Source: Planctomycetota bacterium
GTDB taxonomy: Bacteria; Planctomycetota; GCA-002687715; CAIWVZ01
Length of the DNA: 64,000 nucleotides
Assembly (NCBI GenBank): GCA_044222185.1
Contig: JBGANV010000001.1
Coordinates: 1,536,001-1,600,000 of the forward strand
Direction: 5' to 3'
Of the stretch, positions 1-64,000 are shown one piece after another. Below the pieces are notes generated by a model that was not told the DNA's origin, did not search any database, and was given only the letters and a program-made list of their open reading frames with translations. The translations under genes and the position numbers were made by a program. Each line of letters begins with the position of its first letter. The stretch's first letter is position 1.

Positions 1-2
1 GT

Positions 3-617
3 GATCACAGGTACGCGCGGAACGTCGCAAGGGAGCGGGTCCAGGACGACCGCATCGTGCGGCAGGCCTGGATCGCGCGCCGGTTCCAACACGAGGACGC
101 ATCCAGGGCGCGTCCGCGCTCGCGCGGACGAGCCCAACAACGCCCACGACCCGTCCGGCGGCGACGCCGCACCGGCATCCGACACGAGCGGCAACTCCGT
201 CCGGGCCAGCGCCGTCGACCCAGGCCGCACGCCGACGCGTGCGAGCGGCGCCTCGCGCGCAGCACCGAGGCGCACCGCGACGTCCACACTCTCGACTTCC
301 TCGGTCGCGATGGCTTCGCCGACGGCGACCAGGTTCGGTCTCAGCCCCAACGAGCTGAGCCGCGCTGCGACCAGGGCGGCCGCCTGCGCACATCCCTCCG
401 AGGCCGCGCGCCGCGAACCGATACGGCAGATCTCGGCAGTCGTCGCGATGATGTTGCGCGGGGACACGGCGGCGGCGATTCCTCGAAGCACGCGCTCGTC
501 CTCGTCGCGAGACTCCGCGCTCGTGTCCTGAGCACACGCCGTTGCGGCGCCGATTCCCGACAGGACGGTGATGGCGAGGATCGAGAGCTGCTGTCGCGTC
601 AGCGCAACCATCCTCAT
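3..617 (-). CDS. Secreted protein, probable M28/PA-domain peptidase (N-terminal part; runs off window start)
   Basis: Not in the ORF track because there is no stop in the window. Manual translation from ATG 617: MRMVALTRQQLSILAITVLSGIGAATACAQD (signal peptide), then ...RIGSRRAASEGCAQAAALVAARLSSLGL, which resembles an M28 peptidase N-terminus. ATGA overlap with the stop of the DinB gene. Confidence 0.55.
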   Translation of the reverse strand, partial: MRMVALTRQQLSILAITVLSGIGAATACAQDTSAESRDEDERVLRGIAAAVSPRNIIATTAEICRIGSRRAASEGCAQAAALVAARLSSLGLRPNLVAVGEAIATEEVESVDVAVRLGAAREAPLARVGVRPGSTALARTELPLVSDAGAASPPDGSWALLGSSARARTRPGCVLVLEPARDPGLPHDAVVLDPLPCDVPRVPVI

Positions 618-1105
618 CCGCCCCCCGTCGCCAGCCGCCACGCCGCCACCGTGCGTTCCATCTGAGCGATGTGCGTATCGATGTGAACGGCGTAGATCCC
701 GAGCCAGATCTCGGGTGAGTAGGCCCCCACCTCCGAATGCCGACCGGGGCGCGTCCAGCGGTCCTCGGAAACGCGACGCAGCAGCGGGACGGTGACGACG
801 CGCGTGGCGTCGATCATCGTGAATGCGCCGTCGAGCGACTGGCTGGCGTAGTCCAACGTCACCGCCCACTGATCCTGGTCGTACCCGAGGATCAACGGTT
901 CCTTCTCGCAGATCGCGTAGCGGATCCGGCTCGCTGCGTTGAGCTCGGAATCGCCGCAATGGCACACGATCTCGTGGACCGACCATTTCCCTGTCCCCGG
1001 CCTCCAATCGACGGCGGGCGTCGGGACGCATGCGAACGCCGCGCGGAGACGTTGCGGCGCAGTCTCATACTGGTCGATCAACACGCGGCGCGCTTCCGGC
1101 GTCAT
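614..1105 (-). CDS. DinB/YfiT-like four-helix metal-dependent protein
   Basis: WRPGTGKWSVHEIVCHCGDSE and C-terminal H-x3-H (HIDTH) metal ligands; GYDQDQW motif. Confidence 0.85.
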   Translation of the reverse strand: MTPEARRVLIDQYETAPQRLRAAFACVPTPAVDWRPGTGKWSVHEIVCHCGDSELNAASRIRYAICEKEPLILGYDQDQWAVTLDYASQSLDGAFTMIDATRVVTVPLLRRVSEDRWTRPGRHSEVGAYSPEIWLGIYAVHIDTHIAQMERTVAAWRLATGGG

Positions 1106-1159
1106 GTTCGACTCCGTTTCACGGGAGAAAACTAACCGATTGCAGGGCGTGAACGCGCG

Positions 1160-2248
1160 TCAGGGGTCGACTGCGACCGTGAGAGCCCCCGTGACGGTGG
1201 TGCGTTCGGGGTCGAGGAGACGCCGCCATCCCGTCGGCGTCCGACCTCCCCGGCTCCGGGAGAATCCTCCAATCCGTCGAATCGCCGCCGTGCGAAACGT
1301 GGCGAACGGGAGCGGACAATCGGTTCCCGGCGGCCCGGCCAGCGGCGCGGGCCCTACCCAGCCCGACGCCAGGCTCGCCAACGCCTTCGGAGCGCGTTCG
1401 AGGGCGAGGCCGGCAAGCACGAGGTGATTGGGCGCGATCCGGACGGAGCCCGAGAAGAACGCCACGAAGGGGTTCGAGACGCCGCCCAGGGCGTCCTGCA
1501 TGGCGGCGTCGGCGCCTCGGCCCTTCGTCGGGAAGAGCGCCACCCGGGTCGGCACTCCATCGGCGAGGCCGAAGAGGTTCGTGGGCAGTGGAGTCTCTCC
1601 ATCTCGGGCATCGTCGAGGACGAAAACCTCGCTCGGCACGAAGGTCTGGCGACGCAGGACGTCGGCCAGAAGCTCCTCCGCGGCGCCTGGCTCGTTGCGC
1701 GAGTGGATGACGACGGTGATGGGGAGAGCGCCGCTGGCGTCCAGTTCCGAGTGCCTGGCTTCCATCGTGTGCCGCGTCCCGAGCATCGGCTCATCGCCGC
1801 GATCTTCGGACGGCAGCTCGACGACGGTCCCGCCGCATGACGCCGCGAGCAGGCGACGGAGACGAGTGCGGTCCGCCGGCGAACCGGCCGCACGAACGAG
1901 GACGCGCCCTCCGTCAGCAACGGCCGCCAGCACGGTTTCGGCGCGATCCACCACGTCCGGCCCGGCCAGGTCGAGAACGATCACGTTCGTGAAACGCACT
2001 TCCGCGAGAGCCGACTCCGTCACGCGCGCAACGGGGCCGGCACGTAGCGCTCCGAGGCGCCGGCGCACCCGGCTGCATGCCGAGGAATCACCGAGGACGC
2101 CGATCGCCGCCGCGTGCGCGCGGAGCCCCTCCAGGTAGGGGCCCGTGGGATCTCCCACGACGAGCGTCGATCCGAGCCAGTTCTCGAAAGCGAGTTCGCG
2201 GGCGACGGCCCAGTCGAACGGCGTCCAGTCTCGTGCATCGGGCTTCAT
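1160..2248 (-). CDS. Hypothetical protein with methyltransferase-like N-terminal half and glycosyltransferase-2-like C-terminal half (divergent)
   Basis: ITVVIHSRNE...LADVLRRQTFVPSEVFVLDDA resembles a GT-A N-terminus. DGGRVLV resembles a SAM-methyltransferase strand. Motifs are degenerate. Confidence 0.5.
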   Translation of the reverse strand: MKPDARDWTPFDWAVARELAFENWLGSTLVVGDPTGPYLEGLRAHAAAIGVLGDSSACSRVRRRLGALRAGPVARVTESALAEVRFTNVIVLDLAGPDVVDRAETVLAAVADGGRVLVRAAGSPADRTRLRRLLAASCGGTVVELPSEDRGDEPMLGTRHTMEARHSELDASGALPITVVIHSRNEPGAAEELLADVLRRQTFVPSEVFVLDDARDGETPLPTNLFGLADGVPTRVALFPTKGRGADAAMQDALGGVSNPFVAFFSGSVRIAPNHLVLAGLALERAPKALASLASGWVGPAPLAGPPGTDCPLPFATFRTAAIRRIGGFSRSRGGRTPTGWRRLLDPERTTVTGALTVAVDP

Positions 2249-2433
2249 GAGCAGCGCATCGGGCGGCGCTGCGACTGCGCATCGACGCCGGGCCGGCCGA
2301 TACTACCGGCCACGACGACGACGAACCAAACGGCCGAAACTGCGTGATCCGCATCACGTGATAGGATCGCCGGCCTCGCCGGTGCCGCCATTCGATCCGC
2401 GGCCTGCGTCCTGGCGTCGCTGGAGTCGCACGC

Positions 2434-3819
2434 ATGACCTGCCGCCGTCCTCTTCCACCGGTTTGCAACAACGTCCTCGAGTTGATCGGCAACACGCCGA
2501 TGGTGCGCCTGGGTCCCGTCGCCGAGGGCATCCGAACGAAGGTCCTTGCCAAGTGCGAACAGATGAACCCGGGCGCGAGCGTGAAGGATCGCATCGGCGT
2601 CGCGATCATCGAGGCCGCCGAGCGCGCCGGGAAGCTCAAGCCCGGAGGGCTCGTCGTCGAAGCGACGTCCGGCAACACGGGCGTCGGCCTGGCACTCGCC
2701 GCCGCGCTGAAGGGCTACCGCTGCATCTTCACGATCCCGGACAAGATGTCGTCGGAGAAGATCAAGCTGCTGAAGGCGTTCGGTGCCGAGGTCATCGTCA
2801 CTCCGACCGTGCCCGCGAATCATCCGGACTACTACGTGACCGTCGGGCGCGCGATCGCGGCGGAGACGGCCAACGCGATCTTCTCCGACCAGTTCTACAA
2901 CCAGGTGAATCCCCAGGCGCACTACGAGAGCACCGGCCCCGAGATCTGGGCGCAGACCGAGGGGCGCATCACGGCGCTCGTCGGCGGCATGGGAACGGGC
3001 GGCACGATGACCGGATGCGCTCGCTTCCTGAAGGAGAAGAACCCCAGGGTGCGGATCATCGGCGCCGATCCGGAGGGCTCCGTGTTTCGCCACGCGCTCG
3101 AAACCGGATGCTGCGCCCCGGGGCAGCCGTACAAGATCGAGGGGATCGGCGGCGACAAGGTGCCCGGAACGCTCGACCTGAAGCTGATCGACGAGATCCG
3201 CACCGTCACGGACAAGGACGCATTCCACATGACGCGACGGCTCGCCCGCGAGGAAGGGCTGTTCGTCGGAGGGTCGAGCGGACTTGCGACCTACGTGGCG
3301 ATTCAGCTCGCTCGGGAGATCGATGACCCGAACGCAGTCGTCGTGGTGATGCTCACCGATACGGGCGAGCGGTACCTCTCGAAGGTCCACAACGACGAAT
3401 GGATGCAGGAGAACCGCTTCCTCGAACCACGCGACGTGCGCGTCACCGAACTCGTCGGAAAGAAGAAGTCCGATGCGCGCCTCGTGTCGACGACGCCGGA
3501 GAAGACGGTCAAGCAAGTGTTGTCCCTGATGAGCCAGAACAACATCTCGCAGGTGCCCATCATCGACGGCGGCGAGTCGCGAGGATCCGTGCGCGAAGGC
3601 AACCTGATGGCGAAGGTCATCGAGTCCACGGCCGCGTTCGACAAGGCCGTGATCCACTTCGCGGAACCGCCGTTCCCCGTGGTGAACGCGAACGATCCGG
3701 TTGATCACATCATCCGGCTGTTCACGAAGGACAATGAGGCGGTCCTCGTCCGCACGGGGGGCGCCATCAACGGAATCCTCACGCGGTATGACGTGATCCA
3801 GCACCTCTCGGGGCGCTGA
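2434..3819 (+). CDS. cbs: Cystathionine beta-synthase (PLP enzyme with C-terminal CBS-domain pair)
   Basis: LIGNTPMV, NPGASVKDR (PLP Lys), EATSGNTG, GMGTGGT, DTGERYLSK, then two CBS domains. Confidence 0.92.
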   Translation: MTCRRPLPPVCNNVLELIGNTPMVRLGPVAEGIRTKVLAKCEQMNPGASVKDRIGVAIIEAAERAGKLKPGGLVVEATSGNTGVGLALAAALKGYRCIFTIPDKMSSEKIKLLKAFGAEVIVTPTVPANHPDYYVTVGRAIAAETANAIFSDQFYNQVNPQAHYESTGPEIWAQTEGRITALVGGMGTGGTMTGCARFLKEKNPRVRIIGADPEGSVFRHALETGCCAPGQPYKIEGIGGDKVPGTLDLKLIDEIRTVTDKDAFHMTRRLAREEGLFVGGSSGLATYVAIQLAREIDDPNAVVVVMLTDTGERYLSKVHNDEWMQENRFLEPRDVRVTELVGKKKSDARLVSTTPEKTVKQVLSLMSQNNISQVPIIDGGESRGSVREGNLMAKVIESTAAFDKAVIHFAEPPFPVVNANDPVDHIIRLFTKDNEAVLVRTGGAINGILTRYDVIQHLSGR

Positions 3820-3867
3820 TCGCGGGCGTGGGCAGCGCCGCCGGATCCCGGTGGCGCAAGAGCGCGA

Positions 3868-4071
3868 TCACGCGTTGTCGCGTGCGCGGGCGGCGAGGCG
3901 GATCGTCTTGATCCGCTCCTTCTCTTTGCGCCGACGGCGATCGCTCGGCTTCTCGTAATACGCCTTCGCCTTCATGCCGCGGTCAAGGCCTTCGGCATTG
4001 CACAGACGCTTCAAGCGACGGAGGGCCTTCTCGATCGGCTCGTTGTCACGAACTTGAACGCGGATACCCAA
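3868..4071 (-). CDS. rpsU: 30S ribosomal protein bS21
   Basis: VQVRDNEPIEKALRRLKR...YYEKPSDRRRRK. TTG start at 4071 with GGAG 7 nt upstream. Confidence 0.93.
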   Translation of the reverse strand: MGIRVQVRDNEPIEKALRRLKRLCNAEGLDRGMKAKAYYEKPSDRRRRKEKERIKTIRLAARARDNA

Positions 4072-4185
4072 TCCTCTACTCCAGGATGCGATCGACGAGG
4101 GAGGCCCGAAGTTGTCCATCCGCGCGCGCGGACCGGACTTGGGCCTCCCGGAGGGAGCGCCATTGTGGCTGGCGAATGGAAGACT

Positions 4186-4566
4186 TCAACTGCCGTTGTC
4201 GGCGGAGGCTTCCTTGGACGGCGGCGACACCGTCCCCGGCTTCGCGGAACCGTTGGACTGTGCGGCATTCGCGCGCTCGAGCGCGCGCTGCGCGAGTTCC
4301 TTCATCATCCGCCCGGCCTTGAAGTGCACGACGACCTTGCTGGGCACGTCCACCTTGACGCCGGTACGTGGGTTACGCGCCTTGCGAGCGGCGCGCGTCT
4401 TGATCTCAAACACGCCGAACTCACGGAATTCGAGGCGGTTGCCCTTCGCGAGTTCGCTGATGATCTCCTGGATGAACTGCTGGATCACCTTCTTGACGAT
4501 CACCTTCTTGTAGCCCGACCTCAGCGCGATCCGGTAAGCCAGCTCTTTCTTCGTGATGGTTCCCAT
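4186..4566 (-). CDS. IHF/HU family DNA-binding protein (IHF-beta-like) with short C-terminal tail
   Basis: TKKEL...LEFREFGVFEIKTRAARKARNPRTG...VHFKAGR. ATG 4566 with a GGAGAG upstream. Confidence 0.92.
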   Translation of the reverse strand: MGTITKKELAYRIALRSGYKKVIVKKVIQQFIQEIISELAKGNRLEFREFGVFEIKTRAARKARNPRTGVKVDVPSKVVVHFKAGRMMKELAQRALERANAAQSNGSAKPGTVSPPSKEASADNGS

Positions 4567-4742
4567 GACTCTCTCTCCGCACGTCGCTCGTCGAACCGAA
4601 CTCCCTCGTCGACCTAACCCCTTGCGCCCCTTTGCACCGCCGCTCGATGCGCGGGATCGCACGAGGTCGCGCCGCCCAAATCACCGTCACCCACTCAAGC
4701 CTCCGGTGATTCGGAACGGCGAGTTGCTCGCAGGGGGCCGTA

Positions 4743-4771
4743 ATCTTAGTGATGACATAGAAATAGAGCAA
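4743..4771 (-). promoter_or_regulatory. Putative sigma70 promoter for the IHF/HU-rpsU unit
   Basis: Minus strand reads TTGCTC-17 nt-TAAGAT in the most AT-rich stretch locally. Confidence 0.6.
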
Positions 4772-4860
4772 CCGACCTGTGCGGAGAGGTTGTGGAGAAT
4801 CGCCGGGAGGGCTCGTCGCCCCGGCGTTGGCCGGCTCGGAAACCTAAGTTCCTGAAGAGT

Positions 4861-5469
4861 TTATGGGCGAGCAGCCAGGCTGGCGCGGAGCAGGCTGGTG
4901 AACGCCTGCGTGTCGGGCGCGGCGAGGAGCCCGCGCCGCACCTCCTCGCGGCCAAGCGCGAGCGCGAGGCTCGACAGGAGCCGCAGGTGAGTTCCCCGCC
5001 CGGTGTCGGAGTCAGGCGCGACCAGAAGCACGATCAACCGCGTCGGCTCGCCGTCAAGCGCCTGGAAGTCGACGCCGGCGGCGGTCCGGGCGACGATCGC
5101 AACCGTTCCCGGGACCGTCGGTGTGAACCCGTGTGGGATCGCCAGCCCCGCCTCCAGGCCCGTCGCAAGCGACATCTCGCGCGCCACCACGGCGGCGCGC
5201 ACGAGGTCCCGAGACGAAGCCGCGATCGCCCCGACGGCACAGGCCCGATCCAGCATGGCGTCGATGGCCTGCCAGCGGTCTGCGGCCACGAGATCCAGAA
5301 CCACCAACTCCGGTCGAAACAGATCGCGGAATTCCGTCGGGGTGGCCAATCGGGTCGGACTGTAGGCGGCCGTCCGAGTTCCCTCAACGCGGATCGCCCT
5401 AAGGCCCGATCGGAATTCTGGAAGAGAATCACGCGTCGGACCGGTGTGACGCCCTCGACGGAATCGCAA
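4861..5469 (-). CDS. PTS EIIA-2 domain protein (Ntr/fructose type); true start probably downstream of 5469
   Basis: AREMSLATGLEAGLAIPHG (phospho-His), GVDFQALDGEPTRLIVLL, HLRLLSSLA. Confidence 0.85.
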   Translation of the reverse strand: MRFRRGRHTGPTRDSLPEFRSGLRAIRVEGTRTAAYSPTRLATPTEFRDLFRPELVVLDLVAADRWQAIDAMLDRACAVGAIAASSRDLVRAAVVAREMSLATGLEAGLAIPHGFTPTVPGTVAIVARTAAGVDFQALDGEPTRLIVLLVAPDSDTGRGTHLRLLSSLALALGREEVRRGLLAAPDTQAFTSLLRASLAARP

Positions 5470-5588
5470 CCGGTTCGCACAATGCTCGGAACGAGCTCGG
5501 GGAAACGCGGTCCGCGTGACCAGGTCCGATGCGCGTGCACGCGCCGGAACCCGACGCGGTCGCTGGTCTAAGGAGAACGAGGCGGCAG

Positions 5589-7871
5589 ATGGCTCTGATG
5601 AAGGAATTCCACGTGCGCGCGGCGCTGGCGATGGTGGTGCTGATCGTGGCGTCGGCGTCTCCAGCGTTTGCGCAGAACGAAACGCAGCCCGTCTTCGAGG
5701 GTGACTTCTACACCTTCAAGATCGCGGCAGACGGCATGCCGCTCGAAACGCTCGTGCAAGCCGCCGAGGCGGCGACGGGCCGTGCGTTCATCTACTCGGA
5801 CGCGATCCAGCTGAAGGGCAAGATCGTGAAGATGCTCGGCACGGCTCGTGTGCCGAAGAGCCAGATCTTCTCCCTGTACCAGGCGATCTTCGTCAGCCAG
5901 GGATACGCGCTCACGCCGTTGGGAGACGAGAAGATCGGCGTCCTGCAGATCGAAAGCATCGAACAGGGCCGGTTCCTCAAGCAGCGCGCGCCGTTCGTCC
6001 ACGTCGACAGCCTCGAGAAGTACAAGAACGACGTGGGCACGGTCATCATGACGTCGATCCCCCTTCGCTACATCAAGGTGGCGAACGTGCGCGGCGCCGT
6101 GTCGCAGATCCTCGGTGCGCGCAGCGCCGAATTCACTCAGGAGGTCGAGTCCGCCAACGCGTTGATCGTCGTCGCGTTCGCGCCGACGGTGTTCGCGATC
6201 AAGCAGATCGTCGACGCCATGGACGTGCCCCAGATCGAAGCGACACTCAAGTTCGAGATCATCCACCTGCAGCACGCCGTCGCCGACGAGCTCCAGCCGA
6301 TCATCAAGGACCTCATCAGCACGGACACGAGCGGAGCGCAGCGCGCCAGACCCGTGCCGTCTCCCGAGGGCGGCGGCTTCGGCGGCGCCGAGAAACCCGA
6401 GCCGAAGCTCATCTCCGATCCGCGCACGAACAACCTCGTCATCTACGCGGTCGAGAGCGACGTCAACAAGATCAAGGTGCTCGTGAACGCACTCGACACC
6501 GAGATCCGCGAGCTCGACAGCAACATCCGCGTGTACATGCTCAAGAACCAGAACGCACCGGATCTCGTCGACGTGCTGAAGGAAGTCCTCGGCCAGAGCA
6601 CGGGGCGCGGCAGCCGCCCGAGCAACATCCGCGGTGCCGGCGGCCAGGGTCCCACCTCGATCACGCCCCAAGGCCAGGAGGTGTCGATCGTCGCCGACCC
6701 CAACAACAACGCACTGTTGATCACGGCCTCGAAGACGCGCTACGCGGAGATCCTCCCGATCATCCAGGCGCTGGATCAGCGTCGGCCGCAGGTCCTCGTG
6801 CAGGCGGCCATCGCCGAGCTCTCGGACTCGGACACGCGCAACATCGGCGTCGAAATCACGGCGCTCCAAGGCGGCAACGACTCGAACAAGTTCGGCGCGG
6901 TGACGGGATTCGGCCTCTCGACGATCACGACCACGGGCACGGCTCCGAACATCAACCTCGTCCGCGTTCCGTTCCTCTCGGGCTCGGGCACGGCGCAGTC
7001 GATCGCGCTCGAAGGCGGCATCTTCGGCATCTTCAACAACGACCTGAACGTTCCGCTGCTCATCTCCATGTTGAAGCGAACGACGAAGAGCAACCTCGTC
7101 TCGGTTCCGAGCGTCCTCACGAACGACAACGAGGAGTCGCGCATCGAAGTCAGCCGTCAGGTCGCCACGTCGACGTTCCAGACGTCGCAGGCCGGAACGG
7201 ACAGCCAGAACTTCGGTGGATACCAGGAAGCGAAGATCGAACTGATCATCTCGCCCCACATCAGCAACGACAATTACCTCCGCCTCGAGGTGGAACTGAC
7301 GGTCGAAGCGTTCGTCGGGACCTCCGTCTCCCCCGTCATTCCGCCGGACAAGACGCGTCGCAAGCTCGTCGGGTCGGTCACGCTCCCGAGCGGCCGCACG
7401 GTCGTGATCGGCGGCCTCGTCCAGGACAACGACTCCGAGACGCTCAGCGCCGTTCCGTTCTTGAGCGACATCCCGCTGCTCGGCGAACTGTTCAAGAACA
7501 CGAGCACGTTGAAGGAGAAGACGACGCTGTACGTCTTCATCACGCCCACGATCCTGAATGGCTTCGACAAGCTCGAGGAGATCTCCTACGAGCGCAAGGC
7601 CGAGATCGACAAGCTCGACGGCCAGATCAAGCTCGTCGATCCGCACTTCCGCCCGATCCTCCTGGACGACCGCGAGGTGAAGATCAACGACATCGAGAAC
7701 TCGGGCTCGCTGGACCTGCCGCGCTACGCCCCGGTCGTTCCCCAGGGCACACCGGGCACGGAGGCGATCCCGGACGCGATTCCGGTCCGGCCGAAGCCGT
7801 TCCCGACGACGGGTTACGGCGACCAGCCGGTCGGCGCTCCGGCATCGCCGCCGAAGCCGAACGGGCCCTGA
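5589..7871 (+). CDS. gspD: Type II secretion secretin GspD, copy 1
   Basis: Signal peptide (ASASPAFA-Q). N0-N3 domains (ISDPRTNNL, IVADPNNNALL). Secretin core RRPQVLVQAAIAE, PHISND, VPFLSDIPLLGELFK, LYVFITPTI. ATG 5589 chosen. Confidence 0.92.
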   Translation: MALMKEFHVRAALAMVVLIVASASPAFAQNETQPVFEGDFYTFKIAADGMPLETLVQAAEAATGRAFIYSDAIQLKGKIVKMLGTARVPKSQIFSLYQAIFVSQGYALTPLGDEKIGVLQIESIEQGRFLKQRAPFVHVDSLEKYKNDVGTVIMTSIPLRYIKVANVRGAVSQILGARSAEFTQEVESANALIVVAFAPTVFAIKQIVDAMDVPQIEATLKFEIIHLQHAVADELQPIIKDLISTDTSGAQRARPVPSPEGGGFGGAEKPEPKLISDPRTNNLVIYAVESDVNKIKVLVNALDTEIRELDSNIRVYMLKNQNAPDLVDVLKEVLGQSTGRGSRPSNIRGAGGQGPTSITPQGQEVSIVADPNNNALLITASKTRYAEILPIIQALDQRRPQVLVQAAIAELSDSDTRNIGVEITALQGGNDSNKFGAVTGFGLSTITTTGTAPNINLVRVPFLSGSGTAQSIALEGGIFGIFNNDLNVPLLISMLKRTTKSNLVSVPSVLTNDNEESRIEVSRQVATSTFQTSQAGTDSQNFGGYQEAKIELIISPHISNDNYLRLEVELTVEAFVGTSVSPVIPPDKTRRKLVGSVTLPSGRTVVIGGLVQDNDSETLSAVPFLSDIPLLGELFKNTSTLKEKTTLYVFITPTILNGFDKLEEISYERKAEIDKLDGQIKLVDPHFRPILLDDREVKINDIENSGSLDLPRYAPVVPQGTPGTEAIPDAIPVRPKPFPTTGYGDQPVGAPASPPKPNGP

Positions 7872-7878
7872 CAACCGC

Positions 7879-7904
7879 CGCCCCGCCGCACACGCCGCGG
7901 GGCG
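7879..7904 (+). other. GC-rich intergenic stem-loop between the two secretin genes
   Basis: CGCCCCGC...GCGGGGCG 8-bp inverted repeat just after the gspD1 stop; no U-tract. Confidence 0.35.
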
Positions 7905-7933
7905 ACGCCATTTCGTAGGCAGCGATCAACCAG

Positions 7934-10375
7934 GTGAGCGCACGGAATCCATCCCAACAGGCGCCAGGCACCAGCCCGGCGTCGCCTGAACCACGACGCT
8001 CGCGCATCCGCGCGCTCGCGGCCCTGGCGATCATCGCCATGTTCGCGACTGCACAGGAGACGGCGCCCGCCGACGGTACGTTCACGCTCACGATTCCCGA
8101 GGAAGGGCTCGCGCTCGACGTGCTGCTGGCGCGGGCCGGGGCAGTCACGGGCCGGACGTTCCTGTTCGCAGATCAGTCTCAGACCAAGGGCAAGGTCGTT
8201 CGAATGCTGGGCACGGTCCGCGTGCCCCAGAACGAGGCGTTCGACCTCTACCAGTCCATCCTCGTGACGCAGGGCTTTGCGTTGAGCCCCCTCGGCCAGG
8301 ACTCGCGCCGCGTGTACCTCGTCGAAAACATCGAGCAGGCGAAGTTCCTGAAACAACGCGCGCCGTTCGTCCACGAGAACAACCTGGTGAACTTCCGCAA
8401 CCAGGTCGGCACCGTGATCATGACCACGCTCTCCATGCGGTGGATCAAGGTCGCGAACGTCCGTGGCGCCGTGACGCAGATCATGGGAGCCCGCTCGGCG
8501 GAGTTCGCGCAGGAGGTCGAGTCGGCGAACTCGCTGATCGTCGTCGGCTTCGCGCCGACGATCTTCGCCGTCGCCCAGATCGTCCACGCCATGGACGTCC
8601 CCGACGCCGATGCGATCCAAGGCGTCGACCTGGTTCCACTCCAATTCGCCGTAGCCGAGGAGTTGGAACCGATCCTGAAGGATCTCATCACGGGCGAAAG
8701 CAGCTCCGGTGGGGCATCAGGCGCGAGCGGCGCTCCGTCGCTCCTCAACAGGTCCCGCGGCCTGCCGGGGCAGCCCCCGGGGCAGGTGAACGCACGTCCT
8801 GCGCCCAAGATCATCGCCGAACCCCGGACGAATTCGATCGTGCTTTACGCGACGCCGCCCGACATCGCCGAGATCAAACGGCTCATCGCCCAGTTCGACG
8901 TGGAGGTCAAGGACCCCGTCAGCAACATCCACATCTACCGGCTGAAGAACTCGGATGCGGCCCGCACGGCAGACGTCCTACGCGAGCTCCTCGGACAGAG
9001 CGGTTCCGGCTCGCGTGGTGGCCGGTCCCTCGGGACGCAGGCCCGCGGCGGATCGCGAGGCAGTGCGGGTGGCGCATCCGGCGCAGGCGAGCAGCTCCAG
9101 GACGCGCGCGTCGTGGCCGAGCGCCACAACAATGCCCTGCTCGTCGTCGCCTCTCCCCTGCAGTGGGAACGTCTCGAGGCGCTCATCAAGCAACTCGATC
9201 AACGACGTCCGCAGGTCCTGATCCAGACGGCAATCGCGGACCTGAGCTCGAACGATCTGCGCAACATGGGGGTGGAGATCGAGGCGCTCCAGGGCGGCGA
9301 CGGGCTGAGGTTCGGCGCCCTCACCGGATTCGGACTCTCCGCGACGACGATCTCGAACTCGGTGCTGGGCGGCGGGAATCCGGCGACGGGCCCCGGGAGC
9401 GGAACCGGAACGGGAGGCGGCGCGGGCTCGGGCGGCGGCACTGGCTCCGGTGGCGGAAGCGGTGGCGGTGGAACGTCGACGGGCCGACCGGGCCTGGTGC
9501 GAGTCCCGTTTGCCGCTGGCAACTCGATCAACCTCAACGGCGGCATCTTCGGGATCTTCAACGACAACCTGAACGTGCCGTTGCTGATCTCGCTGCTGAA
9601 GCAGACCAGCTCCGGCAACCTCATCTCCACGCCGGCCGTCCTGACGAACGACAACGAAGAGTCGCGCATCGAGAGCTCGCGATTCGTGGGAACCACGAGC
9701 CAGCAGACGACGCGGGGTGGCACCGACAACCAGAGCTTCGACGGATACCAGGAGGCGAAGATCGAGCTGATCGTTTCGCCGCACGTCAGCAACGACAGCT
9801 ACGTGCGACTCGAGATCGAGGTGACCGTCGAGGCGTTCGTCACGTCCGCCGAATCCCGGCCGTCGACCGTGCCGCCCAACAAGACGCGACGCCACCTCGT
9901 CGGCTCGGTCACGTGTCCGAACGGTCGAACCGTCCTCATCGGCGGGCTCACGAAACTCGACGACGCGGAGCAGCAGCAGGCCGTTCCGTTCCTCGACCAG
10001 ATCCCCATACTCGGCGAGCTCTTCAAGAACACGTCACACAGCATGGATCGCCAGACGTTGCACGTGTTCCTCACCCCGACGATCGTCGACGACTTCTCGA
10101 AGATCGAAGAGGTGTCGACGGAGAAGAAGCTCGAGATGCTGAAGCTCCAGGGCCAGCTTCGTCTCGTCGATCCCGAGTTCAGGCCGATCCTCCTGAACGA
10201 CCCGGATCTGCCGATCGCGACCATCGAGGCCACGTCGGGGCTGGACGTACCGAGGTACGCGAGCCTCGGAGGCCCCGCACCCGCACCACCGGCACCACAG
10301 GACCCCAAGCCAACGGGACCGGAGTCGGAGGCGACGAAGCCGCCTTCCCCGAAACCGGGCGAGCGAAGAGAATGA
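7934..10375 (+). CDS. gspD: Type II secretion secretin GspD, copy 2 (paralogue with Gly/Ser-rich insertions)
   Basis: Same domain order as copy 1, with shared blocks FLKQRAPFVH, IKVANVRGAV, QEVESAN, GGIFGIFN, LNVPLLIS, GYQEAKIELI, IPxLGELFKNT. Confidence 0.9.
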   Translation: MSARNPSQQAPGTSPASPEPRRSRIRALAALAIIAMFATAQETAPADGTFTLTIPEEGLALDVLLARAGAVTGRTFLFADQSQTKGKVVRMLGTVRVPQNEAFDLYQSILVTQGFALSPLGQDSRRVYLVENIEQAKFLKQRAPFVHENNLVNFRNQVGTVIMTTLSMRWIKVANVRGAVTQIMGARSAEFAQEVESANSLIVVGFAPTIFAVAQIVHAMDVPDADAIQGVDLVPLQFAVAEELEPILKDLITGESSSGGASGASGAPSLLNRSRGLPGQPPGQVNARPAPKIIAEPRTNSIVLYATPPDIAEIKRLIAQFDVEVKDPVSNIHIYRLKNSDAARTADVLRELLGQSGSGSRGGRSLGTQARGGSRGSAGGASGAGEQLQDARVVAERHNNALLVVASPLQWERLEALIKQLDQRRPQVLIQTAIADLSSNDLRNMGVEIEALQGGDGLRFGALTGFGLSATTISNSVLGGGNPATGPGSGTGTGGGAGSGGGTGSGGGSGGGGTSTGRPGLVRVPFAAGNSINLNGGIFGIFNDNLNVPLLISLLKQTSSGNLISTPAVLTNDNEESRIESSRFVGTTSQQTTRGGTDNQSFDGYQEAKIELIVSPHVSNDSYVRLEIEVTVEAFVTSAESRPSTVPPNKTRRHLVGSVTCPNGRTVLIGGLTKLDDAEQQQAVPFLDQIPILGELFKNTSHSMDRQTLHVFLTPTIVDDFSKIEEVSTEKKLEMLKLQGQLRLVDPEFRPILLNDPDLPIATIEATSGLDVPRYASLGGPAPAPPAPQDPKPTGPESEATKPPSPKPGERRE

Positions 10376-10430
10376 CCGGCTGCACCGGTGCCGACCACCG
10401 TGAGCCGCGATCGAACACAAAGGAACGACC

Positions 10431-12134
10431 GTGAAGGACAAACTGATCGACAAGCTTGGCGAGAAGCTCCCCCACGACAAACTGGCCGATTGCCTTCGAA
10501 TCGAGGCCGAGTCCGGCCAGACCCTCGACAAGATCATCCTGCGCAAGGGACTCCTCGTCGAAGAGGATCTTCTTGCGCTCTTCGCCGACGCCTTCGGCTA
10601 CCAGTTCAAGGCGACCATCGACGGGGTGAAGGTGCCTGAAGCGTTCACCACCCGCGTCCCGATGCAATTCGCCCGCAACTACACCCTTCTCGGGATCGAC
10701 GAGAAGGACGGCGTGATGCACGTGGCGACGTGCAGTCCATTCGAGGTTTATCCCATGGATGAAGCGGCCTCCATGCTCCACATGGAGGTCGAGCCCGTCT
10801 TCGTCCCCCGCATGGCCATCACCGCCATGCTCAACAAGGCCTACCGTCACTCCGCCGACGTCGTCGACGAGGCCATCGAGACGATCCAGGAGGACACGCT
10901 CGACGACCTCTCGTCACTCGTCAGCGAATCGGAAGACCTGCTCGACGTCGCCAACAAGGCGCCGATCATCAAGCTGGTCAACATGGTGCTGTTCCAGGCG
11001 CTGAAGATGCGAGCGTCCGACATTCACCTCCAGCCCTTCGAGGATCGGCTCCAGATCCGGTACCGCATCGACGGCGTTCTCTACGACATGGAGGCCGTCC
11101 CGAAGAAGGTCCAGGACGCCGTGATCTCTCGCGTGAAGGTCATGGGCAAGATGGACATCGCCGAGCGCCGCGTCCCGCAGGACGGTCGCGCCACGATCAA
11201 GATCGGCGACTCGGAGGTCGACGTGCGCATCTCGTCGGTTCCGACGAACAACGGCGAGCGCATCGTCATGCGGCTCCTCGACAAGACGACGAACGTCTAC
11301 CACCTGAACGAGATCGGGCTCAGTGCCGAGCACCTGGAGACCGTCCGTCGGTTCTCGAACATGGCGCACGGGATCGTGTTCGTCACTGGCCCGACGGGCT
11401 CGGGCAAGACGACGACTCTGTACGGCATGCTCGCCGAGATCAACTCGGCCGAGGTCAACATCATCACGATCGAGGATCCGATCGAGTACCACCTGGCCGG
11501 CATCAGCCAGATCCAGGTGTCGAACAAGAAGGGCCTCACGTTCGCGGCCGGCTTGCGATCGCTCCTGCGTCAGGACCCGGACATCATGATGGTCGGCGAG
11601 GTCCGCGACGAGGAAACGGCCCGCATCGCCATCCAGGCTGCACTCACGGGTCACCTCGTATTGTCCACGCTTCACACGAACGACTCGGCAGGCGCCGTTA
11701 CCCGCATGCTCGACATCGGGATCGAGCCGTACCTCGTCGCCTCGTCGTTGATCGGCGTGATCGCACAGCGGCTCGTGCGACTCATCTGCCCGGAATGCCG
11801 CGAAGAATTCGAACCGGCTGGCGAGGAGCTGGCCGAGATGAAGGAAGTCAAGCTCAGCCGCTCGGACTTCCCCAACGGGCGGCTCTTCCGCGGTCGCGGC
11901 TGCGACAACTGCTTCAACACGGGGTACACCGGCCGAACGGCCATCTACGAAGTGCTGAAGATCAACGACACCATCCGCCAACTGGTCGTCGACCGCGCCA
12001 GCGCCACGGCCATCAAGCAGGCTGCGTTGAAGAACGGATTGATCACGTTGCGCGGCGACGGAATCGCCAAGGTCAAGGCCGGACAGACGACGCTGGGCGA
12101 AATCCTCCGCGTGACGCAGCTGGATATCGAGTAA
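10431..12134 (+). CDS. gspE: Type II secretion ATPase GspE
   Basis: ASDIHLQP, MDIAERRVPQDG, Walker A GPTGSGKT, EDPIE, LRQDPDIMMVGEVRD, TGHLVLSTLHTN, CPEC...CDNC. Confidence 0.95.
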   Translation: MKDKLIDKLGEKLPHDKLADCLRIEAESGQTLDKIILRKGLLVEEDLLALFADAFGYQFKATIDGVKVPEAFTTRVPMQFARNYTLLGIDEKDGVMHVATCSPFEVYPMDEAASMLHMEVEPVFVPRMAITAMLNKAYRHSADVVDEAIETIQEDTLDDLSSLVSESEDLLDVANKAPIIKLVNMVLFQALKMRASDIHLQPFEDRLQIRYRIDGVLYDMEAVPKKVQDAVISRVKVMGKMDIAERRVPQDGRATIKIGDSEVDVRISSVPTNNGERIVMRLLDKTTNVYHLNEIGLSAEHLETVRRFSNMAHGIVFVTGPTGSGKTTTLYGMLAEINSAEVNIITIEDPIEYHLAGISQIQVSNKKGLTFAAGLRSLLRQDPDIMMVGEVRDEETARIAIQAALTGHLVLSTLHTNDSAGAVTRMLDIGIEPYLVASSLIGVIAQRLVRLICPECREEFEPAGEELAEMKEVKLSRSDFPNGRLFRGRGCDNCFNTGYTGRTAIYEVLKINDTIRQLVVDRASATAIKQAALKNGLITLRGDGIAKVKAGQTTLGEILRVTQLDIE

Positions 12135-12141
12135 TTCACCG

Positions 12142-13371
12142 ATGCCGATCTTCGAATACAAGGCCTTCGATCGCGGCGGTGCCCAGAAGAGCGGCATCGT
12201 CGACGCCGACTCGCCACGCGACGCGCGAGTCAAGCTTCGTGGCGACGGCATCCACGTCGTCGAGATCTGGCCGCTCGCCGACAAGAAGGATGCCAAGGCG
12301 ACGGCGAAGGGCGGCCGCAAGCTGTTCATGCGCCGCGTCGACCCCAACGAGCTCTGCATCGTCACGCGCCAGCTCGGAACGCTGCTGCGCGCCGGCATCA
12401 CGATCGTCGACGCGCTGAAGGCGCTCATCGATCAGGTCGACAACAAGGACTTCGAGAAGGTCTTTCGCGACATCCGCGAGAAGGTGACACAGGGCGACAC
12501 CTTCGCTGACGCGCTGAAGCACCACCCCGGGTACTTCACGGATCTGTACGTGAACATGGTTCGCGCGGGTGAGGCGTCGGGACATCTGGACGAGATCCTC
12601 GCGCGCCTCGCGGCCTACCTCACGCGTCAGAACCGCCTTCGCAACCGCATCGTCTCCGCTCTCGTCTATCCGGTCATCATGATCGTCGTCGGCATCGGCG
12701 TCGTCATCCTCCTGATGACGGTCGTCGTCCCGAACCTGACGTCGCTGTTCAAGAAGGTGGGCAAGCAGCTGCCGGCCATCACCGAGGCGCTGATCGTCAT
12801 CTCGGGCTTCTTCCAGAAGTACTGGTGGACGATCGTCCTCGGGATGTTCCTCGTGTGGCTCCTGCGCAAGGTCACGCTCGCGACCGAGGACGGCCGCCTC
12901 CGGTACGACCGGCTGATGATGCGCATGCCTGCGGTCGGCGACCTCATCCGCAAGAACGCGATCAACCGATTCGCCACGACGACGGCCATCCTCATCAAGT
13001 CCGGCATCCCGGTTCTCGAGGCCTTCCGGATCGTCCAGAACGTGGTCCAGAACGCCGTGATCGCCAAGGTCATCGGCGAGTGTCACGACGCCATCGTGGA
13101 AGGCTCGGACATCGCCACCCCACTCCTGGCGTCCAAGGCCTTCCCCTCCATGGTCGGGTACATGATCGCGACCGGCGAGCAGTCCGGGCAGCTGGAGGAC
13201 ATCCTGGAGAAGATCTCGGAGGCCTACGACGAGGAAGTCGAGGTGGCCACGCAGCGCATGACGGCGGTCCTCGAACCCGTTATCATCATTGCCCTTGCGG
13301 CGGTCGTACTCTTCGTCGTGCTCGCCATCGTGACACCGCTCCTGCAGATGGGTACGCTCACCCGCAAGTAG
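12142..13371 (+). CDS. gspF: Type II secretion inner-membrane platform protein GspF
   Basis: RQLGTLLRAG, RAGEASGHL, SALVYP, TGEQSGQLE, LEPVII; three TM segments. Confidence 0.95.
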   Translation: MPIFEYKAFDRGGAQKSGIVDADSPRDARVKLRGDGIHVVEIWPLADKKDAKATAKGGRKLFMRRVDPNELCIVTRQLGTLLRAGITIVDALKALIDQVDNKDFEKVFRDIREKVTQGDTFADALKHHPGYFTDLYVNMVRAGEASGHLDEILARLAAYLTRQNRLRNRIVSALVYPVIMIVVGIGVVILLMTVVVPNLTSLFKKVGKQLPAITEALIVISGFFQKYWWTIVLGMFLVWLLRKVTLATEDGRLRYDRLMMRMPAVGDLIRKNAINRFATTTAILIKSGIPVLEAFRIVQNVVQNAVIAKVIGECHDAIVEGSDIATPLLASKAFPSMVGYMIATGEQSGQLEDILEKISEAYDEEVEVATQRMTAVLEPVIIIALAAVVLFVVLAIVTPLLQMGTLTRK

Positions 13372-13485
13372 GCCGGCGCACCGTCAGGAAGCTTTCGGTC
13401 ACGGCGATCGTCTCACATCCGTCCACAATGCAATGGCGCCCGTCCAGCGCGGCGGGCGCGGCAGTCGAACATTCGGAAACCAGCC

Positions 13486-13947
13486 ATGTTTGAAGACACG
13501 CCTCGCAAGACTCGTTTGCACCGCCCGGATGGCGGCTTCTCCCTGCTCGAGATCCTCATCGCCGTCACGATCCTCGTGCTCATGGGCGGCGTCGTGGCCG
13601 TCAACCTGTTCCCCAACATCTTCAAGGCCCAGCGGGACAGGGCCCAGGTCGACGTCGACGTGATCAAGGAAGCGATCGGCACGTGGCGGCTCGGCCACAA
13701 CGGCAAGCTGCCCGATGCCGGCGAATTCCCACAGTGCCTCACCGAGAAGGGCGAGGACGGCCGCGAGCCGTACCTCGACTCGGACAAGCTCGTCGAGGGC
13801 CGACTCCTCGATCCGTGGGGCCACGAGTACGTCTACACCAAGCACTCGTCGAGTTCGTTCGAGGTCATCTCGTACGGGGCCGACGGCGCGCCGGGCGGTG
13901 AGGGCGACAACGCCGACATCTCCTCGAAGCGCAACAAGGACAACTGA
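13486..13947 (+). CDS. gspG: Major pseudopilin GspG
   Basis: Prepilin site G|FSLLE; DPWGHEYVY...ISYGADGAPGGEGDNADI signature. Confidence 0.93.
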   Translation: MFEDTPRKTRLHRPDGGFSLLEILIAVTILVLMGGVVAVNLFPNIFKAQRDRAQVDVDVIKEAIGTWRLGHNGKLPDAGEFPQCLTEKGEDGREPYLDSDKLVEGRLLDPWGHEYVYTKHSSSSFEVISYGADGAPGGEGDNADISSKRNKDN

Positions 13948-13955
13948 GCGGCGCC

Positions 13956-14708
13956 ATGAGCCGCCCCCTCGCTGCCGGACCGCTGTCACGACGCACCTGC
14001 GCCGAGGGCTTCAGCCTCGTCGAGATCCTGATCGCCCTCGCCATCCTCGTGATGGCGAGCGGCCTCATCATCGTCGATCACACGGGGACGGCGAACCGCG
14101 AGCGCCTGAAGGCGGCGAGTCGGCGCATCGCGGGGTTCTGCGAGCGCGCGCGCTCCGAGGCGATCTCACGGCAGGTTGCGTGCCTGCTCGAACTCGACTT
14201 CACGAAGAGCGAGTTCCGCTTCGTTCCGGACCCGATCCGTGACGACTTCGGGTTCTTCGTCAACCCGGACACGGAGCAGCTCATGTCGGCCGAGGAGCTC
14301 GCCGACTGGGATGCGTCTTTCGAGTGGGAGCCTCTCCCCCGCGAGGTCTTCTTCGTCGACATCCAAGTCTCCGCCAAGATGATGTTCGACGGCCGCCACC
14401 AGCAGCCGATCCGCATTCGTTTCCCGACCGACGGCTCCGTCGACCCGTTCGTGGTTCATCTGAAGAACACTCAGAACGACGTGGCCAGCGTCGTGATGAA
14501 CGGACTGACGGGCGTCGCCGAGGCCGTCCCCGAGATCGTCGCGTTCCTCGAGGCGGACGCCACCGATTTCACGTCCGTGATGGGCAACGCGGCTCCGACC
14601 GGAAGCGGCGGCGGATCCGACGGTGGAAACAAGAGCTCCAAGAGCGGTGGCTCCAACGCCAAGAAGTCCTCATCCTCCGACAAGTCGAGCAACTCGAAGT
14701 CGCGATAG
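13956..14708 (+). CDS. Minor pseudopilin, GspH-like
   Basis: G|FSLVE, ARSEAI, IRFPTDGS (GspH/FimT-like); position after gspG; Ser/Lys-rich tail. Confidence 0.8.
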   Translation: MSRPLAAGPLSRRTCAEGFSLVEILIALAILVMASGLIIVDHTGTANRERLKAASRRIAGFCERARSEAISRQVACLLELDFTKSEFRFVPDPIRDDFGFFVNPDTEQLMSAEELADWDASFEWEPLPREVFFVDIQVSAKMMFDGRHQQPIRIRFPTDGSVDPFVVHLKNTQNDVASVVMNGLTGVAEAVPEIVAFLEADATDFTSVMGNAAPTGSGGGSDGGNKSSKSGGSNAKKSSSSDKSSNSKSR

Positions 14709-14718
14709 CGAGCCCAAC

Positions 14719-15441
14719 ATGAAGCGCGCGAAGCGAACGGACCTGGGTTTCACGTTGATCGAAGTGATGGTGACGCTCGTCATCGTCGCGGCGGGCATGT
14801 CCAGTCTCCTCGCGACGCTCGGAGGGGCCGTCAACGACGCGCTCGAGACCAAGGTCAACCGTCAGCTGAAGCAGCTCGTCCAGTTTCAGATCGGGCAGGT
14901 CTCGATCGGGCAGCTCCACCCGGACGAGGAAGATCCGTTCCCGGACGGCCAGACGGGCGACTTCAGCGACGTCGGCGGCTACCCGGAGGAATACGCGCCA
15001 TTCAGCTGGCAGATCTACCGCGAAGAGGTGGCGATCTGCGGCACGGATGACGAGGAAATGGAGAAGGCTGGCTTCAAGCAGGACGGAAGCGGCGCGTTCA
15101 TCCGGCCCCAGACCGACGATTTCCTGAGCGGGCGGAAGTCCGGCGGCGGATCGGGCGGCCCGCTTGGGTCCGGGTCCGACGAGGAGGAAGAGCCCAAGGG
15201 ACAGTTCAAGGTCCGGTTGACGCTCGTGGTCCGGTGGCACGCCGAGAGCCAGGACGAGGACAAGGAATTCTCGATCACGACCTTCCTGCCCGCGAAGGAC
15301 GAAGAGCAACAGGACATGAGCGACGGCGCTGGCGGACCGGGTGGCCCCGGGGCTCCAGGCGGACCGGGCGCGGGCGGCACCCCGCTCGGCGGTCAGCAGG
15401 GCGCGATGGACCGCTCGGGCGGTTCGAAGGACAAGCGATGA
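14719..15441 (+). CDS. Minor pseudopilin, GspI-like
   Basis: MKRAKRTDLG|FTLIEVMVTL; position in the cluster; Gly/Pro-rich tail. Confidence 0.78.
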   Translation: MKRAKRTDLGFTLIEVMVTLVIVAAGMSSLLATLGGAVNDALETKVNRQLKQLVQFQIGQVSIGQLHPDEEDPFPDGQTGDFSDVGGYPEEYAPFSWQIYREEVAICGTDDEEMEKAGFKQDGSGAFIRPQTDDFLSGRKSGGGSGGPLGSGSDEEEEPKGQFKVRLTLVVRWHAESQDEDKEFSITTFLPAKDEEQQDMSDGAGGPGGPGAPGGPGAGGTPLGGQQGAMDRSGGSKDKR

Positions 15442-16520
15442 AGCGCCAATCCGGGTTCACCTTGATCGAAGTCCTCCTTGCGATCGCCATCGGCGGCATC
15501 CTCATGACGATGATGTTCACCGGGCTCGACACCGCAGTCCGGACGCGCCAGAAGGTCGCCGACTACTCGACGCCCTACGCCATCGGCCCCGCGATCCTCG
15601 ATCGCCTCGAGGCCGATCTCCAGAACGCCTACTGCTACGACATCAAGGACAACGACTACTTCTGGGGCGCCGACGCCGAGGTCTCCGGGAAGGAAGCCGA
15701 CGGCATCTCATTCATCAGCGCCACGCCCGCGCAAGTTGGTGAAGAGTCGCTGAAGTCGTCGGTGCACACGGGACGTGAAGGCGTCGAGGCCGACGACCGA
15801 TTCAACCAGTGGCGCCGGGGCTCCATGTCCGAAGTCCAATACGTGTGCCGGCCGAGCCGGCGCTTCCAGGACACGCTCGAGCTGTGGCGTCGCGAGGACT
15901 TCTACGTCGACGATTCGGTCCACGAGGGTGGCCTCTACCGGATGGTCTACGACCGCGTGTTCTCCCTGAGATTCGAGTATGTCCGCCGCAACACGACGGG
16001 CGGCGGCGGAATCGCGGGCGCGACCGAGCGTACGGCGGACCAGATGCGCCAGGACGGCTGGGCGTGCATGGAAGAGGACGGTCTCCCCCGCGCGGTGATC
16101 GTGACGCTCGCGATCTATGCGCGTGAGCCGGAAGACCGGATCGACGCGGAACCGGAGGTTTTCACGTTCCGCCGATGGATCCCGCTCCCGCAAGCCCAGG
16201 TGAGCACCGACTCCGAGAAACAGGTGATGGACTGGCCCGGCACACTCACGATGCCTTCAGACGGGGGCGGCGGCGGCGCCCGCAACCGCGGCGGCCGAAA
16301 CGGACCCGGTGGCGGGCCGGATCAACCTGGCCAGCAGGTCCCAGGCGGCGGACGACGCGGCGGCGGTCGCGGCGGGCGCCCTGGAACTCCGTCGGCGGGC
16401 GGAGCGGCCGGCGGCAACAACCCGTTCCTCCAGGCCCTCCAAAACCGGGGCAACCGCGGCGGAGGCGGTGGCGGCGGGAACAACCCGTTCGCCAACCTGT
16501 TCCGGCCGGGCGGACGCTGA
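15438..16520 (+). CDS. Minor pseudopilin, GspJ-like
   Basis: MKRQSG|FTLIEVLLAIAI, LDRLEADLQNA, GLPRAVIVTL (GspJ-like). ATGA overlap with the previous gene. Gly/Arg-rich tail. Confidence 0.82.
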   Translation: MKRQSGFTLIEVLLAIAIGGILMTMMFTGLDTAVRTRQKVADYSTPYAIGPAILDRLEADLQNAYCYDIKDNDYFWGADAEVSGKEADGISFISATPAQVGEESLKSSVHTGREGVEADDRFNQWRRGSMSEVQYVCRPSRRFQDTLELWRREDFYVDDSVHEGGLYRMVYDRVFSLRFEYVRRNTTGGGGIAGATERTADQMRQDGWACMEEDGLPRAVIVTLAIYAREPEDRIDAEPEVFTFRRWIPLPQAQVSTDSEKQVMDWPGTLTMPSDGGGGGARNRGGRNGPGGGPDQPGQQVPGGGRRGGGRGGRPGTPSAGGAAGGNNPFLQALQNRGNRGGGGGGGNNPFANLFRPGGR

Positions 16521-16566
16521 ACGTCACGGCCGCGTCCGCGCGCCGGCCCTGCGCCCCGCGCGCCGA

Positions 16567-17844
16567 TCAGCGCTTCTTCGGCCGGATGACGTCGCGCCCG
16601 TTCATGTACGGGCGCAGCGCTTCGGGGATGACGACGGTCCCGTCCTCCTGCTGGTAGTTCTCCAGCAGCGGAATCAGGATGCGCGGGCTCGCGATCACCG
16701 TGTTGTTCAGCGTGTGGCAGAACTGGACCTTCCCGGCCGCATCGCGGTAGCGAAGGTTCAGGCGCCGCGCCTGGAACTCGTGGAAGCGGCTGGCGGAATG
16801 CGTCTCGCCGTAACCATTGCGCGACGGCATCCACGTCTCGATGTCGAACTTCTGCACCTGCGGCCGCCCCAGGTCGCCGCCGCAGACGTTCACGACCCGG
16901 TACGGCAGGCCGAGCGCCGTCAGCACGTGCTCGGCGTGGCCCAGGATCTCGGCGTGGAATTGCTTCGACAGCGCCTCGTCACCCTGGCAGATGATGACCT
17001 GCTCGATCTTCTGGAACTGGTGGATGCGATAGATGCCGCGCGTGTCGCGGCCGTAGGTTCCGGCTTCGCGGCGATAGCAATTGCTGAGGCCCACGTACTT
17101 CAGCGGAAGCTCGGCCTCATCCAGGATCTCGCCCCCGCGGTAGGCCGTGAGCGGAACCTCGGCCGTGCCGATGAGCCACGTCCCGTCCCGATCCGTGCGA
17201 TAGGCCTGCTCCTCGCCTCCCGGCAGGTACGCCGTTCCCGTCATGGCCTCGTCCCGGACGAGGTGCGGGACGAGCATCGGTGTGAACCCCTGACCAACCA
17301 TGTAGTCGAGCGCGAGCCGCAGCACGGCCAACTCGAGGAGCGCGCCCTCGTTCTTCAGGAAGTAGGTCCTGCTTCCGGCGATGCGGGTCGCTCGCTCCAC
17401 GTCCAGGATGTCGAGGGACGTCCCCAGGTCCACGTGATCCTTCGGCGTGAACGTGAAGGCGCGCGGCGAACCGACGCGCTTCACCTCGACGTTCTCCGTG
17501 TCGTCCTTGCCATCCGGCACCTCGGGGCTCGGGATGTTGGGGACCTTCAGCATGTGAAGCTGGAGTTCGTCTTCCTTCGTCTTCTGAAGCGTCTCGAGGT
17601 CGCGAATCTTCGACGAAAGGTCCTTCAAGAACGCGAGAAGCGCCTCCTTCTCCGCTCCAGCGAGCTTGGGGATCTCCTTGCTCTTCTGGTTCTGCTCGGC
17701 CTTCTGCGTCTCCACCTGGCGCTTCAGCTCGCGCACGTCGCGGTCGACGGCGAGGAGCCGGTCCACATCGACATCAATGCGCTTCTTCACGCACGCGGCG
17801 CGAACAGCGTCGCTGTTCTCGCGGATGAACCTGAGGTCCAGCAT
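16567..17844 (-). CDS. serS: Serine--tRNA ligase
   Basis: MLDLRFIREN, LIGTAEVPL, YRREAG...RGIYRIHQFQKIEQ, HTLNNT. Confidence 0.97.
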   Translation of the reverse strand: MLDLRFIRENSDAVRAACVKKRIDVDVDRLLAVDRDVRELKRQVETQKAEQNQKSKEIPKLAGAEKEALLAFLKDLSSKIRDLETLQKTKEDELQLHMLKVPNIPSPEVPDGKDDTENVEVKRVGSPRAFTFTPKDHVDLGTSLDILDVERATRIAGSRTYFLKNEGALLELAVLRLALDYMVGQGFTPMLVPHLVRDEAMTGTAYLPGGEEQAYRTDRDGTWLIGTAEVPLTAYRGGEILDEAELPLKYVGLSNCYRREAGTYGRDTRGIYRIHQFQKIEQVIICQGDEALSKQFHAEILGHAEHVLTALGLPYRVVNVCGGDLGRPQVQKFDIETWMPSRNGYGETHSASRFHEFQARRLNLRYRDAAGKVQFCHTLNNTVIASPRILIPLLENYQQEDGTVVIPEALRPYMNGRDVIRPKKR

Positions 17845-17859
17845 CGTCCGACGGTCTCC

Positions 17860-18654
17860 TCAACGTGTGAGCCGGGACGCCGCCAGATCCAGAAAGCGAC
17901 GCAATCCCTGTTGCTCCAGAAGGCCGAGACCGTAACGAATCCTCCGCTCCAGGTAAACCCGCCAGATCTCCGCCGAAAGCCCCACCTCGCGCGCCGCGCG
18001 GTGCGCCAGCTCGGCGCGCGCCCCCTGGCCCAGGTCGCGCGCTTCGAGGAGCGCAGGAACCAGGTCCGGGAACTCGGCCAGGACTCCAGGACGCGCCGCC
18101 CAGACGGCGAACACGAACGGCAATCCATGGAGCTCGCTCCAGCATTCCGCCAGATCCAGGTGCGGGACACCTGCCACGACCTCACGCAGCGCGTCATCGC
18201 CGATGACGAGCGACGCATCGAACCGCGAATCCCGGCTCGCGCGGTCCGGCGGGCATTCCTCCACCTCGGGCCGAACACCGAACCGTTCTGCGAGGACCAC
18301 CTGCGCGAGGAGTTGACTCGTCCGTGATGCCGGATCGAGCGCGAGGCGACGGATGAGATGGGGCGAGGTTCGAAGCGTGAGTACGACCGAGTCGACTCGG
18401 CCGAACGCGCCGATGGCGCAGCCGGGGATCACCTCGAGCGCGGGTTGGGCGAGAAGGGCCGCGACCGGCACCAGCCCGGCGTCGAAGCGGCTCTCCATCA
18501 ACCCGTTCGCGATCTCGCTCGGGCGCGCGCAGGTCAGATCGACTCGCGAATCGCGATCGAGCCCGTGCGTCAGCGGCCAGGCATTGACGTATGCCACCGC
18601 TCCGAGCCTCGGACGCCGGGCGCCCGGTTCTCCCGTTCGCCCGGGCCGAGTCAC
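17860..18654 (-). CDS. mqnA: Chorismate dehydratase (futalosine menaquinone pathway)
   Basis: GAVAYVNAWPL, VDSV, SRTS, LVIGDDAL, DLAECW...GLPFVFAVW. Confidence 0.9.
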   Translation of the reverse strand: MTRPGRTGEPGARRPRLGAVAYVNAWPLTHGLDRDSRVDLTCARPSEIANGLMESRFDAGLVPVAALLAQPALEVIPGCAIGAFGRVDSVVLTLRTSPHLIRRLALDPASRTSQLLAQVVLAERFGVRPEVEECPPDRASRDSRFDASLVIGDDALREVVAGVPHLDLAECWSELHGLPFVFAVWAARPGVLAEFPDLVPALLEARDLGQGARAELAHRAAREVGLSAEIWRVYLERRIRYGLGLLEQQGLRRFLDLAASRLTR

Positions 18655-18657
18655 GCG

Positions 18658-20793
18658 TCAGTTCAGAGGCGTGGGCGTCGAGGTGATCTTGCCCAGCTTC
18701 GGGTAGTCACACTCGAGTTGGAGGAACACTTCGCCCGCGACGGGTTTCTTGACGTCGAACGTCTTCGGGAAATAGACGACGTCGAGCGCGGGGTGCTTGT
18801 CATCGAGGTCTTCACGCGCTGGCGGCTTCATCTCCTTCGAGAACGCGTCCGGGCCTTCCTTCGCCGACTTGATGTGCACCGTCGGCTTGAACACGCCGGC
18901 GGAGAACCACCGGTATTCCTCGCCGCCGCAGCCGAACACCTTGATGTCCTTGCCGACGATCGTGATGTAGTCCTCACCCTTCTCACGGCGCGTGTCGGCC
19001 TTCCACACGAACGTGAACCCGGGATCCTTCGCGGCGCCCATGGCGATGGTGTTCAGCTTGCCTTCGGAGATGCCGAACTCGGCCGACTTGCCCTGCTCCA
19101 CGAGGATCGTCTCCCGACGATCGCCCTCGCCGTACGCGAAGTAGCCGTTGCGGAAGCGATAGCGTCCCGGCGGCACCCACATGGGCTTGTCCTTCGCGTC
19201 CATGAGGTTGAAGCTGATGTTGGCTTGCTCCCCGACACCCTCGGCAATCATGAAGGCCGGGTTGGTCGTCGACTTGTAGTCGAACTTCAGGAGTGCGATC
19301 GGGCCGTCGTAGGGTTTGAAACGGATCCCGGCGCCGCTCGCTTCGAGCTTCATCTCGAACAGCAGGTCTCCGATGTAGATGTACTTGCTGAGCGGCTGGA
19401 CCCTGGCGGTCTTGCCGGTGCCCACGACGACGCTGTCCTCGCCGTACCCGACGAAGTTGCCATCGCCGCTGTCGTCATAGACCGCGATGTCGACACCGTT
19501 GAACTTGGTCGTCACGGCGGTCGACCCGATCCACTTGAGCACGATGGGCTTCTCCGACGGCGCTCGACCGTCCTTCAAGTCGAAGCCCATGAGTTTGTAC
19601 TGGCTCGGAAGCGACATCATCCGCAGGAACACGTCGCCCTCGGTGCCCTCGCTGTACTTGCGCCCCTTGAACGCCACGACGTCGGTCTTGCCTTCCGGCA
19701 CCTTGAGCTTGTCTTCGGGTGCCTTGCCGCTGCCGTCGGGGTCGAAAAGGAGCTTGCCCTTCTCGTTCTTGATCTCGCTGTCACCGGGGATGCCCTTGAA
19801 CTTCTCGGGCTTCCCAGGGTTCACTTCCTGCGTGTGCCAGAAGAGCCAGTGCGAATTGGCCTGGTAGTTCGGAGTGAGGAACGTCCGCGGGCCGATCTCC
19901 TTGTACTTGGGCTTGTCGCCGTCGACCCAGTCGATCTTCAACGTGTGCTTGTTGGCGAGCGGCGGCGCATTCGTGACGCCAGTCGGGATCGCCGTTCCAC
20001 CTCCGCCGGCCCCACCGCCGGGTGAAGCGGCGGCCTTCTCCTCCGCCTCCTTGTACTGGGTCTTCGCCTTCTCGAGCGGCACCTTCACGTCGATGAGGTC
20101 CTCGCGGATCTTCGCGTTCTGCGCGAGCGTGCGCAGGAGGTTCATCAGGCCGTACTTCTCCACGATGTTCATCATCTTGGTGTCGCGACCCGACTCCACG
20201 GCTTTCTTGTAGTGGTAGCAGGCCTCGAAGTACTCGAGCTTGCCCTTGTGGCCCTCGCCGAGCCAGTAGTTCCCGTTGATCATCCAGAAGCCGTCGGTGA
20301 TCTCCTCTGCGATCGGAACGAACTTGGAGAAGATGTCGATGGCCTTCTGGAACGCCTCGGGCGTCCGCAGGTTGTTCGCCTCCTTGATGGCCTTGTCGCC
20401 ATCCGAGAGGTACTCCCACATCTTCGCCTTCTTGCCGCAGGCTTCCGGCGTGAGCGCCTTCGTCCAGGTGAGGCGCTCTGCCAGGTATTTGTCCTTGTTC
20501 TCGAGCTGATTGATCGTCGAGAGCTTCTCGAGGACGTTCATGCGCGTCTTCACGTCGGCCGTGGAGTTGTTCGCCACCGCCGAGCAGTACAGCGTCTCCC
20601 ACATCATGAAGCCGTCGACGATGTGATCGCGGTTCTTCTTCACGAGCTCCTGCATTTGCACGAAGCTGTCGGCGCCCGCCGCGACCTCGAACTTGTTCAT
20701 GAACGCTTCCGCGTTCGGTTCCTGCTGAGCCCGTGCGAACCCGGACGCCAGGAGCAAACCGCAGAGAGCCGAGAGCCAGGTTTTTCTGTACAT
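18658..20793 (-). CDS. Large secreted hypothetical protein (helical/TPR-like N-half, beta-rich C-half)
   Basis: Signal peptide MYRKTWLSALCGLLLASGFARA-Q; strongly biased codon usage; Gly-rich linker; DDSGDG motif. Confidence 0.85.
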   Translation of the reverse strand: MYRKTWLSALCGLLLASGFARAQQEPNAEAFMNKFEVAAGADSFVQMQELVKKNRDHIVDGFMMWETLYCSAVANNSTADVKTRMNVLEKLSTINQLENKDKYLAERLTWTKALTPEACGKKAKMWEYLSDGDKAIKEANNLRTPEAFQKAIDIFSKFVPIAEEITDGFWMINGNYWLGEGHKGKLEYFEACYHYKKAVESGRDTKMMNIVEKYGLMNLLRTLAQNAKIREDLIDVKVPLEKAKTQYKEAEEKAAASPGGGAGGGGTAIPTGVTNAPPLANKHTLKIDWVDGDKPKYKEIGPRTFLTPNYQANSHWLFWHTQEVNPGKPEKFKGIPGDSEIKNEKGKLLFDPDGSGKAPEDKLKVPEGKTDVVAFKGRKYSEGTEGDVFLRMMSLPSQYKLMGFDLKDGRAPSEKPIVLKWIGSTAVTTKFNGVDIAVYDDSGDGNFVGYGEDSVVVGTGKTARVQPLSKYIYIGDLLFEMKLEASGAGIRFKPYDGPIALLKFDYKSTTNPAFMIAEGVGEQANISFNLMDAKDKPMWVPPGRYRFRNGYFAYGEGDRRETILVEQGKSAEFGISEGKLNTIAMGAAKDPGFTFVWKADTRREKGEDYITIVGKDIKVFGCGGEEYRWFSAGVFKPTVHIKSAKEGPDAFSKEMKPPAREDLDDKHPALDVVYFPKTFDVKKPVAGEVFLQLECDYPKLGKITSTPTPLN

Positions 20794-20893
20794 GCGAGGT
20801 GTCTCGAACGTGGAACTGTCGGCAACGGCGCACAATTCGTGCCGGGGCGTGCAAGATGCGAGCGCCATCCTATACGCTCGCCCGGGAGGCTGC

Positions 20894-22498
20894 TCAAGCG
20901 CCAGGGACGGCCCACCGGACCCGTGACAGGATGGCCTCGGCAGCACGCATCCCGTCCACCGCAGCGGACACGATCCCACCCGCGTACCCGGCCCCTTCAC
21001 CCACGGGATAGAGCCCGTCCCAGCCGGGCGCCATGAGCGTCTCCTCGTCCCGCAGAATTCGGACAGGACAGGAGGAACGGGCCTCTGGCCCCACCAACAC
21101 GGCCTCAGGGTGACGCAGGAACCCTGGGAGCTGCCGGTCGAAGCGATGCAACGCCGCTGCGACCGCGTCGCTGATCTGTGATGGGGCCAGCCGCCGCAAC
21201 GACGCCGCGACCATGCCCGTCCGGCAAGAGCCCGCAGGCAGCGAGTCCGAGGGGCGGTCCGCGAGGAAGTCCGCGAGGCGCTGTGCGGGAACGCGCGGTG
21301 TGAGGCTCACGGCTTCGGCGGCGGCCGCCTCGAAGCGTTCCTGCAACTCGACGCCCGCGAAGACGGAGTCGCCCTGGAGGCCCGCGGGCTCGACGGTCGT
21401 GACGATCCCCGAGTTCGCGAAGCCGGAGTCGCGGTTCGAATACGACATGCCGTTGGTGTTCATGTGTCCCAGATCGGAGATGGCTGGGATCACCTCGCCG
21501 CCCGGGCACATGCAGAACGAGAACACGCTGCAAGACCCCACGTCGGCGACGATCTGGTAGTCGGCGGCGCCGAGCTTCGGGTGGCCGGCATGCCTCCCCC
21601 AGACGACGTCGTCGATGAAGTCCTGGGGATGCTCGACACGAAACCCCATCTGGAACGCCTTCCGCTCCATGACGACGCCGTCCGCATGGATCCGCCGCAG
21701 GAAAGCCCGCGCCGAATGGCCGGGCGCGAGCACGACATGGCTCGCCGGAACGTCCCCGAGCGTCGTACGCACGGAGGAGATCGCACCATGCGCGGCGACG
21801 AGAGACTCGGCCCGACAGCGAAAGCGCACCTCGCCGCCGAGCCGCAGGATTTCCTGGCGCAGGCGCCCGGTCACGGTCCGTATGCGGTCGGATCCCAGGT
21901 GTGGCCGGTAGTAGTAGGAAACGGCCGCGATCCCGCTCATCGCGCGGAACTCGTCGAGCACGGTCTGAGCTCGTGGGTCCTTGCTCCGCGACGTCAGCTT
22001 CCCGTCACTCCACGTGCCCGCACCGCCTTCTCCGAAGAGGTAATTGCTTTCGGCGTCGAGCACCCCGTCGCGGTTGAGGTCGCGAATGCGCGTGGCGCGG
22101 TGATTCATGGCATCGCCGCGCTCCAGGACGATGGGTCGCAGGCCGTGGCGCGCGAGGACGAGGGCGGCGAACAGACCTGCGGGGCCCGACCCGATCACGA
22201 CTGGCGGATGATCGAGGGCGATCGTCCCCGGGGTGAGGACCGCGACCGGCGGGGGTTCGACCCATCGCACGTCCGGATCCGTCCGGAGGCGACCCCGCGC
22301 GGGTGACGGGTCGTTCAGCGTGATGCTCACGGTGTACACGAAGGCCGCGCGCCGGTGCCGTTTGTCGAGGGACTTCCGGACGATCTCGAAGCTGCGGATC
22401 TCCGGCTCCGTGACCCCGGCCCGCAAAAGAGCCATGGGCAACACGTCGCTCTCGTCTCCATCGAGCGAGAGGTGGATGTTCGAGACCTGGATCGGCAT
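20894..22498 (-). CDS. FAD-dependent oxidoreductase (COG2509-like uncharacterised dehydrogenase)
   Basis: IGSGPAGLFAA, FGEGGAGTWSDGKL, FCMCPGG, TNGMS, GEGAGYAGGIVSAAVDG. Confidence 0.92.
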   Translation of the reverse strand: MPIQVSNIHLSLDGDESDVLPMALLRAGVTEPEIRSFEIVRKSLDKRHRRAAFVYTVSITLNDPSPARGRLRTDPDVRWVEPPPVAVLTPGTIALDHPPVVIGSGPAGLFAALVLARHGLRPIVLERGDAMNHRATRIRDLNRDGVLDAESNYLFGEGGAGTWSDGKLTSRSKDPRAQTVLDEFRAMSGIAAVSYYYRPHLGSDRIRTVTGRLRQEILRLGGEVRFRCRAESLVAAHGAISSVRTTLGDVPASHVVLAPGHSARAFLRRIHADGVVMERKAFQMGFRVEHPQDFIDDVVWGRHAGHPKLGAADYQIVADVGSCSVFSFCMCPGGEVIPAISDLGHMNTNGMSYSNRDSGFANSGIVTTVEPAGLQGDSVFAGVELQERFEAAAAEAVSLTPRVPAQRLADFLADRPSDSLPAGSCRTGMVAASLRRLAPSQISDAVAAALHRFDRQLPGFLRHPEAVLVGPEARSSCPVRILRDEETLMAPGWDGLYPVGEGAGYAGGIVSAAVDGMRAAEAILSRVRWAVPGA

Positions 22499-23334
22499 CA
22501 GTCGCGTTTGGCGTTCTGATACTTCCCCGAGACGCGCTTGAGGAACTCGCGCTCCTTTTCGGTAAGCGCGGGCATCCCGTCCTTCGCGATCTTCTCGAGC
22601 AGTCGATCGAGCTCGCGTTCCTCGTCGAGGACCTGCTCGACCATCTGCTGGCGCTTGACTTCGGCTCGCTTCTCGCGGTGTTCCTCCCAGCGCGGCGCCA
22701 TGAAGCGGGGCCACAAATACGCGACCCAAAGGCCCGTGGCGGCACCCAGGAGGTGGCAGAAGCTATCGGTCCCGGCCCCCTCGCGCCCGAGGACCTCGAG
22801 CAACTCGATGCCGACGAAGATGGCGACCGCGTACTTGATCTTCATGGGGATCAGCATGAAGAACAGGATCATCACGTTCGGCATCAGGAGAGCGAGCGCC
22901 ACCATGACGCCGAAGATCGCGCCACTCGCGCCGATCGTCGGGATGACCTCACCATAGAAGGCGTGTCGCAGGATCGGCGACAACGACCCCACGAGCCCCG
23001 AGGCCACGTAGAGCCGAACGAACGGCCGCGTGCCGAACTGCGGCTCGAGCATCCAGCCTGCGAAACCGAGCGTCACCATGTTGAACAGGATGTGACGCGT
23101 GTCGCCATGAACGAGCTGATAGGTGACGACCCGCCACAGCTCGCCGTCGGCGAACCCCTGCCAGGACGTCCCCAGGTGAGCATCAACCCAGTTGCGCGCG
23201 CCCGGGTGGACGAGGTTGGCGACGAGCTTCGCAACGTGCGCCGCTACGGTGATCCCCACGATCGTCCAGGTCCCACGACTTCGCGTGAACCAGTGACCAT
23301 CCTCGGGGCTCGCGTATGCGCGGTCTTGCCACAT
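22498..23334 (-). CDS. Rhomboid intramembrane serine protease with C-terminal helical extension
   Basis: WRVVTYQLVH, HILFNM, catalytic GASG and HLLGA; C-terminal ELDRLLEKIAKDGMPALTEKEREFL. Confidence 0.92.
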   Translation of the reverse strand: MWQDRAYASPEDGHWFTRSRGTWTIVGITVAAHVAKLVANLVHPGARNWVDAHLGTSWQGFADGELWRVVTYQLVHGDTRHILFNMVTLGFAGWMLEPQFGTRPFVRLYVASGLVGSLSPILRHAFYGEVIPTIGASGAIFGVMVALALLMPNVMILFFMLIPMKIKYAVAIFVGIELLEVLGREGAGTDSFCHLLGAATGLWVAYLWPRFMAPRWEEHREKRAEVKRQQMVEQVLDEERELDRLLEKIAKDGMPALTEKEREFLKRVSGKYQNAKRD

Positions 23335-23341
23335 CTGGGTT

Positions 23342-23896
23342 TCAGTCCGGCTGCGCCTTGGCGTAGCACTCGGGTCGCAACACTCCGATATACGGGAGGT
23401 TTCGATAGCGGTCAGCGAAATCCAGTCCGTACCCGACGACGAAGACGTCCTCGACCTGGAAGCCCACGTAGTCCGCCTGGACGGCGACGGCCCGCCGAGC
23501 GGCCTTGTCGAGCAGCACGCACGTGACGACGTGCTTGGCCCCGAGGTCGGTCCGCAGCTTGTGGCACACCTGTTGGAGCGTACGCCCCGTGTCCAGGATG
23601 TCGTCCACCACGAGCACGGTCTTGCCCGACAGGTTCTCCAACGGGAACACGCGCAGATGGACCGTCCCGGACGACTCCGTCCCCTGGCCGTAGCTCGACG
23701 CCCATGCGAAATCGAGTTTCAGCGGGATGGTGATGGCGCGGATCAGGTCCGCGAGGAACACGACGCCACCCTTCAGGAGTGCGACGACGACCAGGTCGTC
23801 GTTCACGTGCCGCCTGCTGATCTCGGTGCCGAGCGTCCGGATCCGCTCGCGAATGCGATTCTCGTCGAACAGGACGCGCTCGATGTCTTTGTCCAT
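23342..23896 (-). CDS. hpt: Hypoxanthine phosphoribosyltransferase
   Basis: LLKGGVVFLADL, SSYG, VLVVDDILDTGRTL, FVVGYGLDFADRYRNLPYIG. Start at ATG 23896. Confidence 0.95.
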   Translation of the reverse strand: MDKDIERVLFDENRIRERIRTLGTEISRRHVNDDLVVVALLKGGVVFLADLIRAITIPLKLDFAWASSYGQGTESSGTVHLRVFPLENLSGKTVLVVDDILDTGRTLQQVCHKLRTDLGAKHVVTCVLLDKAARRAVAVQADYVGFQVEDVFVVGYGLDFADRYRNLPYIGVLRPECYAKAQPD

Positions 23897-24022
23897 GGTG
23901 GAGCTGCGCGAGTCGAGGTCGAACTCGCCTCGATCGGCCCGCCATCGTACAGGCATGGACGCCACGCAGGAAGTTGAGCGGTCGCCCTCGATCCGCGGGA
24001 GCCGGCGCCGCATAATCGCGCC

Positions 24023-24886
24023 ATGGCGACCTTGCTGCTGGGTGCTCCCCTCGCGTCGACGATCGAGAACGACGTTCGTGCACGTGCGGCGTTGGCGGCG
24101 GAGAGGGGCTTCAAGCCCTACCTCGTGGCCGTTTCGGCCTCGGACGACCCCGCGAACGAGGTGTACTTGAAGCGTCAGGCCAAGGCCGCCGACCGCCTGG
24201 GATTCCGCTACGAGATCCGAAACATCGGCGGCACAGCCGCCGAGTCCGACGTGCTTGCGGCCATCGCCCGGCTCAACGCCGATCCGGAGGTCACGGGCAT
24301 CATCGTGCAGATGCCGCTCCCCCCGGGCGTCGTCGTCGCGAACGTCCAGCGCGCGATCGCGCCCATGAAGGACGTGGAGGGTGTCCACCCTCTGAATCTC
24401 GGAGAGCTCTTGGACGGCGACGCCGTCCTCCGCCCATGCACGGCGGCGGCCATCCTGGAGGTGGCGAAGGCCTCGGGCGTCCAACTCGCTGGCCGGCACG
24501 CCGTCGTCATCGGACGCAGCCGGATCGTCGGGCGCCCGGCGGCCCTCATGTTCCTCGCCGAGAGCTGCACGGTCACCGTGTGTCACTCGCGAACGCCGGA
24601 CATCGGCGCCCTGACGCGGACGGCCGACATCGTCGTGTGTGCCGTCGGCAAGGTGGGACTCCTGCAACCCGAGATGGTGAAGGCCGGTGCTCTGGTCCTC
24701 GACGTCGGGATCAACGAGGTCGAACGTGACGGCAAGCGCGGCATCGTCGGCGACGCGGACCCGCGCGTGGCGGAAGTCGCCGGCCAGTTCACGCCGACTC
24801 CGGGTGGGGTCGGACCCGTGACGGTCGCAATCCTGTGGCGGAACGCCATCGCGGCGCTCGAGCGCCAGATCCGAGATCGGCGCTGA
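24023..24886 (+). CDS. folD: Methylenetetrahydrofolate dehydrogenase/cyclohydrolase
   Basis: GIIVQMPLP, KDVEG, PCT, GRSRIVGRP, DVGIN, TPTPGGVGPVT. Confidence 0.95.
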   Translation: MATLLLGAPLASTIENDVRARAALAAERGFKPYLVAVSASDDPANEVYLKRQAKAADRLGFRYEIRNIGGTAAESDVLAAIARLNADPEVTGIIVQMPLPPGVVVANVQRAIAPMKDVEGVHPLNLGELLDGDAVLRPCTAAAILEVAKASGVQLAGRHAVVIGRSRIVGRPAALMFLAESCTVTVCHSRTPDIGALTRTADIVVCAVGKVGLLQPEMVKAGALVLDVGINEVERDGKRGIVGDADPRVAEVAGQFTPTPGGVGPVTVAILWRNAIAALERQIRDRR

Positions 24887-24892
24887 CGCGTA

Positions 24893-25915
24893 TCAGCGCC
24901 GGCGCGCGAGAACGAAGTCGGCGATCGCCTCGAACTCGGTGATCGAGCCCGCCGGCAGGCTGCGACGGACTGCGGTCACGGCCTTCGTCGCGTGCTGACG
25001 GGCGCGCGTGAGCGCGGCCTCGATGGAGCCGGTGCGCGTGAGCGTCCGGCGCATGAAGGCCAGATCGTCCGCCTCCGTCGCTCCTCCAGAAATCACGCGC
25101 ATCGCCCGCTCGCGCTCGGCACCCGTCGCATTCGCGAGCAGCATCAGGATCGGGAGCGTCATCTTGCCGTTGCGAAGATCGGTCCCGAGCGATTTGCCGA
25201 CGACGGCTTCATCGCCGATGAGGTCGAGGCAGTCGTCCGTGATCTGGAACGCGGTACCGAGTTCCATGCCGTACAAACCACAGGCGGACGCGACGTCGGG
25301 TGACGCACCCGCGATGTGGGCCGCCAGCTCGCAGCCGGCGGAATACAGCGCAGCCGTCTTGTCCTGGATGATGCGGTAGTAGAGCGCCTCGTCCACGTCC
25401 GTCGACTGGCGATGGCGATTCTGCAGGATCTCGCCCTCGCACAGGGTGCTCACGGCCTTCGTGAGGAGTTCGAGGCAGCGGAAGTCACCGAGACGGGCCA
25501 GGAGGTTGATCGCGCGCGCGAAGATCACGTCGCCGAGGAGGACCGCGTCGAAGTTCGACCAGCGTGCATTCACGGTCGAGTCGCGCCGGCGCATCCCGGC
25601 TTCGTCGATGACGTCATCGTGGACCAGCGTCGCCAGGTGGATGAGCTCGACGATGGCGCCGAGGCGGTAGTGCCGGGGGCTCGGGCCGCCGAGCGACCGC
25701 GCGATGAGAAGCACGAGGGCCGGGCGCAGCTTCTTTCCGGAGTAGCGCGCGACATGTGACGTCATGGCCGAGACTTCCGGCCGGTCCGCCTTCATGGCAT
25801 CGGAGATTTCCGCATCGACGCGAAGCAGCTCCGTGCCCAGACTCCTGTAAAGGCGGTCCAGTGCGGCCTCCGCCGGTTGGGAGACGGTCACGGTTGACGT
25901 CGCTGGTTGGCTCAC
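24893..25915 (-). CDS. Polyprenyl diphosphate synthase (IspB/HepT-like)
   Basis: GKKLRP, HDDVID...RR, KTA, FQITDDCLD, GKSLGTDLRNGKMTLP. Confidence 0.93.
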   Translation of the reverse strand: MSQPATSTVTVSQPAEAALDRLYRSLGTELLRVDAEISDAMKADRPEVSAMTSHVARYSGKKLRPALVLLIARSLGGPSPRHYRLGAIVELIHLATLVHDDVIDEAGMRRRDSTVNARWSNFDAVLLGDVIFARAINLLARLGDFRCLELLTKAVSTLCEGEILQNRHRQSTDVDEALYYRIIQDKTAALYSAGCELAAHIAGASPDVASACGLYGMELGTAFQITDDCLDLIGDEAVVGKSLGTDLRNGKMTLPILMLLANATGAERERAMRVISGGATEADDLAFMRRTLTRTGSIEAALTRARQHATKAVTAVRRSLPAGSITEFEAIADFVLARRR

Positions 25916-25986
25916 GCGCAGCGCAGGCTAACTGAGGGTTTCAGGGCGATCAACGCGCGGCCAGAAGGCAACCTCGCGGCTCCTTT

Positions 25987-26601
25987 TCAGCCTCTACGTG
26001 ACCGCGCCATCCGCTCGGCGATCGCAAGCGTTTCGGCGTCGTTGACGTTCATGAACGCCTCCACCGGGTCGACTCCCGGAAACGCCACGTCCATCGGAAC
26101 GACGCATGCGCGAACGCGCTCGTGAAAGCAGTCGGCGCGGCGTTCACCGGACGAGAGGAGGTCCGCGATGACGGGGGCCAGATCCGCGGAAAGCAGCGCG
26201 GGAAAGGGCTCACGGTTCGCCCCATTGAGCAGGAGCACGGCATCGCTGCCCCGAACGTAGTGCAGGAGCCGGTCGCCTGTCTCGGCCGGCAGGTTGGGCA
26301 GATCACACGGTACGACGAGCAGGAACGGCGTCGTCGTCGCATCCAACAGCGCCGAGATCCCGGCAAGCGGTCCCAGCCCCGGCTCTCTGTCATCCACGCG
26401 CCTGGACCGCGCAGGCGGATCCGCGCCACCGGGACGCGTCGAAACGAGGATCGGCACGCCCTCGGGCGCCAGACGCGCGACGAGGTGTTCGATCATGGGA
26501 CGGCCGAGAAACGGGACCTGGGCCTTGTCGCGTCCCATGCGCCGGCTCTCACCGCCCGAGAGGACGCCCAAGGACCATTGCGGAGCGATGCGTCGCATCA
26601 C
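25987..26601 (-). CDS. mobA: Molybdenum cofactor guanylyltransferase
   Basis: LSGGESRRMGRDKA, GPLAGI, VPCDLP, FMNVN. Confidence 0.9.
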   Translation of the reverse strand: MMRRIAPQWSLGVLSGGESRRMGRDKAQVPFLGRPMIEHLVARLAPEGVPILVSTRPGGADPPARSRRVDDREPGLGPLAGISALLDATTTPFLLVVPCDLPNLPAETGDRLLHYVRGSDAVLLLNGANREPFPALLSADLAPVIADLLSSGERRADCFHERVRACVVPMDVAFPGVDPVEAFMNVNDAETLAIAERMARSRRG

Positions 26602-26816
26602 CGCCGGTCGATCTCGAGCTTGATCGAGCGCGGGTGATCGACGCCACGTAGGGCCTCGACGAGCCCGGCGACCGAGCCCCCGACCATGTCGTGGATGAAC
26701 TCCTTCAGTTCGAGCCGCCGGCCGTCGACGTGCAACACGACGCGGAAGCGCTTGCCCGTTTCAGAAATCCGCCCGGAGGAGGATTCGCCAGCGTCACACC
26801 CGCTGCCGTCCATCAA
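26598..26816 (-). CDS. Small protein resembling the C-terminal domain of MobB
   Basis: VVLHVDGRRLELKEFIHDMVGGSVAGLVEALRGVD...IKLEI; 4-nt overlaps with both tatA and mobA. Confidence 0.65.
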   Translation of the reverse strand: MMDGSGCDAGESSSGRISETGKRFRVVLHVDGRRLELKEFIHDMVGGSVAGLVEALRGVDHPRSIKLEIDRR

Positions 26817-27082
26817 GCGTGGCCTTCACGATCGCGGGTTGCGGTCTCGACCTTGCGCGCGTCCCGGTTCTCGATCTGGGTCGGCCGCGCCTGGGTGGGA
26901 TCCTCCTCGCCGTCGCCTGATTCCTTGATCCCCTTCTTGAACTCCTTGATCGACATCCCGAAGCTCCGCGCGGCCTTCGGCAGTCGCGCTCCGAACAGCA
27001 CGAGCGCCAGGATGCAGATGACGATGAGCTCCGTGTTGCCGAGGCCCAAGAGCCCGAGCAGCGGCAGTGTCGAGGATGGCAT
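26813..27082 (-). CDS. tatA: Twin-arginine translocase TatA/E subunit
   Basis: LGNTELIVICILALVLFGARLPKAARSFGMSIKEFKKG. Confidence 0.92.
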   Translation of the reverse strand: MPSSTLPLLGLLGLGNTELIVICILALVLFGARLPKAARSFGMSIKEFKKGIKESGDGEEDPTQARPTQIENRDARKVETATRDREGHA

Positions 27083-27144
27083 GTTGACCTTTCAGGCGAT
27101 CGGCGGCGCGCCGACACGGCCGCGATTCTACCACTGGCGCGGCA

Positions 27145-27645
27145 TCATCCCCGGGGTGGCGTGCGGTCGTCGGCACGGCGAGCGCGGAAGGTCGACCGAG
27201 CCTTGCCCCACCACCTAGCCCATTCCGTTTGATCCTGCCCGAAGCTCTTCCCGGTGACCTTTGCCAGGGCTTCGGCGGCGGATGCGCGCTTCTCCGCATC
27301 CTCGCTCGAAAGCGTTCGAATCAGTCCATCCACCAGGACCCGCTCCTCCTTGTAGGAGGGTCCATAGATCTGCTGATTCACGACGTCCATGATCCCGTCG
27401 AGGATGCGTGCGAGGCGGTTCTTGTCGGCGATCACGCCGCTGAGGAAGAGGAACGCAAAGGCGACGAAGAAGCGCGTGACGACCTCCGGGTCCTTCGCCG
27501 CGCGTTGCAGCGCCGCATACCCCGTCGCCTCCGGGAAGAAGAGACTCGCAAGAAGGTAGATCCCGAGAACGAGCGGGACGTTCTGCCACACGGAGCTGCG
27601 CGATCGCTTCAGGGGCGCGGCTCCGCCCTGTGGAGGGGTGCTCAC
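27145..27645 (-). CDS. Membrane protein (2 TM) with a C-terminal HEAT repeat
   Basis: GTG start overlaps the murA stop (GTGA); two hydrophobic segments; [39 protein letters not shown]. Confidence 0.75.
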
Positions 27646-28958
27646 GAGCCGCTCCGAGTGATGTGCGCGCCGAGTGAGCGCAGTCGCCCCTCGACGTCCT
27701 CGTACCCGCGATCGACCTGATGCGCGTTGCGGATGGTGGATTTGCCCGGGGCCGCCAGCGCCGCGGCAATGAGCGCCATGCCTGCACGGATGTCCGGGGA
27801 GGCCATGGCCGCGCCATGCAGGCGCGAGGGTCCGATGACAACGGCGCGGTGAGGATCGCACAGCACCACGCGCGCGCCCATGGCGATGAGTCGATCCACG
27901 AAGAAGAGTCGGCTCTCGAAGAGCTTCTCGTGAACGAGAACGGTGCCCTTGCATTGCGTCGCGAGGACGAGTGCCAGCGACGTCAGGTCCGCGGGGAACC
28001 CGGGCCATGGAGCGTCGTCCACCTTGGGCACGGCGCCGTCCACGTCGAATCGGACCTCCAGCTCCTGGTCACCCGGCACGACGAGTGAGGTGCCATCGAG
28101 ACACGTCTCCACGCCGAGGCGCGAGTAGACGAGGCGGATCATCCGCAGGTCCTGGGGAACGACGTCACGAATCGTCAGCTGTCCGCGCGTCATGGCTGCG
28201 ATGGCGATGAACGAGCCGATCTCGATGTGATCCGCCGAAAGGCGATGCGGCGTCGGTCGCAGCGAATCCACGCCGTCGATCTCGAGGCGATTGGTTCCGA
28301 TGCCGCGAATGCGCGCGCCCATGGCGTTCAGTGCTCGGCAGAGGCCCTGCACGTGGGGCTCGCACGCGGCGTTCTGGATCGTCGATGCCCCGACGGCGAC
28401 GGCGGCCGCCATCACGGCGTTCTCCGTCGCCATCACGCTCGCTTCGTCGAGGAAGACGTCGGCCCCTCGAAAGCGGCCGCCGCCGAGACTGAGCACGTAG
28501 TTCTCGCCCTCGACCTCGACGGTTGCTCCGAGTTCGCGCAACGCGAGCAGGTGCGTGTCGAGCCGGCGACGGCCAATCTTGTCGCCTCCAGGAGTGGGAA
28601 GCACGGCACGCCCGTTCCGGTGCAGCAGGCCCGGCGCCATGAGAAACGACCCGCGGATGGCGGACGCGAGCGTACGGTCGGGATCGCGACTGCCGAGCGT
28701 CGTGGAATCGAGCTGGATCTCGTGATCGCCGGTGACGCTCACGTCCACGCCGACGTCCGAGAGCACCTCCAGCAACGTCTCCACGTCGCGGATCATGGGG
28801 ACGTTCGAGACGGCGAACGGCCCCGGACAGAGCAGCGATGCGGCGACGACCGGCAGCGCTTCGTTCTTGTTCCCTGACGGTGTGACGACCCCGGAAATGG
28901 GGTGGCCGCCCTCGACGATGAACACGTCGCCGCGAGGCAGCCCACGAAAGAATGCCAC
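27642..28958 (-). CDS. murA: UDP-N-acetylglucosamine 1-carboxyvinyltransferase (Asp at the usual active-site Cys)
   Basis: [50 protein letters not shown]. Confidence 0.95.
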
Positions 28959-29046
28959 GGTGATCTCCCCTGCGCGTTGGCGCGGTTTCAGGATATCACG
29001 TGGCTGCGAGGCCGCCGCCGGCCGGCCCGCGGCGCCGGTCAGCGCA

Positions 29047-29925
29047 TCAAGGCTTGTAGACCTGCGCGAGCGTCGCCCCCATCTCGGATGGGCTCCTGCA
29101 GACGGCGATCCCAGCGGCCTCCATGGCGCGCATCTTGTCGGCAGCCTTGCCAGACCCGCCGGAAATGATCGCGCCGGCGTGTCCCATGCGCTTCCCGGGC
29201 GGCGCCGTCTGACCCGCGATGAAGCCGACGACCGGCTTCTTCACGTTCGACTTCACGTACTCGGCGGCTTCCTCTTCGTTCGTCCCGCCGATCTCTCCGA
29301 TCATGACGATGGCGCGGGTGTCGGGGTCCGCGTTGAACAGCTTCATCGCCTGGATGTGCGTGGTGCCGATCAGCGGGTCGCCGCCGATTCCGATGCACGT
29401 GCTCTGTCCGATGCCGCGCTGCGTGAGTTGCCAGACGGCCTCGTAGGTCAGCGTCCCGGACCGGGAGATCACGCCGACGTGTCCGCGCTTGTGGATGTAG
29501 CCCGGCATGATGCCGATCTTGCACTCATCGGGAGTGATGATTCCCGGACAATTCGGTCCGATGATCACCATCTGGCTGCCGCGGGACTTCAGCGTCGCGA
29601 ACACCTTGGCCATGTCAGATGCCGGACACCCTTCGGTGATCGGAACGCAGACCTTGATGCCCGCATCGTCCGCCTCGAGGATCGAGTCGGCGAGGAACGG
29701 CGCCGGAACGTAGATGACGGACGCCGTGGCGCCCGTGGCCTCGACGGCTTCTTCGACGGTGTCGAAGACCGGGACGCCGTCCTGTGCCTGCCCGCCCTTG
29801 CCAGGCGTCACGCCGCCGACGATCTTCGTCCCGTACTGCACCATCTGCTGTGCATGGAACTTGCCGGCCGAGCCCGTGATGCCCTGGACGAGGACCTTCG
29901 TGTTCTTGTCGACGAGGATGCTCAT
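29047..29925 (-). CDS. sucD: Succinyl-CoA ligase alpha subunit
   Basis: [41 protein letters not shown]. Confidence 0.97.
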
Positions 29926-29953
29926 GTGCGTGTTTCCGCTGTCGTCCGTTGGT

Positions 29954-31123
<1,170 letters not shown>

Positions 31124-31219
31124 GCGTCGTTTCCAAGATGCGGCAAGCCGCCGCGCCGCCATTTCAGCGGGCGCGTAGGCTATCGCTCCGATGCGAGCGA
31201 AAGAAGGTTCGCTCCGCGG

Positions 31220-32770
31220 TCATTCCTCCGGGCCGGCGTAGCCAGCCGAAGGGTCGCCGGACGGATCGTCACGGCCATACTCGCCGATCAGCGCACGCAA
31301 GCGGCGGCGGGTTTCGGGGTCGTCGCTGAGGTCGGCGGTCCCGACCCGGTGGATCTTGATCGTGTTGGCCCCTGAGCCGCGAACGACGGACCCCGTCAGC
31401 ACGACCACGACGTCGCCAGCCTCGACGAATCCCGCCGCCAGCAGGCGCTGGATCCCGATGACGTAGAGATCGTCGATGTCCCGCGCCCGGGGCATGAGAA
31501 CCGGCGTCACGCCCCAGCACAACGCGAGGCGGTGGTAGGCGGAGAGGTTGTAGGTGCAGGCCACGACCGGTGTTCGCGGGCGCATTCCGGCCACGAGGAA
31601 GGCCGTCCACCCCGACGCCGTGAACGGGACGATGGCACGGGCGCCGACCTCCTCGGCCGCCACGCATGACGCGCGGACGGCGGCGTGGACGACGCCCTGT
31701 CCCTCTGGCAGGTGGAAGCGCGTCATCTCCCGCGAGAAGTGCTCGCTCTGCTCGGCGATGAGGGCGATCTCCGCCATGGTGCGGACGGTCTCCACCGGGA
31801 ACTTCCCTGTCGCCGTCTCGGCGGAGAGCATCACGACATCGGAGCCGTCGAAGATCGCGTTGGCGACGTCGCTGGCTTCGGCGCGCGTGGGCCGGGGATT
31901 TCGCGTCATGCTCTCCAGCATCTGCGTCGCCGTGATGACGAGGCGGCTCTTGCGCCGTGCGGCCGCGATGACCTGTTTCTGGACGACGGGCACGCGCTCG
32001 GGCGACATCTCGACGCCCAGGTCTCCGCGCGCGACCATGATGCCGTCCGACACGTCCAGGATCTGTTCGATGTTGTCGACGGCGTCCGGTTTCTCGATCT
32101 TCGCGATGACGGGGATGCTGGCACCGCGCTCCGTGATGAGGCGCTTGAGGTCGACGACGTCGCTCGCGTCACGAACGAACGACAGGGCCACCATGTCGAT
32201 GCCGTGCTCGACGATGAACTGGAGGTCGACGTGGTCCTTGGGGGTGATCGACGGGATGCTGAGTCGCACCTCGGGCAGGTTCAGCCCCTTGCGCGACAGC
32301 AATTGCCCTCCGAACTTCACGGTTGCATGGACGTCCCCACCCTCGATCCGCTCGACGACCAGTTCCAGGCTGCCGTCGTCGATCAACACCCGGTTTCCGG
32401 GCTGAACATCTTCGGCGAGATGCGTGTAGTCGACGGCGATCACGCCCGGTCGGCTGAACTCGGCGCGCGACGTGATGATGACGCTCTGCCCGGCGACGAC
32501 CTCCACGGGGTTGCCGTCGAGGACGTCACGGGTGCGGAGCTTGGGACCGCAGAGGTCGCCGACGATCGTCAGCGGACGCTCGATCCGCCGGGAGACCTCG
32601 CGGACGCGCTCGACAAGTTCGTGCTTTGCTTCGTGCGCCCCGTGGGAGAAGTTGAGCCGAAACGCCGAGGCGCCCGCGCGAGCGAGCGCCTCGATCATCT
32701 CGACGGAAGATGAGGCTGGACCCAGCGTCGCAAGAATGCGCGTGCCAGGGCGGTCGAGGAGTCGACTCAT
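31220..32770 (-). CDS. pyk: Pyruvate kinase
   Basis: ILATLGPAS, RLNFSHG, IAKIEK, MVARGDLGVE, ATQMLESM, PTRAEASDV. Confidence 0.97.
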   Translation of the reverse strand: MSRLLDRPGTRILATLGPASSSVEMIEALARAGASAFRLNFSHGAHEAKHELVERVREVSRRIERPLTIVGDLCGPKLRTRDVLDGNPVEVVAGQSVIITSRAEFSRPGVIAVDYTHLAEDVQPGNRVLIDDGSLELVVERIEGGDVHATVKFGGQLLSRKGLNLPEVRLSIPSITPKDHVDLQFIVEHGIDMVALSFVRDASDVVDLKRLITERGASIPVIAKIEKPDAVDNIEQILDVSDGIMVARGDLGVEMSPERVPVVQKQVIAAARRKSRLVITATQMLESMTRNPRPTRAEASDVANAIFDGSDVVMLSAETATGKFPVETVRTMAEIALIAEQSEHFSREMTRFHLPEGQGVVHAAVRASCVAAEEVGARAIVPFTASGWTAFLVAGMRPRTPVVACTYNLSAYHRLALCWGVTPVLMPRARDIDDLYVIGIQRLLAAGFVEAGDVVVVLTGSVVRGSGANTIKIHRVGTADLSDDPETRRRLRALIGEYGRDDPSGDPSAGYAGPEE

Positions 32771-32785
32771 TTCGCGGAGTAACGA

Positions 32786-33721
32786 TCAGCCGAGCAGCGC
32801 GATGTCGTCGCGGACCTTCTTGGCCGAGTCGTGCAACGCCGCCTTTTCGCCGGCGTCGAGGGGGAGCTCGATGATCTGCTCGAGCCCGCCCTTGCCCAAC
32901 TTGCACGGCACGCCGACCCAGTCGTCGTTCAGCCCGTACTGCCCCGTGAGGTGCACGCAGCACGGAAGGACGCGCTTCTCGTCCCAGAGGATCGACTGGA
33001 TCATCGAAACGGAGGACGCCGACGGCGCGTAGTAGGCGGAGCCGGTCTTGAGCAGCGCGACGATCTCGGCGCCGCCGTCGCGCGTTCGCTTGACGAGCGC
33101 GTCGATCCGGTCCTGCTTCATCAGCGTCGTCAGCGAGATCCCCGACACCGTCGAGAAGCGCGGGAGCGGGACCATGCTGTCGCCGTGGCCGCCCAACACC
33201 ATGGCATCGACGTCCTTCATCGACACGCCGAGTTCCATCGAGATGAAGCTGCGGAAGCGCGCCGAATCCAGCACACCGGCCATGCCGATGACGCGCTTGT
33301 CACCGAACTTGGAGATCTTGTGGGCGAGGTAGGTCATCACGTCCAGCGGGTTGCTGACCATGACGATGATGGCGTTCGGTGAGCGCTTGACGCACTCGGT
33401 GACGACGCCGCTGACGATGGCAGCGTTCGTCTTGAGGAGGTCGGAGCGCGACATGCCCGGTTTGCGCGCGATGCCGGCGGTGATGAGGATCACGTCCGAG
33501 CCCTCGGTCGCGTCGTAGGTGTTCGAACCGGTGATCTTGGCGTCGAAGTCGAGCACCGGCGCCGACTCCATCATGTCGAGAGCCTTGCCCTGCGGCATCC
33601 CGTCGACGATGTCGACGAGGACCACGTCCGCGAGGTTCTTCTCGACGATCCGCTGCGCGGAGGTCGCGCCGACGTTTCCACCGCCAACGACGGTGACTTT
33701 GTAATGTCCCAATCCCGACAT
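32786..33721 (-). CDS. mdh: Malate dehydrogenase (LDH-like)
   Basis: GGGNVG, TAGIARKPGMSRSDLL, SNPLD, GMAGVLDSARF, LGGHGD. Confidence 0.96.
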   Translation of the reverse strand: MSGLGHYKVTVVGGGNVGATSAQRIVEKNLADVVLVDIVDGMPQGKALDMMESAPVLDFDAKITGSNTYDATEGSDVILITAGIARKPGMSRSDLLKTNAAIVSGVVTECVKRSPNAIIVMVSNPLDVMTYLAHKISKFGDKRVIGMAGVLDSARFRSFISMELGVSMKDVDAMVLGGHGDSMVPLPRFSTVSGISLTTLMKQDRIDALVKRTRDGGAEIVALLKTGSAYYAPSASSVSMIQSILWDEKRVLPCCVHLTGQYGLNDDWVGVPCKLGKGGLEQIIELPLDAGEKAALHDSAKKVRDDIALLG

Positions 33722-33866
33722 CGCTGACTCCTCGGCGCCGTGTCCGAACGCTTGGCCGGCACGGCTGATTCAATGACGCCACGGATTTCCGTGGCGGGCC
33801 GATGGTAGCAGCGACCTCAACACGCCGAAGGGTGTGCGAGGTGCGGACGGGCAGGACTCGCGCGGG

Positions 33867-34988
33867 TCACTTGGGCTTCAGAAGCTTGTCCTTGTTCGAC
33901 GCCCACCAGGCGTCCCACTCCTTGGCGCGAGCTTCCCGCTCGGGAGCGGATGCGCCCGGGTCGAACGCAACGTCGGCCGACGTGAGCGCCTTCAACGCTT
34001 CGCGCGCCGACGCACGCACGAAGTAGTCCTCGTCGCGAAGCGATTTCAGGAGGATGGGGATCGAGCTGTGCGACCCGAGCTTGCGCAGTTGCCGCACGAC
34101 GGCGTCGCGCACGTAGCTCTCCGGGTCTGCAACCGCCGCTTCGAGGGCCGAGATGACGGTGTCACCCTTCAGGCGTCCGAGTTCGATCACGGCCTTGTAG
34201 CGCTCGGCGGCCTCCGGGTCCTTCAGCTTCCCGATGAGATCCCGCTGCTCCTTCTCCGCCGTCATGTCCGTCTCGGTCACCGGCGCCGACTCCGGAGTCG
34301 CGGGCGCGGTCTTCGGCATGGCGGCGAGCTCGGCGACCTTGGCCGCCAACTCCGAGACGCGGCGGTCGGATTGATCGAGACCAGCTCGCAGCGTGGCCAT
34401 GGACTCGGTGCCTTCCGCGCCGAGCTTCTTCAACGCATCGAGCTCCTTCGCGACCGCCGCCCGATCGGCCTTCATCGATTCCAGGACGCGCTGCTCGACG
34501 GCGGCGACCTCCGTGCGGAGCGTGGCGGCGAGGACGTTCCATTTCTCCGTGGCGCCGGCCAGTTCCTTCTCGACGCGGCCCAGCGATTCCATGAGGTCCG
34601 CGCGCTGCGTCGCGGCGTCCTCGCGGGAGAGCGACTCGCGCCGATAGGCATCGGCGTCCGCCCGCAGACGCGTGACGTCCTTGTCCACGCCCGAGAGCTT
34701 GGTCTCGACCGCCTGCAGCTGCCGCCCCATGAGGAACGCGGCCGAGCCGACGAGCGTCGCGACGAGCAGCAGCAATGCCACGACGACGCCCGTCGACACC
34801 CTTGCCGCCTCGCGAGGCTTGCGCGGCGCGCACTTGGCGCAGTAGATTTTGCCTGCATCGATCGCGATGCGATTCGCGTTGATGTCCTTCAGCGGGATGC
34901 TTTCGTTGCACCCGTCGCAGAAATAGATCTTGAGCGACATGTTGTGGCTCGGGTTGGGCAGGACCGCCTCACTCTGCGTCGCCGTCAT
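33867..34988 (-). CDS. Zn-ribbon / TM / coiled-coil / HEAT-repeat protein (alternative start 34940)
   Basis: FCDGC...YCAKC, one TM helix, long heptad region, three HEAT repeats, WDAWW end motif. Confidence 0.85.
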   Translation of the reverse strand: MTATQSEAVLPNPSHNMSLKIYFCDGCNESIPLKDINANRIAIDAGKIYCAKCAPRKPREAARVSTGVVVALLLLVATLVGSAAFLMGRQLQAVETKLSGVDKDVTRLRADADAYRRESLSREDAATQRADLMESLGRVEKELAGATEKWNVLAATLRTEVAAVEQRVLESMKADRAAVAKELDALKKLGAEGTESMATLRAGLDQSDRRVSELAAKVAELAAMPKTAPATPESAPVTETDMTAEKEQRDLIGKLKDPEAAERYKAVIELGRLKGDTVISALEAAVADPESYVRDAVVRQLRKLGSHSSIPILLKSLRDEDYFVRASAREALKALTSADVAFDPGASAPEREARAKEWDAWWASNKDKLLKPK

Positions 34989-35173
34989 AGTCCGTTCCTC
35001 GTTCTGGTGTTCAGGCCCGGCCCAGGCTCGGTCCGCGGACCGGGTCCGAGAGCGCCGGCCCCGCTGTCATGGGGTCTCGACCAGTTTGAACGGCAGGACG
35101 TCTTGGCTGATTGAAGATTTCCCGCAAAGTGTGGTAACCGGGCCGCCCGGCTCCATCACCGGCGGCCGATAGT

Positions 35174-35563
35174 ATGCCCAAACGCCCCCCAAAAGCGCTC
35201 ATCGATCTTGGCCGGAACTTCCAGATCGACGTGTTTCGGGAGCACCTGTCCTCGCATCCGGACGATGCGTCGGTGCTCGAAGCCCTGGGCCATCTGCTCA
35301 CGCGGTGCGGGCGATTCGACGAGGGCCTGGCGGCCGACCGCCGGCTCGTGGACCTGACGCCGGAAGCCCCCGTCGCGCACTACAACCTGTCCTGCTCCCT
35401 GGCCCTGACTGGCGATCTCGACGCGGCGCTCGCGAGCCTGCGTCGAGCGCTCGAACTGGGCTATCGCGAGTTCGGCTTCATCCGGAAGGACCGCGACCTG
35501 AGGGACCTTCGCGCGGATCCGCGCTTCGAAGCACTGCTTCGCGAGTTCGGCGACGCCGCGTGA
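35174..35563 (+). CDS. TPR protein
   Basis: AHYNLSCSLALTGDLDAALASLRRALELGY...DRDLRDLRADPRF. Confidence 0.85.
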   Translation: MPKRPPKALIDLGRNFQIDVFREHLSSHPDDASVLEALGHLLTRCGRFDEGLAADRRLVDLTPEAPVAHYNLSCSLALTGDLDAALASLRRALELGYREFGFIRKDRDLRDLRADPRFEALLREFGDAA

Positions 35564-35578
35564 GGCGGAACCGGGCGC

Positions 35579-36193
35579 TCACTTGTAGACGAGCTCGGCC
35601 CGGCGCCGCTGCCACCACTTCGACCACCGGCCGACGGCCGCTGCGCGCTCCTCGTCACTGCCGGCGAAGTCGTACCCCAGGTCCTCCTTCGTGAATTCCT
35701 TCAACGCCTGGAAGGCCTTGTATCGCATCCGGCGGTCCTGGTCGCCGAGGAAACCGATCAGCACCGGCACTCCACTCCAATCCCGGAACTGCAGGAGCGA
35801 CGAGGCTGCCTCGTAGCGCACGACGGGATCCTTGTCGCGAAGCTGAGCACCGACGATGGCATGGGCCTCCGAGCCCCCGATCAGGCCGAGGACGTACACC
35901 AGGTTGGCACGCTGAGTGGCGTCGGTGTTCGGCAGGGTCTCCGCGATCGGCGAGAGGGCCAGCTCGCGATAGGCGGCGATTTCCTGCATGGTTCGGACGA
36001 GTTCCCCCCCCTGCTCGATCTTCATCTGCTCGATCTTCGAGCGGACGCGGGCCTCGACACGCTCGACGGGCGATGGACCGGTGGATGGCTGCTTCTCCTC
36101 CATGATCCCGCCGTCTGGGCGGAAGGTCTCGCTCACGCATCCCCCGCAGACCGCCAGAGCCGCCATTGCCAAACCTGCGACGCGCCAACCCAT
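35579..36193 (-). CDS. HEAT-repeat lipoprotein
   Basis: Signal with lipobox-like LAVCGGC; LRDKDPVVRYEAA, LGDQDRRMRYKA repeats; WSKWW. Confidence 0.8.
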   Translation of the reverse strand: MGWRVAGLAMAALAVCGGCVSETFRPDGGIMEEKQPSTGPSPVERVEARVRSKIEQMKIEQGGELVRTMQEIAAYRELALSPIAETLPNTDATQRANLVYVLGLIGGSEAHAIVGAQLRDKDPVVRYEAASSLLQFRDWSGVPVLIGFLGDQDRRMRYKAFQALKEFTKEDLGYDFAGSDEERAAAVGRWSKWWQRRRAELVYK

Positions 36194-36236
36194 GCCGATT
36201 CTCCCTGGTCGGGCAGAAACCTCCGCCCGACTGAAG

Positions 36237-38519
36237 CTATCGGCCTGCGCGGGTCTCGGACCTGAATCGTCGGCCGTCCGATCGGAGCAACAGCCACACG
36301 GCCCAGGCTGCGGCCGACACGGCAAGCCAGGCGATTCGCGACCGTGGCTGGCCCGTCACCGGGTCGCTCGCGGCGTCGTCCCGCGCCTGGGGCGGCCACA
36401 CGTACTCAGGGTCACCTGGATACGGCAGCGGGACCTCGACCCGGCCCATTGCAACCGACTCGACCGCGCCCCAGGGCGTCGTGGGACGGCCGTCAGGCGG
36501 GAACCGCCACTGGCCCGGCGCGACCTCGGCAAGTGACCAGGTCCGACCCCCTGCCTCGAAGCGGGCGGAGTCGGTGGGTGCCGTCGCCGGGTCCGGCCAG
36601 ACCAGGACGAGGCGCCCCTCGATGACGCGGATCCGCGGTGCGTGCCGGCCGGCCGGCCGCGCGATGCGAGCCACCCACTGACCAACCTCGGGCTCGTCCG
36701 CCGAAAACGGCCATGCCGCGAACGCGGCGACGCGTCCCCGTCCCCGCAGGGTCTCGGCGACCAGGGGACGGCCGTCGGCGGTGGTCAAAGACACTTGGGC
36801 GTCGCGCCCGACCCGTACGCCGTTACGCCACGGGACGTCCGGACCCGGCCCGCCGTCCGACAGTCGCGTGGGGATCCGGCCGGCGACGAAAGCCTCTCGA
36901 TCGACGGCGTCGAGCAGTACGCGGGGCGTCACCGCTTCGGCATCGACGCGCCTCGCGCCGAGCCTGTCGACGCGCGAACGCGTCTGGGACTTCGGGTCCA
37001 GGAGTACGAACACGGTCTCGACGCGCAACGTGGCGAGGCGTGACCGCGCCGCATCCAACGCCCCATCGACGTCGGCGGACTCGTCCTCGGCATCGCTGAG
37101 GACGACGAGGACGCGATCGCGCTCCCCCTTCGGCGGGCTCCGGAACACCTCGGCGAGCGCCGGCGCCAGGCGCGTCCCGCCGGACGCGACGAGTTTCCGC
37201 AGCCTGGGCGTCGCGCCGGAAACGAACGCGTCGCCTCCCACCGGCTCGGCAGGGATCGCATCCAGGGGCTCGTTCGCGAACGGGACCACGCTGATCCGGT
37301 CATCGGGGCCAAGGCTCGACGCCAGAAGCACGACCGCATCGACCGCGCGCTCCAGGCGCCCCGAGGCTTCCATGCTCCCCGACCGATCGAGCAACACCGT
37401 GATCTCACGCGCACGCTCGGGCGCTGACGACAGCGGCAGGGTCTTCTCCAGCGCAGATGCCGCGTAGGACCCTCCGCGAAAGGCTCTCGGGCCGCCGATC
37501 ACGATCAAGCCGACTCCGGCTTCGTCGACGGCCGTCGAGAGTCGTGCGACCCCGTCAGCGTCACGGGCCCGCGCAACGGGAACGTCGGCGGCGATCACGA
37601 CGTCGAATCGTGCGAGCGGTGAGCCGTCGATCAGACCCTCCCAGGAATCCACACGGGTCACGTCGAGGTCCACGCCGGCGAGTGCATGCTCGACGAGCTT
37701 CGTCGCGGCCGATTCACCGACGACGCAGGCCGCCCGTCGTCCCGCCCGCCGCAAGGGCAGCGTGATCGTGTCGTTTGCAGGGACGCCATCCGGTCCCGCC
37801 TCGCGCACCAGGTGAACGGAGATCGAGTTGGCGCGCGGGTCCACGCGGATGTCGCCGCCGCAGGGTGTGAGGACACCAGGACGCACGGTCACGGGAGGCC
37901 AACCGGTTGCGGCGCCGTCGATCTCGATCGACACGTCCTCCGGCCCGGCCATCGACCCCGTGAGCGTGACCAGGATGCGTGCGGAATCGGCGGCGACGTC
38001 GACGGGTTCGCAGGGGCCAAACCGGAGGTCCGTCGCCGCGACGTCGAGGGGCCCCTCCAATACGAGATGGATGCGACGCTGGCGCAGGGTTGCGCTCGGC
38101 GCGGCCAGATCTCCAGGATTCCACCGCCCGTCCGAGAACAGGTGCGCAACGCCGCCCCGGTCGTCCGTGGTCAGCGACTCGACAACGCGCAAGGCCGCAG
38201 CCACGTCCGATCGATCCACGAACCCCGGCTCGATCCCCGCGAGACTTGCGGGGATCTCCGGCAATTCGTTCCCGAGGGGACTGAGGACGACGGCGCCCCG
38301 GCCGAATGCGACGGCCGCGACGCGACGCGACCCCTCCGCGCGCGCACGCCACCAATCACGCGCCCGCGTGTAGATCTGGAGCGGGTCAGGCCCATGACTC
38401 CGCGACACGTCGATCAAGAGGATGACGTCCGGCGCGGTCGACGCCGAGCGCATGCCGACGGCTCCGATGACGGCGAGCAGGAGCGCCAGTCCGCCGAAGG
38501 CCCAGCGCATCGCGTTCAC
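36237..38519 (-). CDS. Membrane-anchored double-VWA-domain protein with glutamine-amidotransferase-like middle domain
   Basis: MIDAS-like IDVSRS and LDRSGSM; FSDG, GGTRL, LSDAE; GLIVIGGPRAFRGGSY...LEKTLP; N- and C-terminal TM. GTG start overlaps the mnmA stop. Confidence 0.8.
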   Translation of the reverse strand: MNAMRWAFGGLALLLAVIGAVGMRSASTAPDVILLIDVSRSHGPDPLQIYTRARDWWRARAEGSRRVAAVAFGRGAVVLSPLGNELPEIPASLAGIEPGFVDRSDVAAALRVVESLTTDDRGGVAHLFSDGRWNPGDLAAPSATLRQRRIHLVLEGPLDVAATDLRFGPCEPVDVAADSARILVTLTGSMAGPEDVSIEIDGAATGWPPVTVRPGVLTPCGGDIRVDPRANSISVHLVREAGPDGVPANDTITLPLRRAGRRAACVVGESAATKLVEHALAGVDLDVTRVDSWEGLIDGSPLARFDVVIAADVPVARARDADGVARLSTAVDEAGVGLIVIGGPRAFRGGSYAASALEKTLPLSSAPERAREITVLLDRSGSMEASGRLERAVDAVVLLASSLGPDDRISVVPFANEPLDAIPAEPVGGDAFVSGATPRLRKLVASGGTRLAPALAEVFRSPPKGERDRVLVVLSDAEDESADVDGALDAARSRLATLRVETVFVLLDPKSQTRSRVDRLGARRVDAEAVTPRVLLDAVDREAFVAGRIPTRLSDGGPGPDVPWRNGVRVGRDAQVSLTTADGRPLVAETLRGRGRVAAFAAWPFSADEPEVGQWVARIARPAGRHAPRIRVIEGRLVLVWPDPATAPTDSARFEAGGRTWSLAEVAPGQWRFPPDGRPTTPWGAVESVAMGRVEVPLPYPGDPEYVWPPQARDDAASDPVTGQPRSRIAWLAVSAAAWAVWLLLRSDGRRFRSETRAGR

Positions 38520-39610
38520 GCGCTCGCACCGACGGATTCGATCCACCCGCCGAGCAGCACGCAATCGCCGTCGTACGCGACCGCGGCCTGGCCTGGCGTG
38601 ACGGCGGACGTGGGGTCGTCGAACGTCACTCGCGCCGAGCCATCGCCCGCGAGCGTGACGGTCGCCGGCGTCGCCGTGTGCTGGTGCCGGATCTTCACGT
38701 CCGCGCGGAATTCCGCGCCGCTACCCGGCGAGGCGGCGCCGAACACGACGTCCCGAATGCGGAACGTCCGCTCGAGAAGGTCGTCGCGAGCGCCGACGAT
38801 CACGCGGTTCGCCGCAACGTCGATGCGCGTCACGTAGAGGGGATCCTTGCGTCCCCCGGGAAGCCCGCGGCGCTGTCCGATCGTGAATCCGGCCGTCCCG
38901 GCGTGTGCACCGATGACGACGCCGTCCGCATCCACGATCGGGCCGGGCACTCCCTCGCCGCCCGGCGCAGCGCGCACCACGTCGCGGTAGTCCCCCGTGG
39001 GAACGAAGCAGATCTCCATGCTCTCGGGCTTCTCGGCGACGCGGAGGTCCAACCGACGCGCGTGCTCGCGAACCTCCGACTTCGTCATCTCGCCCAATGG
39101 GAATCGCGCGCGGCGCAGGACGGCCTGGTCGAGTGGAAACAGCACGTAGGACTGATCCTTGCGGGCGTCCCTGCCGCGCGCGATCGCCAGTCGCGTCCCG
39201 CGATCGACGATCCGCGCGTAGTGTCCCGTCGCGACGGCCGACGCCCCGATCTCGTCCGCAAGGCGGAGGAGCCGGCCGAACTTGAACCTCCGGTTGCACT
39301 CGATGCACGGGTTCGGCGTCAGCCCGGCCCGATACGCGGCGACGAACTCGTCGATCAGTCCCGCGAAACCGTCCTCCAGGTCCACCGCGTAGAACGGAAT
39401 GCCGAGCTGGTCGGCGACTCGACGCGCGTCGAACGCATCGTCGAGCCCGCAGCACCCCTGGTGCCCGCGACGCCCCTCGCCCGACTTCACGCCATTGCGC
39501 ATGAACGCGCCGACGACCCTGAACCCGGACTCCTTCAGCAAGGCGGCGGCGACGCTGCTGTCAACTCCGCCGCTCATGGCGACGAGGATCGTCTGGGTGT
39601 CGTTCGACAT
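38516..39610 (-). CDS. mnmA: tRNA 2-thiouridylase
   Basis: AMSGGVDSS, TPNPCIECN, ATGHYAR, KDQSY, ESMEICF, TIGQRRG, TPGQ. Confidence 0.97.
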   Translation of the reverse strand: MSNDTQTILVAMSGGVDSSVAAALLKESGFRVVGAFMRNGVKSGEGRRGHQGCCGLDDAFDARRVADQLGIPFYAVDLEDGFAGLIDEFVAAYRAGLTPNPCIECNRRFKFGRLLRLADEIGASAVATGHYARIVDRGTRLAIARGRDARKDQSYVLFPLDQAVLRRARFPLGEMTKSEVREHARRLDLRVAEKPESMEICFVPTGDYRDVVRAAPGGEGVPGPIVDADGVVIGAHAGTAGFTIGQRRGLPGGRKDPLYVTRIDVAANRVIVGARDDLLERTFRIRDVVFGAASPGSGAEFRADVKIRHQHTATPATVTLAGDGSARVTFDDPTSAVTPGQAAVAYDGDCVLLGGWIESVGASA

Positions 39611-39756
39611 CACGAATTCGGAGCCTCGATGGCGACCATGATAGCCCGCGACGCAGTCGCCGGAACGGCGCCCGCTGGTTCACCCCTGGAGCGCTGCTAC
39701 GATCCCGCCCTTCGTTGGCGACGTCGGATCGCAAACCATCGGCTTAGGACTTCAGC

Positions 39757-40092
39757 GTGATGTCGTTTCACCTCTTGCAGGGTCAGGGTTCGGACGTTCT
39801 GTCGACGCCTCTCCTCTTCCTCGGCGTCTTCGCCATCTTCTACTTCATCGTGATCCGCCCGCAGGGCCGGGAGCGCAAGAAGCTGGAAGCCGCGCGCGAG
39901 AACCTGAAGAAGGGCGATCGCGTGCTGACCATCGGCGGCGTCCTCGCCAGCGTCCAGCAGGTGAAGGAGAAGGAGATCGTCCTCGATCTCGACGGCAGCT
40001 CGCGAATGACCATCACGAAGGCCGCGATCCAGACGATCTTCACCGACGAAGCCGAGGCCGCGGCCGCGGCGAAATCGGCCAAAGGGAAGTAG
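39757..40092 (+). CDS. yajC: Preprotein translocase subunit YajC
   Basis: IFYFIVIRPQ, LKKGDRVLTIGG. Confidence 0.92.
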   Translation: MMSFHLLQGQGSDVLSTPLLFLGVFAIFYFIVIRPQGRERKKLEAARENLKKGDRVLTIGGVLASVQQVKEKEIVLDLDGSSRMTITKAAIQTIFTDEAEAAAAAKSAKGK

Positions 40093-40134
40093 CCCGACCG
40101 GTCGACGGCTCGCTCCGCTGCGGCGGAGAGAGCC

Positions 40135-40497
40135 ATGCCGCACGAGCCATTTTTTCTCGGACGCTGGGCTGAAGATCGCGCTGAAACCCTCCTGCGGGCG
40201 GCCGGGATCGAGATCCTGGGCCGGAACGTGCGCACCCGGTCCGGCGAGATCGACATCGTCGGACGCGAGGGGCGCGTCCTCGTGATGGTCGAGGTTCGAC
40301 TTCGCCGCGCGAACATCGTCATGGCCTGGCGGAGCCTGGGAACGTCGAAGCGCACCATCCTCCTGCGCACGGCTCGAGAGGTCGCCGCACGGCTGGGGAT
40401 TCCCCGCAGCGTGGCCATCCGCCACGACGTCGTGCTGGCGGACGGTGCAGGCCGCCTCGTTCATCTCCGCGGAGCACTGCGCCGGCCCGAGCCGTAG
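40135..40497 (+). CDS. YraN/UPF0102 family protein
   Basis: LGRWAEDRA, RNVRTRSGEIDIV, LVMVEVR, RHDVV. Confidence 0.85.
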   Translation: MPHEPFFLGRWAEDRAETLLRAAGIEILGRNVRTRSGEIDIVGREGRVLVMVEVRLRRANIVMAWRSLGTSKRTILLRTAREVAARLGIPRSVAIRHDVVLADGAGRLVHLRGALRRPEP

Positions 40498-40563
40498 ATC
40501 CACGGACGACGATGCGCACACTGAGCCGACGCCTGCGGCTATGATCCGCGCTCGGAGGAATCC

Positions 40564-42000
40564 ATGTCACCGATCGACCGGCGTTCCATGCTCGCGATTG
40601 CATTGGCTCTCACGCTCGCCTCGGCGGGTTTGGTTCGCGCTCAGGACGCGGCGCCGGCCTCGCGCCCGACGGGCGGCACGGCCCTCGGTCAACCCAAGGC
40701 CTTCCCCTACCCCTACACCTTCCCCCGCACGCCCGTCGCCGAACTGGTGGCGCGCCGCGCCAAGCTTGCGGCGGCGATCCGTGACGGCGCCGCCGTCGTG
40801 GTTTCGCAGGAGCCCCCGAGCCTCTCCTCTGGGTCTCGCTACCGCCCCGGCCACAACATCCTCTACCTCACGGGCGTGGACACGGACCTGTGCGCGTACG
40901 TGATGGTCGTCCACTCGGGGAAGATCACGAAGGAGACCCTCTTCCTCCCGAAATTCGATCGCTCCTACGAGCTGTGGAACGGCAAGCGGATCGTTGCAAA
41001 CGACGAAGCAACGCAGCTCACGGGGATCGAAGACGTGAAGGCCCTCGGTGCGAACGGACTGTCCGGAGGCGCCGTCAAGAGCCTGGAAACCATGCTCGAG
41101 GAGGTCGCGAACACGGTCACCGGGACCGTCTACATCGAGGCGGGATCGCGACCGCGCCGCGAGGGCACCGGCCTGAACCTCGCCACGTCGACGCGTGCCA
41201 GCCAGATCCTGGACTTCATGAAGTCGCGCAACGGGAAGCTCGAGACCAGCGGGCTCGACGGCTTGATGGGCGACCTCCGCGGCGTGAAGTCGCCGTGGGA
41301 GATCGCGCAGATCCGGGAGGCCGTCCGCGTGACCGGCGAGGGATTCGTCCGCGCGATGCGGCAGGCCCGGCCAGGCATGTGGGAATTCGAGTTCCAGGCG
41401 ATCATGGATCACGCGTTCGACGATTTCGGCTGCACGGGCGTTCCCTACTACCCGATCACGGCTTCCGGGCCGAACGCGTGCACGCTCCACTACACCGAGA
41501 ATCGCCGTCAGTTCCAGGACGGCGACCTCGTGCTGTGCGACATCGCCGCGGAGTACGGCTACTACGCCGCGGACATCACGCGCACGTTCCCCGCAAACGG
41601 GAAGTTCACCGAACGACAACGCATCGTCTACGAGGCGGTTCGCCGCGGCCAGGCCGCGGCAGGCGCCGCGCTCCGGCCTGGCATCGACCTGGGATCACTC
41701 GATCAGATCTGCCGGAAAGCGATGGCCGCCGCCGGCCTCAAGGATTCGGAGATGCACCCGCACGGGCTCAGTCACCACGTCGGGCTCGACGTGCACGACC
41801 TGGGAGGCTTCATGATGAAGCCCGGGATGCTCATCACGATCGAACCGGGGTCGTACCTGAAGCGCGAAGGCTTCGGCGTCCGCATCGAGGACGTCTACCT
41901 GGTGACGGAGACCGGCTCGGAGTGCATCTCATCGGCGATTCCGCGGGAGGTCGAGGAGATCGAGGCACTGGTTGGTGCCGCATGGCGCGCGAGCAAGTGA
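40564..42000 (+). CDS. Exported Xaa-Pro aminopeptidase (M24B)
   Basis: Signal peptide with RR; LYLTG, KSPWEI, TLHY, DIAAEYGYYAADITRT, HGLSHHVGLDVHD, TIEPG, RIED. Confidence 0.92.
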   Translation: MSPIDRRSMLAIALALTLASAGLVRAQDAAPASRPTGGTALGQPKAFPYPYTFPRTPVAELVARRAKLAAAIRDGAAVVVSQEPPSLSSGSRYRPGHNILYLTGVDTDLCAYVMVVHSGKITKETLFLPKFDRSYELWNGKRIVANDEATQLTGIEDVKALGANGLSGGAVKSLETMLEEVANTVTGTVYIEAGSRPRREGTGLNLATSTRASQILDFMKSRNGKLETSGLDGLMGDLRGVKSPWEIAQIREAVRVTGEGFVRAMRQARPGMWEFEFQAIMDHAFDDFGCTGVPYYPITASGPNACTLHYTENRRQFQDGDLVLCDIAAEYGYYAADITRTFPANGKFTERQRIVYEAVRRGQAAAGAALRPGIDLGSLDQICRKAMAAAGLKDSEMHPHGLSHHVGLDVHDLGGFMMKPGMLITIEPGSYLKREGFGVRIEDVYLVTETGSECISSAIPREVEEIEALVGAAWRASK

Positions 42001-42006
42001 CCGGCG

Positions 42007-42195
42007 TCACCACCGCGATCGTTTCAACCGCTCGCGAAACGTGCCCGTCCAGATTCCATACAGCAGGTCGAGGACGATGACGATCGCGAGCGTCACGACG
42101 ACGCCCGCGGCGCCGATGAGACAGCTGAGGAACGTCACGAGATAGCCGACCGCGGCGATCGTCAGTTCAAGCCGACCCGGCGCGCGACGCGGCAC
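42007..42195 (-). CDS. Small 2-TM membrane protein
   Basis: Two hydrophobic segments; fills the gap directly downstream of ribD on the same strand. Confidence 0.55.
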   Translation of the reverse strand: MPRRAPGRLELTIAAVGYLVTFLSCLIGAAGVVVTLAIVIVLDLLYGIWTGTFRERLKRSRW

Positions 42196-42201
42196 GAGCG
42201 A

Positions 42202-43332
42202 TCACCCTTCGCGGTGCTTCGTGACACGGCCCTCGATCACGAGATCCGATCCTGGGTTCCCGTCGTCCTTGTTGACGACGCGGACGTGAACGTCCGACAA
42301 CCACGTGGCGTCCTCGAGCGTCGGGCACCCCACACCTGCGACCGGCCCTGGTGCCGTCATGCCGCCCACGAGCATGGGTGCGATGTAGATCCTCACCCAA
42401 TCCGCGAGGTGGTGGCCGAGCAGGGTGCCGTGGACCGTCGGACCTCCCTCGCAAAGGATGCGGTGCAGCCCTTCCTTGCGCAGGTACTGCAACGCGATCA
42501 CGGGATCGATGCGGCCTGCTTCGCCCTTCGGAATCTCGACGAGCCGGACACCCATGGCTTCGAGTGCGGGCTTGCGCGCCGAGTCCACGTCGGGAGCGTG
42601 CAAGACCCAGGTGGGAATCTGCGCGGCCGACAGGACGACCTTCGACGTGGGGTCGATGTGGAGCCCCGTGTCGAAGACGACCCGCACCGGATTTCGGCCT
42701 TCGACGCCCATCCGGACGGTGAGCTCCGGATCGTCCGTCTTGACCGTGGCCCGGCCGACGAGGATGCCGTCGGATCTGCGGCGCTCTTCGTGTCCTTCCC
42801 GGCGGCTCTCCTCGCTGGTGATCCACCGGCTGTCGCCCGTGATCGTGGCGACCTTGCCGTCGACGGTCATCGCCCACTTCAGGACGACCCACGGAAGCGA
42901 GCGCCGCAGGTAGCCCCCGAACTCCTTGATGAGCTCCGTCGCGGACGGGATCGGCTCCAACTGGACGACCTGGATCCCCGCCGACTCGAGTATGGCTCGC
43001 GCCCGCCCCCCGTTCTGGGGATTGGGATCGCTACACGCGATGAACACGCGACGAATCCCCGTGGCGATGATGGCCTGGGTGCACGGCGGGGTCTTCCCAG
43101 TCGTCGAACACGGTTCGAGGGTGACGTAGAGATCGGCGCCACGCGCGTGGTCGCCTGCGGCCGAGAGTGCGACGACCTCGGCGTGAGGTCCGCCGTATTC
43201 GCGGTGGAATCCCTCGCCGACGATCTGACCGTCCCGCACCACGACGGCGCCGCACCGAGGATTGGGCTCGACGTAACCAGAGCCCTTGCGGGCAAGCTTC
43301 ACGGCACGCTCGATGATCTCGTGAGCGTTCAT
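42202..43332 (-). CDS. ribD: Riboflavin biosynthesis deaminase/reductase
   Basis: PNPRCG, HAEV, TLEPCS...TPPC, DGKVAT...SRWIT, DDPELTVR, EGGP. Confidence 0.96.
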   Translation of the reverse strand: MNAHEIIERAVKLARKGSGYVEPNPRCGAVVVRDGQIVGEGFHREYGGPHAEVVALSAAGDHARGADLYVTLEPCSTTGKTPPCTQAIIATGIRRVFIACSDPNPQNGGRARAILESAGIQVVQLEPIPSATELIKEFGGYLRRSLPWVVLKWAMTVDGKVATITGDSRWITSEESRREGHEERRRSDGILVGRATVKTDDPELTVRMGVEGRNPVRVVFDTGLHIDPTSKVVLSAAQIPTWVLHAPDVDSARKPALEAMGVRLVEIPKGEAGRIDPVIALQYLRKEGLHRILCEGGPTVHGTLLGHHLADWVRIYIAPMLVGGMTAPGPVAGVGCPTLEDATWLSDVHVRVVNKDDGNPGSDLVIEGRVTKHREG

Positions 43333-43371
43333 CTCGACTCTTTCTCCTCGCGAACCGTCAAACGAGCCCCA

Positions 43372-44715
43372 TCACGCCAACTCCGCGATGAAGCAGACCG
43401 ATGAGCATTCCGTCAACCGCACGGGGACGACCTGCCCGGTGAAGTCGCGACCGGCCTTGAAGTGAACGATGTGATTCTGGTGCGTCCGTCCCGTCCAACG
43501 ATCCGCGTCGTTCTTGCTCGGGCCTTCGACGAGGACGTCGACGACGTTGCCGAGGCGACGCTGGTTCTTCGCGAGCGTGAGGTCGCGCTGGATCTCGAGA
43601 AGGGTCGTGTTGCGCTGTTCCTTGACGTCGATGGGCACGTCGTCCGCCCATTCCGACGCGCGCGTCCCTTCGCGGGGTGAATAGCGGAATACGAAGCTCG
43701 ATTGGTAGTCGACCTCGCGCAGCAACGCGACGCTCTGATCGAATTCCGCGTCGGACTCGCCTGGGAAGCCGACGATCCAGTCGGTCGCGAGCGAGAGGTC
43801 CGGAACGTGGCGACGCATGCGCGCCACGGCGGCCCTGTACTCGTCGACCGTGTATCCGCGGTTCATGCGCCGCAGGACGGTGTCGCTCCCGGACTGGACC
43901 GGAAGGTGCAAGTAGCGGGAAACGCGCGGGTGATCGGCGATCGCTCGCGCGAGGTCCTCGGTCATGTGATTCGGGTGCGACGTGATGAACGTCAACCGAA
44001 CGAGTTCCGGCACCTGCTCGTGGATCTCGGAGAGGAGGCGCGCGAGCGTGACGCCGTCGCCGAGGTCCAATCCGTAGGTGTCGACGCGCTGTCCCAGCAA
44101 CGTCACCTCGATCACGCCGTCCTGGACCAGGCGCTTGATCTCGTCCAGGATGTCAGCGATCGGTCGACTCCGCTCGCGCCCCTGAGTGAACGGGACGATG
44201 CAGAAGGTGCAGAACTTGTTGCAGCCCCGCATCACGGTGACGAAGGCCTGGTGCTGCTTGGGACGGACCGAGATGTCGCGAGTGAAACTCAGCTCCTTCT
44301 CATCCACCGCGAGTACGCGTTGCCCGTGCTTCACTTCGTCCAGCAGGGCCACGACGTCCTCGAACCGGTAGGTGCCGACGACGAGGTCGACGTGGGGCGC
44401 CTTCTCGAAGATGAGGTCCTTGTGGTTTTGCGCCATGCAGCCCATGACACCGATGACGGTCGACGGACGCTCCTTCTTCAGCCGCTTCAGGGAGCCGAGC
44501 CGGGCGTACACCTTGTCCTCCGCGTGCTCGCGCACGCTGCAGGTGTAGTAGAGGATCACGTCGGCCTCGCCGGGGGCCGTGGCGCGGCGGAAGCCCGCTC
44601 CCTGAAGACGCCCCGTCACGAGCTCTGAATCCAGCCGGTTCATCTGGCACCCCATGTCCTCCAGGTAGAAGGACGGGGCTTGTTGCTGGCTCAAGTCGAA
44701 CTGCGATAACGCCAT
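43372..44715 (-). CDS. miaB: tRNA-i6A37 methylthiotransferase
   Basis: GCQMN, TCSVRE, GCMAQ, radical-SAM CNKFCTFC, HLPVQSG, TRAM domain. Confidence 0.95.
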   Translation of the reverse strand: MALSQFDLSQQQAPSFYLEDMGCQMNRLDSELVTGRLQGAGFRRATAPGEADVILYYTCSVREHAEDKVYARLGSLKRLKKERPSTVIGVMGCMAQNHKDLIFEKAPHVDLVVGTYRFEDVVALLDEVKHGQRVLAVDEKELSFTRDISVRPKQHQAFVTVMRGCNKFCTFCIVPFTQGRERSRPIADILDEIKRLVQDGVIEVTLLGQRVDTYGLDLGDGVTLARLLSEIHEQVPELVRLTFITSHPNHMTEDLARAIADHPRVSRYLHLPVQSGSDTVLRRMNRGYTVDEYRAAVARMRRHVPDLSLATDWIVGFPGESDAEFDQSVALLREVDYQSSFVFRYSPREGTRASEWADDVPIDVKEQRNTTLLEIQRDLTLAKNQRRLGNVVDVLVEGPSKNDADRWTGRTHQNHIVHFKAGRDFTGQVVPVRLTECSSVCFIAELA

Positions 44716-44754
44716 GGAGCGATTGTCACCGGGGTGAAGGCGCCGAAGCGCGCC

Positions 44755-44782
44755 ATGTTAGCGGCGGCCCCCGCACCGACAA
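44755..44782 (-). promoter_or_regulatory. Putative sigma70 promoter of miaB-ribD
   Basis: Minus strand TTGTCG-16 nt-TAACAT, 40 nt upstream of the miaB ATG. Confidence 0.4.
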
Positions 44783-44997
44783 GCGCGCGGACCAGGGCTC
44801 CGCCGGATGGCGCGGTTCCGTAAGCACAGCTTTACGCATGCAACGTCGCTTTGAGGGTTGGACCCCTCCGCGGCCATGGTGGAGCGGCTTCGCCGGCGGT
44901 TCCCACGTCCGCACGGACGGTCAGATCGCGGGCGGTTCACGCGAGATTCCCGCGCGTTCTTCATCGCGCTCGAAAAGCCGGCGCGACCGACACGCGG

Positions 44998-45013
44998 TGG
45001 CACACCCGTTGCA
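44998..45013 (+). promoter_or_regulatory. Sigma54 (RpoN) -24/-12 promoter
   Basis: TGGCAC-ACCCG-TTGCA matches TGGCAC-N5-TTGCW with exact spacing; intergenic and followed by a structured terminated unit. Confidence 0.75.
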
Positions 45014-45023
45014 ATACACCACA

Positions 45024-45179
45024 TGTCGCGGGCGACCACGGTCGCGCGCAACGAACGAACAACGAGTCGCCGCCTTCGGTGGCTCAAACAGTTTGGCTTC
45101 CGCGAGGAAGTCAAAGCAAGTGTTGGGTGATAGTTCCAAGAGTGAGCCGGTACTCGGAGTGCCGGCTTGCTCTTTTTTT
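45024..45179 (+). ncRNA. Candidate sigma54-dependent small RNA (~155 nt), family not recognised
   Basis: Hairpins at 45028-45049, 45064-45085 and 45092-45115 (GCGA GNRA loop) with A-rich linkers, ending in an intrinsic terminator. G-U wobbles are satisfied only on the + strand. Confidence 0.65.
45138..45179 (+). terminator. Rho-independent terminator
   Basis: 17-bp stem AAGAGTGAGCCGGTACT / AGTGCCGGCTTGCTCTT (3 G-U pairs) running into T7. Confidence 0.85.
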
Positions 45180-45480
45180 GTGCACCGAGCGCACGGTCCG
45201 TCGGCTGGAATTCCAGCCTCGATGGAGCACCGCCCGATTCGCCGAGGGACCTCGGCCCACCTTCCCGCGATCCCCCCGCGCACCGCATGGGCGCGACCGA
45301 GGGAAGCCGGGCACGTCGACGCGACGTCACTCTCGGCCGTGATTTCACGAGGTCGAGTCACGCAGCGGCCTGACGCGACGCTGTCTCCCTCCATGCGCCA
45401 CGCGGACCTGGCGTGACCTTGTGGACTGACCGTCAGTCCGCGGTCGCGCTCGGGGCGTGGTCGCGCGAAAGGAGACGCCC

Positions 45481-48400
45481 ATGAATCGCGTGATCGTGAT
45501 GTCCCTGGCGACGCTCGTCGTCGCAAGCTTCTCACCGGGTCAAGCGGCCCCCCTTCCTGAGACGCTCGTGTCGTACCCGCTTTGGACCGGAACCCTCCAG
45601 AACGTCGTGGACGAACCCATCGCCGCCTACTCGACGACGATCTTCGTGCCCGGGGCGTCCGCGCTCCAGGTCCACTTGGACGAGGTCACCCTCGCGACGG
45701 ACGAGGACGCCGTCGTGTTCCGAAGCCCCATCACGGGCGAAGTCCAACGGATGACACGCGGCGTTCTGAAGCAATGGAAGAACTCGTCGGCGTGGTTCCG
45801 GGGCGCGGCCGTCGAAATGACGGTGACCTTGGCGCCCACATCGGTAGCCGAAGTGTCGGTGGCATCCGTCAGCATCCTCCCCGGGATCACCGTCGACGGG
45901 ACATCCGGGGTCTGCGGCGCCGAGGACCGCGTGGCAAGTTCGTCGAACGCCATCTGCCGATTGCGTGGGAACGGCTTCCTCTGTTCGGGGTCGCTCGCCG
46001 ACAACGGAACCTACTGCGTGTCTGCCGGCCACTGCGTCTCCGACAGCGGCGGGCCGAGCTTCCCGGGCACGCTCGTGCTGGCCGAGTTCAACGTCCCATC
46101 GTCCACGTCATCCGGCACCCTCGTACCCGCGGCCGTTGCCGATCAATACCCGGTCGACGTCGGCTCGATCGACTTCGAGAACGGCGGCACCGGAGCGGAC
46201 TGGTCGGTCTTCCGCCTGCATCCGAACTCGAGCGGAGAGACGGCATTCGCCCGCCAGGGCGCGGCCTTCGGGCTCGCCAGCGCCCTCCCCTTCCCGCTCG
46301 CGACCGTGCGCATGCGCGGGTTCGGCCAGCACGACACCGTGCCGACGCTGAACCGTGCGCCACACACGGCCGCCGGGACGTTCGTCGGGGTCGTGTTCGA
46401 CCTCATCTCGCACCTCGTCGACCTCGACCACGGTGACTCCGGTGGACCGCTCACCGACGCCAACGGAGATCTGATCGGCGTCAACACGCACGCCGGGTGC
46501 AACCCCGTCGGCTCCAATGTCGCAACGAGCATCTTCCGACCTGCGTTCACTGCGGCCCGCAACGCGGCCCGGGCCTGCGGCACGACGACGCTCACGAACA
46601 GCAGCAGCGCGACGCAACTCTCGTGCGAGCCGCGGATCATCTCGATCACGCCCTCGACGACTGCGTGGAACATCGTCGCCGTCTCGGACGCGAACGACGA
46701 CTACGACATCCAGATCGACAACACGATCTCGTCCCAGAACGGAAGCGCCTGCGACTTCCTCGTCTCCGACGGCAACGCAACTCCGACGCCCGATCCCGTC
46801 AATGCGTTCGTGTTCGGAATTGGATCCGTCGGCTTCGGCGACGTCCAGTTCCGGACGGCATCCACCATGAACGTGGGCTCGCTCGCCACGATCGCCTGGG
46901 GCTCCAACCAGCTGGTCGAAATCCGCGAGTTCCTGGTCACGACGACCGACACGTACGACATCACGGTCGCCGGCGCCTCCGGCTTCAACTGGCGTGTCTA
47001 TCGCCCCAACGGCAGCTCGGCGTGGCGTACGCGCTCGAACGCCAACGTCAGCGGCGCCGTGAACGGTGGAACCCTGAACGGCGTCAGCCTCACGCCGGGC
47101 GTCCACGCTCTCGTGATCTTCAAGGACGGGAACCCGGGCGCTGCCAACCCCTCGACGTTCACGGCGATGGTGGCGCATTCGACGCCGAGCGTCGCACTTA
47201 CGACGACGACCACGACGGTGACGGCCGACGGTCAGCCGTTCACGGTCAGCCCCATCGCCGGCAACTGGACCGCAGTGTCGGCCTCCTCGCCCTCTGACTG
47301 GAACATCGCGATCGGAACCGCGTTCGACACGCAAGGCGGAACCATCAGCGCTTTCGTACTCGCCGACGGGCACGCAGGGACGATCACGCCGACGGAAGGC
47401 GTCCTCGATCACGTATCGGGCTCAGACCCGGCCGAAGCCCAGGTCGCAACGGGGACGACGATCTCCGTGAACGACACGTTCGCGACGTCGTTGAGCGCGG
47501 GCAGCGTGATCCGGATCTATCAGTTCAACGTGACGGTCGCAGGAAACTACGACGTCGGCGTGACGGGTGGCGACGGATCGACTGGCCTCAACTGGCGCGT
47601 GTATGCACCGGACGGCAGCAGCGACTGGCGCGGGCGTTCGACGTTCATCACCGGCGGCGACGTCGGTGGAACGATCGCGACCGGGCTGTCGCTGTCGACG
47701 GGTTGGCACGCGCTCGTGGTGTTCCGAGACGGTGGATCCGTCGCGACCGCCACGAGCTATCAAGTCCACGTCTACGCCGCCTCGGCCGTCGACGACCTCA
47801 CGCTCGGCGAGAACAACCTGGTGACCGCACAGAACCAGCTGTTCACCGTTCTGACCGGGCTCGGCCAATGGAACGCCGTCGGCGTGACGAGCACGGGGAC
47901 GACTGAGTGTGATGCCTACATCGGGACCGCGTCTTCGACGGCCTCCGGCGGGGGGAACACGGACTTCGTGCTCTCCAACGGGCACCTGGGCGCCACGCCC
48001 GGCTTCGTCGGGATCGTCACGCGTGACACGGGCACGGACGCCTACGACGTCGAGCGGGCGGCCGTCGCGACGATGGCGATCGGGACGACACTCAACTCGA
48101 CGTTCGCGTCCAACGGGGTCATCCGGCTGTTCGAGTTCCCGGTCACGGCGACGGGCTCGTTCGACGTGACGACCACGGGACTGTCGACGCTGGGATGGAG
48201 CATCTTCGCGCCCGGCTCGAGCGCAGCCTGGATCCGTCGCGCGGACGACGTCACTTCCGGAATCATCGGTGGCGGCGCCGGCATCCTGACGACGACGCAG
48301 ACCGGGACTCACGTGCTCGCCGTCTATCGCACAGGCGCGACGGGCTCCACGGCGGCGTTCTCCGTGACGATCACGCCGCGCAACCCGGTCCCGACCGTCT

Positions 48401-50439
48401 CGACCGTGAGCCCGTCCTCGATCCTGTCGGGGGCCAGCGCCTTCACGCTCACCGTCAACGGGACTGGATTCGTGAACGGGTCCGTCGTGAGGTGGAACGG
48501 AGTGGGCCTCGCCACGACGTTCGTCTCGGCGACCCAGCTCACGGCATCCGTTCCCGCGGCGAACGTCGCGACCGCGGGCACCGCCTCCGTCACGGCCTTC
48601 AACGCTGCACCCGGCGGAGGTACTTCGGGCCCGGTCGTCGTGACGATCAACAACCCCGTCCCGATCGTCGCGTCGCTCTCGCCCGCGTCGGCGACTGCCG
48701 GCGGCGCCGCGTTCACGCTCACCGTCAACGGGTCGTCGTTCCGGACGGGCGCCATCGTCCGATGGAACGGCGCGAACCGCGCGACGACCTTCGTCAGCGC
48801 GACGCAGCTGACGGCGTCGATCACCGCGGCGGACATCGCAACGGCCGGTTCGGCGTCGGTGACCGTGGTCAACGCGGCGCCGGGCGGTGGGACATCGGGA
48901 TCGCTGGCCTTCGCCGTGAACAACCCGTTGCCTGCACTCGCGGCGATCAGTCCCGCGTCCGCCACGTCGCTCGGCGCGGCGTTCACGCTGACTGCCACCG
49001 GGAGCAACTTTCGGAGCAACTCGATCGTGCGGTGGAATGGCGTCGACCTGGCGACGACCTTCGTGTCGGCAACGCAGCTCACGGCTGCCGTTCCCGCTGC
49101 GAACCTGACCGTCAACGGAACCGTGCCGGTCACCGTCTTCACACCGGCGCCAGGGGGCGGCACCACCGCCCCGCGGACGTTCACGATCAACGACCCGGTG
49201 CCGGCGATCTCCGCCATCAGCCCCACGAGCCGAACGGCTGGCGGCGCCGCGTTCACCCTGACCGTCACGGGTTCGAACTTCCGTTCGACGTCGTCGGTGC
49301 AGTGGAACGGAAGCGGCCGCACAACCACGTTCGTGAGCCCCACCCAGCTGACGGCCGCGATCCCGGCGTCGGACATCGCCACCGGCGGTTCCGCCTCCGT
49401 CACGGTCTCGAACCCGGTCCCCGGGGGTGGCACGTCGGGCGCGGCCACGCTCACGGTGAACAATCCGACCCCGGTGCTGGCCTCGGTGACCCCCGCGACG
49501 ATCTTGGCCGGGGCGCCCTCCGCGACGCTCACGTTGAACGGCTCCAACTTCAACGCGCAGTCGCAGGTCCGATGGAACGGGTCGGCGGCCGGCATCACGA
49601 CGCTCGTGGCGTCGGCGACGCAGCTGACGGCGACGATCCCCGGTTCACTCTTGAATGCCGTCGGTGCTGCGAGTGTGACGGTGTTCAACCCGGTGCCGAG
49701 TGGCGGCACGTCCGTCGCGCGCACCGTCACGACCGTGGGGCCGCGGCTGTTGGCGTTCTCCCCCACGTTCATCGCCGGACCGGTGACGGCAGGGAGCCCG
49801 CCGACGACCGTGACCTTCAGTCCCGTCGACGGCATCAGCGCCGCAGCGACGACGTTCTTCGTGAACGGTCATGCCGTGGCGGCCAACATGGTGGCAGCGC
49901 CGGTGGTCGTGACCATCACGATCCCGTCGACGATCGCCGAGATGCAGCGCCCCGGTGGGGTCACCATCACGGCGAGGAACTTCGGCACCTTCACGTCGAA
50001 TGCCGTCGCACTCGAGATCGGCGACCACAACAACCGCGGAACGATCGAGCAGAACCCGGTGGCGCCGGCGCCGGGTCAGAACTTCACGCTCATGGTGGAG
50101 GACTGTCTCCCGAACGTGCCGTTCATGTTGTTCGCGGATCCGGCGAACATCACGCCGCTCGTCGGGTTTCCTGACCCCGTGACCGACCTGGTCCTGGGCG
50201 TCAACCTGCTTCCGCAGACGACGATCCTCGACGGCATCGGGGTCTTCATGCCGGCGCAGGCGTTCGCGGTCTTCTCGCCTGATCCAGTGCTGCCGGGACG
50301 GGGGCGGTTCGCGCTGCCGGGCCTCGTTCAGCCCAATCCGCCGCTGAACGCCACGATCACCCTCCAGGTGATCTATCCGGATCCGTCGCTGCCCGCGGGG
50401 TTCCGCCTCACGCACGCGCGCGGGGGCTTCGACATGTGA
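45481..50439 (+). CDS. Large secreted modular trypsin-like (S1) serine protease with tandem repeats and IPT/TIG domains
   Basis: AAAGGAG RBS and signal peptide. Triad VSAGHC / ADWSVF / GDSGGP. Three ~200-aa repeats, five IPT/TIG-like repeats, C-terminal beta domain. Confidence 0.9.
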   Translation: MNRVIVMSLATLVVASFSPGQAAPLPETLVSYPLWTGTLQNVVDEPIAAYSTTIFVPGASALQVHLDEVTLATDEDAVVFRSPITGEVQRMTRGVLKQWKNSSAWFRGAAVEMTVTLAPTSVAEVSVASVSILPGITVDGTSGVCGAEDRVASSSNAICRLRGNGFLCSGSLADNGTYCVSAGHCVSDSGGPSFPGTLVLAEFNVPSSTSSGTLVPAAVADQYPVDVGSIDFENGGTGADWSVFRLHPNSSGETAFARQGAAFGLASALPFPLATVRMRGFGQHDTVPTLNRAPHTAAGTFVGVVFDLISHLVDLDHGDSGGPLTDANGDLIGVNTHAGCNPVGSNVATSIFRPAFTAARNAARACGTTTLTNSSSATQLSCEPRIISITPSTTAWNIVAVSDANDDYDIQIDNTISSQNGSACDFLVSDGNATPTPDPVNAFVFGIGSVGFGDVQFRTASTMNVGSLATIAWGSNQLVEIREFLVTTTDTYDITVAGASGFNWRVYRPNGSSAWRTRSNANVSGAVNGGTLNGVSLTPGVHALVIFKDGNPGAANPSTFTAMVAHSTPSVALTTTTTTVTADGQPFTVSPIAGNWTAVSASSPSDWNIAIGTAFDTQGGTISAFVLADGHAGTITPTEGVLDHVSGSDPAEAQVATGTTISVNDTFATSLSAGSVIRIYQFNVTVAGNYDVGVTGGDGSTGLNWRVYAPDGSSDWRGRSTFITGGDVGGTIATGLSLSTGWHALVVFRDGGSVATATSYQVHVYAASAVDDLTLGENNLVTAQNQLFTVLTGLGQWNAVGVTSTGTTECDAYIGTASSTASGGGNTDFVLSNGHLGATPGFVGIVTRDTGTDAYDVERAAVATMAIGTTLNSTFASNGVIRLFEFPVTATGSFDVTTTGLSTLGWSIFAPGSSAAWIRRADDVTSGIIGGGAGILTTTQTGTHVLAVYRTGATGSTAAFSVTITPRNPVPTVSTVSPSSILSGASAFTLTVNGTGFVNGSVVRWNGVGLATTFVSATQLTASVPAANVATAGTASVTAFNAAPGGGTSGPVVVTINNPVPIVASLSPASATAGGAAFTLTVNGSSFRTGAIVRWNGANRATTFVSATQLTASITAADIATAGSASVTVVNAAPGGGTSGSLAFAVNNPLPALAAISPASATSLGAAFTLTATGSNFRSNSIVRWNGVDLATTFVSATQLTAAVPAANLTVNGTVPVTVFTPAPGGGTTAPRTFTINDPVPAISAISPTSRTAGGAAFTLTVTGSNFRSTSSVQWNGSGRTTTFVSPTQLTAAIPASDIATGGSASVTVSNPVPGGGTSGAATLTVNNPTPVLASVTPATILAGAPSATLTLNGSNFNAQSQVRWNGSAAGITTLVASATQLTATIPGSLLNAVGAASVTVFNPVPSGGTSVARTVTTVGPRLLAFSPTFIAGPVTAGSPPTTVTFSPVDGISAAATTFFVNGHAVAANMVAAPVVVTITIPSTIAEMQRPGGVTITARNFGTFTSNAVALEIGDHNNRGTIEQNPVAPAPGQNFTLMVEDCLPNVPFMLFADPANITPLVGFPDPVTDLVLGVNLLPQTTILDGIGVFMPAQAFAVFSPDPVLPGRGRFALPGLVQPNPPLNATITLQVIYPDPSLPAGFRLTHARGGFDM
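46576..48381 (+). repeat. Three tandem ~200-aa (~600 bp) protein modules
   Basis: Recurring WxxV...F(L/V)(V/L)x(D/N)G...(E/Q)FxVTxxxx(Y/F)D(I/V)...Wx(V/I)(Y/F)xP..S..W..R...GxHxL pattern. Confidence 0.8.
48382..49737 (+). repeat. Five tandem ~90-aa IPT/TIG-like repeats
   Basis: Each follows (N/D)PxP...(S/T)P...TLTxxGxxF...VxWNG...TxxxSxTQLTA...PxGGT. Confidence 0.9.
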
Positions 50440-50566
50440 TGGCTGGGCCGCACCCCGCGGCAGGGTCGCCCGTCGGGCACCGGCCGCGGGCCTCCGCGGT
50501 CTCGAGGGCCGCCGGGCGCCAATCCGCGTGACGCCGGGCGGGACGCCTGACGCGCTGCCGGGTCGA

Positions 50567-51208
50567 TCAGCCGTCGAAGCCTGAGACGAGCCAGCGGAGC
50601 TTTTCGATCGAGGACTCGGGGCCGACGACCGGCAGGTTGTCGGCGAACCGCTCCGCGTCGATGAACTCCGTTGCGCCGTTCAAATACAGAACCATGATGC
50701 CCTTCCCGGCGTGAGGCAGGTTCTTGCGGCGTTCGTCCTCGCTCGTCATCTGCTGCGGATCCGGGCACTTGTTGCTGATGATCACGACTTCGGATGCGCC
50801 GGCCATGTGGGAGGTGAGGGCGTTGCGTCCGGCGCGCTGCGAGTGCTGGTCCGGGCCAGTGAAGTCGATTCCCTCGGGCGTGACGTTCGACAGGTCCTCC
50901 GTCGGCTGGCGTGCCGTCGAGGGGCAGAAGAACGTCTGAGCGTTTCGCACGCTCTTGTCCATGGGGTTGCCCCAGATCGAGAGGACGAACGCGCCGCCGC
51001 TCGCCGTCGGCATCGCCTTCCGATCCATCTCGTAGATCATGAGGTGCTTGTAGATGTCCTTCAGCTGCGATTCGCAGGCCAGCTTGTTCTTCTGGCGCAG
51101 GTAGGCCGGGACGCCGACGATCGCGAGGGAAGCGAGCGTCGCAATGATCGTCATGACGATCAGGAGTTCGATGAGCGTGAAACCGCGACGCGACGCGTGT
51201 TGAGCCAT
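50567..51208 (-). CDS. Prepilin-type N-terminal methylation protein with H-X9-DG-like C-terminal motif
   Basis: RRG|FTLIELLIVMTIIATLASL, CESQLKDI, FFCPS, PHAGKGIMVLYLNG. Confidence 0.88.
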   Translation of the reverse strand: MAQHASRRGFTLIELLIVMTIIATLASLAIVGVPAYLRQKNKLACESQLKDIYKHLMIYEMDRKAMPTASGGAFVLSIWGNPMDKSVRNAQTFFCPSTARQPTEDLSNVTPEGIDFTGPDQHSQRAGRNALTSHMAGASEVVIISNKCPDPQQMTSEDERRKNLPHAGKGIMVLYLNGATEFIDAERFADNLPVVGPESSIEKLRWLVSGFDG

Positions 51209-51335
51209 GGGACCTCGGCGAGAAACAGGGCTTCGTGAAGGCAGGCCATCATAGGGCAGGACGCGACAGCCGGCAAATGGTAACGGCCCGCACGGGCGGG
51301 CCGTCAACGAGAACACCCTGCGACGTCGCCGCGGA

Positions 51336-52526
51336 TCAGCGCACAGGCTGCGGCGCCGCCTTGAGGTCGGCGCCAGCGGCTTTCGCCAGGGCCTCGGCCC
51401 TGTCGGTCTTCTCCCAGGTGAAGTTCGGAAGGGCCCGGCCGAAGTGGCCGCCGGACGCCGTCAACCGGTAGATGGGCCGGAGAAGGTTCAACGACTCGAT
51501 GATCCCCTTCGGGCGTAGGTTGAAGTGCTCGCGCACGAGGGCTTCGATCCGCGCCTCGGGGATCCGGTTCGTGCCGTTGGTCATGACGCGGATCGAAAGC
51601 GGGTCCGCGACGCCGATGGCATAGGAAAGCTGGATCTCGCAGCGCCGGGCGAGGCCGGCCTTTACCACGTTCTTCGCGACCCAGCGCGCGGCGTAGGCGG
51701 CGGACCGGTCGACCTTGCTCGGGTCCTTACCCGAGAACGCGCCGCCGCCATGGCGCCCCATGCCGCCGTAGGTGTCGACGATGATCTTGCGGCCAGTGAG
51801 CCCGCAGTCCCCGTGGGGCCCGCCGATCACGAACCGTCCGGTCGGGTTCACGTAGTACTTGGTCTTCGCGTCGAGCAGGTTCTGGGGCAGCGTGCGCTTG
51901 ACCAGGTCCTCCACGACGTAGTTCTTGATCGTCGCAGCCTGCGTCTCCGGCGCGTGCTGTGTCGAGACCAGCACCGTGTCGATGCGCACCGGGCGGTCGT
52001 TCTCGTATTCGACCGTGACCTGCGACTTGGCATCAGGACGCAGCCAATCGATCTTCTTCGACTTGCGGTCGTCCGCCAGCTGGTTGACCAGGCGGTGCGA
52101 AAGCATGATCGGCATGGGCATCAGCTCATCCGTCTCGTCGCAGGCATAGCCGAACATGATGCCCTGGTCGCCGGCACCCTGCTCCTTGTTCGACGCCTCG
52201 TCCACGCCCTGGGCGATGTCCGGTGACTGCTTGTCGAGTGCCACCATGATGTGGCAGGAGTTGCCGTCGATGCCGTGAACGGCGTCGGTGTAGCCCACGT
52301 CGCAGATCGTGTCGCGAACGGTCTTGATGACGTCGATGTTCGCCTTCGACGTGATCTCGCCGGCGACGACGCAGAGGTTCGTCGTCACGAGCGTCTCGCA
52401 AGCGACGCGGCTCTTCGGGTCCTGGCTCAGCATCGCGTCGAGGACCGCATCCGAGATCTGGTCCGCAAGCTTGTCCGGATGCCCCATGGACACGGACTCG
52501 GAAGTGAAGAGGACGCGCTCAGCCAT
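51336..52526 (-). CDS. metK: S-adenosylmethionine synthetase
   Basis: [43 protein letters not shown]. Confidence 0.98.
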
Positions 52527-52550
52527 GATGCAGGATCTCCAAAGACGACT

Positions 52551-53822
52551 TCAGTGTGTCAGTGATGCAACGACGCGTTCGGCGGTTCGCGCCGCCGCGC
52601 CGCGGTGATTCTCGAGAACGGATCGGATCGTCGACGCCCGCGCACGAACACGAACGGGGTCCATGAACAGGTCGCGCACACAGGCAGCCAACTGGTCCGG
52701 ATCGTCGACGACGTGCAGCACTCCCGCTTCGGCAAAGAGCGCGGCGACGTCGTTCACGGTCCAATGATGCGGGCCGATGGCCATGGGAATACCAAAAACC
52801 GCCGGCTCCAGCAGGTTGTGTCCCCCGATCGGAACGAGCGACCCGCCCACGAACGCCACGTCAGCGACGGCGTAGAGCCGTGCAAGTTCTCCAACTGTAT
52901 CGACGACCACGCACTCGGCGCCGAAGGGACGCCTGAGCGCGCTCCATCGCATGGCGGCGATCCCGGCCGATTCCAGAAGAAGAAGGATCGCGCCGGTTCT
53001 CTCCACATGGCGCGGCGCAAGCACCAGGCGGGCCCCCGGCACGTCTTTGCGGAGTCCACGAAATGCCGTGATTACGGCCTCGTCCTCGCCCGGATGGGTG
53101 CTGCCGGCGACGAGAACACGCGACTCGGGATCCCACCCGAAGGCGGCCAGGAGGCGCGTTCTTTCGGCCGCTGGGTCCTGCCAGATCACGTTGTCGAGCT
53201 TGAGATTCCCAGCGAGAACGAGTCGGTCCGCGCCGACCCCCAGACTTTCGAGTCGCCTCATGTGCTCGGCCGACTGGGCAAAAAAGACGCGAATCGGCGA
53301 CAGAAACCCGGGCCATAGACGCGCCAGCAGCCGGTATCGCCCCCGACTCCGCTGGGAGATTCGCGCGTTGACGACGAGTACCGGGACACGGCGGCGACGT
53401 GCCTGCCGCAAGAGGTTCGGCCACAGTTCGAGCTCTGCCAGCAGGAGTGCCGCGGGGCGGATCCGGTCGAAGAAGCGGCGGACGGCGAACGAAAAGTCCA
53501 ACGGACTCTCGCGCACGTCGAGGTCCGGGTACGTCTTCTTCGCAACCTCGAAACCGGCCACGGTCGTCACGGTCAGCACCAACCGGGCGTCCGGACGGCG
53601 CTGGCGCAACTCTGCGACGAGCGCGCGCAACGCCAGAGTCTCGCCCACCGAGACGGCGTGAAGCCAGAGAACGGGCCCCCCACCGTCACGAATCGCATCG
53701 ATGGCGCCCAGCCTCCGCCGAAGCGGCAGCAAGCGCTTCTTCTTCAACCGGCGCGAGACGAAGTAGAACGGCCCGGCGACGAGGAGCACCAGCGCGTACG
53801 CCAGATCGACGACCAGTCCCAT
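52551..53822 (-). CDS. waaA: 3-deoxy-D-manno-octulosonic acid transferase
   Basis: WLHAVSVGE, ELELWPN, NARIS, GNLKLD, AGSTH, APRH, FVGGSL...GGHNLLEPA. Start at ATG 53822. Confidence 0.95.
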   Translation of the reverse strand: MGLVVDLAYALVLLVAGPFYFVSRRLKKKRLLPLRRRLGAIDAIRDGGGPVLWLHAVSVGETLALRALVAELRQRRPDARLVLTVTTVAGFEVAKKTYPDLDVRESPLDFSFAVRRFFDRIRPAALLLAELELWPNLLRQARRRRVPVLVVNARISQRSRGRYRLLARLWPGFLSPIRVFFAQSAEHMRRLESLGVGADRLVLAGNLKLDNVIWQDPAAERTRLLAAFGWDPESRVLVAGSTHPGEDEAVITAFRGLRKDVPGARLVLAPRHVERTGAILLLLESAGIAAMRWSALRRPFGAECVVVDTVGELARLYAVADVAFVGGSLVPIGGHNLLEPAVFGIPMAIGPHHWTVNDVAALFAEAGVLHVVDDPDQLAACVRDLFMDPVRVRARASTIRSVLENHRGAAARTAERVVASLTH

Positions 53823-53842
53823 GGGGTTGCCGGGTCGTGCGA

Positions 53843-56599
53843 TCAGCCGTCGCCGTCGACTCCGGCCCGGACGCCGTGGCAGCGCTTGTACTTCTGCCCC
53901 GAGCCACAGGGGCACGGATCGTTCCGGCCCACCTTCGGAAGCTGCCGCTTGAACGGCTTCGCAGGTTCGGGCGATTGGTTCTGGCCGGCAGCCTGATCCA
54001 TGGCGTCACGCGTGTCACCCATTCCAGGCGCGGCCTCCTTGATCTCGCGGCCACCGCTCCAGACGTCGCGGCGCGGCAGACCCGGATCCTCCTTCTCCGC
54101 CACTTCGATGCGGAGGATGTAGTCCGTCACCTGCTCCTGGATGGTGCGCAGCATCTCTTCGAAGATCTGGTATCCCTCGCGCTTGTAGGCGACCTTCGGA
54201 TCCTCGCTCGCGTAACCCCGAAGGCCGATGCCGGACTTCAACGCGTCCATGTTGTGGAGGTGGTCCTTCCACTTCGAGTCGAACGCATCGAGGAGGATGA
54301 ACCTCTCGATCCGGCGGAAGAGGTCCGCGCCGACCTCGGCTTCACGCTCGTCGTAGCGCTTCCGGACGATCGCCATCACCGCGTCGCCGACCTTCTCCGG
54401 ATCGCCGGGAACGTCGGCCATTTCGACACCGACCTTGCGCTTGACCCAGTCCTGGATCGGCTTGGCGGTCTCCGTGGTGAAGCGTCCCTTGGCCTCGTCG
54501 CCCAGCTCCTGCTTGATGACGAGTTCGATGACCTCCGAGAACATCCGCTCGACGAGCTCGCGGAGTCCCTCGTTGCGCAGGATCTGCTGCCGGTAGTCGT
54601 AGATGAGCGTGCGCTGCTCGTTCATCACCTCGTCGTACTCGAGCAGGCGCTTGCGGGTTTCGAAGTTGCGCTCCTCGACCTTCTTCTGCGCGCGCTCGAC
54701 GGAGCGCGAGACCATGCGGTGCTCGATCGCCTCGCCGTCGCGCAGGCCGAGTTTCTGGAGGAAGTTCTTGATCGTCGGACTGGCGAATCGACGCATCAGG
54801 TCGTCGTCGAGCGAGAGGAAGAACCGGGACGAACCCGGGTCGCCCTGGCGACCGGCGCGGCCTCGCAGCTGGTTGTCGATGCGGCGTGCCTCGTGACGTT
54901 CGGTGCCGAGGACGTGAAGTCCGCCGAGACGGACCACTTCATCGTGTTCGGGACCCGTGTCGGCCTTCGCGTCCGCCAAGGCGCTCTGCCACTCCTCCGG
55001 CGTCGCCGTTTCCGGGTCGAGCTGCCGTTGCCTCAAGAGACTGCGTGCGAGGAACTCGGCGTTGCCTCCCAGCAGGATGTCCGTTCCACGTCCGGCCATG
55101 TTGGTGGCGATGGTGACCGCCCCGCGGCGTCCGGCCTGAGCGACGATCTCCGCCTCGCGCGCATGCTGTTTGGCATTGAGGACGTTGTGGGGAACGCCGC
55201 GGCGCGTCAGGACCTCGGAGAGCTTCTCCGATTTCTCGATGGACGTCGTGCCGACCAGGATCGGGCGGCCCTCCTTGTGCGTCTGGAGAATGTCGTCGAC
55301 GATCGCCGTGAACTTCTCCTTCGGCGTCGCGTAGATCCGGTCTTCGCGATCCTGGCGGACCATCTTCTTCGCCGTCGGGATGGCGACGACGTCCAGGCCG
55401 TACACCTTCAAGAACTCGCCGGCCTCGGTCATGGCCGTACCCGTCATGCCCGCGAGCTTGTCGTAAAGCTTGAAGAAGTTCTGGAAGGTGATGGTGGCGA
55501 GGGTCTGTGTCTCGGCCCGGATCGAAATGCCTTCCTTCGCCTCGACGGCCTGGTGAAGGCCGTCACTCCACCGTCGGCCATGCATCAGTCGACCCGTGAA
55601 CTCGTCGACGATCACGACGCCGCGCTTGCCGTCCTCCTCGGCCGCGACCACGTACTCCTGGTCGAGGTGGTAGAGGTGATGCGCGCGGAGGGCCTGTTCC
55701 ATGAGGTGCGGCCACTCGAGCGTGTCACCGGTGTAGAACGACTCCACGCCGACGAGTCGCTGCGCCTGGATGATGCCCTCCTCCGTCAGGATGCACTGGT
55801 TCTCCTTCTCCTTGACCTCGAAGTGCTCGTCCTTGCGGAGCTGGCGTGCGACGCGATCGGCCTGGAAGTACTTGCGGGTATCACCCTCGGCGACGCCGGA
55901 GATGATCAACGGGGTGCGCGCCTCGTCGATCAGGATGTTGTCGACCTCGTCCAGGATCGCGTAGTGACGTCGCTGGACCTGATCCTCGAGCGAGCCACGC
56001 ATGTTGTCGCGCAGGTAATCGAACCCGAACTCGTTGTTCGTTCCATAGGTGATGTCCGCGCCGTAGGCTTCGCGCCGGGCTGCCGGCTGCATGTCGGCCT
56101 GGATGACGCCGACGGACAGGCCGAGGAACTCGAAGATTCGTCCCATCCAATCGCGGTCGCGGCGAGCGAGGTAGTCGTTCACCGTGATCACGTGCACGCC
56201 CTTGCCAGACAGCGAATTCAGGAACGCGGGCGACGTCGCGACCAGGGTCTTCCCTTCGCCGGTCGCCATCTCCGCGATCTTGCCGCCGTGCAGAACCATG
56301 CCGCCGAGCAGTTGCACGTCGTAATGACGCAGGCCGATGGTGCGCCGCGCCGCCTCGCGAACGAGCGCGAAGGACATCGGGAGGACCTTGTCGAGCGACT
56401 CGCCGCCGCGGACGCGCTCACGCAGCTTGGCCGCGAGCTCGCGCATCTCCGCTGCGGTCTTCCGCTCGGCCTTCGTCGCGGGGTCGCAGAACTCCGCCTC
56501 CAATGCGTTCACGGAATGAACGATGGGCCAGAGGCGCTTCAGTTCCCGCTCGTTGCGGTTCCCGAACACGCCGAACAGCTTCTTCAACAGTGATTGCAT
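53843..56599 (-). CDS. secA: Protein translocase ATPase SecA
   Basis: [52 protein letters not shown] motif [18 protein letters not shown]. Confidence 0.98.
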
Positions 56600-56629
56600 G
56601 GGGCTCGCTTGCCGGTCGAGGGCGCCGGC

Positions 56630-57460
56630 TCAGCCTTTCTTGCGCTTGGCGAGATGCTCGGTGACGAATTTCAGCAGCACGGACGTCTCGAAGGGCTTCA
56701 CGAGATACCCGTCGATCAGACTGAAGTACTGCGGTTGGATGAACGCCGCGGTGGCGAGGATGAACGGAACGGATTTGGCCCGTGGATCCGCGCGCACGGC
56801 GCGCGCCAGGTCCAAGCCTGTCATGCCAGGCATCTCGAGATCCGAGATGATGAGATCGGGCGGATCCGTTCGGATGGGCTCGAGCGCCTCCTCCGCACGT
56901 TTGAACTTCGTGATCCGATACCCGCGTCGCGTCAGGATCGTTTCGACGCCCGTCGCGATGTCCGTGTCGTCGTCGACGAGGAAGATCCGTGCGCCCTCGG
57001 CCGTCGTGACGATCGCCTGCGTCTTCGTCTCCTGTTCGATCTGGCTCACGACCGTGGCGAACGTCGGAATCTCGGCGGCCTGCCACTCGCGCTCGAGCTG
57101 CTCCTTGATCTCGGCGTTCGCCCGCTTGATCTCGAGCCACCCGTCGAAGTCGGCGAAGTGGGATTCGACCGCCAGATCATCGTGTGTGTCGACGGCGAAG
57201 AAGAACTTGTCGCGCACCAGCAGCTCTTGGAACACGAGCTTCATGTAGGGGTAGAAGCGGTTTCCGAGGCGCAGGGTGTACTTGCGCATCTTTCCCAGGC
57301 GCCGCTCGTCAGTGAACCCTTCGAGCGCCTCGTCGATCGTCCGGGCCTGGCGGAAATCGAACTTGGGCCAACGCTTCGATGAGTCACCGCCCCACGCGAC
57401 CCGCAGGTAGACCTCGATGGCCCGGCAGACCATCGCCACATCCGTCTCCTCGAGCCTCAT
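56630..57460 (-). CDS. Response-regulator receiver domain fused C-terminally to an unknown ~150-aa domain
   Basis: IFLVDDD, IISDLEMPGMTG, LATA, YLVKPF; N-domain YTLRLGNRFYPYMKL. Confidence 0.88.
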   Translation of the reverse strand: MRLEETDVAMVCRAIEVYLRVAWGGDSSKRWPKFDFRQARTIDEALEGFTDERRLGKMRKYTLRLGNRFYPYMKLVFQELLVRDKFFFAVDTHDDLAVESHFADFDGWLEIKRANAEIKEQLEREWQAAEIPTFATVVSQIEQETKTQAIVTTAEGARIFLVDDDTDIATGVETILTRRGYRITKFKRAEEALEPIRTDPPDLIISDLEMPGMTGLDLARAVRADPRAKSVPFILATAAFIQPQYFSLIDGYLVKPFETSVLLKFVTEHLAKRKKG

Positions 57461-58389
57461 GAGTGCGTCGGCCGCGGAATCCGCAACGCCCCTCGGTGTT
57501 CTGGAAGCGTCGTGACGGATCCGTCAGCCACCCAATCCTCCAGGCGTTCGACGATGCTAACGGCGGCTCCCGGGTCGACAAAGTTCTGCGTACCGACCTG
57601 GACGGCCGTGGCCCCGGCGACGATGAACTCCATCACGTCGTCGGGACCGGCGATGCCGCCGATCCCGACGATCGGGATCTTCACGGCACGGAACACACGA
57701 TGAACGGCGGCGAGGGCGAGAGGTTTGATCGCGGGTCCGCTCAGGCCGCCCATTCCCGAAGGTGAGCCGAGCCTGGGAAGGCGCCGGCGCCAATCGACGG
57801 CCATCCCAAGGAAGGTGTTCGTCAACGAGAGGGCATCGGCCCCCGCTCGCTCCGCCGCACGCGCGGGGACCGTGACGTCCGTGACGTTCGGCGTCAGCTT
57901 CACGATCAGCGGCTTCTCGACGACCGTGCGGCAGGCGCGGACCAGTTCCTCGAGCGGGCCTTCCTGGATTCCGAAATCGAGTCCGCCGGAAACGTTCGGA
58001 CAGGAGACATTCAACTCGATGGCATCCACGGCGCGCTCGCCGGAAAACGCGCGGCACAGGGCGACGAAGTCGGCGACCGATTCCCCCGCCACGTTCACGA
58101 TCCGGGCGGTGGGGAGCTCGGCGAACCGAGGCAGGACCTCGCGCCGGAATCCATCGACGCCGAGGTTCATGATCCCGATCGAGTTCAGCATGCCGGCGGC
58201 GGTCTCGGCGATGCGCGGCGGAGGGTTGCCCGAGCGCGGCTTCGTCGTGACGCTTTTCGTCACGATCCCGCCAATCCGTGACAGGTCGACGGAATCGACG
58301 ACTTCCAGGCCCGCGCCGAACGTGCCCGACGCGACGAGGACGGGATTGCGCAGACTCAGCGCTCCGAGCTGAACGGCGAGCGCGCTCAA
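57457..58389 (-). CDS. pyrD: Dihydroorotate dehydrogenase family 1B catalytic subunit
   Basis: NPVLVASGTFG, GMLNSIG, ELNVSCPN, KLTPNV, GGLSG, GIGGI. TTG start overlaps the lspA stop. Confidence 0.93.
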   Translation of the reverse strand: MSALAVQLGALSLRNPVLVASGTFGAGLEVVDSVDLSRIGGIVTKSVTTKPRSGNPPPRIAETAAGMLNSIGIMNLGVDGFRREVLPRFAELPTARIVNVAGESVADFVALCRAFSGERAVDAIELNVSCPNVSGGLDFGIQEGPLEELVRACRTVVEKPLIVKLTPNVTDVTVPARAAERAGADALSLTNTFLGMAVDWRRRLPRLGSPSGMGGLSGPAIKPLALAAVHRVFRAVKIPIVGIGGIAGPDDVMEFIVAGATAVQVGTQNFVDPGAAVSIVERLEDWVADGSVTTLPEHRGALRIPRPTHS

Positions 58390-58889
58390 ACCGGCTCCCC
58401 CAGTTGGGCGGCAGCACGCTTGCCTTCGTGGCGGGCAAAGTAGATCAGCAACGCGGGCGCGCCGCACGTGATGAGAGCGTCCGCCACGTTGAAGACCGGG
58501 AAGTCCCATTGACCGAACGTGAACAGGAGGAAGTCGCGCACGCGTCCCAGTTCGGCGAAACAGTTGTCGTAGAGGTTGCCGAGCGCGCCCCCGACGACCA
58601 GCCCGAATCCTGCGTTGGCCCACCACGGAGGCCGCATACGCGAGAAGTAGAAACCGATCAGGCCGGCGACGAGGACTCCCCGGACCGCGATCCACACGCG
58701 TCGATCGACGTGCTGGAAGAGGCTCCATGCCATGCCAGGGTTCCGCACGGGAACGAGTGAGAAGAACCCGTCGACGACGACGATCCGGCTGTTGGGCGAT
58801 GGCAGATGTCGGAACGCTTCCGCCTTCGACCACAAATCGAGGCTGACTCCGGCCGCCACGAGAAGAATGAACACGAGGCGGGTGGTCAC
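58386..58889 (-). CDS. lspA: Signal peptidase II
   Basis: DLWSK, RNPGMAWS, GGALGNLYD, VRDF, FPVFNVAD. Confidence 0.95.
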   Translation of the reverse strand: MTTRLVFILLVAAGVSLDLWSKAEAFRHLPSPNSRIVVVDGFFSLVPVRNPGMAWSLFQHVDRRVWIAVRGVLVAGLIGFYFSRMRPPWWANAGFGLVVGGALGNLYDNCFAELGRVRDFLLFTFGQWDFPVFNVADALITCGAPALLIYFARHEGKRAAAQLGEPV

Positions 58890-59155
58890 GGGTTGCCTTT
58901 GGGGGTGGGTGTCATGCGAACGTCGGTCGACCTGGCGATGTCGCGCAACGCGAGCATGTCCGCGCGCAGGCCTCGAACGATCTCCACGTCGATCCCGAGC
59001 CGCTCAGCTTCCCGCACGAGGTCGAGGTCCGCCGCCTCGCGGCCTGCGCCAGCCGTCGGTTCGGTGAAGAACCGACCGATGGCCGCGTCCAGCGCCCTCG
59101 CCAGGATGGCGGGCGTCGTCGATGCGGTGTTTCCGTGCGGGTCACGTGGATCCAT
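58886..59155 (-). CDS. Hypothetical protein
   Basis: 4-nt overlap with lspA; GAGGA upstream of the ATG; lies just downstream of a predicted promoter. Confidence 0.5.
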   Translation of the reverse strand: MDPRDPHGNTASTTPAILARALDAAIGRFFTEPTAGAGREAADLDLVREAERLGIDVEIVRGLRADMLALRDIARSTDVRMTPTPKGNP

Positions 59156-59191
59156 GGAAGTCCTCGGCTGTGGCGGCTCCGAGGGAACGGG

Positions 59192-59220
59192 ATGTTAGTG
59201 GCCACCGTGCGCACGATCAA
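59192..59220 (-). promoter_or_regulatory. Putative sigma70 promoter for the hyp-lspA-pyrD-REC-secA-waaA-metK string
   Basis: Minus strand TTGATC-17 nt-TAACAT. Confidence 0.55.
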
Positions 59221-59281
59221 TTGCACGCGGGCGTTGCGTCATCCAGAGCGGGAGCATACGGTCTGGCCCGGAGTCGTCCGC

Positions 59282-60172
59282 GTGCTCGAAACCCTCGCCC
59301 GACTGTTCCTCGATGACCTGGCGCTCGCTCGGTCGATCTCGGCCCATACGCGGGATGCGTACCGGCGCGACCTGGCAATCCTCGGCAATTTCCTCGCGAA
59401 GAACGGCGTGACGCGGATCGAAGACGTCGCGACGGCCCACCTCGCGTCGTTCCAGGCGGCGCGCGCGAAGGCCGGCGACGCGAGCCGGACGGTCTCCCGC
59501 CGGACCGCCTGCCTGCGCTCGTTCTTCAAGTTCCTCGTCCGCGAGGGCCATCTGAAACGAAACCCCGCCGCGATCCTCCCGCAGCCGACTCAGCCGAAAC
59601 TCCTGCCGCGGGCGCTTCCCGCCGCCGACGTCAAGAAGCTGATCGAGAGCCCCCCGACTTCCGACCCGATGGACCTGCGCGACCGCGCGGCGATGGAACT
59701 GCTGTATGGCGCCGGATTGCGTGCATCCGAGGTCTGCGGAATCCAATTGCGAGACCTGGACCTCGACCGCCGCGCAGCGCGCGTGCTGGGAAAGGGCCGC
59801 AAGGAGCGCGTCGTACAGATTGGCGAGCCGGCAGCCGACGCGTTGCGCGCCTGGATCGAAAGAGGCCGCAGGCACATGCGGACACCGACCTCTCCGGATC
59901 ACGTCTTCCTCGGCCAACGGGGAAAGCCCCTGACGCGGCAGGCCCTCGCTGGCCTCGTGAAGCACCGCGTGATGGCTTCGGGCGTGGCCGTCGCGACCTC
60001 ACCTCACACGCTTCGCCACAGCTTCGCGACCCATCTCGTGCAGGGCGGCGCGGACCTTCGCGCGGTGCAGGAGCTCCTGGGTCACGCGTCGATCGACACG
60101 ACCCAGATCTACACGGGGCTCGAGCTGAAACACCTGAAGGACGTCTATCGCAAGGCTCACCCCCGTGCGTGA
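59282..60172 (+). CDS. xerD: Tyrosine recombinase XerD/XerC type
   Basis: HTRDAYRRDL, RDRAAMELLYGAGLRASE, GKGRKER, PHTLRHSFATHL...ADLRAVQELLGHASIDTTQIYT. XerD versus XerC assignment is tentative. Confidence 0.85.
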   Translation: MLETLARLFLDDLALARSISAHTRDAYRRDLAILGNFLAKNGVTRIEDVATAHLASFQAARAKAGDASRTVSRRTACLRSFFKFLVREGHLKRNPAAILPQPTQPKLLPRALPAADVKKLIESPPTSDPMDLRDRAAMELLYGAGLRASEVCGIQLRDLDLDRRAARVLGKGRKERVVQIGEPAADALRAWIERGRRHMRTPTSPDHVFLGQRGKPLTRQALAGLVKHRVMASGVAVATSPHTLRHSFATHLVQGGADLRAVQELLGHASIDTTQIYTGLELKHLKDVYRKAHPRA

Positions 60173-60860
60173 AGCCGCGCACAGGGCGTCGCCGATGCAC
60201 ACGACTCTCACCCGATTGGAGCCGTCCATCTCGACCTGCGAGGCCTGCCCGCGCCTCGCCCGTTACTGCGCGGGATTCCGACGTGAAGGTTATTGGGGGC
60301 GACCCGTGCCCGGATTTGGAGATCCGAAGGCACGGCTCGTGATCCTGGGACTCGCACCCGGTGCCCATGGTGCGAACCGGACCGGCCGGCCATTCACCGG
60401 CGACGCCGCTGGCAACCTCCTCTACGAGGCGCTTCATGCCTGCGGGCTCGCCACCCTGGCGAAGGCGCATTCTCGCGGGGACGGTCTCGAACTTGACGGA
60501 GTGTTCATCACGAATGCAGTGAAGTGCGCGCCGCCGCAGAACAAACCGAGCGGCGCCGAAGTGAAGGAGTGCGCACCGCACCTGCTCCGTGAGTACGAAG
60601 CTCTCCGCTCCGCTCGGGTCGTCCTCGCCTTGGGCCGCGTCGCGCACGATGCACACCTCTCCGCGCTTCGCGCGCGAGGCGTGCAGGCTCGCCGCGCAGA
60701 CTTCCCCTTCGCGCATGGCGCGGTTCATCCGACGGGTGATCGGATCCAGACTCTCGTCGACTCGTTCCACCCGAGTCGATACAACGTCAACGTCGGCAAG
60801 CTCGATCTGCCGCGCTTCCTGCGAGTCGTCCAGGCCGCGTGGCGGCTCGCTTCGGAGTGA
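60165..60860 (+). CDS. Uracil-DNA glycosylase, family 5 (UdgB-like, Fe-S)
   Basis: CEACPRL, GLAPGAHGANRTGRPFTGD, KCAPPQNKP...C, FHPS. Confidence 0.92.
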   Translation: MREAAHRASPMHTTLTRLEPSISTCEACPRLARYCAGFRREGYWGRPVPGFGDPKARLVILGLAPGAHGANRTGRPFTGDAAGNLLYEALHACGLATLAKAHSRGDGLELDGVFITNAVKCAPPQNKPSGAEVKECAPHLLREYEALRSARVVLALGRVAHDAHLSALRARGVQARRADFPFAHGAVHPTGDRIQTLVDSFHPSRYNVNVGKLDLPRFLRVVQAAWRLASE

Positions 60861-60865
60861 TCGCC

Positions 60866-61870
60866 ATGGGCCTCGTCTTCGCCTTCGACCGCGGGCAGGA
60901 CCCGACGCGCACCGATGTCCTCGCCGTCGACGGCGTCTTCGGGTGCGGCCCGAACCTCTCGCACTGGCCCGGGAATCGCACGCCGTCGCGGTACCGCCAC
61001 GACCTGTCGACGGGCATGGCTCTGCGCCTGGCGCGGGACCCCGACCGCGAGGAGTTCCTGCGCGGCGTGACGACGGTCTCGAACAACCACTACGACACCG
61101 ACGGCTTCGGGTCCGTGCTTGCGGTGCTCCAACCGGACGCCGCCCTGGCAGTCGAAGACCGGCTGCTCGATGCGGCACTCGCTGGCGACTTCGAGGTGAT
61201 CCGCAGCTGGCATGCCCTTGCGTTCGACGAGATCGTGCTGAACCTCGGGCATCACCCCCGATCACCGATCGTCGATCGCGTCGCTGGGCTTCCAGACGCT
61301 GACCGATACGAGGGCTGCTACCTCTGGCTCCTCGCTCACGGCCCCGACCTACTGCGTGACCCGTCCGCCCAGGAAGAGCTGTGGATCGATGCCTGGCGTG
61401 AATTCGAGCGGGACCTCCACCTCGCGCGCGCGGGAATCGCCGTGGTCGAGGCACATCCGCGCGAACACGTGGCCGTCATCCGCGCGCCACGACCGCTGGG
61501 AACGCGCGCCCTCACGACCCTTGCGGAAGGCACGCCGCGCGTCGTGCACGTCGTCAGGAATGCCGACGGGTGCTTCGTCCGGTGCTTTCACACGACGCAT
61601 TCCTGGTTCGATTCCCTGACGCCCGTTCCCCGGCGGTTTCCGTGGAACGCGCTGGCCACGCGATTTCAGGCGGCGGAACGCGCGCCGGGCGGCGCGAGTT
61701 GGGTCCACCACCCGATGGAATCTCCATTCGCGGAACTCTCGTTCGGGATTCCGCATGCCGCGCCCGAGTTTCCGTTCGGCACGCTGTGCGCGCCGACGCC
61801 GACGTCACTCGATCCCGAGTGGGTCATCGATGCCGTGCTCGACGCCGCGCGAGGTGACCTCATCGTCTGA
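60866..61870 (+). CDS. DUF6687-like protein (DHH-phosphoesterase-like motifs)
   Basis: VDG...LSHWPGNRTP...DLST, VSNNHYDTDG, AALAGDF; family recognised from memory. Confidence 0.75.
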   Translation: MGLVFAFDRGQDPTRTDVLAVDGVFGCGPNLSHWPGNRTPSRYRHDLSTGMALRLARDPDREEFLRGVTTVSNNHYDTDGFGSVLAVLQPDAALAVEDRLLDAALAGDFEVIRSWHALAFDEIVLNLGHHPRSPIVDRVAGLPDADRYEGCYLWLLAHGPDLLRDPSAQEELWIDAWREFERDLHLARAGIAVVEAHPREHVAVIRAPRPLGTRALTTLAEGTPRVVHVVRNADGCFVRCFHTTHSWFDSLTPVPRRFPWNALATRFQAAERAPGGASWVHHPMESPFAELSFGIPHAAPEFPFGTLCAPTPTSLDPEWVIDAVLDAARGDLIV

Positions 61871-63724
61871 GTCCCCAACCGCGCCGGCATCCCGGTGCTC
61901 CGAGAAGAACCGAACGAGGTCCGCGGCGATGCGGAGGGTCATGCCGGGCGCTGCGGCCAACTCGACCTCGCCGGCGGCCTTCACCAGGTCCAGTGAACCG
62001 AAGTGGCGAAGCAGACTGCGGGCACGCGCGGTGCCGAGGCCCGGGACCAACTCGAGCACCGAGGTGGTCGCCTTCTTGCGCCTGAGTTTGCGATTGAACT
62101 GGATCGCAAAACGATGGGCCTCGTCGCGAACACGGGCGAGCAGGAGCAACTCGGGCCCGGACTGAGGCAGGACCACGGCCTCTTCAGAATCGGGCAGCAC
62201 GACGCGCTCGAACACGCCGAGTTCACCCATGGCTCGTTCCCCGCTGCGAGCCTTGGCGAGTCCGATCACGTCGACCTCTGCGACGCGGAGCTCGCGAAAC
62301 ACGTCCACGATCCGGCGGAGCTGGGGCCGACCGCCGTCGATCACGATGAGGTCCGGCAGGTCACCCGCGAGGCGCCCACTGGCGATGCGGCGCCGGAGGA
62401 CTTCCTCGAGTGCGGCGAAGTCGTCGTTCCGCTGCACCGTACGGAGTCGGTAGTGCCGGTAGAGGCTCTTCACGGGGACGCCCCGGTGGAACGTCACGCG
62501 GCTGCCCACCACTTCGTCGCCCCCGAAATGCGAGATGTCGTAGCACTCGATGCGTTCAGGGACGTGAACGAGTCCGAGCTGCCCACGCAGCCGCTCGAGT
62601 AGCTCCATCTTGGCGGCATCCTCCTGGTCGCCCTCCCGCGCCGCCATCTCGGCGTTTCGTTCGGCGAGCCGAACGAGCCGCAGGCCTTCTCCGCGCTCGG
62701 GAATCTGGAGCATCGTTCCCCGCTGGCTGCGTTCGGCGAGAACCTCTCGGTAGAGGTCCAGGTCGTCGCACTCCGCCGGAAGGAGGATCTCCTCGGGGAT
62801 CGTCCTCTCGCGGGTGTAGTACTGCCCGAGGAATGCGCCCAGGAGCTCGCGCGATTCCACGTGACGCTTGAGTCTGAACGTATCGCTGTGCCGCAGCACG
62901 CCATCGCGGATCTGCAACACGACGACGACGGCCTCCCCGCCCGCCTCGGAGAGTCCGATCACGTCGCGCTCGCGTCCCGTGCTTCGCGCAACCATGGGCC
63001 GGTCGACGGTCGTCCGCACGTTGTTCAGTCGGTCTCGCAACTCGGCGGCACGCTCGAATTCGAGCCGCTCCGCAGCTCGATGCATCTCGCGCTCGATCTC
63101 GGCGAGCACGTCTCGGTCCTGGCCGGAGAGGAAGCGAATGATGCGATCGACGGACCTCATGTACTCTTCGCGGGTCACGAGCCCGACGCACGGCGCGGCA
63201 CAGCGCCCGATTTCGTAGTGAAGGCAAGGCCGCGTCCGGTTGTACAGAACGGTGTCGGGGCACGTCCGGATCGGGAAGATGGAGTTCAGGAACTGGATCG
63301 TGCGGCGACACGCTTGCGCCGAGGTGTAGGGCCCGAAGTAGAGCACGTCGTCGGGTTTCCGCCGGCGCACGATCGTCAGGCGGGGCCACTCCTCCTTCAG
63401 GTCCAGACGCAAGCTGAAGTACGTCTTGTCGTCGCGCAGCCGGATGTTGTAGCGGGGCGCGTGCTGTTTGATCAGGTTGTTCTCGAGCAGAAGCGCATCC
63501 TTCACGGACCCCGTGAGGACGAACTCAACCGCCTTCGCCTGCCTCGCGATGTACTCGACGAAAGTCCGCCGGTCGGTCCCGTTCAGGTACGCCCGCACCC
63601 GCGAGCGAAGGCTGGCGGCCTTGCCGACGTAGAGCACTTTCTGTGACCCATCGACGAAGAGGTACACGCCCGCCTCGTCCGGGAGCGTGCCGACACCCTC
63701 GGCGTCGAATGGAACGCGGGACAT
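61805..63724 (-). CDS. uvrC: Excinuclease ABC subunit C
   Basis: GIY-YIG (GVYLF...YVGKA), PRYNIRLRDDK, FERAAELRD, IECYDISH, IDGG, RDEAHRFA, HhH. Confidence 0.97.
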   Translation of the reverse strand: MSRVPFDAEGVGTLPDEAGVYLFVDGSQKVLYVGKAASLRSRVRAYLNGTDRRTFVEYIARQAKAVEFVLTGSVKDALLLENNLIKQHAPRYNIRLRDDKTYFSLRLDLKEEWPRLTIVRRRKPDDVLYFGPYTSAQACRRTIQFLNSIFPIRTCPDTVLYNRTRPCLHYEIGRCAAPCVGLVTREEYMRSVDRIIRFLSGQDRDVLAEIEREMHRAAERLEFERAAELRDRLNNVRTTVDRPMVARSTGRERDVIGLSEAGGEAVVVVLQIRDGVLRHSDTFRLKRHVESRELLGAFLGQYYTRERTIPEEILLPAECDDLDLYREVLAERSQRGTMLQIPERGEGLRLVRLAERNAEMAAREGDQEDAAKMELLERLRGQLGLVHVPERIECYDISHFGGDEVVGSRVTFHRGVPVKSLYRHYRLRTVQRNDDFAALEEVLRRRIASGRLAGDLPDLIVIDGGRPQLRRIVDVFRELRVAEVDVIGLAKARSGERAMGELGVFERVVLPDSEEAVVLPQSGPELLLLARVRDEAHRFAIQFNRKLRRKKATTSVLELVPGLGTARARSLLRHFGSLDLVKAAGEVELAAAPGMTLRIAADLVRFFSEHRDAGAVGDSDDEVTSRGVEHGIDDPLGIE

Positions 63725-63999
63725 CAAAAGCCCCGAGCGGCGCGCCCCTCGAGCGTTCGGAGCTGGTCCCGGAGGATCGCGGCGTCCTCGTAGCGCTGCT
63801 CCTTGGCCGCCACGAACATCTGATCCCGGACGCGGATGATCTGTGCATCGAGATCCGCTGGCGAGACCGGCTCCTCGGAAACGCGATCGTCGACCTCGAC
63901 CGTCACGTAGTCCTGCTCGTAGATGGTCTCGAGCAGCTCGGCGATCCGCTTCGTCACGGTTTGAGGAGTGATCCCGTTTGCGACGTTGTAGGCCTCCTG
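63724..63999 (-). CDS. uvrB: Excinuclease ABC subunit B, C-terminal end (partial)
   Basis: QEAYNVANGITPQTV...MFVAAKEQRYEDAAILRD (UVR domain), directly upstream of uvrC. Confidence 0.9.
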   Translation of the reverse strand, partial: QEAYNVANGITPQTVTKRIAELLETIYEQDYVTVEVDDRVSEEPVSPADLDAQIIRVRDQMFVAAKEQRYEDAAILRDQLRTLEGRAARGF

Positions 64000-64000
64000 G

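Follow-up and report, generated by a model that had tools for sequence, protein, structure and literature searches.

Several described small RNAs (sRNAs) provide the frame in which the locus reported here is to be viewed. Qrr RNAs need Hfq; GlmY/GlmZ and CrcZ/CrcY act mainly by protein titration through repeated motifs; and RNAs of the GcvB type, which depend on sigma-70 and Hfq, possess a G/U-rich, unpaired and conserved region that pairs with C/A-rich mRNA sites, while GcvB is divergent from a conserved neighbour that is its own regulator. Concerning promoters and architecture, Qrr of Vibrio (activator LuxO; PMC10162802) is a stand-alone sigma-54 sRNA gene with an upstream activator dyad, a long invariant unpaired block and a terminator, and GlmY/GlmZ (activator GlrR) and CrcZ/CrcY (activator CbrB) are sigma-54-driven RNAs with upstream activator sites (PMC3045617, PMC6292655). 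Pxr of Myxococcus has a predicted sigma-54 promoter and several stem-loops, of which 1 and 2 form the conserved functional part, is lineage-restricted, lies between nla19 and an NADH dehydrogenase gene, and belongs to a host rich in sigma-54 activators and Ser/Thr kinases (PMC5568312).

In the literature searched we found no described regulatory sRNA of Planctomycetota, and the main text of a survey of sigma-54 regulons (PMC12316311) contains none of the terms 'small RNA', 'non-coding' or 'miaB'. The current study concerns a locus within a window of 64,000 nucleotides (the whole stretch of DNA analysed; positions 1,536,001 to 1,600,000 of contig JBGANV010000001.1) from a genome of an uncultured Planctomycetota lineage. 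A first-pass annotation, made from the letters of the sequence, had proposed a sigma-54-dependent sRNA unit at 44998-45179. Very probably, this unit represents a genuine gene, not described before, for a small regulatory RNA, equipped with a sigma-54 promoter of its own, and every element of the proposed layout (the promoter, three hairpins, a 22-nt unpaired stretch, a 17-bp terminator followed by seven T residues, and an intergenic gap of 765 bp that runs from the miaB start at 44715 to the next ATG at 45481) was located where the annotation had placed it. The features of the locus are the following.

43372..44715, minus strand: miaB, the divergent neighbour and synteny anchor (NCBIfam TIGR01574 equivalog)
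44820..44835, no strand assigned: 16-bp dyad GTAAGCACAGCTTTAC, candidate enhancer (upstream activator site) at a distance of 179 bp from the -24 GG
44998..45013, plus strand: sigma-54 promoter TGGCAC-N5-TTGCA with -24 GG and -12 GC (window copy TGGCACacccgTTGCA), read directly from the sequence as TGGCAC at 44998-45003, five bases, and TTGCA at 45009-45013
45024..45179, plus strand: predicted transcript of approximately 156 nt, its start inferred from the promoter and its end from the terminator, with the z-score of the fold in support
45028..45049, plus strand: hairpin 1, lineage-specific, present in the minimum-energy fold and unalignable across the family
45050..45063, plus strand: CA-rich linker AACGAACGAACAAC, unpaired in the fold
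45064..45085, plus strand: hairpin 2, lineage-specific, present in the fold, conserved in neither position nor sequence
Between hairpins 2 and 3, plus strand: spacer AAACAG, from the sequence
45092..45115, plus strand: hairpin 3, conserved and immediately 5' of the core (helix 1 of covariance model R1)
45116..45137, plus strand: single-stranded G/U-rich block of 22 nt (GCAAGUGUUGGGUGAUAGUUCC / GCAAGTGTTGGGTGATAGTTCC), unpaired and invariant in the family
45117-45131, plus strand: core CAAGUGUUGGGUGAU inside the G/U-rich block, defined by identity across copies
45138..45179, plus strand: intrinsic terminator, composed of a stem of 17 bp, a loop of 3 nt and T7 (stem-loop at 45138-45174; helix 2 of R1)

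Two traits expected of a trans-acting sRNA are seen in the unit, namely a promoter and a terminator of its own, an intergenic position without being joined to a flanking gene, and a conserved unpaired block that constitutes the predicted seed. The likeness to Qrr extends to output, as the sRNA looks like a main product of its activator here, the composite enhancer-promoter pattern described below being nearly unique to the RNA locus. Unlike Qrr, however, the sRNA belongs to another phylum and has no match to any Rfam family, its candidate activator carries FHA and GAF domains in place of the receiver domain of LuxO, a gene for Hfq was not found, and there is one copy per genome, without pairing to the activator's own mRNA. 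From GlmY/GlmZ and CrcZ/CrcY it differs in its single invariant block and, again, in the lack of an Rfam match. The G/U-rich unpaired block and the divergent conserved neighbour are reminiscent of GcvB, although that neighbour is miaB, with which no pairing was seen. As regards Pxr (PMC5568312), the two RNAs have in common a predicted sigma-54 promoter, a fold of several stem-loops, lineage restriction and hosts with a wealth of sigma-54 activators and Ser/Thr kinases, whereas Pxr adjoins the presumed activator gene nla19 and conserves its stem-loops 1 and 2, and the present sRNA adjoins miaB in 20 of 22 loci, with the candidate activator encoded elsewhere, and conserves an unpaired block before the terminator; the two are set apart by synteny and published description. 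The family is one of undescribed, class-wide, sigma-54-dependent sRNAs of a kind that is itself already known.

Folding of the predicted RNA (45024-45179) on the plus strand yielded -76.6 kcal/mol (z = -5.90), a stability reached by none of 200 shuffled sequences, while the reverse strand yielded -53.7 kcal/mol (z = -1.91) and was equalled by 12 of 200 shuffles. Since the fold stands far above its shuffles on the plus strand only, the assignment of the unit to that strand in the first-pass annotation stands, as does its remark that the GC content falls below that of the flanks (0.52 over 45092-45178 versus 0.66 in the 3.2-kb locus). A single terminator-like site was detected, at 45138-45174, with 17 pairs (8 of them G-C) and a T run behind it; in several relatives the U tract behind the terminator stem is poor. 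No sigma-70-like promoter was identified in 44600-45600.

The sigma-54 promoter is borne out by comparison, a GG-N10-GC element close to TGGCAC-N5-TTGC being present upstream of the RNA at all 22 loci, which agrees with the expectation that the -24/-12 elements would be conserved. In an alignment of 15 sequences GG, A and TGC are the sole invariant letters of the region, while the search pattern for the promoter matched 25 times in 130,904 nt of loci (both strands). Two copies deserve qualification: one genome (G006) presents two overlapping promoter candidates, and in another (G007) the promoter lies far upstream and is less certain. The genome of the window encodes RpoN, as had been anticipated (397.7 bits against a cut-off of 277.35), as well as enhancer-binding proteins (14 Sigma54_activat matches of at least 217 bits), and across the class between 7 and 20 such activator genes are found per genome. 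We hold with high confidence that the locus is a genuine sigma-54-dependent RNA gene.

A DNA search of 60 relatives returned matches in 14, all from the window's own order, which is the sole order of its class. These matches centre on 24-28 nt that are 100% identical across genera, with unalignable flanks, and this stretch of full identity coincides exactly with the unpaired stretch which the first-pass annotation had singled out as a seed. An exact 20-mer scan of one genome per species (185,579 species) recovered ten stretches, nine labelled planctomycete and one "uncultured bacterium", all at loci that had already been found. Covariance model R1, which comprises hairpin 3, the core and the terminator and was initially built from four sequences, matched 22 of the 23 genomes of the order with 40-110 bits; G015, the only class genome without a match, is 90% complete and consists of 670 contigs. 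When 151 genomes sampled from the phylum were scanned, scores above 40 bits were confined to class members and matches outside the class reached at most 31.5 bits; the five best of the latter (L056-L060) proved to be plain terminators after coding regions, without the core. Weak matches of the model within the class (L051-L054) were likewise dismissed as ordinary terminators behind coding regions. The sRNA is single-copy in the window's genome, where blastn-short with the seed region revealed no second copy, and its length of approximately 156 nt compares with approximately 86-200 nt in relatives. Recurrence of the same arrangement in 21 other genomes argues that it is more than chance.

Synteny follows the same pattern, as miaB was found adjacent at 20 of the 22 loci, in accordance with the earlier suggestion that homologues would adjoin this gene. 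The window copy scores 442.3 bits against the NCBIfam TIGR01574 MiaB equivalog (cut-off 355.3), and a protein with UPF0004 and Radical_SAM domains is encoded divergently upstream of the RNA in the same 20 of 22 loci; in G020 a miaB neighbour is probable, N-terminal coding sequence being visible, and in G022 the neighbour is a different one. No RNA run was listed as containing the stretch; a run guessed to be RNA contributed one 416-nt contig on 44543-44787, which corresponds to the 5' end of a relative's miaB with 11 differences, and no contig on the sRNA.

Across the whole window, Rfam 15 (4227 models, a set that would include any curated sigma-54-dependent sRNA families) gave no match at gathering thresholds, which supports the novelty claimed for the unit. 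The best hit of a permissive search was narK RNA (RF03032) with 17 bits versus a threshold of 43.2 and an E-value of 1.3; it spans 44999-45070, mostly on the promoter, and its posterior is highest at GGCACA..TTGC, and as the alignment falls on these motifs, the 5' end of RF03032 itself looks like a sigma-54 promoter. The sRNA founds an RNA family of its own, for which Rfam has no match.

Covariation, which the first-pass annotation had named as a check on the stems, was borne out for hairpin 3 and the terminator. Standard pairs make up 98.0% of the 450 cells in the model alignment of 22 sequences, and two-sided changes occur in 20 of 23 pairs, hairpin 3 (helix 1 of R1) contributing 97.4% paired cells with two-sided change in 5 of 8 pairs and the terminator (helix 2) 98.3% with two-sided change in all 15. 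Column shuffles reached the observed value in none of 500 trials on four measures and in one of 500 on a fifth, while sliding the 3' partners by 1-3 columns reduced pairing to 42-60% of cells; since the alignment was fitted to the model, the slid-partner control is the fairer of the two. Covariation was also computed on an earlier version with 15 sequences. RNAalifold applied to a plain MAFFT alignment had returned 3 pairs only, because the stems were misaligned, and was replaced by the covariance-model alignment.

Within the G/U-rich block, CAAGTG and TGGGTGAT are identical in all 22 copies and the T between them is present in 21; in RNA form the core reads CAAGUGU-UGGGUGAU, with CAAGUG and UGGGUGAU in 22 of 22, and it is unpaired or mostly unpaired in the folds. 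The region 5' of hairpin 3 is, by comparison, variable (20-153 nt across the family), three genomes retain hairpin 3, core and terminator only, and the linker motif ACAACG occurs in 5 of 22 copies. Variable 5' parts, minimal copies and a rare linker motif together indicate that the working module consists of the hairpin, the invariant block and the terminator, and the other 5' elements of the window copy (hairpins 1 and 2, the linker rich in C and A) are lineage-specific extensions. The suggestion that an A-rich linker serves in protein binding found no support: besides the scarcity of ACAACG and the three copies without a linker, Hfq, CsrA and ProQ were not found, the profiles PF17209 (Hfq), PF04352 (ProQ) and PF02599 (CsrA) giving no match in the window's genome (G000, 93.79% complete).

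Upstream of the promoter, 19 of the 22 loci carry a 16-bp dyad with the pattern GT(C)AA-N6/7-TT(G)AC, situated 103-179 bp before the -24 GG and, in 17 of these 19, at -103 to -136. It is a rare element, with 2 further matches in 65,452 nt of loci and 5 in the whole 7.08-Mb genome. A composite pattern (GTAA-N8-TTAC, 85-115 nt, GGYAY-N5-YTGC) matched 11 times in 23 genomes as opposed to none for a reversed-pattern control; ten of the matches are RNA loci and the eleventh was located in G019, 38 nt past the stop codon of an activator gene. In the window's genome this activator (G000:C2:293643-295925) is a protein of 761 aa with FHA, GAF, Sigma54_activat, AAA-lid and HTH_8 domains that reaches no NCBIfam equivalog cut-off. 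One clear orthologue was detected in each of the 23 genomes (50-62% identity, 447-870 bits, where the lower scores stem from genes truncated at contig ends), and identity to the next paralogue does not exceed 46%. The activator gene forms part of a class-universal pair in which the gene for the FHA-GAF-AAA+-HTH activator is followed by one for an FHA-domain protein (G000:C2:292143-295925; orthologous loci L138-L159).

Of 21 assessable genomes, 13 have the dyad again behind the activator gene, 11-116 nt past its stop codon, and three more have it with one mismatch, as judged by eye. A promoter of the GGCAC-N5-TTTGC type follows the activator gene in 12 of 21 genomes, so that the adjacent FHA-domain gene has a sigma-54-like promoter of its own in these 12, and where both elements were found the distance from dyad to promoter is 88-129 nt. 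With 7-20 activators per genome, a presence-absence comparison cannot by itself single out the one that acts on the RNA. As a rare dyad is shared by the RNA loci and the 3' flank of this gene, however, the activator is likely to be the protein in question, and on the strength of this co-occurrence we consider it probable, though well short of certain, that the FHA-GAF-AAA+-HTH protein activates the sRNA. We infer that it would bind the dyad and switch on the RNA as well as the neighbouring FHA gene. The upstream dyad and the matching, predicted FHA-GAF protein fit the earlier proposal of activation by an enhancer-binding protein.

The most serious competitor to this assignment, which we regard as a distinct but minority possibility, accepts the sRNA as real and sigma-54-dependent while denying the dyad the role of enhancer or the FHA-GAF protein that of activator; the dyad, which sits between two divergent promoters, could serve another regulator, for instance of miaB, and the RNA could be driven by a different member of the set of 7-20 activators. 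Consistent with this reading, a dyad is lacking behind the FHA-GAF gene of the window's genome, and in the three genomes of one genus (g2) the dyad is missing both at the RNA locus and behind the activator gene although the sigma-54 promoter is kept. Furthermore, our examination covered one activator family, and others may also be class-universal. The dyad, however, accompanies the RNA even in G022, which has a neighbour other than miaB there, its distance from the GG is typical of enhancers at -103 to -136 in 17 of 19 loci, it again precedes a sigma-54 promoter by 88-129 bp behind the activator gene, and the composite pattern is almost unique to the RNA loci and the activator locus. The same three genomes of g2 are also the only ones in which the HTH of the activator reads ISRQTL, compared to ISRPTL in the other 18; this exchange and the dyad loss amount to a single evolutionary event and are accordingly taken as a hint only.

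With the FHA-GAF protein as the candidate activator, the computed family, structure, promoter, dyad and dyad-activator gene link may be joined into a mechanism in which the RNA would indeed be made under control of the class-universal FHA-GAF-AAA+-Fis-type HTH protein. The FHA domain suggests an input from Ser/Thr kinases by way of phosphothreonine. A phosphothreonine signal would accordingly be received by this domain, the activator, bound at the 16-bp dyad some 100-180 bp upstream, would switch on the sigma-54 promoter, and sigma-54 RNA polymerase would transcribe the stand-alone sRNA until its own intrinsic terminator ends the transcript. The invariant block CAAGUGU-UGGGUGAU would then act as a seed that pairs in trans with C/A-rich sites of several mRNAs, and would do so without Hfq, ProQ or CsrA. 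Base pairing in trans is the function that we deem the likelier one for the block, and the explanation as a whole (a stand-alone sigma-54 sRNA, the FHA-GAF activator acting via the dyad, and the invariant block as trans seed) is the one that we favour on balance.

As an alternative to a seed, the block might be a decoy that titrates a conserved RNA-binding protein in the manner of the Csr/Rsm RNAs, CrcZ and 6S RNA. Sixteen nucleotides held invariant class-wide exceed what most seeds require, no conserved mRNA target emerged from our screens, and, known chaperones not having been found, a partner protein of another kind is conceivable. Each RNA nevertheless carries a single copy of the motif, where known decoys carry repeated ones, and CsrA was not found in the window's genome; the block is moreover unpaired and immediately precedes the terminator, where seeds are usually situated, and one 18/22 collinear complement to it lies in an apparently co-regulated operon. 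We judge titration unlikely.

Targets for the presumed seed were sought with RNAduplex against 4,571 crude gene starts, which are imprecise because they derive from a GC3-based ORF caller, with three shuffled seeds and one reversed seed as controls. Duplexes of -20 kcal/mol or lower were predicted for 1,253 of the 4,571 genes compared to 546-2,149 for the four controls, i.e. without enrichment, and a blastn-short search of the genome with the seed region produced no complement longer than 13 nt, all E-values being above 9. Three leaders were rejected as targets, namely those of the activator gene (mean z-score -0.31, n = 18), of the FHA gene beside it (-0.12, n = 20) and of miaB (+0.23, n = 22). 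GGGUGAU can form only 7 bp with the 3' end of 16S rRNA in a pairing drawn by hand.

The collinear complement mentioned above, GGGAACGTCACCCAGAACTTGCG (L111:4175-4197; G000:C16:125674-125696), pairs with the seed at 18 of 22 positions by hand count, and its predicted duplex of -31.3 kcal/mol ranks third among the 4,571 genes. It is situated 20 nt past a gene for a di-haem cytochrome c peroxidase (PF03150) and 70 nt before a gene of 299 aa that has no Pfam or NCBIfam match. The peroxidase operon (G000:C16:124200-126662; L111 2701-5166) is preceded by the dyad GTCAAACGGCATTGAC, one of the five in the genome, and 170 nt past this dyad, ahead of the peroxidase gene, the motif CGGCAC-N5-TTGCT is present. 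A dyad and a seed complement, both rare, at one operon suggest a feed-forward loop. Neither was found, however, at 13 related peroxidase loci in ten other genomes, where the sole match to the promoter pattern sits inside the peroxidase gene; the arrangement being absent from relatives, the candidate target is lineage-specific at best, and the operon would at best be a recent recruit.

A third dyad, GTAAGCATTGCGTTAC, was noted at G000:C6:406535-409815 (L167 237-3519), where TGGCCC-N5-TTGCA follows 147 nt on and a protein of 1008 aa with a sub-threshold InhA-like MAM match (25.7 bits versus a cut-off of 26.9) is encoded downstream. This locus may be a further member of the regulon of the same activator. 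The 5' UTR of the gene, in which UCACCC..CAACA had been spotted by hand, ranked 4,215 of 4,571 and was discarded as a target of the seed.

It is tempting, albeit speculative, to go further and view the sRNA as the main output of an undescribed chain from phosphothreonine through the FHA-GAF protein to sigma-54, which would govern, without a chaperone and by means of a 16-nt seed, a class-wide regulon of several genes that here includes the co-activated peroxidase operon as a feed-forward loop; we consider this extended version doubtful. If true, this would to our knowledge, and within the literature searched, make it the phylum's first regulatory sRNA circuit to be defined. With the present finding the phylum gains a complete, testable and class-wide module composed of a predicted enhancer, a sigma-54 promoter, an sRNA and a named candidate activator. 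It would also offer a clean case for seed-based regulation without Hfq, in a host genome in which the standard sRNA partner proteins were not detected, and another for phosphothreonine signalling into sigma-54 promoters, while the covariance model may help to annotate members of the family in metagenomic data.

Turning from the seed to the transcription unit as such, the gene at 45457-50439 lies on the same strand as the sRNA and approximately 280 nt downstream, an arrangement which could be taken to mean that the element acts in cis, as a leader or attenuator of that gene or as an antisense to the transcript of a neighbour. This gene is not conserved at the locus in relatives, most of which instead carry downstream genes on the opposite strand, for an N_methyl protein and metK, that converge on the RNA gene; in these many loci the orientation of the downstream genes implies that the sigma-54 promoter serves the RNA alone. 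As a strong covarying terminator closes the unit in all 22 copies and the miaB leader is without complementarity to the RNA, a cis-acting element is highly improbable. Still less credible are a small protein, for which it may be said that two of the three frames, as read from the sequence, are open across the invariant block, though the block lacks third-position variation in 22 genomes, its flanks vary by paired substitutions and by indels that are not multiples of three and no conserved start codon was seen, and a functionless coincidence of a promoter-like site with a terminator, which is excluded by presence in 22 of 23 genomes with conserved synteny.

The stand-alone sRNA thus remains the preferred reading, and some further observations concern its surroundings. 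The downstream gene at 45457-50439 (plus strand; start at 45457 or 45481) encodes a protein of approximately 1650-1660 aa with weak matches to trypsin-like and TIG domains. On the other side, a sigma-70-like promoter of miaB, apparently conserved in the shared intergenic region, can be discerned at 44755-44782 in the minus-strand sense; in most of the 22 upstream regions it appears, by eye, as a -35 of the TTGAG/TTGTC type, a spacing of approximately 16-17 nt and a TAACAT/TAGAAT -10, the latter some 40 nt before the miaB start. Lastly, the loci of one family (f2: L013-L016, L031, L035, L036, L043 and L044) share a conserved A/T-rich box of the type CTTAGAGAATTT in the interval that separates the dyad from the sigma-54 promoter, some 20-45 nt ahead of the -24 GG, and this box could be a bending site of the IHF type.
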